From Vulcanimicrobiota bacterium (GTDB taxonomy: Bacteria > Vulcanimicrobiota > Vulcanimicrobiia > Vulcanimicrobiales > Vulcanimicrobiaceae): DNA of 15,550 bases. Location of the stretch: NCBI GenBank assembly GCA_003133025.1, contig PKZK01000264.1:1-15550 (forward strand). The letters are read 5' to 3'. Shown piece by piece: positions 1 to 15,550 of this stretch (position 1 is the first letter of the stretch; each line of letters begins with the position of its first letter). The position numbers and the translations under genes are program-made. Under the pieces are notes generated by a model. The model ran no database searches. It was not told the DNA's origin and worked only from the letters and a program-made list of their open reading frames with translations.

Positions 1-675
1 TTGGCACGCGCCGAAACGATCGAGAAGATCGCGAAGCGCATGAACTACGCGAGCGTCACCGACCTTTTCGCTGCGGTCGGGTTCGGCGATGCCTCGGCCG
101 TCTCGGTCGCGCAACGCGTTCGCGACGAGCTGAAGAACTCGAACCTGGTCGACATCACCGCGCTGCATCGCGCGCCAGCGCCGCCGCCGCGGCGCCCCAG
201 CCGGAACTCGAGCGGCATCCTGATCGCCGGCGTCGACGACGTGCTCGTGCGCGTCTCGAAGTGCTGCAGCCCGGTTCCGGGCGACCCGATCATGGGCTAC
301 GTGACGATCGGCAAGGGCGTTTCCGTGCACCGCGCCGACTGTCCCAACGTCGCGTACATGGCCGCCTCGCCGGAGCGCATTCTGCAAGCGGCCTGGGCCG
401 ACTCGGACGAATTGACCCACGCGGTCGACGTCGAGGTCGAGGCGATGGATCGCGCGGGCTTGTTGCAAGACGTGATGGGCGTGTGCTCCGAGTACAAGAC
501 CTCGGCGTCCTCGGTGACCGCACGCGTGAAGCGCGACAAGATGGCCGTTATCAGCTTGACGCTGCAGATCACCAATCTCGATCATCTGCACAAGGTCATC
601 GAGAAGTTCCGCACGCTCAAGGGCGTCCGCGAAGTGTACCGGGTGACCAAGCGCGAGGCGCGCGCCAGCGGTTGA
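1..675 (+). CDS. relA: Long RSH bifunctional (p)ppGpp synthetase/hydrolase, C-terminal part (AH, ZFD/CC and ACT domains); 5'-truncated by the window edge
   Basis: DLFAAVGFG (AH), SKCCSPVPGDPIMGYVTIGKGVSVHRADC (zinc-finger/CC motif) and VEVEAMDRAGLLQDV...V.EVYR (ACT). Stop TGA at 673-675. The TTG at 1 is not the true start. Confidence 0.95.
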   Translation: MARAETIEKIAKRMNYASVTDLFAAVGFGDASAVSVAQRVRDELKNSNLVDITALHRAPAPPPRRPSRNSSGILIAGVDDVLVRVSKCCSPVPGDPIMGYVTIGKGVSVHRADCPNVAYMAASPERILQAAWADSDELTHAVDVEVEAMDRAGLLQDVMGVCSEYKTSASSVTARVKRDKMAVISLTLQITNLDHLHKVIEKFRTLKGVREVYRVTKREARASG

Positions 676-1379
676 GGCGAGCGCTGCTGTTGACCGGGGG
701 CGCGCTCTGCTTGCTCGCGGCTGCCGCGGAGCCGCACGTCTTCGCCGGCGGGTCTGAGCGAGCCGTGCGGCATTGGGTCGAGCAACACGAGGCCTTCGTC
801 AAACGGGCCGAGCGCGGCGGGATTCCGCTGCTGTTCCTCGGCGATTCGCTGACGTACGCCTGGAGCGTCGATGGCCGCCAAGTGTGGTTGAGCGACTTCG
901 TGCCCTTGGGTGCGGTCGCGTTCGGCATCGGCGGTGACCGGACGGGCGACGTCCTCTGGCGCATCGAGAACGGTGAGGTCGAAGGCACGGGCGCGGAGAC
1001 GGTCGTGCTGCTCGTCGGAACCAACGATCTGGCCGTGGGTTCGAGCGTCGAGGCCACGATCGACGGCGTGGCGGCCTGCGTGCGCGCGCTTCGCGCGCGT
1101 CTGCCCGATGCGACGGTGGTGGTGATGGGCCTGGCCCCGCGCGGACCGGGCGACGCGCATACCGAGATCCGCCGCCGGGTCGCGGCGGTCAACGCGGGCC
1201 TCGCCAAACTCGACGACGGGAAGAACGTGCGCTTCGTCGATCCCACGGCTGCGTTCACAAATGCGATCGGCGCGATCCGGCCGGAGCTCTATCATCCCGA
1301 CTTGGTGCACTTTTCCACAGCCGGTTACCAGGCATGGTCCGACATACTGAGGCCGGCACTTGCGCGCTTTCGGCGGTAG
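672..1379 (+). CDS. Secreted SGNH/GDSL hydrolase (PAF-acetylhydrolase Ib-like esterase)
   Basis: Blocks FLGDSLT, FGIGGDRT, VGTND and DLVH. Start reassigned to TTG 672, overlapping the rel stop (TTGA), which gives a signal-peptide-like N-terminus MRRALLLTGGALCLLAAAAEP. Confidence 0.88.
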   Translation: MRRALLLTGGALCLLAAAAEPHVFAGGSERAVRHWVEQHEAFVKRAERGGIPLLFLGDSLTYAWSVDGRQVWLSDFVPLGAVAFGIGGDRTGDVLWRIENGEVEGTGAETVVLLVGTNDLAVGSSVEATIDGVAACVRALRARLPDATVVVMGLAPRGPGDAHTEIRRRVAAVNAGLAKLDDGKNVRFVDPTAAFTNAIGAIRPELYHPDLVHFSTAGYQAWSDILRPALARFRR

Positions 1380-1382
1380 CGT

Positions 1383-1388
1383 TATTCT
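1383..1388 (+). promoter_or_regulatory. Putative -10 box for a leaderless transcript of the lipoprotein gene
   Basis: TATTCT (TANNNT) lies 7 nt before ATG 1396; no Shine-Dalgarno is present. Confidence 0.4.
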
Positions 1389-1395
1389 GCGTACC

Positions 1396-2025
1396 ATGCG
1401 ATATGCCGCCGTCACCCGCTCCGTCCGCGCCCTCGCGGCGACCGTACTGCTCGGCGTTACGGGTTGCTCCGGAGGCGGCGACGCGACGCCGGCCGTGCCC
1501 GCTTCGCCCGCCGCGCAGTCGGTGGCGGCCGCGCACGTCGCGGCTCCCGCGAGTCCGCCGAGCATCGATGCGACGGTCAAGAGCAAAACCGAGAAGATCT
1601 CGGCCGGCGGCGGCAAGCTCACGCTGCCCGCGTTGCCCGCGCTCAAAGGTTCGTTCGGCTATCCCAGCAACAACGCGCCCAGCGGCGCGGAGGCTGCGTT
1701 GAGCGCGAGCCTGAGCAACGCGTTCGATGCGCCGACGCCGTCGGGCGCGAACATCGTCTATTTTCTGCAGGCGGATGTGAAGGCCAGCGGGTTCTTCATC
1801 ACCTTCAATTCGGGAACGGAGAAGGCGAAGATCGAGGGCTCGCTCCTAAATCCGGCGGATTCGTACACGCTGTACGTGTTCATCCCGTCGATCAGTAACC
1901 AGCCGCTCGACACGATCTCCGCCGGCTCGCCTACGGCGAAGCACGTGTTGGAGTTCACCTCGCCGTTCAACAGCGTCACCCTGCCGGTCGACACCGTCGC
2001 CATCTTGGAGTTAGGTCAAAGCTAA
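1396..2025 (+). CDS. Hypothetical lipoprotein
   Basis: MRYAAVTRSVRALAATVLLGVTG-C gives a lipobox (VTGC), followed by a Gly/Ala/Pro linker and a beta-rich domain. High GC3 codon bias. Confidence 0.78.
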   Translation: MRYAAVTRSVRALAATVLLGVTGCSGGGDATPAVPASPAAQSVAAAHVAAPASPPSIDATVKSKTEKISAGGGKLTLPALPALKGSFGYPSNNAPSGAEAALSASLSNAFDAPTPSGANIVYFLQADVKASGFFITFNSGTEKAKIEGSLLNPADSYTLYVFIPSISNQPLDTISAGSPTAKHVLEFTSPFNSVTLPVDTVAILELGQS

Positions 2026-3011
2026 GGCGCGTTGACCTTGGTGAAATCCGCGGGAACCGAGAAGACCGGATCGCTCGACGTGATCGTGCGGATGTTGTTC
2101 CGCTCGATCTCCACGACGAAGTTCCCGCCGCCGCGACCCTGACGGCCGCCGGCCGTCTCGCCGCCGCCCTCGCCGGAACCCGCACCGAATTGGACCGCCT
2201 CGAAATACGCGAGCGTGGAGGGCAACGCCGGACCCGACGAACTGAACGTGAAGCGCGAATCCTTGCGCGTGGACAAAGCGCGGGCGAGTTCGTTGTAGCG
2301 GTTCATCATGCTCGCCATGCCGGCGCTGCTCGCGGCCTGACCCGTTGAACAGTTCAGCCACAACTGATTGCTGTTGGAGACGTACTCTTTACGATTGAGT
2401 TTGCTGCTGTTGCTCGTGCCGTCGGCCTTGGTGGTCACGATCGTTATATCCGACTTGTAGCCGCTCGAGTTGTTGCCGTACACGGTCTTGGGCCCGAGCG
2501 CAGCGTTGACGATCGTCATCGAGACCTTCGTGCCGTCGTCGGTCGGAACGGGTCCGGGCGCCGAGCGCGTACCGCTGCCGCGTTGCGGTTGTTGCGGCTG
2601 ATCCATGGAGACGACGTAATAGGTCTTGGCCTTGAGGTCGAGGTGCGTGATCGTGCGCGCGCCGCAATCGGTGATCGTGGCGGTTTGCAGCGCGGGCGTG
2701 TCGACGCGCTCCTTGTTGCCCGCGACGTAGCGGCTTTCGGCGAGCCCCGTGCTCATCATCGACATTGCGCCCTGGGCCTGGGCCATGGCCGCGCGCATCT
2801 TGCCGAACATGCCGCCGCCGGTCTTGGGCTGCTCGGTAGGCGCCGACGCCGTCTGCCAGTCGGTCGTGAAATCGCCGGGCTCGAGCGTGGCCAACTCGGC
2901 ATTGGCCTGGAACTTGGTGATCTGGTCGAAGGCCTGGCCGGACTCCGCGGATGCCGGAATTGCGCCGCCGAGCAAGGCGAGCACGCTGACGAAGACGAGG
3001 GTGCGCTTCAT
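2022..3011 (-). CDS. Secreted hypothetical protein, DUF4412-like
   Basis: ATG 3011 with GAGGT SD. Signal peptide MKRTLVFVSVLALLGGAIPASA. ITDCGARTITHLDLKAKTYY and the C-terminal FSVPADFTKV resemble DUF4412-type proteins (recalled similarity, not searched). Confidence 0.75.
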   Translation of the reverse strand: MKRTLVFVSVLALLGGAIPASAESGQAFDQITKFQANAELATLEPGDFTTDWQTASAPTEQPKTGGGMFGKMRAAMAQAQGAMSMMSTGLAESRYVAGNKERVDTPALQTATITDCGARTITHLDLKAKTYYVVSMDQPQQPQRGSGTRSAPGPVPTDDGTKVSMTIVNAALGPKTVYGNNSSGYKSDITIVTTKADGTSNSSKLNRKEYVSNSNQLWLNCSTGQAASSAGMASMMNRYNELARALSTRKDSRFTFSSSGPALPSTLAYFEAVQFGAGSGEGGGETAGGRQGRGGGNFVVEIERNNIRTITSSDPVFSVPADFTKVNAP

Positions 3012-3150
3012 GACTACCTCTGAGGCGTAGGAAGGAAAGCCCCTCGGTTTTCCGAGAGGGCCCTGGTCGGACCTACTCCACCGAGGCGCCGTCCCGGCGA
3101 TGTCCCCGCGCGGAGAGGGGTGACCTCTCGCTCGAAAGGCCGGTGCGGCC

Positions 3151-3180
3151 TTGCTGCTGAGGCGAACGGTGTGATACCTT
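3151..3180 (+). promoter_or_regulatory. Sigma70-type promoter of rpsF-ssb
   Basis: TTGCTG (3151-3156), 18-nt spacer, extended -10 TG-a-TACCTT (3172-3180). Confidence 0.6.
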
Positions 3181-3240
3181 AGATGAGTTTTCCGGGCGGT
3201 CACTCCGCCGAGGAAAGCTCGTGCCGGCCTCGCCGCCACG

Positions 3241-3297
3241 CCCCAGCTGCCCCCGCCGTGGGGCCGCCGTCCGTCCGGGCGGCGTCCGTAGTAGGGA
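3241..3297 (+). ncRNA. Putative S6:S18-binding ribosomal protein leader
   Basis: Outer helix CCCAGCU (3242-3248) / AGUAGGG (3290-3296). Inner helix GCCCC/GGGGC (3249-3253 / 3260-3264), directly followed by the CCG motif (3264-3266). Lies upstream of rpsF, as expected for this element. Confidence 0.6.
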
Positions 3298-3313
3298 TCC
3301 GAACAACCGAATC

Positions 3314-3610
3314 ATGCCAGCCACCGATTACGAAGTCACGTACATCATCCGCCCGACCTTGGAAGACGCCGAGATCGAAGCGCGGATCGAGCAGCTCTCG
3401 CAATTACTCCAGACCAACGGCGGCGAAGTCGTCGGCGAAATCGAAAAAATGGGCAAACGCCGCCTCGCCTATGAGATCGACGACGTACGTGAAGGGTACT
3501 ACGTCGTTATGAAGTTCAAGAGCGAGCCGGCCGCTGCCAAGGAACTGGAGCGCCAAATGCGTCTCAATGAAGACGTCATGCGCGCTCTGTTGATCAACCT
3601 GAACGACTAG
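3314..3610 (+). CDS. rpsF: 30S ribosomal protein S6 (bS6)
   Basis: YEVTYIIRP...MGKRRLAYEI...EGYY...ELERQMRLNEDVMR; 98 aa from ATG 3314. Confidence 0.97.
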   Translation: MPATDYEVTYIIRPTLEDAEIEARIEQLSQLLQTNGGEVVGEIEKMGKRRLAYEIDDVREGYYVVMKFKSEPAAAKELERQMRLNEDVMRALLINLND

Positions 3611-3626
3611 CCCAGCGGAGGCAGAT

Positions 3627-4058
3627 ATGGCCGGGAGCTACAACCGCATCGTTCTCGTCGGAAATCTGACGCGCGATCCGGAGATTCGTTACGTCGACGG
3701 CGGCGGTAAGGCCGTCACCAAGTTCGCCCTCGCGGTCAATCGCAAGACCAAACAGGGCGACGACACGATGTTCATCGACGTCGTCGCTTGGGATCGCTTG
3801 GGCGAGATCTGCAATCAATACTTGAAAAAGGGCATGTCGACCCTGATCGAGGGCCGCCTCGCCATCCGTAAGTACGAAACGAAGGAAGGCGAGAAGCGCA
3901 CCGCGGTCGAGGTGGTCGCCTCCGACATGCAGATGCTCGATTCGAAGCGCGTGGGCAACGGCGAAGCCGGCGGCGCGTACGGCGGCGGCACCCGCGCCGC
4001 GGTGCCGGGCGGCGGCGCTTTCGACGAATCCGGAATGGACGACGAGATTCCGTTCTGA
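3627..4058 (+). CDS. ssb: Single-stranded DNA-binding protein
   Basis: NRIVLVGNLTRDPEIRY, OB-fold, Gly-rich linker, acidic tail DDEIPF. GGAGG SD upstream. Confidence 0.97.
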   Translation: MAGSYNRIVLVGNLTRDPEIRYVDGGGKAVTKFALAVNRKTKQGDDTMFIDVVAWDRLGEICNQYLKKGMSTLIEGRLAIRKYETKEGEKRTAVEVVASDMQMLDSKRVGNGEAGGAYGGGTRAAVPGGGAFDESGMDDEIPF

Positions 4059-4084
4059 TCGTTCCGACGAGCGATTGCGATAAG

Positions 4085-4118
4085 ACGAGGCCCGCGTAAA
4101 ACGCGGGCCTCGTTCTTT
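4085..4118 (+). terminator. Intrinsic terminator of rpsF-ssb
   Basis: Perfect 13-bp stem ACGAGGCCCGCGT / ACGCGGGCCTCGT with an AAA loop, followed by TCTTT. Confidence 0.85.
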
Positions 4119-4326
4119 ACGCGTGCGGGATTGGTGCACGTGCGGGTGCTAAATCGTCCCGGCTCGTTCGACGTCGCGATGTCGCCGCACGTCGGCGATC
4201 CGACGATCCGTTCGAGCCCATAGCGTCACCGGAGGCGTCCGTCCTGCAGTGCCCGCCGGCGCACTCGAGACGGGGAAGTCTGCGCATACGGGCCGGCCGG
4301 AGGCCTCCGCAAGGGTGGCCGCGACA

Positions 4327-4354
4327 GGTTTTGGAAACCCGGCCGCGGGGGTAG
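4327..4354 (+). promoter_or_regulatory. SigB/SigF-type stress promoter
   Basis: GGTTT (4327-4331), N17, GGGTAG (4349-4354), 13 nt before ATG 4368. Fits the actinobacterial SigF-type GGWWT-N16/17-GGGTAY consensus except at the last base. Confidence 0.55.
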
Positions 4355-4367
4355 CAACCACTCAGCA

Positions 4368-7300
4368 ATGGCCGCTCGAGATCCACTCCCCATACGCCGG
4401 GGCGTTTCGACAGTCCGGATGACCGACGATGCGTTCTTCGGCGCGGGCCGAAATCTCGTTTCGCCCATCATGGCCGAGATGATCGCCGGCGTCGATTGGA
4501 GTTCGACGCCGCTCGGCTCGGCCGAGGCTTGGCCCCTCGAGCTACGCACCACGCTGAACCTCGTCCTGGCGAGCCGCTTCCCGATGGTGTTTTGGTGGGG
4601 GCCGGACCTCACGCAATTCTATAACGATGCGTATCTGCCGATCATCGGCGGCAAGCATCCTACCGCGCTCGGGCAACGCGCTCAAGATTGCTGGGCTGAG
4701 ATCTGGGACGTGATCGGGCCGCAGATCGCCGGCGTGTACGATGGCGGTCCCGCGACCTGGAGCGAGGACGTGCTGCTCGATATCAACCGGCACGGCTTCG
4801 TGGGCGAATCGTACTTCACGTGGTCGTACAGTCCGCTGCCGTATGCAGAGGCGCCCAACGGCGTCGGCGGGGTGCTCTGCACCGTGCAGGAGACGACCGA
4901 TAAAGTCATCGGCGAGCGGCGCATCCTGCTCTTGCGCGACTTGGCCGCGCACGGCACCGAGGCGAAGAGCGCGGAGGAAGAGTGCCGCGTTGCCGCCGCA
5001 ACCCTCGCTCGCTACGCGAAGAGCGTTCCGTTCTCGCTGATCTATCTCATCGACGAGTCGGGGACCGCCGCGCGTCTGGCAGCCTGCTCGGGAATCGATC
5101 CGTCGGAAGCGCGCGCGGAGATACTCACCGACGAACTCGAGCCCAAGGCCGGCGCGCCGATACCGCTCGGCGCCTTACGTCATATTCTCAGCCGGCTTCC
5201 GGTGGGGCCTTGGCCCGAACCGCCGCGCGAGGCGGTGGTCGTGTCGATTCAGTCGGGCATGGGACGAGAGGCCGCCGGCCTTCTTGTTGCCGGCGTCAAT
5301 CCGCGCGAGCGCTTCGACGAGCGATACGGCAGTTTCTATGAGCTGATCGCAAGCCAGGTTGCGGCAGCGATCTCGAGCGCTCGAGCCTACGAAAGCGAGC
5401 GGCGCCGCGCCGAAGCGTTGGCGGAGGTGGACCGCGCGAAGACCGAATTCTTCTCCAACGTCAGCCACGAGTTTCGGACGCCGCTGACGTTGATGCTGGG
5501 ACCCTTAGCACGGTTGCTGAGCGAAGCGGATCCCGGCCAGGCGCCGCTACTCGAAACCGCCCACCGCAACGCATTGCGTTTGCTCAAGCTCGTGAATACG
5601 CTGCTCGAATTCTCGCGTCTGGAAGCCGGCCGCAACGAGGCCGTCTTCGTCGAAACTGATCTCGCCAAGCTCACGGCCGATCTTGCCAGCCTCTTTCGTT
5701 CGGCGATCGAAACCCTGGGCTTGCGCTTCGTCGTCGACGTAGACTTGGAACGTCCGGTCTTCGTCGACCGCTCGATGTGGGAGATGATCGTCCTGAATCT
5801 TCTCTCGAATGCGTTGAAATTTACGCATATGGGTCAGATCGGGCTCTCGCTGCGCGCCGACGGCGCGTTCGTCGAACTCACGGTTGCCGATACGGGCATC
5901 GGCATCCCGGCCGGCGACCTGCCTTACGTTTTCGAGAGATTCCGCCGCGTTCGCGGCGCGAAAGCTCGTTCGCACGAGGGGACCGGCATCGGCTTGGCGC
6001 TCGTCGATCAACTCGCGCGTCTGCACGGCGGTTCCATTGCCGTCGCCAGTGAAGAGGGCAGCGGCAGCACCTTCACCGTGCGCATCCCGCTGGGCAGCGA
6101 GCATTTGGATGCCGCGAGCCTGTCCCGCGTGGCCCGCTCGACGTCGTATGCGAGCGTGGTCGATCAATATCTCGCCGATGTCGACTCCACCATCGTGCGC
6201 GCCGACGCGCGTCTGGCTCCGGCGGAAGGCGGCGCCAAGCCGGCTCGCGTCTTACTCGTCGATGACAACGGCGACCTGCGCGATTACGTGGCGCGAATTC
6301 TCGCACCACATCACGACGTCGTTGCCGCTCGCAACGGCGTGGAGGCGCTCGAAGCACTTCGCCGGCAGCACTTCGACCTGATCCTGAGCGACGCCATGAT
6401 GCCGGAGATGGACGGCTTCGAACTCGTTCGGGCCGTCCGGTCGGATCCGGCTTGGGAGACGATACCCTTTATCATGCTTTCCGCGCGCGCGGGCGAAAGT
6501 GCGGCGGTCGAAGGTCTCACGCGCGGCGCAGACGACTACCTGGTCAAACCGTTTTCCTCGGAAGAATTGCTGGCGCGCGTTTTCGCGCAATTGAATGCCG
6601 CCTCGGTTCGCGAACGCGCGACGCGCGAGTTGCGAGCAAATGAAGAGCGCTTCCGCATGCTTGCCGCATCGATGCCGCACATCGTGCTCGAAGGCAGTCT
6701 CGAGCACGGCGTCACGTTCCTGAGCGAGGCCTACAGCACGTATACGGGTTTGGCCGCCGAGACGGGCCACGGTCGTGGCTGGCTCGCGGTCGTACATCCC
6801 GACGACGCTCCCGGCGCGATCGCGAAGTGGGAACTCGCGGTTCGAAACGGCGACGCCTTCGAGGGCGAGTTTCGCTTGCGACGTAACGACGGCGTGTATC
6901 GCTGGCACCTCGGCCGGGCCTTGGCCCAGCGCGATCTCGGCGACGGAAAACTGCGTTGGACCGGAACGATCACCGACATTCACGACATGCGCCGCTCGGC
7001 GCAAGAGCGGGCGTTCCTCTCCGAGGCGAGTCGCATCCTCGCGCAATCCCTCGACCTCGAGACGACGTTGCAGACCTTGGCGGCCATCATGATACCGCTT
7101 TTCGCCGACTGGTGCCAACTCGACCTGACCAATCCCGACGGGTCGATCCGCACCGTCGCGGTCGCGCATCGCGATCCCGAGAAGCACGCGCTGGCCCAGC
7201 GCTTCGTCGGCCGGATTCATCTCAATCCGCGCGCCGAGCGCGGCAGCCCCAGCACGATACGCACGGGCCGCTCGGACATTTTGGAGAACGTTCCCGACGC

Positions 7301-8660
7301 CGCCAAAGACGTGGTGAACGACGCCGCCGAACTCGAGATCTACGAGCAACTCGGCTTGCATTCCGCCGCCTCGATTCCGCTCGTTGCCGAAGGCGAGACG
7401 TTGGGTGCGATTGCGATGGTCTACGGCAAATCGATGCGGCAGTATACGCCCGACGATTTGCCGGTACTCGAGGAACTCGGCCGGCGCGCCGGCGTGGCGG
7501 TGCTCCGGGCCAGGGAGTTCGCACGGGAGCATCGCGTCGCTCAATCGTTTCAAGAGGCTTCGTTACCGCTGGAGTTGCCGTCGCTGCGAGGCGCGACATT
7601 CGATGCGGTCTACGTGCCCGCCAACGATGAGGCACAGGTCGGCGGCGATTGGTACGATGCGGTACGGCTCGCCGACGGTCGCGTGGTCGTCTCGATCGGA
7701 GATGTGGCCGGCAACGGGTTGCACGCTGCGGTCACGATGGGCAACATGCGCCAGATCATCCGCGGCATCGCGCAGGTGCACGCGAGTCCCGCACTCATGC
7801 TCGACGCCGCCGATCGTGCGCTCCGGCTCGAGCATCCCGACCGTTTCGTGACCGCGTTCGTCGGCGTGTTCGATCCCGTCGCCTCCACGTTCGCGTATGC
7901 GTCCGCAGGCCATCCGCCGCCGATGCTACGGCAGCCGGACGGAACGATCGAGTTTCTCTCCGACGGCGGATTGCCGTTGGGTCTGCGTCAGATTGCCAAA
8001 GAGACCGGCAAGACGATCGCCCTCAGCCCGGGCTCTCACCTGGTGCTCTATACGGACGGCTTGACGGAGGCAGCGCGCCGGCCCGCCGACGGTGAGGCGC
8101 ACTTACGGGAGATACTCAGCGCGGGTACCGTTTTGAGCGCCGAACATCCGGCGCAAGCGTTGCGGGACGCAATCTTCGACGGCGTGCCGGCGAAGGACGA
8201 CGTGGCCATTCTCGTGATGGGCATCGATCCGCGCGTCTCCGCCGGCGCGACGCCCGAACGCGAGGTCATTCAGCGCTGGTACTTCGACACGCCGGATGCG
8301 CAAGCCGCGCAGGCGGCCCGCCGCGCATTCGCCGACGGTCTTCGCGAGCGCTCGGCCGATGCGGAAAGCGTCTACAAGGCCGAAGTCGTCTTCGGGGAAC
8401 TCGTGGGCAACGCCGTGCGCTATGCTCCGGGCCCCGTCGAGGTGACCGTGGATTGGACTGGGGTGATGCCGGTCTTGCACGTCCTCGATCGAGGTCCCGG
8501 GTTTCATCACGTGCCCGCGCTGCCGCGCGACGTGTACAGCGAATCGGGACGCGGCTTGTTCATCATCTCGCTGCTGAGCAAGGATTTCAGCGTTGCGAAA
8601 CGGCCGACGGGCGGAAGTCACGCACGGGCGTTGCTCGGCCTGTCCTCACGGGCTTTCTAG
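4368..8660 (+). CDS. Multidomain hybrid sensor histidine kinase / response regulator / SpoIIE (PP2C) phosphatase / RsbW-like Ser/Thr kinase
   Basis: N-terminal DWSSTPLG PAS-like region and GAF; H-box FFSNVSHEFRTPL (His codon 5466); NLLSNALKFT, DTGIGI, GTGIGL; REC VLLVDDN..SDAMMPEMDG..VKP (Asp codon 6390); PAS WLAVVHPDD; GAF; PP2C VGGDWYD, IGDVAGNG, YTDGLTE, DDVA; C-terminal ELVGNAVRYA, DRGPG, SGRGL. Alternative start ATG 4419. No evident TM helix. Confidence 0.93.
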   Translation: MAARDPLPIRRGVSTVRMTDDAFFGAGRNLVSPIMAEMIAGVDWSSTPLGSAEAWPLELRTTLNLVLASRFPMVFWWGPDLTQFYNDAYLPIIGGKHPTALGQRAQDCWAEIWDVIGPQIAGVYDGGPATWSEDVLLDINRHGFVGESYFTWSYSPLPYAEAPNGVGGVLCTVQETTDKVIGERRILLLRDLAAHGTEAKSAEEECRVAAATLARYAKSVPFSLIYLIDESGTAARLAACSGIDPSEARAEILTDELEPKAGAPIPLGALRHILSRLPVGPWPEPPREAVVVSIQSGMGREAAGLLVAGVNPRERFDERYGSFYELIASQVAAAISSARAYESERRRAEALAEVDRAKTEFFSNVSHEFRTPLTLMLGPLARLLSEADPGQAPLLETAHRNALRLLKLVNTLLEFSRLEAGRNEAVFVETDLAKLTADLASLFRSAIETLGLRFVVDVDLERPVFVDRSMWEMIVLNLLSNALKFTHMGQIGLSLRADGAFVELTVADTGIGIPAGDLPYVFERFRRVRGAKARSHEGTGIGLALVDQLARLHGGSIAVASEEGSGSTFTVRIPLGSEHLDAASLSRVARSTSYASVVDQYLADVDSTIVRADARLAPAEGGAKPARVLLVDDNGDLRDYVARILAPHHDVVAARNGVEALEALRRQHFDLILSDAMMPEMDGFELVRAVRSDPAWETIPFIMLSARAGESAAVEGLTRGADDYLVKPFSSEELLARVFAQLNAASVRERATRELRANEERFRMLAASMPHIVLEGSLEHGVTFLSEAYSTYTGLAAETGHGRGWLAVVHPDDAPGAIAKWELAVRNGDAFEGEFRLRRNDGVYRWHLGRALAQRDLGDGKLRWTGTITDIHDMRRSAQERAFLSEASRILAQSLDLETTLQTLAAIMIPLFADWCQLDLTNPDGSIRTVAVAHRDPEKHALAQRFVGRIHLNPRAERGSPSTIRTGRSDILENVPDAAKDVVNDAAELEIYEQLGLHSAASIPLVAEGETLGAIAMVYGKSMRQYTPDDLPVLEELGRRAGVAVLRAREFAREHRVAQSFQEASLPLELPSLRGATFDAVYVPANDEAQVGGDWYDAVRLADGRVVVSIGDVAGNGLHAAVTMGNMRQIIRGIAQVHASPALMLDAADRALRLEHPDRFVTAFVGVFDPVASTFAYASAGHPPPMLRQPDGTIEFLSDGGLPLGLRQIAKETGKTIALSPGSHLVLYTDGLTEAARRPADGEAHLREILSAGTVLSAEHPAQALRDAIFDGVPAKDDVAILVMGIDPRVSAGATPEREVIQRWYFDTPDAQAAQAARRAFADGLRERSADAESVYKAEVVFGELVGNAVRYAPGPVEVTVDWTGVMPVLHVLDRGPGFHHVPALPRDVYSESGRGLFIISLLSKDFSVAKRPTGGSHARALLGLSSRAF

Positions 8661-8729
8661 CCGTCCCTCCGGCGACGTACGGGCAGGCGCGGCGCGTGCC
8701 GCCCGGTTCTTAATATTGCCGGCGGATTT

Positions 8730-8735
8730 GGGTAT
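8730..8735 (+). promoter_or_regulatory. SigB/SigF-type -10 box, probably a leaderless or near-leaderless aldehyde dehydrogenase transcript
   Basis: GGGTAT lies 9 nt upstream of ATG 8745, with no SD. The -35 match is poor (GTTCTTAA at 8706-8713). Confidence 0.45.
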
Positions 8736-8744
8736 GTATCGCCC

Positions 8745-10139
8745 ATGGCGATGACGATCAACCCGGCGACGAACCAGGAAGTCGAGAAGTACCCCGACCT
8801 CACCGACGATCAGCTCGACCGCGCGCTCGAGCGCGCGCACCGCGCGTACCTCTCCTGGCGCGAGACCGCCGTCGAGCGTCGCGCCGACGTGGTGCGCCGC
8901 GTCGGTGCGCTGATGCTCGAGCGGCACGAGGACCTCGCGCGGCTGCTCACGCTCGAGATGGGCAAGCTCATCAAGGAGAGCGAAAACGAGGTGCGCCTCG
9001 CGGCGAGCATCTTCACGTATTACGGCGATCAAGGGCCCGGCTTCATTACCGAGGAGACGATCGACGTTGCCGAAGGCCAGGCGGTCGTCGTCACGCAGCC
9101 GATCGGCGCGCTCATCGGCGTCGAACCGTGGAACTTCCCCTACTATCAAGTCGCGCGATTCGCCGCGCCCAATGTCGTGCTCGGCAACACGGTCCTGGTC
9201 AAGCATGCCTCGCAGTGTCCGCAGAGCGCGCTGGCGCTCGAACGCCTCTTCCGCGACGCCGGAGCGCCCGAAGGCGTGTACACGAACCTCTTCATCAAGG
9301 CCGATCAGGTCGCGCGCGCCATCGATAGTCCGCTCATCGCCGGCGCATCGTTGACCGGCAGCGAAGCCGCCGGGGCGAGCGTCGGTCAGGCCGCCGGCCG
9401 CAATCTGAAGAAGGTCGTGTTGGAGCTGGGCGGCAGCGATCCGTTCATCGTGCTCGACGAAGACCGCTTCGAGCATACCATCAAGGCCGCGATCCTCGGC
9501 CGGTTGGCCAACACGGGCCAGAGCTGCGTGGCTTCGAAGCGCTTCATCGTGCTTGAGCCGTACTTCGATAAATTCGTCGAAGGCATGCGCGCGGGTTTTG
9601 CCGGATTGCGCGTCGGCGATCCGATGGATCCGCAGACGCAGTTGGGACCGCTCTCGTCGGAAGACGCGCTGAAGCACCTCGAAGAACAGGTGAACGACGC
9701 GAAGCGCAAGGGCGCAAAGGTCGTGATCGGCGGCAACCGCATCGAGCGCCCCGGCGCGTACTACGAGGCCACGATTCTGACCGGCGTCACGCCCGAGATG
9801 CGCGCCTATCGTGAGGAGCTGTTCGGTCCGGTGGCGGTCGTCTACGCGGTCGACGATGAACGTGCGGCGATCGAGCTGGCCAACGATTCGCCGTTCGGTT
9901 TGGGCGCGACGGTGATCGCGAGCGATCTCAAGCGCGCGAGAGCGGTGGCGCAGCGCATCGAGTCGGGCATGGTCTGGATCAACCACCCGACGGCATCCGC
10001 CCCGAACCTTCCGTTCGGCGGGGTGAAGCGTTCGGGTGTCGGCCGCGAATTGTGGCGGCTGGGCATGCAAGAGTTCACGAATCGAAAGTTGATTCGCACG
10101 CTGCCCGCGGATGTCAAGCTCGAGATGGCGGCGGGATAA
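8745..10139 (+). CDS. gabD: NAD(P)-dependent succinate-semialdehyde dehydrogenase (GabD1/Sad-type aldehyde dehydrogenase)
   Basis: PWNFP, KHASQCP, LTGS, catalytic LELGGSDP and [23 protein letters not shown]. Confidence 0.88.
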
Positions 10140-10143
10140 GATA

Positions 10144-10175
10144 TCGGCGGCTCGTCCGGCTGGGCGAGCCGCCGA
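10144..10175. terminator. Bidirectional terminator hairpin between convergent gabD and hsp20 units
   Basis: 14-bp stem TCGGCGGCTCGTCC / GGGCGAGCCGCCGA (one G-U), 4-nt loop, starting 4 nt after the gabD stop. Followed by TATCTT on the minus strand. Confidence 0.75.
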
Positions 10176-10182
10176 CGAAGGT

Positions 10183-10269
10183 CTAATTCGTGCGCGGTCC
10201 GTGTTTGTAGGCGTTCACCCACGCGGCGATGACCGCGGGATTCTCGATCACGACGAGCGACCGGCGCAT
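10183..10269 (-). CDS. Putative 28-aa small protein MRRSLVVIENPAVIAAWVNAYKHGPRTN (below the ORF-track cutoff)
   Basis: ATG 5 nt after the hsp20 TAA; TAG just before the terminator hairpin. 23 of 27 post-start sense codons end in G/C. Confidence 0.5.
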   Translation of the reverse strand: MRRSLVVIENPAVIAAWVNAYKHGPRTN

Positions 10270-10274
10270 GCGTC

Positions 10275-10667
10275 TTAGTTAACCGAGATCTTCCGGGGCT
10301 GGGCCTCGGGATGGCGCAGCAGGCTGATCGTGAGCAGACCATCCTGCACCTTCGCCGCGATCGAGTCCGGGTTGACGTCGTCGGGGACGGTGAAGGAGCG
10401 CGTGAACGAGCGACGCTCGGTCTTGCCGCCGACGGAGATGATGCCGTCCTTGAACGTCACGTCGATCTGCGACGCGCTGTAGCCCGGGACCGGAACCTCG
10501 ACCTCATAGCCGGCCTCGGTGCGCGACACTTCGTAGTCGAAGCCGTAGGCGGAACGGACGTTTTGAAACGGGTCGTACCCCAGGAGTTCGCGGAGCGGCG
10601 TCCAGGGCGTCACGCGCTCGAGCAGGGCGGCGCCGCGAGCGTTTGCGAGTTGGTTCGACAAGGTCAT
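10275..10667 (-). CDS. Small heat-shock protein, Hsp20/alpha-crystallin family
   Basis: YEVEVPVPG..IDVTFKDGIISV..SFTRSFTVP..I.AKVQDGLLTI and C-terminal I-S-V motif. AAAGGAG SD before ATG 10667; 130 aa. Confidence 0.93.
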   Translation of the reverse strand: MTLSNQLANARGAALLERVTPWTPLRELLGYDPFQNVRSAYGFDYEVSRTEAGYEVEVPVPGYSASQIDVTFKDGIISVGGKTERRSFTRSFTVPDDVNPDSIAAKVQDGLLTISLLRHPEAQPRKISVN

Positions 10668-10715
10668 GTTCTCCTTTCGTGATGACGGGCATCGAATCAA
10701 CGACTCACGGACAGC

Positions 10716-10744
10716 ATTATAATAACGGCTGGCACTCTCGTCAA
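10716..10744 (-). promoter_or_regulatory. Sigma70 promoter of hsp20
   Basis: Minus strand TTGACG (10744-10739), 17 nt, TATAAT (10721-10716). Confidence 0.88.
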
Positions 10745-10755
10745 GAGAGTGCCAG
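10729..10755. promoter_or_regulatory. CIRCE operator (HrcA binding site)
   Basis: CTGGCACTC-N9-GAGTGCCAG versus consensus TTAGCACTC-N9-GAGTGCTAA. Straddles the hsp20 -35 box. Confidence 0.9.
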
Positions 10756-11772
10756 CGCCGGTGCGACCCGGGTTCCGAGCAACTCGATGGCGCGCATCAG
10801 CTTCGCGTGCGGCAGGCCGGCCACGCTCATCTGCAGGTTGACGCGCGCGAGGCCGCCGAGCGCCTCGCTGTGGCGCAGTATCTTCTGCGCGACTTCCTCG
10901 GGATTGCCCACCAGCAGCGCGCCTTCGGGGCTGCGCAGTGCGTCGAATCCGGCGCGCGTCACGGGCGGCCAGCCTCGCTCGGCGCCCGCCTTGGTGAACG
11001 CCCGCGCATAGCCGGGGAAGAAGTCGTCGATGGCCTGGCCGGTGGTGTCGGCGACGTAGCCCAGGGCGTGCAGACCGACCTTGAGCGTCTCCGGCGCGTG
11101 CCCCGCGCGCCTGCCCGATTCACGGTAGAGATCGACCAACGGACGGAAGCGATGCGTTTGTCCGCCGATGATCGCCACCATCAAGGGCAGTCCGAGCGTG
11201 CCCGCGCGGGCGAACGAGGCGGGGGTTCCGCCGACGCCGAGCCACACCGGCAGCGGATCCTGGAGCGGCCTTGGGTAGACGCCCTGACCGGTCAGGGCGG
11301 GCCGGAATTTACCCGACCAGTGGACGTGTTCGTGCGCGCGCAAGCGCAGCAAGAGGTCGAGTTTCTCCGCGAAGAGCTCGTCGTAGTCGTTGAGGTCGAG
11401 CCCGAAGAGCGGGAACGATTCGATGAACGAGCCGCGCCCGACGACCAGTTCGGCCCGGCCGCCCGAGAGCAGATCCAGCGTCGCGAAATTCTGGAAGACG
11501 CGCACCGGATCGGCGGCGCTGAGCACCGTGACCGCGCTGTGCAGCCGAATGCGCTGCGTGCGCGCCGCCGCCGCACCCAAAATGACCGCGGGCGCAGAAT
11601 CCAGGAAGTCGCGGCGATGGTGCTCGCCGATGCCGAATGCATCGAGACCGCAGCGATCGGCGTGCTCGATCTCGTCGATGAGGTTGCGCAGCTGCTGCGA
11701 TGCATCGGCTGCATTTCCGGGTTCGTCGCCGAGATAGGCTGCGGCAAAGCTGTCGACGCCGAGTTCGATCAC
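10741..11772 (-). CDS. LLM-class flavin-dependent oxidoreductase, Atu2307/SP_0267-like
   Basis: [77 protein letters not shown]. Start placed at GTG 11772 from the family N-terminus; uncertain. Confidence 0.9.
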
Positions 11773-11886
11773 CGTGACCCGCTTTGGTGGCGGTCCGGCC
11801 GGCCCTGCCTCGACGTGGACCGCCCGATCTCGCCCCGAGTCGTCGATAACGAAACTTTTCTTCGAGCATGCCCGCGCTTCACTCTC

Positions 11887-11915
11887 TTGACCGGCGGCGG
11901 CCTGCGTGTTACGGT
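11887..11915 (+). promoter_or_regulatory. Sigma70-type promoter of the ssuACB operon
   Basis: TTGACC (11887-11892), 17 nt, TACGGT (11910-11915), with extended TG at 11907-11908. Confidence 0.7.
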
Positions 11916-11962
11916 CTCGGCAGCGACGCACCGTGCGGGACCGTCCGATACTCGAAACGATC

Positions 11963-11989
11963 GATCCGCGTCCTCGCGGATTTTTTGTT
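11963..11989 (+). terminator. Intrinsic terminator inside the ssuA 5' leader (attenuator)
   Basis: Stem ATCCGCG / CGCGGAT (11964-11970 / 11975-11981) with a TCCT loop, then TTTTTGTT. It lies about 20 nt before the ssuA ATG on the same strand. Confidence 0.75.
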
Positions 11990-12010
11990 GCGCTTCACCC
12001 GGGAGTCACG

Positions 12011-13003
12011 ATGTTCACGACCTCACGCCGCTCGTTCTTGGCCGCCGCCGCCGCGCTTTCTGCGGTCGCGAGCGCGCCGCGCTTGGCCGCGCGCGCCGCA
12101 TCGCTCGACGAACTCGGGATCGACTACGCCTACTACAATCCGCCGAGCTTGATCCTCAAGCAGCAAGGCTGGCTCGAGGAAGCGCTGAGCAAGAACGGCA
12201 CGAAGGTCAACTGGATCTTGTCGCTCGGTTCCAATAAGGCGAACGGTTTTCTCACCGCTAACGCGGTGCAGTTCGGTTCGACGGCGGGCAGCGCGGCTCT
12301 GCTGGCGCGGGCCAACGGCTCGCCGATCAAGACCGTGTTCCTGTACTCGCGTCCCGAGTGGACGGCGCTCGTGGTTGGTAAGGACTCGCCCCTCAAGAGC
12401 GTCACCGATCTCAAGGGCAAGAAGGTGGCCGCGACGCGCGGCACCGATCCCTGGTTCTTCCTCATCCGCAGCCTGCGCAAGAACGGCTTGGACATCGGCG
12501 ACATCGAGCTGATCGATCTGCAGCATCCCGACGGGCGCGTCGCGCTCGAGCGCGGCCAGGTGGATGCCTGGGCCGGCCTCGATCCGCACATGGCCGCCTC
12601 GCAACTCGATGCGGGTTCGCGTCTGCTCTATCGCAATGCGGAGTTCAACACGTTCGGTGCGCTCAACGCACGCGAAGATTTCCTCGCCGCGCATCCGGAG
12701 ATCACCGCGGTCGTGCTCCAGCAGTACGAGCGCGCGCGCAAGTACGCGATCGCGCATCCCGACGAAACCGCCAAAATTCTCGCCGCTGCGGCGCACCTCG
12801 AGGTGCGCGTGACCGAAGTGCAAATCGGCCAACGCACCCAGTATCCGTCGCCCGTGCCGGGCAACGCCTATCGGGATACCCTCGCGGGCGTGGTGCCGAT
12901 CGTGCGCTCGGAAAAGTTGGTCGCAAATGCCGCCGATCTCGACGGCGTCGTGCCCGCGCTCATCGATCCGGGACCGGCGCGAACCGCACTCAAGGGTGGT
13001 TAG
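12011..13003 (+). CDS. ssuA: Aliphatic sulfonate ABC transporter substrate-binding protein, Tat-exported
   Basis: Twin-arginine SRRSFL signal; IDYAYYNPPSL, SLGSNKA, FGSTAGSAAL, YSRPEWTAL, KKVAATRGTDP, LQHPDG, DAWAGLDPHMA. GGGAG SD. Confidence 0.9.
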   Translation: MFTTSRRSFLAAAAALSAVASAPRLAARAASLDELGIDYAYYNPPSLILKQQGWLEEALSKNGTKVNWILSLGSNKANGFLTANAVQFGSTAGSAALLARANGSPIKTVFLYSRPEWTALVVGKDSPLKSVTDLKGKKVAATRGTDPWFFLIRSLRKNGLDIGDIELIDLQHPDGRVALERGQVDAWAGLDPHMAASQLDAGSRLLYRNAEFNTFGALNAREDFLAAHPEITAVVLQQYERARKYAIAHPDETAKILAAAAHLEVRVTEVQIGQRTQYPSPVPGNAYRDTLAGVVPIVRSEKLVANAADLDGVVPALIDPGPARTALKGG

Positions 13004-13739
13004 GTTCGTCCTGCCGGTCGCGCTCGTCGCGCTGTGGTTCGCGAGCACTGCGGCCGGCTGGGTGAAGCCGTATCAACTGGCTTCCCCCGGAGCGGTCGCA
13101 AGCGAACTCGGCACGCTCTTTGCGAGTGGGCAATTGCAATCCGACGTGTGGGCCAGCGTCGAGCGCGTGGCGATCGGTTTCGCTTGTGCGTTCGTGCTGG
13201 CGCTGGTTCTCGGCTCGCTCGCGGGGAGCACGCGCGCCGCGCGGCTGGCCATCGATCCCACGTTGCAGGCCATCCGGGCCGTGCCGAGCCTCGCCTGGGT
13301 TCCGCTGATCTTGATTTGGCTCGGCATCGGCGAGCCGGCCAAGATCGTGCTCGTTGCGATCGGCGCGTTCTTCCCGATCTACGTCAGCATCGTGTCGGGC
13401 ATCGAAGGCATCGATCGCAAGTTGCTCGAGGTAGCGCGGGTGCTCGATACCGGCCGGCTCAAGCTGATCGCGCAGGTGATGGTGCCCGCAACGCTGCCGC
13501 AGTTGCTGATCGGCGCGCGCCTCGGCCTGACGCAAGCGTGGCTCTTTCTCGTCGCGGCGGAATTACTGGCCGCCAGTCGCGGGCTCGGCTTCCTCTTGAC
13601 CGACGGGCAGCAACTCTCGCGCACCGATGAAGTGCTCGTCGCCATCTTGCTCTTCGCGCTGTGCGGAAAACTGACCGACATGGGCATGTACGCGCTCGAG
13701 CGGCGCTTGACCGGCTGGGCGGATACCGCGACCGCATGA
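12996..13739 (+). CDS. ssuC: Sulfonate/nitrate-type ABC transporter permease
   Basis: Multiple hydrophobic helices; IRAVPSLAWVPLILIWLGIGE, GAFFPIY, EAA-like IDRKLLEVARV, LVAAELL. GTG start overlaps the ssuA end. Confidence 0.9.
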   Translation: MVRFVLPVALVALWFASTAAGWVKPYQLASPGAVASELGTLFASGQLQSDVWASVERVAIGFACAFVLALVLGSLAGSTRAARLAIDPTLQAIRAVPSLAWVPLILIWLGIGEPAKIVLVAIGAFFPIYVSIVSGIEGIDRKLLEVARVLDTGRLKLIAQVMVPATLPQLLIGARLGLTQAWLFLVAAELLAASRGLGFLLTDGQQLSRTDEVLVAILLFALCGKLTDMGMYALERRLTGWADTATA

Positions 13740-14440
13740 TCGCCGTCGCGCTCGCCGGCTTGCGCAAGGCCTTCGGCGGACACGATGTGTTCGCGGGCTT
13801 GGAATTAACCGTGCTCGAACGCGAGACGCTGGCAATCCTCGGTCCGAGCGGCTCCGGCAAGTCGACGTTGTTGCGCTGCATCGCCGGCTTGGAGACGCCC
13901 GATGAGGGCAGCGTCGCCGTCAACGGCGAGGTCGGCTACGTCTTTCAAGAACCGCGACTCTTCCCGTGGCTCGACGTCGAGGGCAACGTCGCGTTCGCGG
14001 CACGCACGCCGCAGGAGCGGGCGCGCGTTGCCGAGGTGATCGAACTCGTGGGCTTGACCGGTGCCGCGAAGCGGCTGCCCAAGCAACTCTCGGGCGGCAT
14101 GGCGCAACGGGCGGGCTTGGCCCGTGCGCTCGTGCGCAACCCGAAAATTCTCTTGCTCGACGAGCCGCTCGCGGCGCTCGACGCGCTCAAAAGGCTCGAA
14201 CTCCAGGCGGCGATTCGCGACATCGTTCGGCTCACGCACGCGACCGCGGTCCTGGTGACGCACGACGTGAACGAGGCGCTCTACCTCGCCGACCGGGTCG
14301 TGGTGCTCGGCGGCCATCCGGCGACGATCGTGCAATCCCAGGTGCGCAACGGCGTGCCGCCGATCGACCGCGACGAGATTCTCCGCGCGCTCGGCGTTCG
14401 GCTCGACGCGGGCGAGAGCGCCCGAGGCGAAGCGATCTAG
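13736..14440 (+). CDS. ssuB: Sulfonate/nitrate-type ABC transporter ATP-binding protein
   Basis: Walker A GPSGSGKST, FQEPRLFPW, LSGGMAQR, Walker B LLLDEP, VTHD. ATGA overlap with ssuC. Confidence 0.9.
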   Translation: MIAVALAGLRKAFGGHDVFAGLELTVLERETLAILGPSGSGKSTLLRCIAGLETPDEGSVAVNGEVGYVFQEPRLFPWLDVEGNVAFAARTPQERARVAEVIELVGLTGAAKRLPKQLSGGMAQRAGLARALVRNPKILLLDEPLAALDALKRLELQAAIRDIVRLTHATAVLVTHDVNEALYLADRVVVLGGHPATIVQSQVRNGVPPIDRDEILRALGVRLDAGESARGEAI

Positions 14441-15549
14441 CGCGCCGCCGGCAACGTGCGGTCGAAGAAGTCTCGGGCCAACGCCGCCGTCGCCCGATGG
14501 ACGCCGACGCGACCGGCCCCGGCGTCGCTGCAGATCGGCGCGAACGCGCGAGCACCAGCCGGAGTGCAGTCGGTCAGGAACGTGTAGTGGCCTACGCTCT
14601 TCGGCCAGAGCGTCAGTTGCGCGTCGGGGATTGCCAGCGCATCGGGAATGACGTTGTCGGCGACCGGCAGGATCGGATCGCCGAAACCTGCGACCAGTTC
14701 GACCGGCACTGCGATGCTCGCGAGGCTCTCGGGAAGAATCGCCGGTCCGAGCGCGGGCGCGATCGAGAACACCGCACGCACGCGCGGATCGCGGTGCGAC
14801 TCCGCGTTGGCCGCCTCGGCGGCGCGATACGCGGGATCGCTCGATGCGAGCGCGGCGGCGCGCGCTGCGACGTTCGGAACGGTCGGCGTCGCCTCGTCCG
14901 TGCACAGCGGCGTCGCCGGATGGTGCGCGCAGTAGGGCGCGATCAGCGCGGGATTGGCGCGCGCTCCGGCGATGGCCAAGACGGTGTAGCCGCCGAGCGA
15001 AAAACCCGCGGCGCCGATGCGCTTCGGGTCGACGCGCGTGCCCAGATCGGCCTGGGCCAGCACGCCGTCGATAACGTGAGAAAGATCGTCCGCGCGTAGC
15101 CACCACAGCGTCGCACCCGCTACCGTCGGCGCCTCGAGCGCATTGTTGCCCGGATGATCGACGGAGGCGACCAGATAACCGTGAGCCGCGAGCGACGCGC
15201 ACAACCACGAGAGATCCATGGCCGTTCCGCCCGTGCCGTGCGAGACCACGATGAAGGGTAGACGAGCCGGAGCCGGCGCGATTGCGGCGTCTTGGGCGGC
15301 CTCGCCTTCCACGAAGAACGGTGCGCCCGGCGGCCCCACCTCGATCGGGCGCACCGTCGTGCCCGCGACCGCCGGATACCAAACGATGACGGTGAGCTTG
15401 CCCGACGTATTGCCGCGCAGCGCGGTGTTGCCCGCGACGCTGAGATACCGGTAACCCACCGGTGCGTCCGCCGCCGCGGCAACGCCGGCGGCGAGGCCGA
15501 AGCAGAGCGCGCCGAACAACGCGAGCCGTTTAGCGTACGGGAATTGCAA
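14437..15549 (-). CDS. Secreted alpha/beta hydrolase (dienelactone-hydrolase / PAF-AH-like family); start may lie at or beyond the window edge
   Basis: Signal peptide; VWYPA, VVSHGTGG, DHPGNN, nucleophile elbow GFSLGG, acid GDPIL, GHYTFL histidine. Stop overlaps the ssuB stop (CTAG). Confidence 0.87.
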   Translation of the reverse strand: MQFPYAKRLALFGALCFGLAAGVAAAADAPVGYRYLSVAGNTALRGNTSGKLTVIVWYPAVAGTTVRPIEVGPPGAPFFVEGEAAQDAAIAPAPARLPFIVVSHGTGGTAMDLSWLCASLAAHGYLVASVDHPGNNALEAPTVAGATLWWLRADDLSHVIDGVLAQADLGTRVDPKRIGAAGFSLGGYTVLAIAGARANPALIAPYCAHHPATPLCTDEATPTVPNVAARAAALASSDPAYRAAEAANAESHRDPRVRAVFSIAPALGPAILPESLASIAVPVELVAGFGDPILPVADNVIPDALAIPDAQLTLWPKSVGHYTFLTDCTPAGARAFAPICSDAGAGRVGVHRATAALARDFFDRTLPAAR

Positions 15550-15550
15550 G

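Follow-up and report, generated by a model that had tools for sequence, protein, structure and literature searches.

In other phyla, the leaders of sulfur genes that are controlled through a terminator include SAM riboswitches and T-boxes. The window studied here (the whole stretch of 15,550 nucleotides that was analysed, from a Vulcanimicrobiota bacterium) has a promoter and a premature terminator ahead of ssuA, and a first-pass annotation had proposed for this leader a compact sulfur-status switch of a new class, pending a comparison with Rfam. When this comparison was made, none of the Rfam 15 covariance models matched the window at gathering score, and the best hit, with an E-value of 0.19, lay far under the cut-off; neither SAM riboswitches nor T-boxes matched it at gathering score or at an E-value below 0.19. 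The SAM-I riboswitch was likewise not found in the genome to which the window belongs, which is 80% complete.

Compared with the classical leader-peptide attenuators of the trp, his, and leu type, here represented by the Cys/Met version at ssuACB in the family, the window has promoter, premature terminator, and first gene in the order, and at the locus, in which its orthologues have them. The orthologues of its ssuA carry the full anatomy of such attenuators, with an upstream open reading frame (uORF) and the 1:2, 2:3, and 3:4 pairings. The window leader, however, is without a uORF or sensing codons; it falls short of the orthologous length by about 90 nt, its hairpin is weaker, and the model of the family misses it.

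Cysteine codons are used for control in two other systems. In mycobacteria, leaderless short ORFs with polycysteine tracts are reported to control translation by hiding the Shine-Dalgarno site, and not termination (bioRxiv 10.1101/834739). The uORFs of the window's relatives are likewise Cys-rich and lie at or near the start of the transcript, but the mycobacterial system differs from that of the relatives, where the terminator is intrinsic, and from the window, where the ORF is absent. In Actinobacteria, runs of Cys codons occur in a short ORF before sulfur genes and are described without conserved terminator hairpins (PMC1262725). The relatives share these Cys runs; the terminator is conserved among them and is what remains in the window. 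Finally, the orphan “ssuB-ABC-leader” of bacilli is likewise short, has a premature terminator, and precedes a gene that bears a sulfonate ABC annotation, with no sensor named in the passages on it (PMC2965389). It is A+T-rich, conserved across several bacilli, and present before a second gene as well. Compared by eye, it has no resemblance to the window leader, which occurs once in its genome and is not shared by its orthologues.

The Short Leader and Its Operon

Table 1. Features of the ssuA leader, its operon, and the divergent gene in the window.
Feature	Positions	Strand	Basis or remark
Luciferase-like monooxygenase, divergent (Atu2307/SP_0267 family)	10741..11775	-	TIGR03858 above cut-off
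-35 hexamer, TTGACC	11887..11892	+	Predicted from sequence; TTGAC-type -35 in 72 orthologous leaders by selection
Extended -10, TG-N-TACGGT	11907..11915	+	Predicted from sequence; under promoter-scan threshold
Pre-terminator stretch, 47 nt, without uORF	11916..11962	+	Orthologues place Cys/Met uORF and antiterminator strand here (about 90 nt more)
13-mer with 4-bp inverted repeat	11927..11939	+	Weak hairpin or possible operator; 12/13 bases common to L058 upstream DNA
Strand pairing with terminator loop and 3′ arm, about 10 pairs, one bulge	11931..11941	+	Competition at chance level
Intrinsic terminator, 8-pair hairpin (-11.8 kcal/mol) and UUUUUUGUU tail	11963..11989	+	Folding, chance test
ssuA ribosome-binding site, GGGAG	12001..12005	+	Sequence
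ssuA, sulfonate-family ABC substrate-binding protein, 330 aa	12011..13003	+	TIGR01728, 233 bits against a cut-off of 163.5
ssuC-like permease ORF, true start probably near 13000	12927..13739	+	PRK11365, E 1e-54, below cut-off; dN/dS 0.08
ssuB-like ATP-binding protein	13736..14440	+	ABC ATPase families; dN/dS 0.16

The promoter of the window leader fits the type found in the family: the spacer between TTGACC and the -10 hexamer is 17 nt, and TACGGT is the -10 hexamer in 5 of the 72 orthologous leaders. The first-pass annotation had called it a good sigma70 promoter with a start at about 11921. The elements do lie where they were placed, but the promoter matches only 8 of the 12 consensus bases and is absent from the output of the promoter scan, and transcription more likely starts at 11922–11923, to judge from the 7–8 nt spacing in other leaders of the same genome.

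From the -10 to the ATG, the distance is 95 nt, against a median of 184 nt in the orthologues. The sole ATG, GTG, or TTG located 5′ of the hairpin is the GTG at 11933, which is in the ssuA frame and has no Cys or Met codon after it ahead of the terminator; the absence of a Cys/Met-rich uORF from the window leader, as reported in the first pass, is thus confirmed, and a leaderless poly-Cys ORF was also looked for there and not found. An ACG at 11926 is in the right place for a uORF start, but it was rejected as a candidate, start codons that are off by one base being too common within the 7-base range; the two Cys codons in its frame sit in the U-run, 3′ of the hairpin, and therefore cannot control it.

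An assembly artefact as the origin of the short leader was considered and is ruled out. Contigs from three of four other sequencing runs span the leader without gaps and with no or one differing letter (the fourth run gives partial cover), and mis-assembly is therefore rejected. The runs containing half or more of the window DNA are metagenomes from peat, moss, and permafrost. As regards RNA, the assembled contigs of one run cover nothing of the locus, those of a second cover only the monooxygenase gene, and the third run (X19) has a 191-nt contig that covers 11737–11927, with the start of the monooxygenase gene and the ssuA promoter, and that ends at 11927; the terminator and ssuA are uncovered in all three. 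Since assembled RNA contigs show no starts, ends, or strand, this coverage counts neither for nor against any reading of the leader.

The existence of an intrinsic terminator upstream of the ssuA ribosome-binding site, also claimed in the first pass, holds. The hairpin at 11963–11982, with 5 G-C pairs among its 8, leads into a T-run at 11981–11989; of 2953 random 95-nt windows drawn from the genome, only 3 contain a hairpin and U-run of comparable strength, and the terminator is therefore real, beyond chance. It is weaker than all 71 of the scored orthologous terminators, for which the median is -24.2 kcal/mol. Its hairpin is perfect and its U-run intact, whereas two decayed leaders of relatives, L269 and L063, have mismatched stems. 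Together with its tail, it is similar to the orthologous terminators (8 of 300 shuffles were as good), a likeness that is generic because unrelated attenuators of the same genome outscore it on the same profiles.

The gene downstream is indeed ssuA, as the first pass had it (Table 1). The ssuA, ssuC, and ssuB ORFs are all intact, and their dN/dS values of 0.08–0.16 (0.09–0.14 for ssuA against the relatives L058 and L127) indicate purifying selection. Equilibrium folding predicts that 94–99.9% of full leaders form the terminator; yet the operon that follows it is under purifying selection, and therefore some route past the terminator is needed. Among the loci L001–L136, examined with flanks of 1.5–2.5 kb, the divergent monooxygenase stands beside ssuA only in the window's own copies and in L058. 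Further upstream in the window, an ORF of 1430 aa (4368–8660, +) has, on reading, the look of a hybrid sensor, with PAS/GAF, histidine kinase, and receiver regions as well as a PP2C-type phosphatase and a C-terminal anti-sigma-like ATPase region, and a convergent pair of ORFs (2022–3239, -, and 1360–2025, +) has signal-peptide-like starts and no function evident by eye.

In the genome of the window (G000, 80% complete), NIR_SIR (sulfite reductase) and PAPS_reduct domains were not found, and only one luciferase-like gene was found, with no second gene of this SsuD type; a TauD gene accompanies a second ABC operon on contig C155. The same genome has Met-, Leu/Val/Ile-, and aromatic-type leaders of the leaderless-uORF design, and no Cys-rich leader of this design was found in it. 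The individual leaders seen in G000 are as follows. At C8:20742–20880 (-; L218), a near-leaderless Met-rich uORF, MIRSQFAMSMRMTGCAPRGLVLLHVR, and a terminator precede a cystathionine gamma-synthase/lyase-like gene, and the model of the ssuA leaders gives this element 44.6 bits. Two attenuators stand back-to-back on C103, one with a Leu-run uORF before leuA (14908, -) and one with a Leu/Val/Ile-rich uORF before an ilvB-like gene (15006–15141, +). At C81:5334 (+), a leaderless uORF with WYWYF and a terminator lie before a DAHP synthase-like gene, and, at C65:445 (-), a TTGACT promoter, a GTG frame of 34 codons, and a U-rich hairpin lie before a short frame.

Attenuators Upstream of Orthologous ssuA Genes

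SsuA relatives occur in 69 of the 347 genomes of the family, a tally that includes the unpublished genome G258, and 80 of 528 metagenome loci were kept. The orthologue set consists of 84 distinct ssuA loci with at least 62% identity and at least 150 nt of upstream DNA. A strict filter, based on a TTGAC promoter and a uORF with 2–7 Cys that starts 5–11 nt after the -10, was passed by 71 of the 84, which have a near-leaderless, Cys/Met-rich uORF (examples are MTALMCCCCCIMCLPTGAGAALH and MPALIACTSPCCRPALGRRSFHLI). Four of the 13 loci that missed the filter (L082, L117, L118, and L120) have a Cys uORF on reading, and nine have none (L058, L063, L080, L083, L103, L053, L087, L005, and the outgroup L126). 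Thirty-six further regions from genomes gave 35 scorable loci, 31 of which passed a looser uORF filter. A terminator was scored by the finder in 27 of the 35, and five of the misses are due to a mis-set start.

The structure of these leaders was found with RNAalifold, which, on 49 of the 72 leaders, gave a Cys-codon/3′-uORF helix and the terminator. The competing helix joins the 3′ end region of the uORF to the 5′ arm of the terminator. It has 85.4% of its cells paired, a level reached in none of 500 shuffles, against 25–49% in slid registers, and six of its nine pairs show two-sided changes, 29 such changes being present in all; this result is somewhat overstated because the structure was read from one member and the kin are related. 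A ribosome masked at the last Cys codon, as compared with one at the stop, costs the terminator more than 2 kcal/mol of its advantage in 65 of 71 leaders; in 39 of the 71, the effect is matched by at most 1 of 30 shuffles. On these structural results, the orthologous element is a trp-type attenuator.

The working of such a leader would be the following. A ribosome would start on or close to the very first base of the RNA and would stall on the Cys/Met codons when cysteine is short. With the ribosome stalled, the strand just 3′ of the Cys codons would capture the 5′ arm of the terminator, so that the polymerase reads on; with cysteine sufficient, the ribosome would cover that strand and the terminator would form. 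The anatomy found in the relatives suggests such a response to cysteine.

The design extends beyond ssuA. A covariance model of the leaders, run on five relatives, found the Cys/Met-peptide design before sulfite reductase and metY genes too, and the same design before ilvB, ilvC, and aromatic genes, where the peptide is rich in the amino acid concerned, the names of the target genes being assigned by reading translations. No regulatory Rfam family matched 17 such leaders or loci or three decayed ones. To judge from sequence, there is a family-wide sulfur regulon that is built on leader peptides with intrinsic terminators. Cys/Met uORF attenuators were seen before sulfite reductase, metY, PAPS-reductase-like, and other genes at L226, L229, L230, L231, L234, L235, L243, L244, and L227 (genomes G013, G023, and G325). 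A second copy of ssuA, at L179 (G358:C1:1424500–1430500), has its Cys uORF attenuator intact and its coding region broken by frame changes.

Probable Loss of the Leader Peptide

To place the window, 103 SsuA proteins (without 8 duplicates) were put into a maximum-likelihood tree by a quick search, with rooting at the midpoint and with SH-aLRT as the only support measure. The window SsuA groups with L058 and L127 (SH-aLRT 99), and these three next join L031, L032, L033, L061, L063, and L065 (SH-aLRT 95), of which L031, L032, L033, and L065 bear a uORF; this group, in turn, sits inside a clade of mostly uORF-bearing loci. Because of this nesting, the uORF is likely to be the ancestral state and to have been lost in the lineage of the window. 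The sequence of L127 is cut inside ssuA, and L058, with 88–89% amino-acid identity and the same divergent monooxygenase, is the nearest relative with upstream DNA; no terminator, no TTGAC promoter, and no -35/-10 at matching spacing were found in that DNA.

Loss of the uORF at ssuA recurs among the relatives, at L269, L053, L087, and L063. The first of these (G094:C23:13620–14320) can be aligned with L107 throughout the leader, the differences in length being some small gaps and one in-frame deletion of 24 nt that takes out the Cys codons, and what is left is a five-residue uORF, the promoter, a frayed hairpin, and the U-run. In L053, only the promoter remains; in L087, the promoter and a hairpin without a U-run; and, in L063, a mismatched terminator without a Cys uORF.

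A direct trace of descent was looked for in the 47 nt before the window terminator. Against profiles of the 3′ halves of the orthologous leaders, 915 and 715 of 1000 shuffles scored as well or better, and the best local match among the 84 leaders was equalled by 78 of 300 shuffles. A 14-mer common to the window and to L081/L082 was rejected, since it is not significant across the set at this same 78 in 300. The covariance model of the family gave the window leader 3.2 bits (E 5.3) and did not recognise it, and it gave two other attenuators of the same genome 44.6 and 37 bits.

The short leader itself was sought elsewhere. No second copy was found in its own genome by nhmmer, blastn giving only matches of 13–18 nt, and none was found in the 347 family genomes. 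The blastn matches in 209 of these 347 were rejected, all of them having E-values of 1e-4 or weaker; of the two longest, one lies within a glmM-like coding frame, and a terminator follows neither. Pattern matches in GTDB species genomes, 22 in all, are from unrelated taxa and at about the number expected by chance, and the short leader was not found there. Nor was it found in viral contigs, which gave a single match without context and no viral relative of ssuA.

A partial view of the short leader was obtained in another organism or strain. A contig of 924 nt from run X15 (record 3), with upstream DNA that differs from that of the window, matches 11875–11931 with 5 differences in 57 nt, and the 30 bases visible past 11931 are window-like with three small changes: a base missing at 11932, a one-for-two change at 11939, and a one-for-three change at 11950. 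The contig stops 71 nt past 11931, and the terminator and downstream gene are beyond view. The short leader is, in this partial view, common to the window and at least one other organism or strain. The changes at 11932 and 11939 hit the helices proposed as the switch, altering the GCGGGAC strand and the CGCA-CCG-UGCG loop; the insertion at 11950 sits in the bulge of the 11946–11963 helix.

A Proposed Remnant of an Attenuator

The reading that we prefer, with a probability of about one half, is that the window leader is a remnant of the Cys/Met leader-peptide attenuator of the family and acts as a fixed, leaky brake on ssuACB. Rather than a new riboswitch, it is likely to be what is left of a cysteine-sensing switch of a known kind. 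In the lineage of the window, the start codon and the Cys codons would have been lost, and the terminator would descend from the ancestral one. Until the last bases of the hairpin are made, 11931–11941 is predicted to be able to pair with its loop and 3′ arm, and, by this chance competition, a fraction of the polymerases would pass the terminator regardless of sulfur. The leader would be sulfur-blind; it is likely that it no longer responds to sulfur.

In favour of a remnant are the same locus, the same promoter type, the nested position of SsuA, the recurrent loss among relatives, the chance level of the pairing (see below), and the failure to find the short leader in the genomes searched, along with the presence, in the window's own genome, of the leaderless-uORF design at genes for Met and for the branched-chain and aromatic amino acids. 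Against it are the 47 nt without detectable homology to the orthologous leaders, the intact hairpin, and the X15 contig, which keeps the short leader; the predicted near-complete formation of the terminator ahead of an operon under purifying selection also weighs against it, and related genomes do not count as independent samples. Since the window leader has neither a uORF nor an antiterminator beyond chance, it is not filed as a member of the attenuator family, only as its likely derivative. As for the sulfur-status control proposed in the first pass, a terminator between the promoter and ssuA is indeed a mark of sulfur-related attenuation, but a new compact sensor is not supported.

Alternative Pairings and Other Explanations

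The pairings on which the first-pass proposal was based are present in the sequence: CGCA-CCG-TGCG at 11927–11937, GCGGGAC at 11935–11941, and the helix of CGAT (11946–11949) with ATCG (11960–11963) and its TCG-AAA-CGA. Their strength is another matter. Folded alone, 11927–11937 reaches only -2.0 kcal/mol, and 11946–11963 is unfolded at 37 °C. In the leader extended to 11989, the proposed antiterminator fold has -15.5 kcal/mol against -23.5 for the terminator fold. With the leader truncated where the hairpin ends, the most stable fold that lacks the terminator pairs 11931–11941 with 11970–11979 and lies 1.7 kcal/mol above the terminator fold. Dinucleotide shuffling of the 41 nt upstream gives a gap as small in 402 of 1000 trials; the GCGGGAC pairing, possible as it is, is therefore at chance level for a G+C-rich leader such as this. 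The leader as a whole folds no better than shuffles (z 0.22). As to a helix that would hide the Shine-Dalgarno site in the mycobacterial manner, the minimum-energy fold of 11915–12015 pairs 11915–11920 with 12000–12005, but 11915–11920 lies upstream of the predicted start.

Another possibility, which we consider unlikely, is that a new compact switch, either a riboswitch or the target of an RNA-binding protein, replaced the leader peptide, with 11927–11963 sensing and 11931–11941 invading the terminator. In one peat lineage, the ribosome-based cysteine attenuator would then have given way in place, an equally unlikely event, to an RNA switch of 45 nt that arose anew, senses a ligand or a protein, and makes use of the former promoter and the position of the terminator. 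Such a switch would fit an intact terminator before a conserved operon, the lack of detected homology to the ancestral leader, and the small energy gap of the alternative fold, which dominates while the hairpin is incomplete: the predicted probability of the terminator is 0.20 with a transcript end at 11979, 0.94 at 11981, and 0.999 at 11989. The X15 contig keeps the short leader, its insertion at 11950 falling in a bulge, and the exchange of sensing systems at one gene is documented (PMC2965389). However, two in five shuffles come as close in energy, the same contig alters the proposed switching helices at 11939 and 11932, and the nearest relative, L058, has no terminator. The conservation of the alternative pairings in orthologues, which the first pass had made a test of its proposal, failed, no orthologous leader examined being short and the usual sensor there being a Cys/Met leader peptide. 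The want of covarying copies also speaks against a new class of switch: the leader is single in G000, not found in the 347 family genomes, seen otherwise on one partial contig, and without an Rfam match. The ANTAR domain (PF03861) had no match in the genome, but it had none in 14 of 14 control genomes either.

It is improbable, too, that the terminator is near-fully effective, such that the operon would be almost silent from the window promoter as a result of recent decay and the product would be a 60–65 nt RNA with no role. The predicted terminator probability of 0.94–0.999 agrees with this, as does the failure to find sulfite reductase, PAPS reductase, or a second SsuD-type gene in the 80% of the genome that is available. 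Three intact ORFs with dN/dS of 0.08–0.16 argue against it; the missing genes may reflect an assembly gap, and sulfite reductase does not track with the attenuator in five relatives (three of five genomes, with both states mixed).

A further explanation, about as improbable, places control at the level of the DNA: the inverted repeat at 11927–11937 would be an operator just past the start, one that may also serve the monooxygenase gene, and the terminator would be a passive leftover. L058 has this divergent gene as well but lacks a terminator; the resemblance of 11927–11939 to its upstream DNA was reached by 2 of 300 shuffles in a k-mer test but by 136 of 2000 in local alignment, and L058 has no -35/-10 at the same spacing. 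No regulon emerged: the metY look-alike is inside the hom coding frame, and the cysK look-alike occurs in 1 of 30 cysK upstream regions (three of these loci being from the unpublished genomes G020, G027, and G028). Translation from the GTG at 11933, which would drive a ribosome through the hairpin and couple read-through to translation, is very improbable. Ahead of the ATG, 40 codons of this frame are free of stops, and the X15 contig keeps the frame, since its two changes past the GTG sum to three extra bases; but such retention has a one-in-three chance, and the ssuA frame is open for at least 26 codons in 62 of 72 ordinary leaders. The GTG also has no Shine-Dalgarno site and, at 17 nt from the -10, falls beyond the 5–11 nt range of real uORF starts.

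Implications

If the window leader is a remnant, as we prefer to think, it would be a small example of attenuator decay. It would also carry a caution for genome scans, in which a lone leader with a promoter, a terminator, and plausible alternative pairings may be a leftover without a sensor. If, on the other hand, the short leader proved to be ligand-responsive, it would be a new switch arising where the ancestral regulator is known, or a riboswitch caught at birth, with an ancestral state known from about 100 relatives. A literature search covering titles and the openings of abstracts, with subscription papers mostly outside its reach, found no paper on a system combining a Cys/Met uORF with an intrinsic terminator. 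It is this system at the level of the family, with its Cys/Met uORF, intrinsic terminator, and covarying antiterminator, that is of greater interest than the leader of the window.
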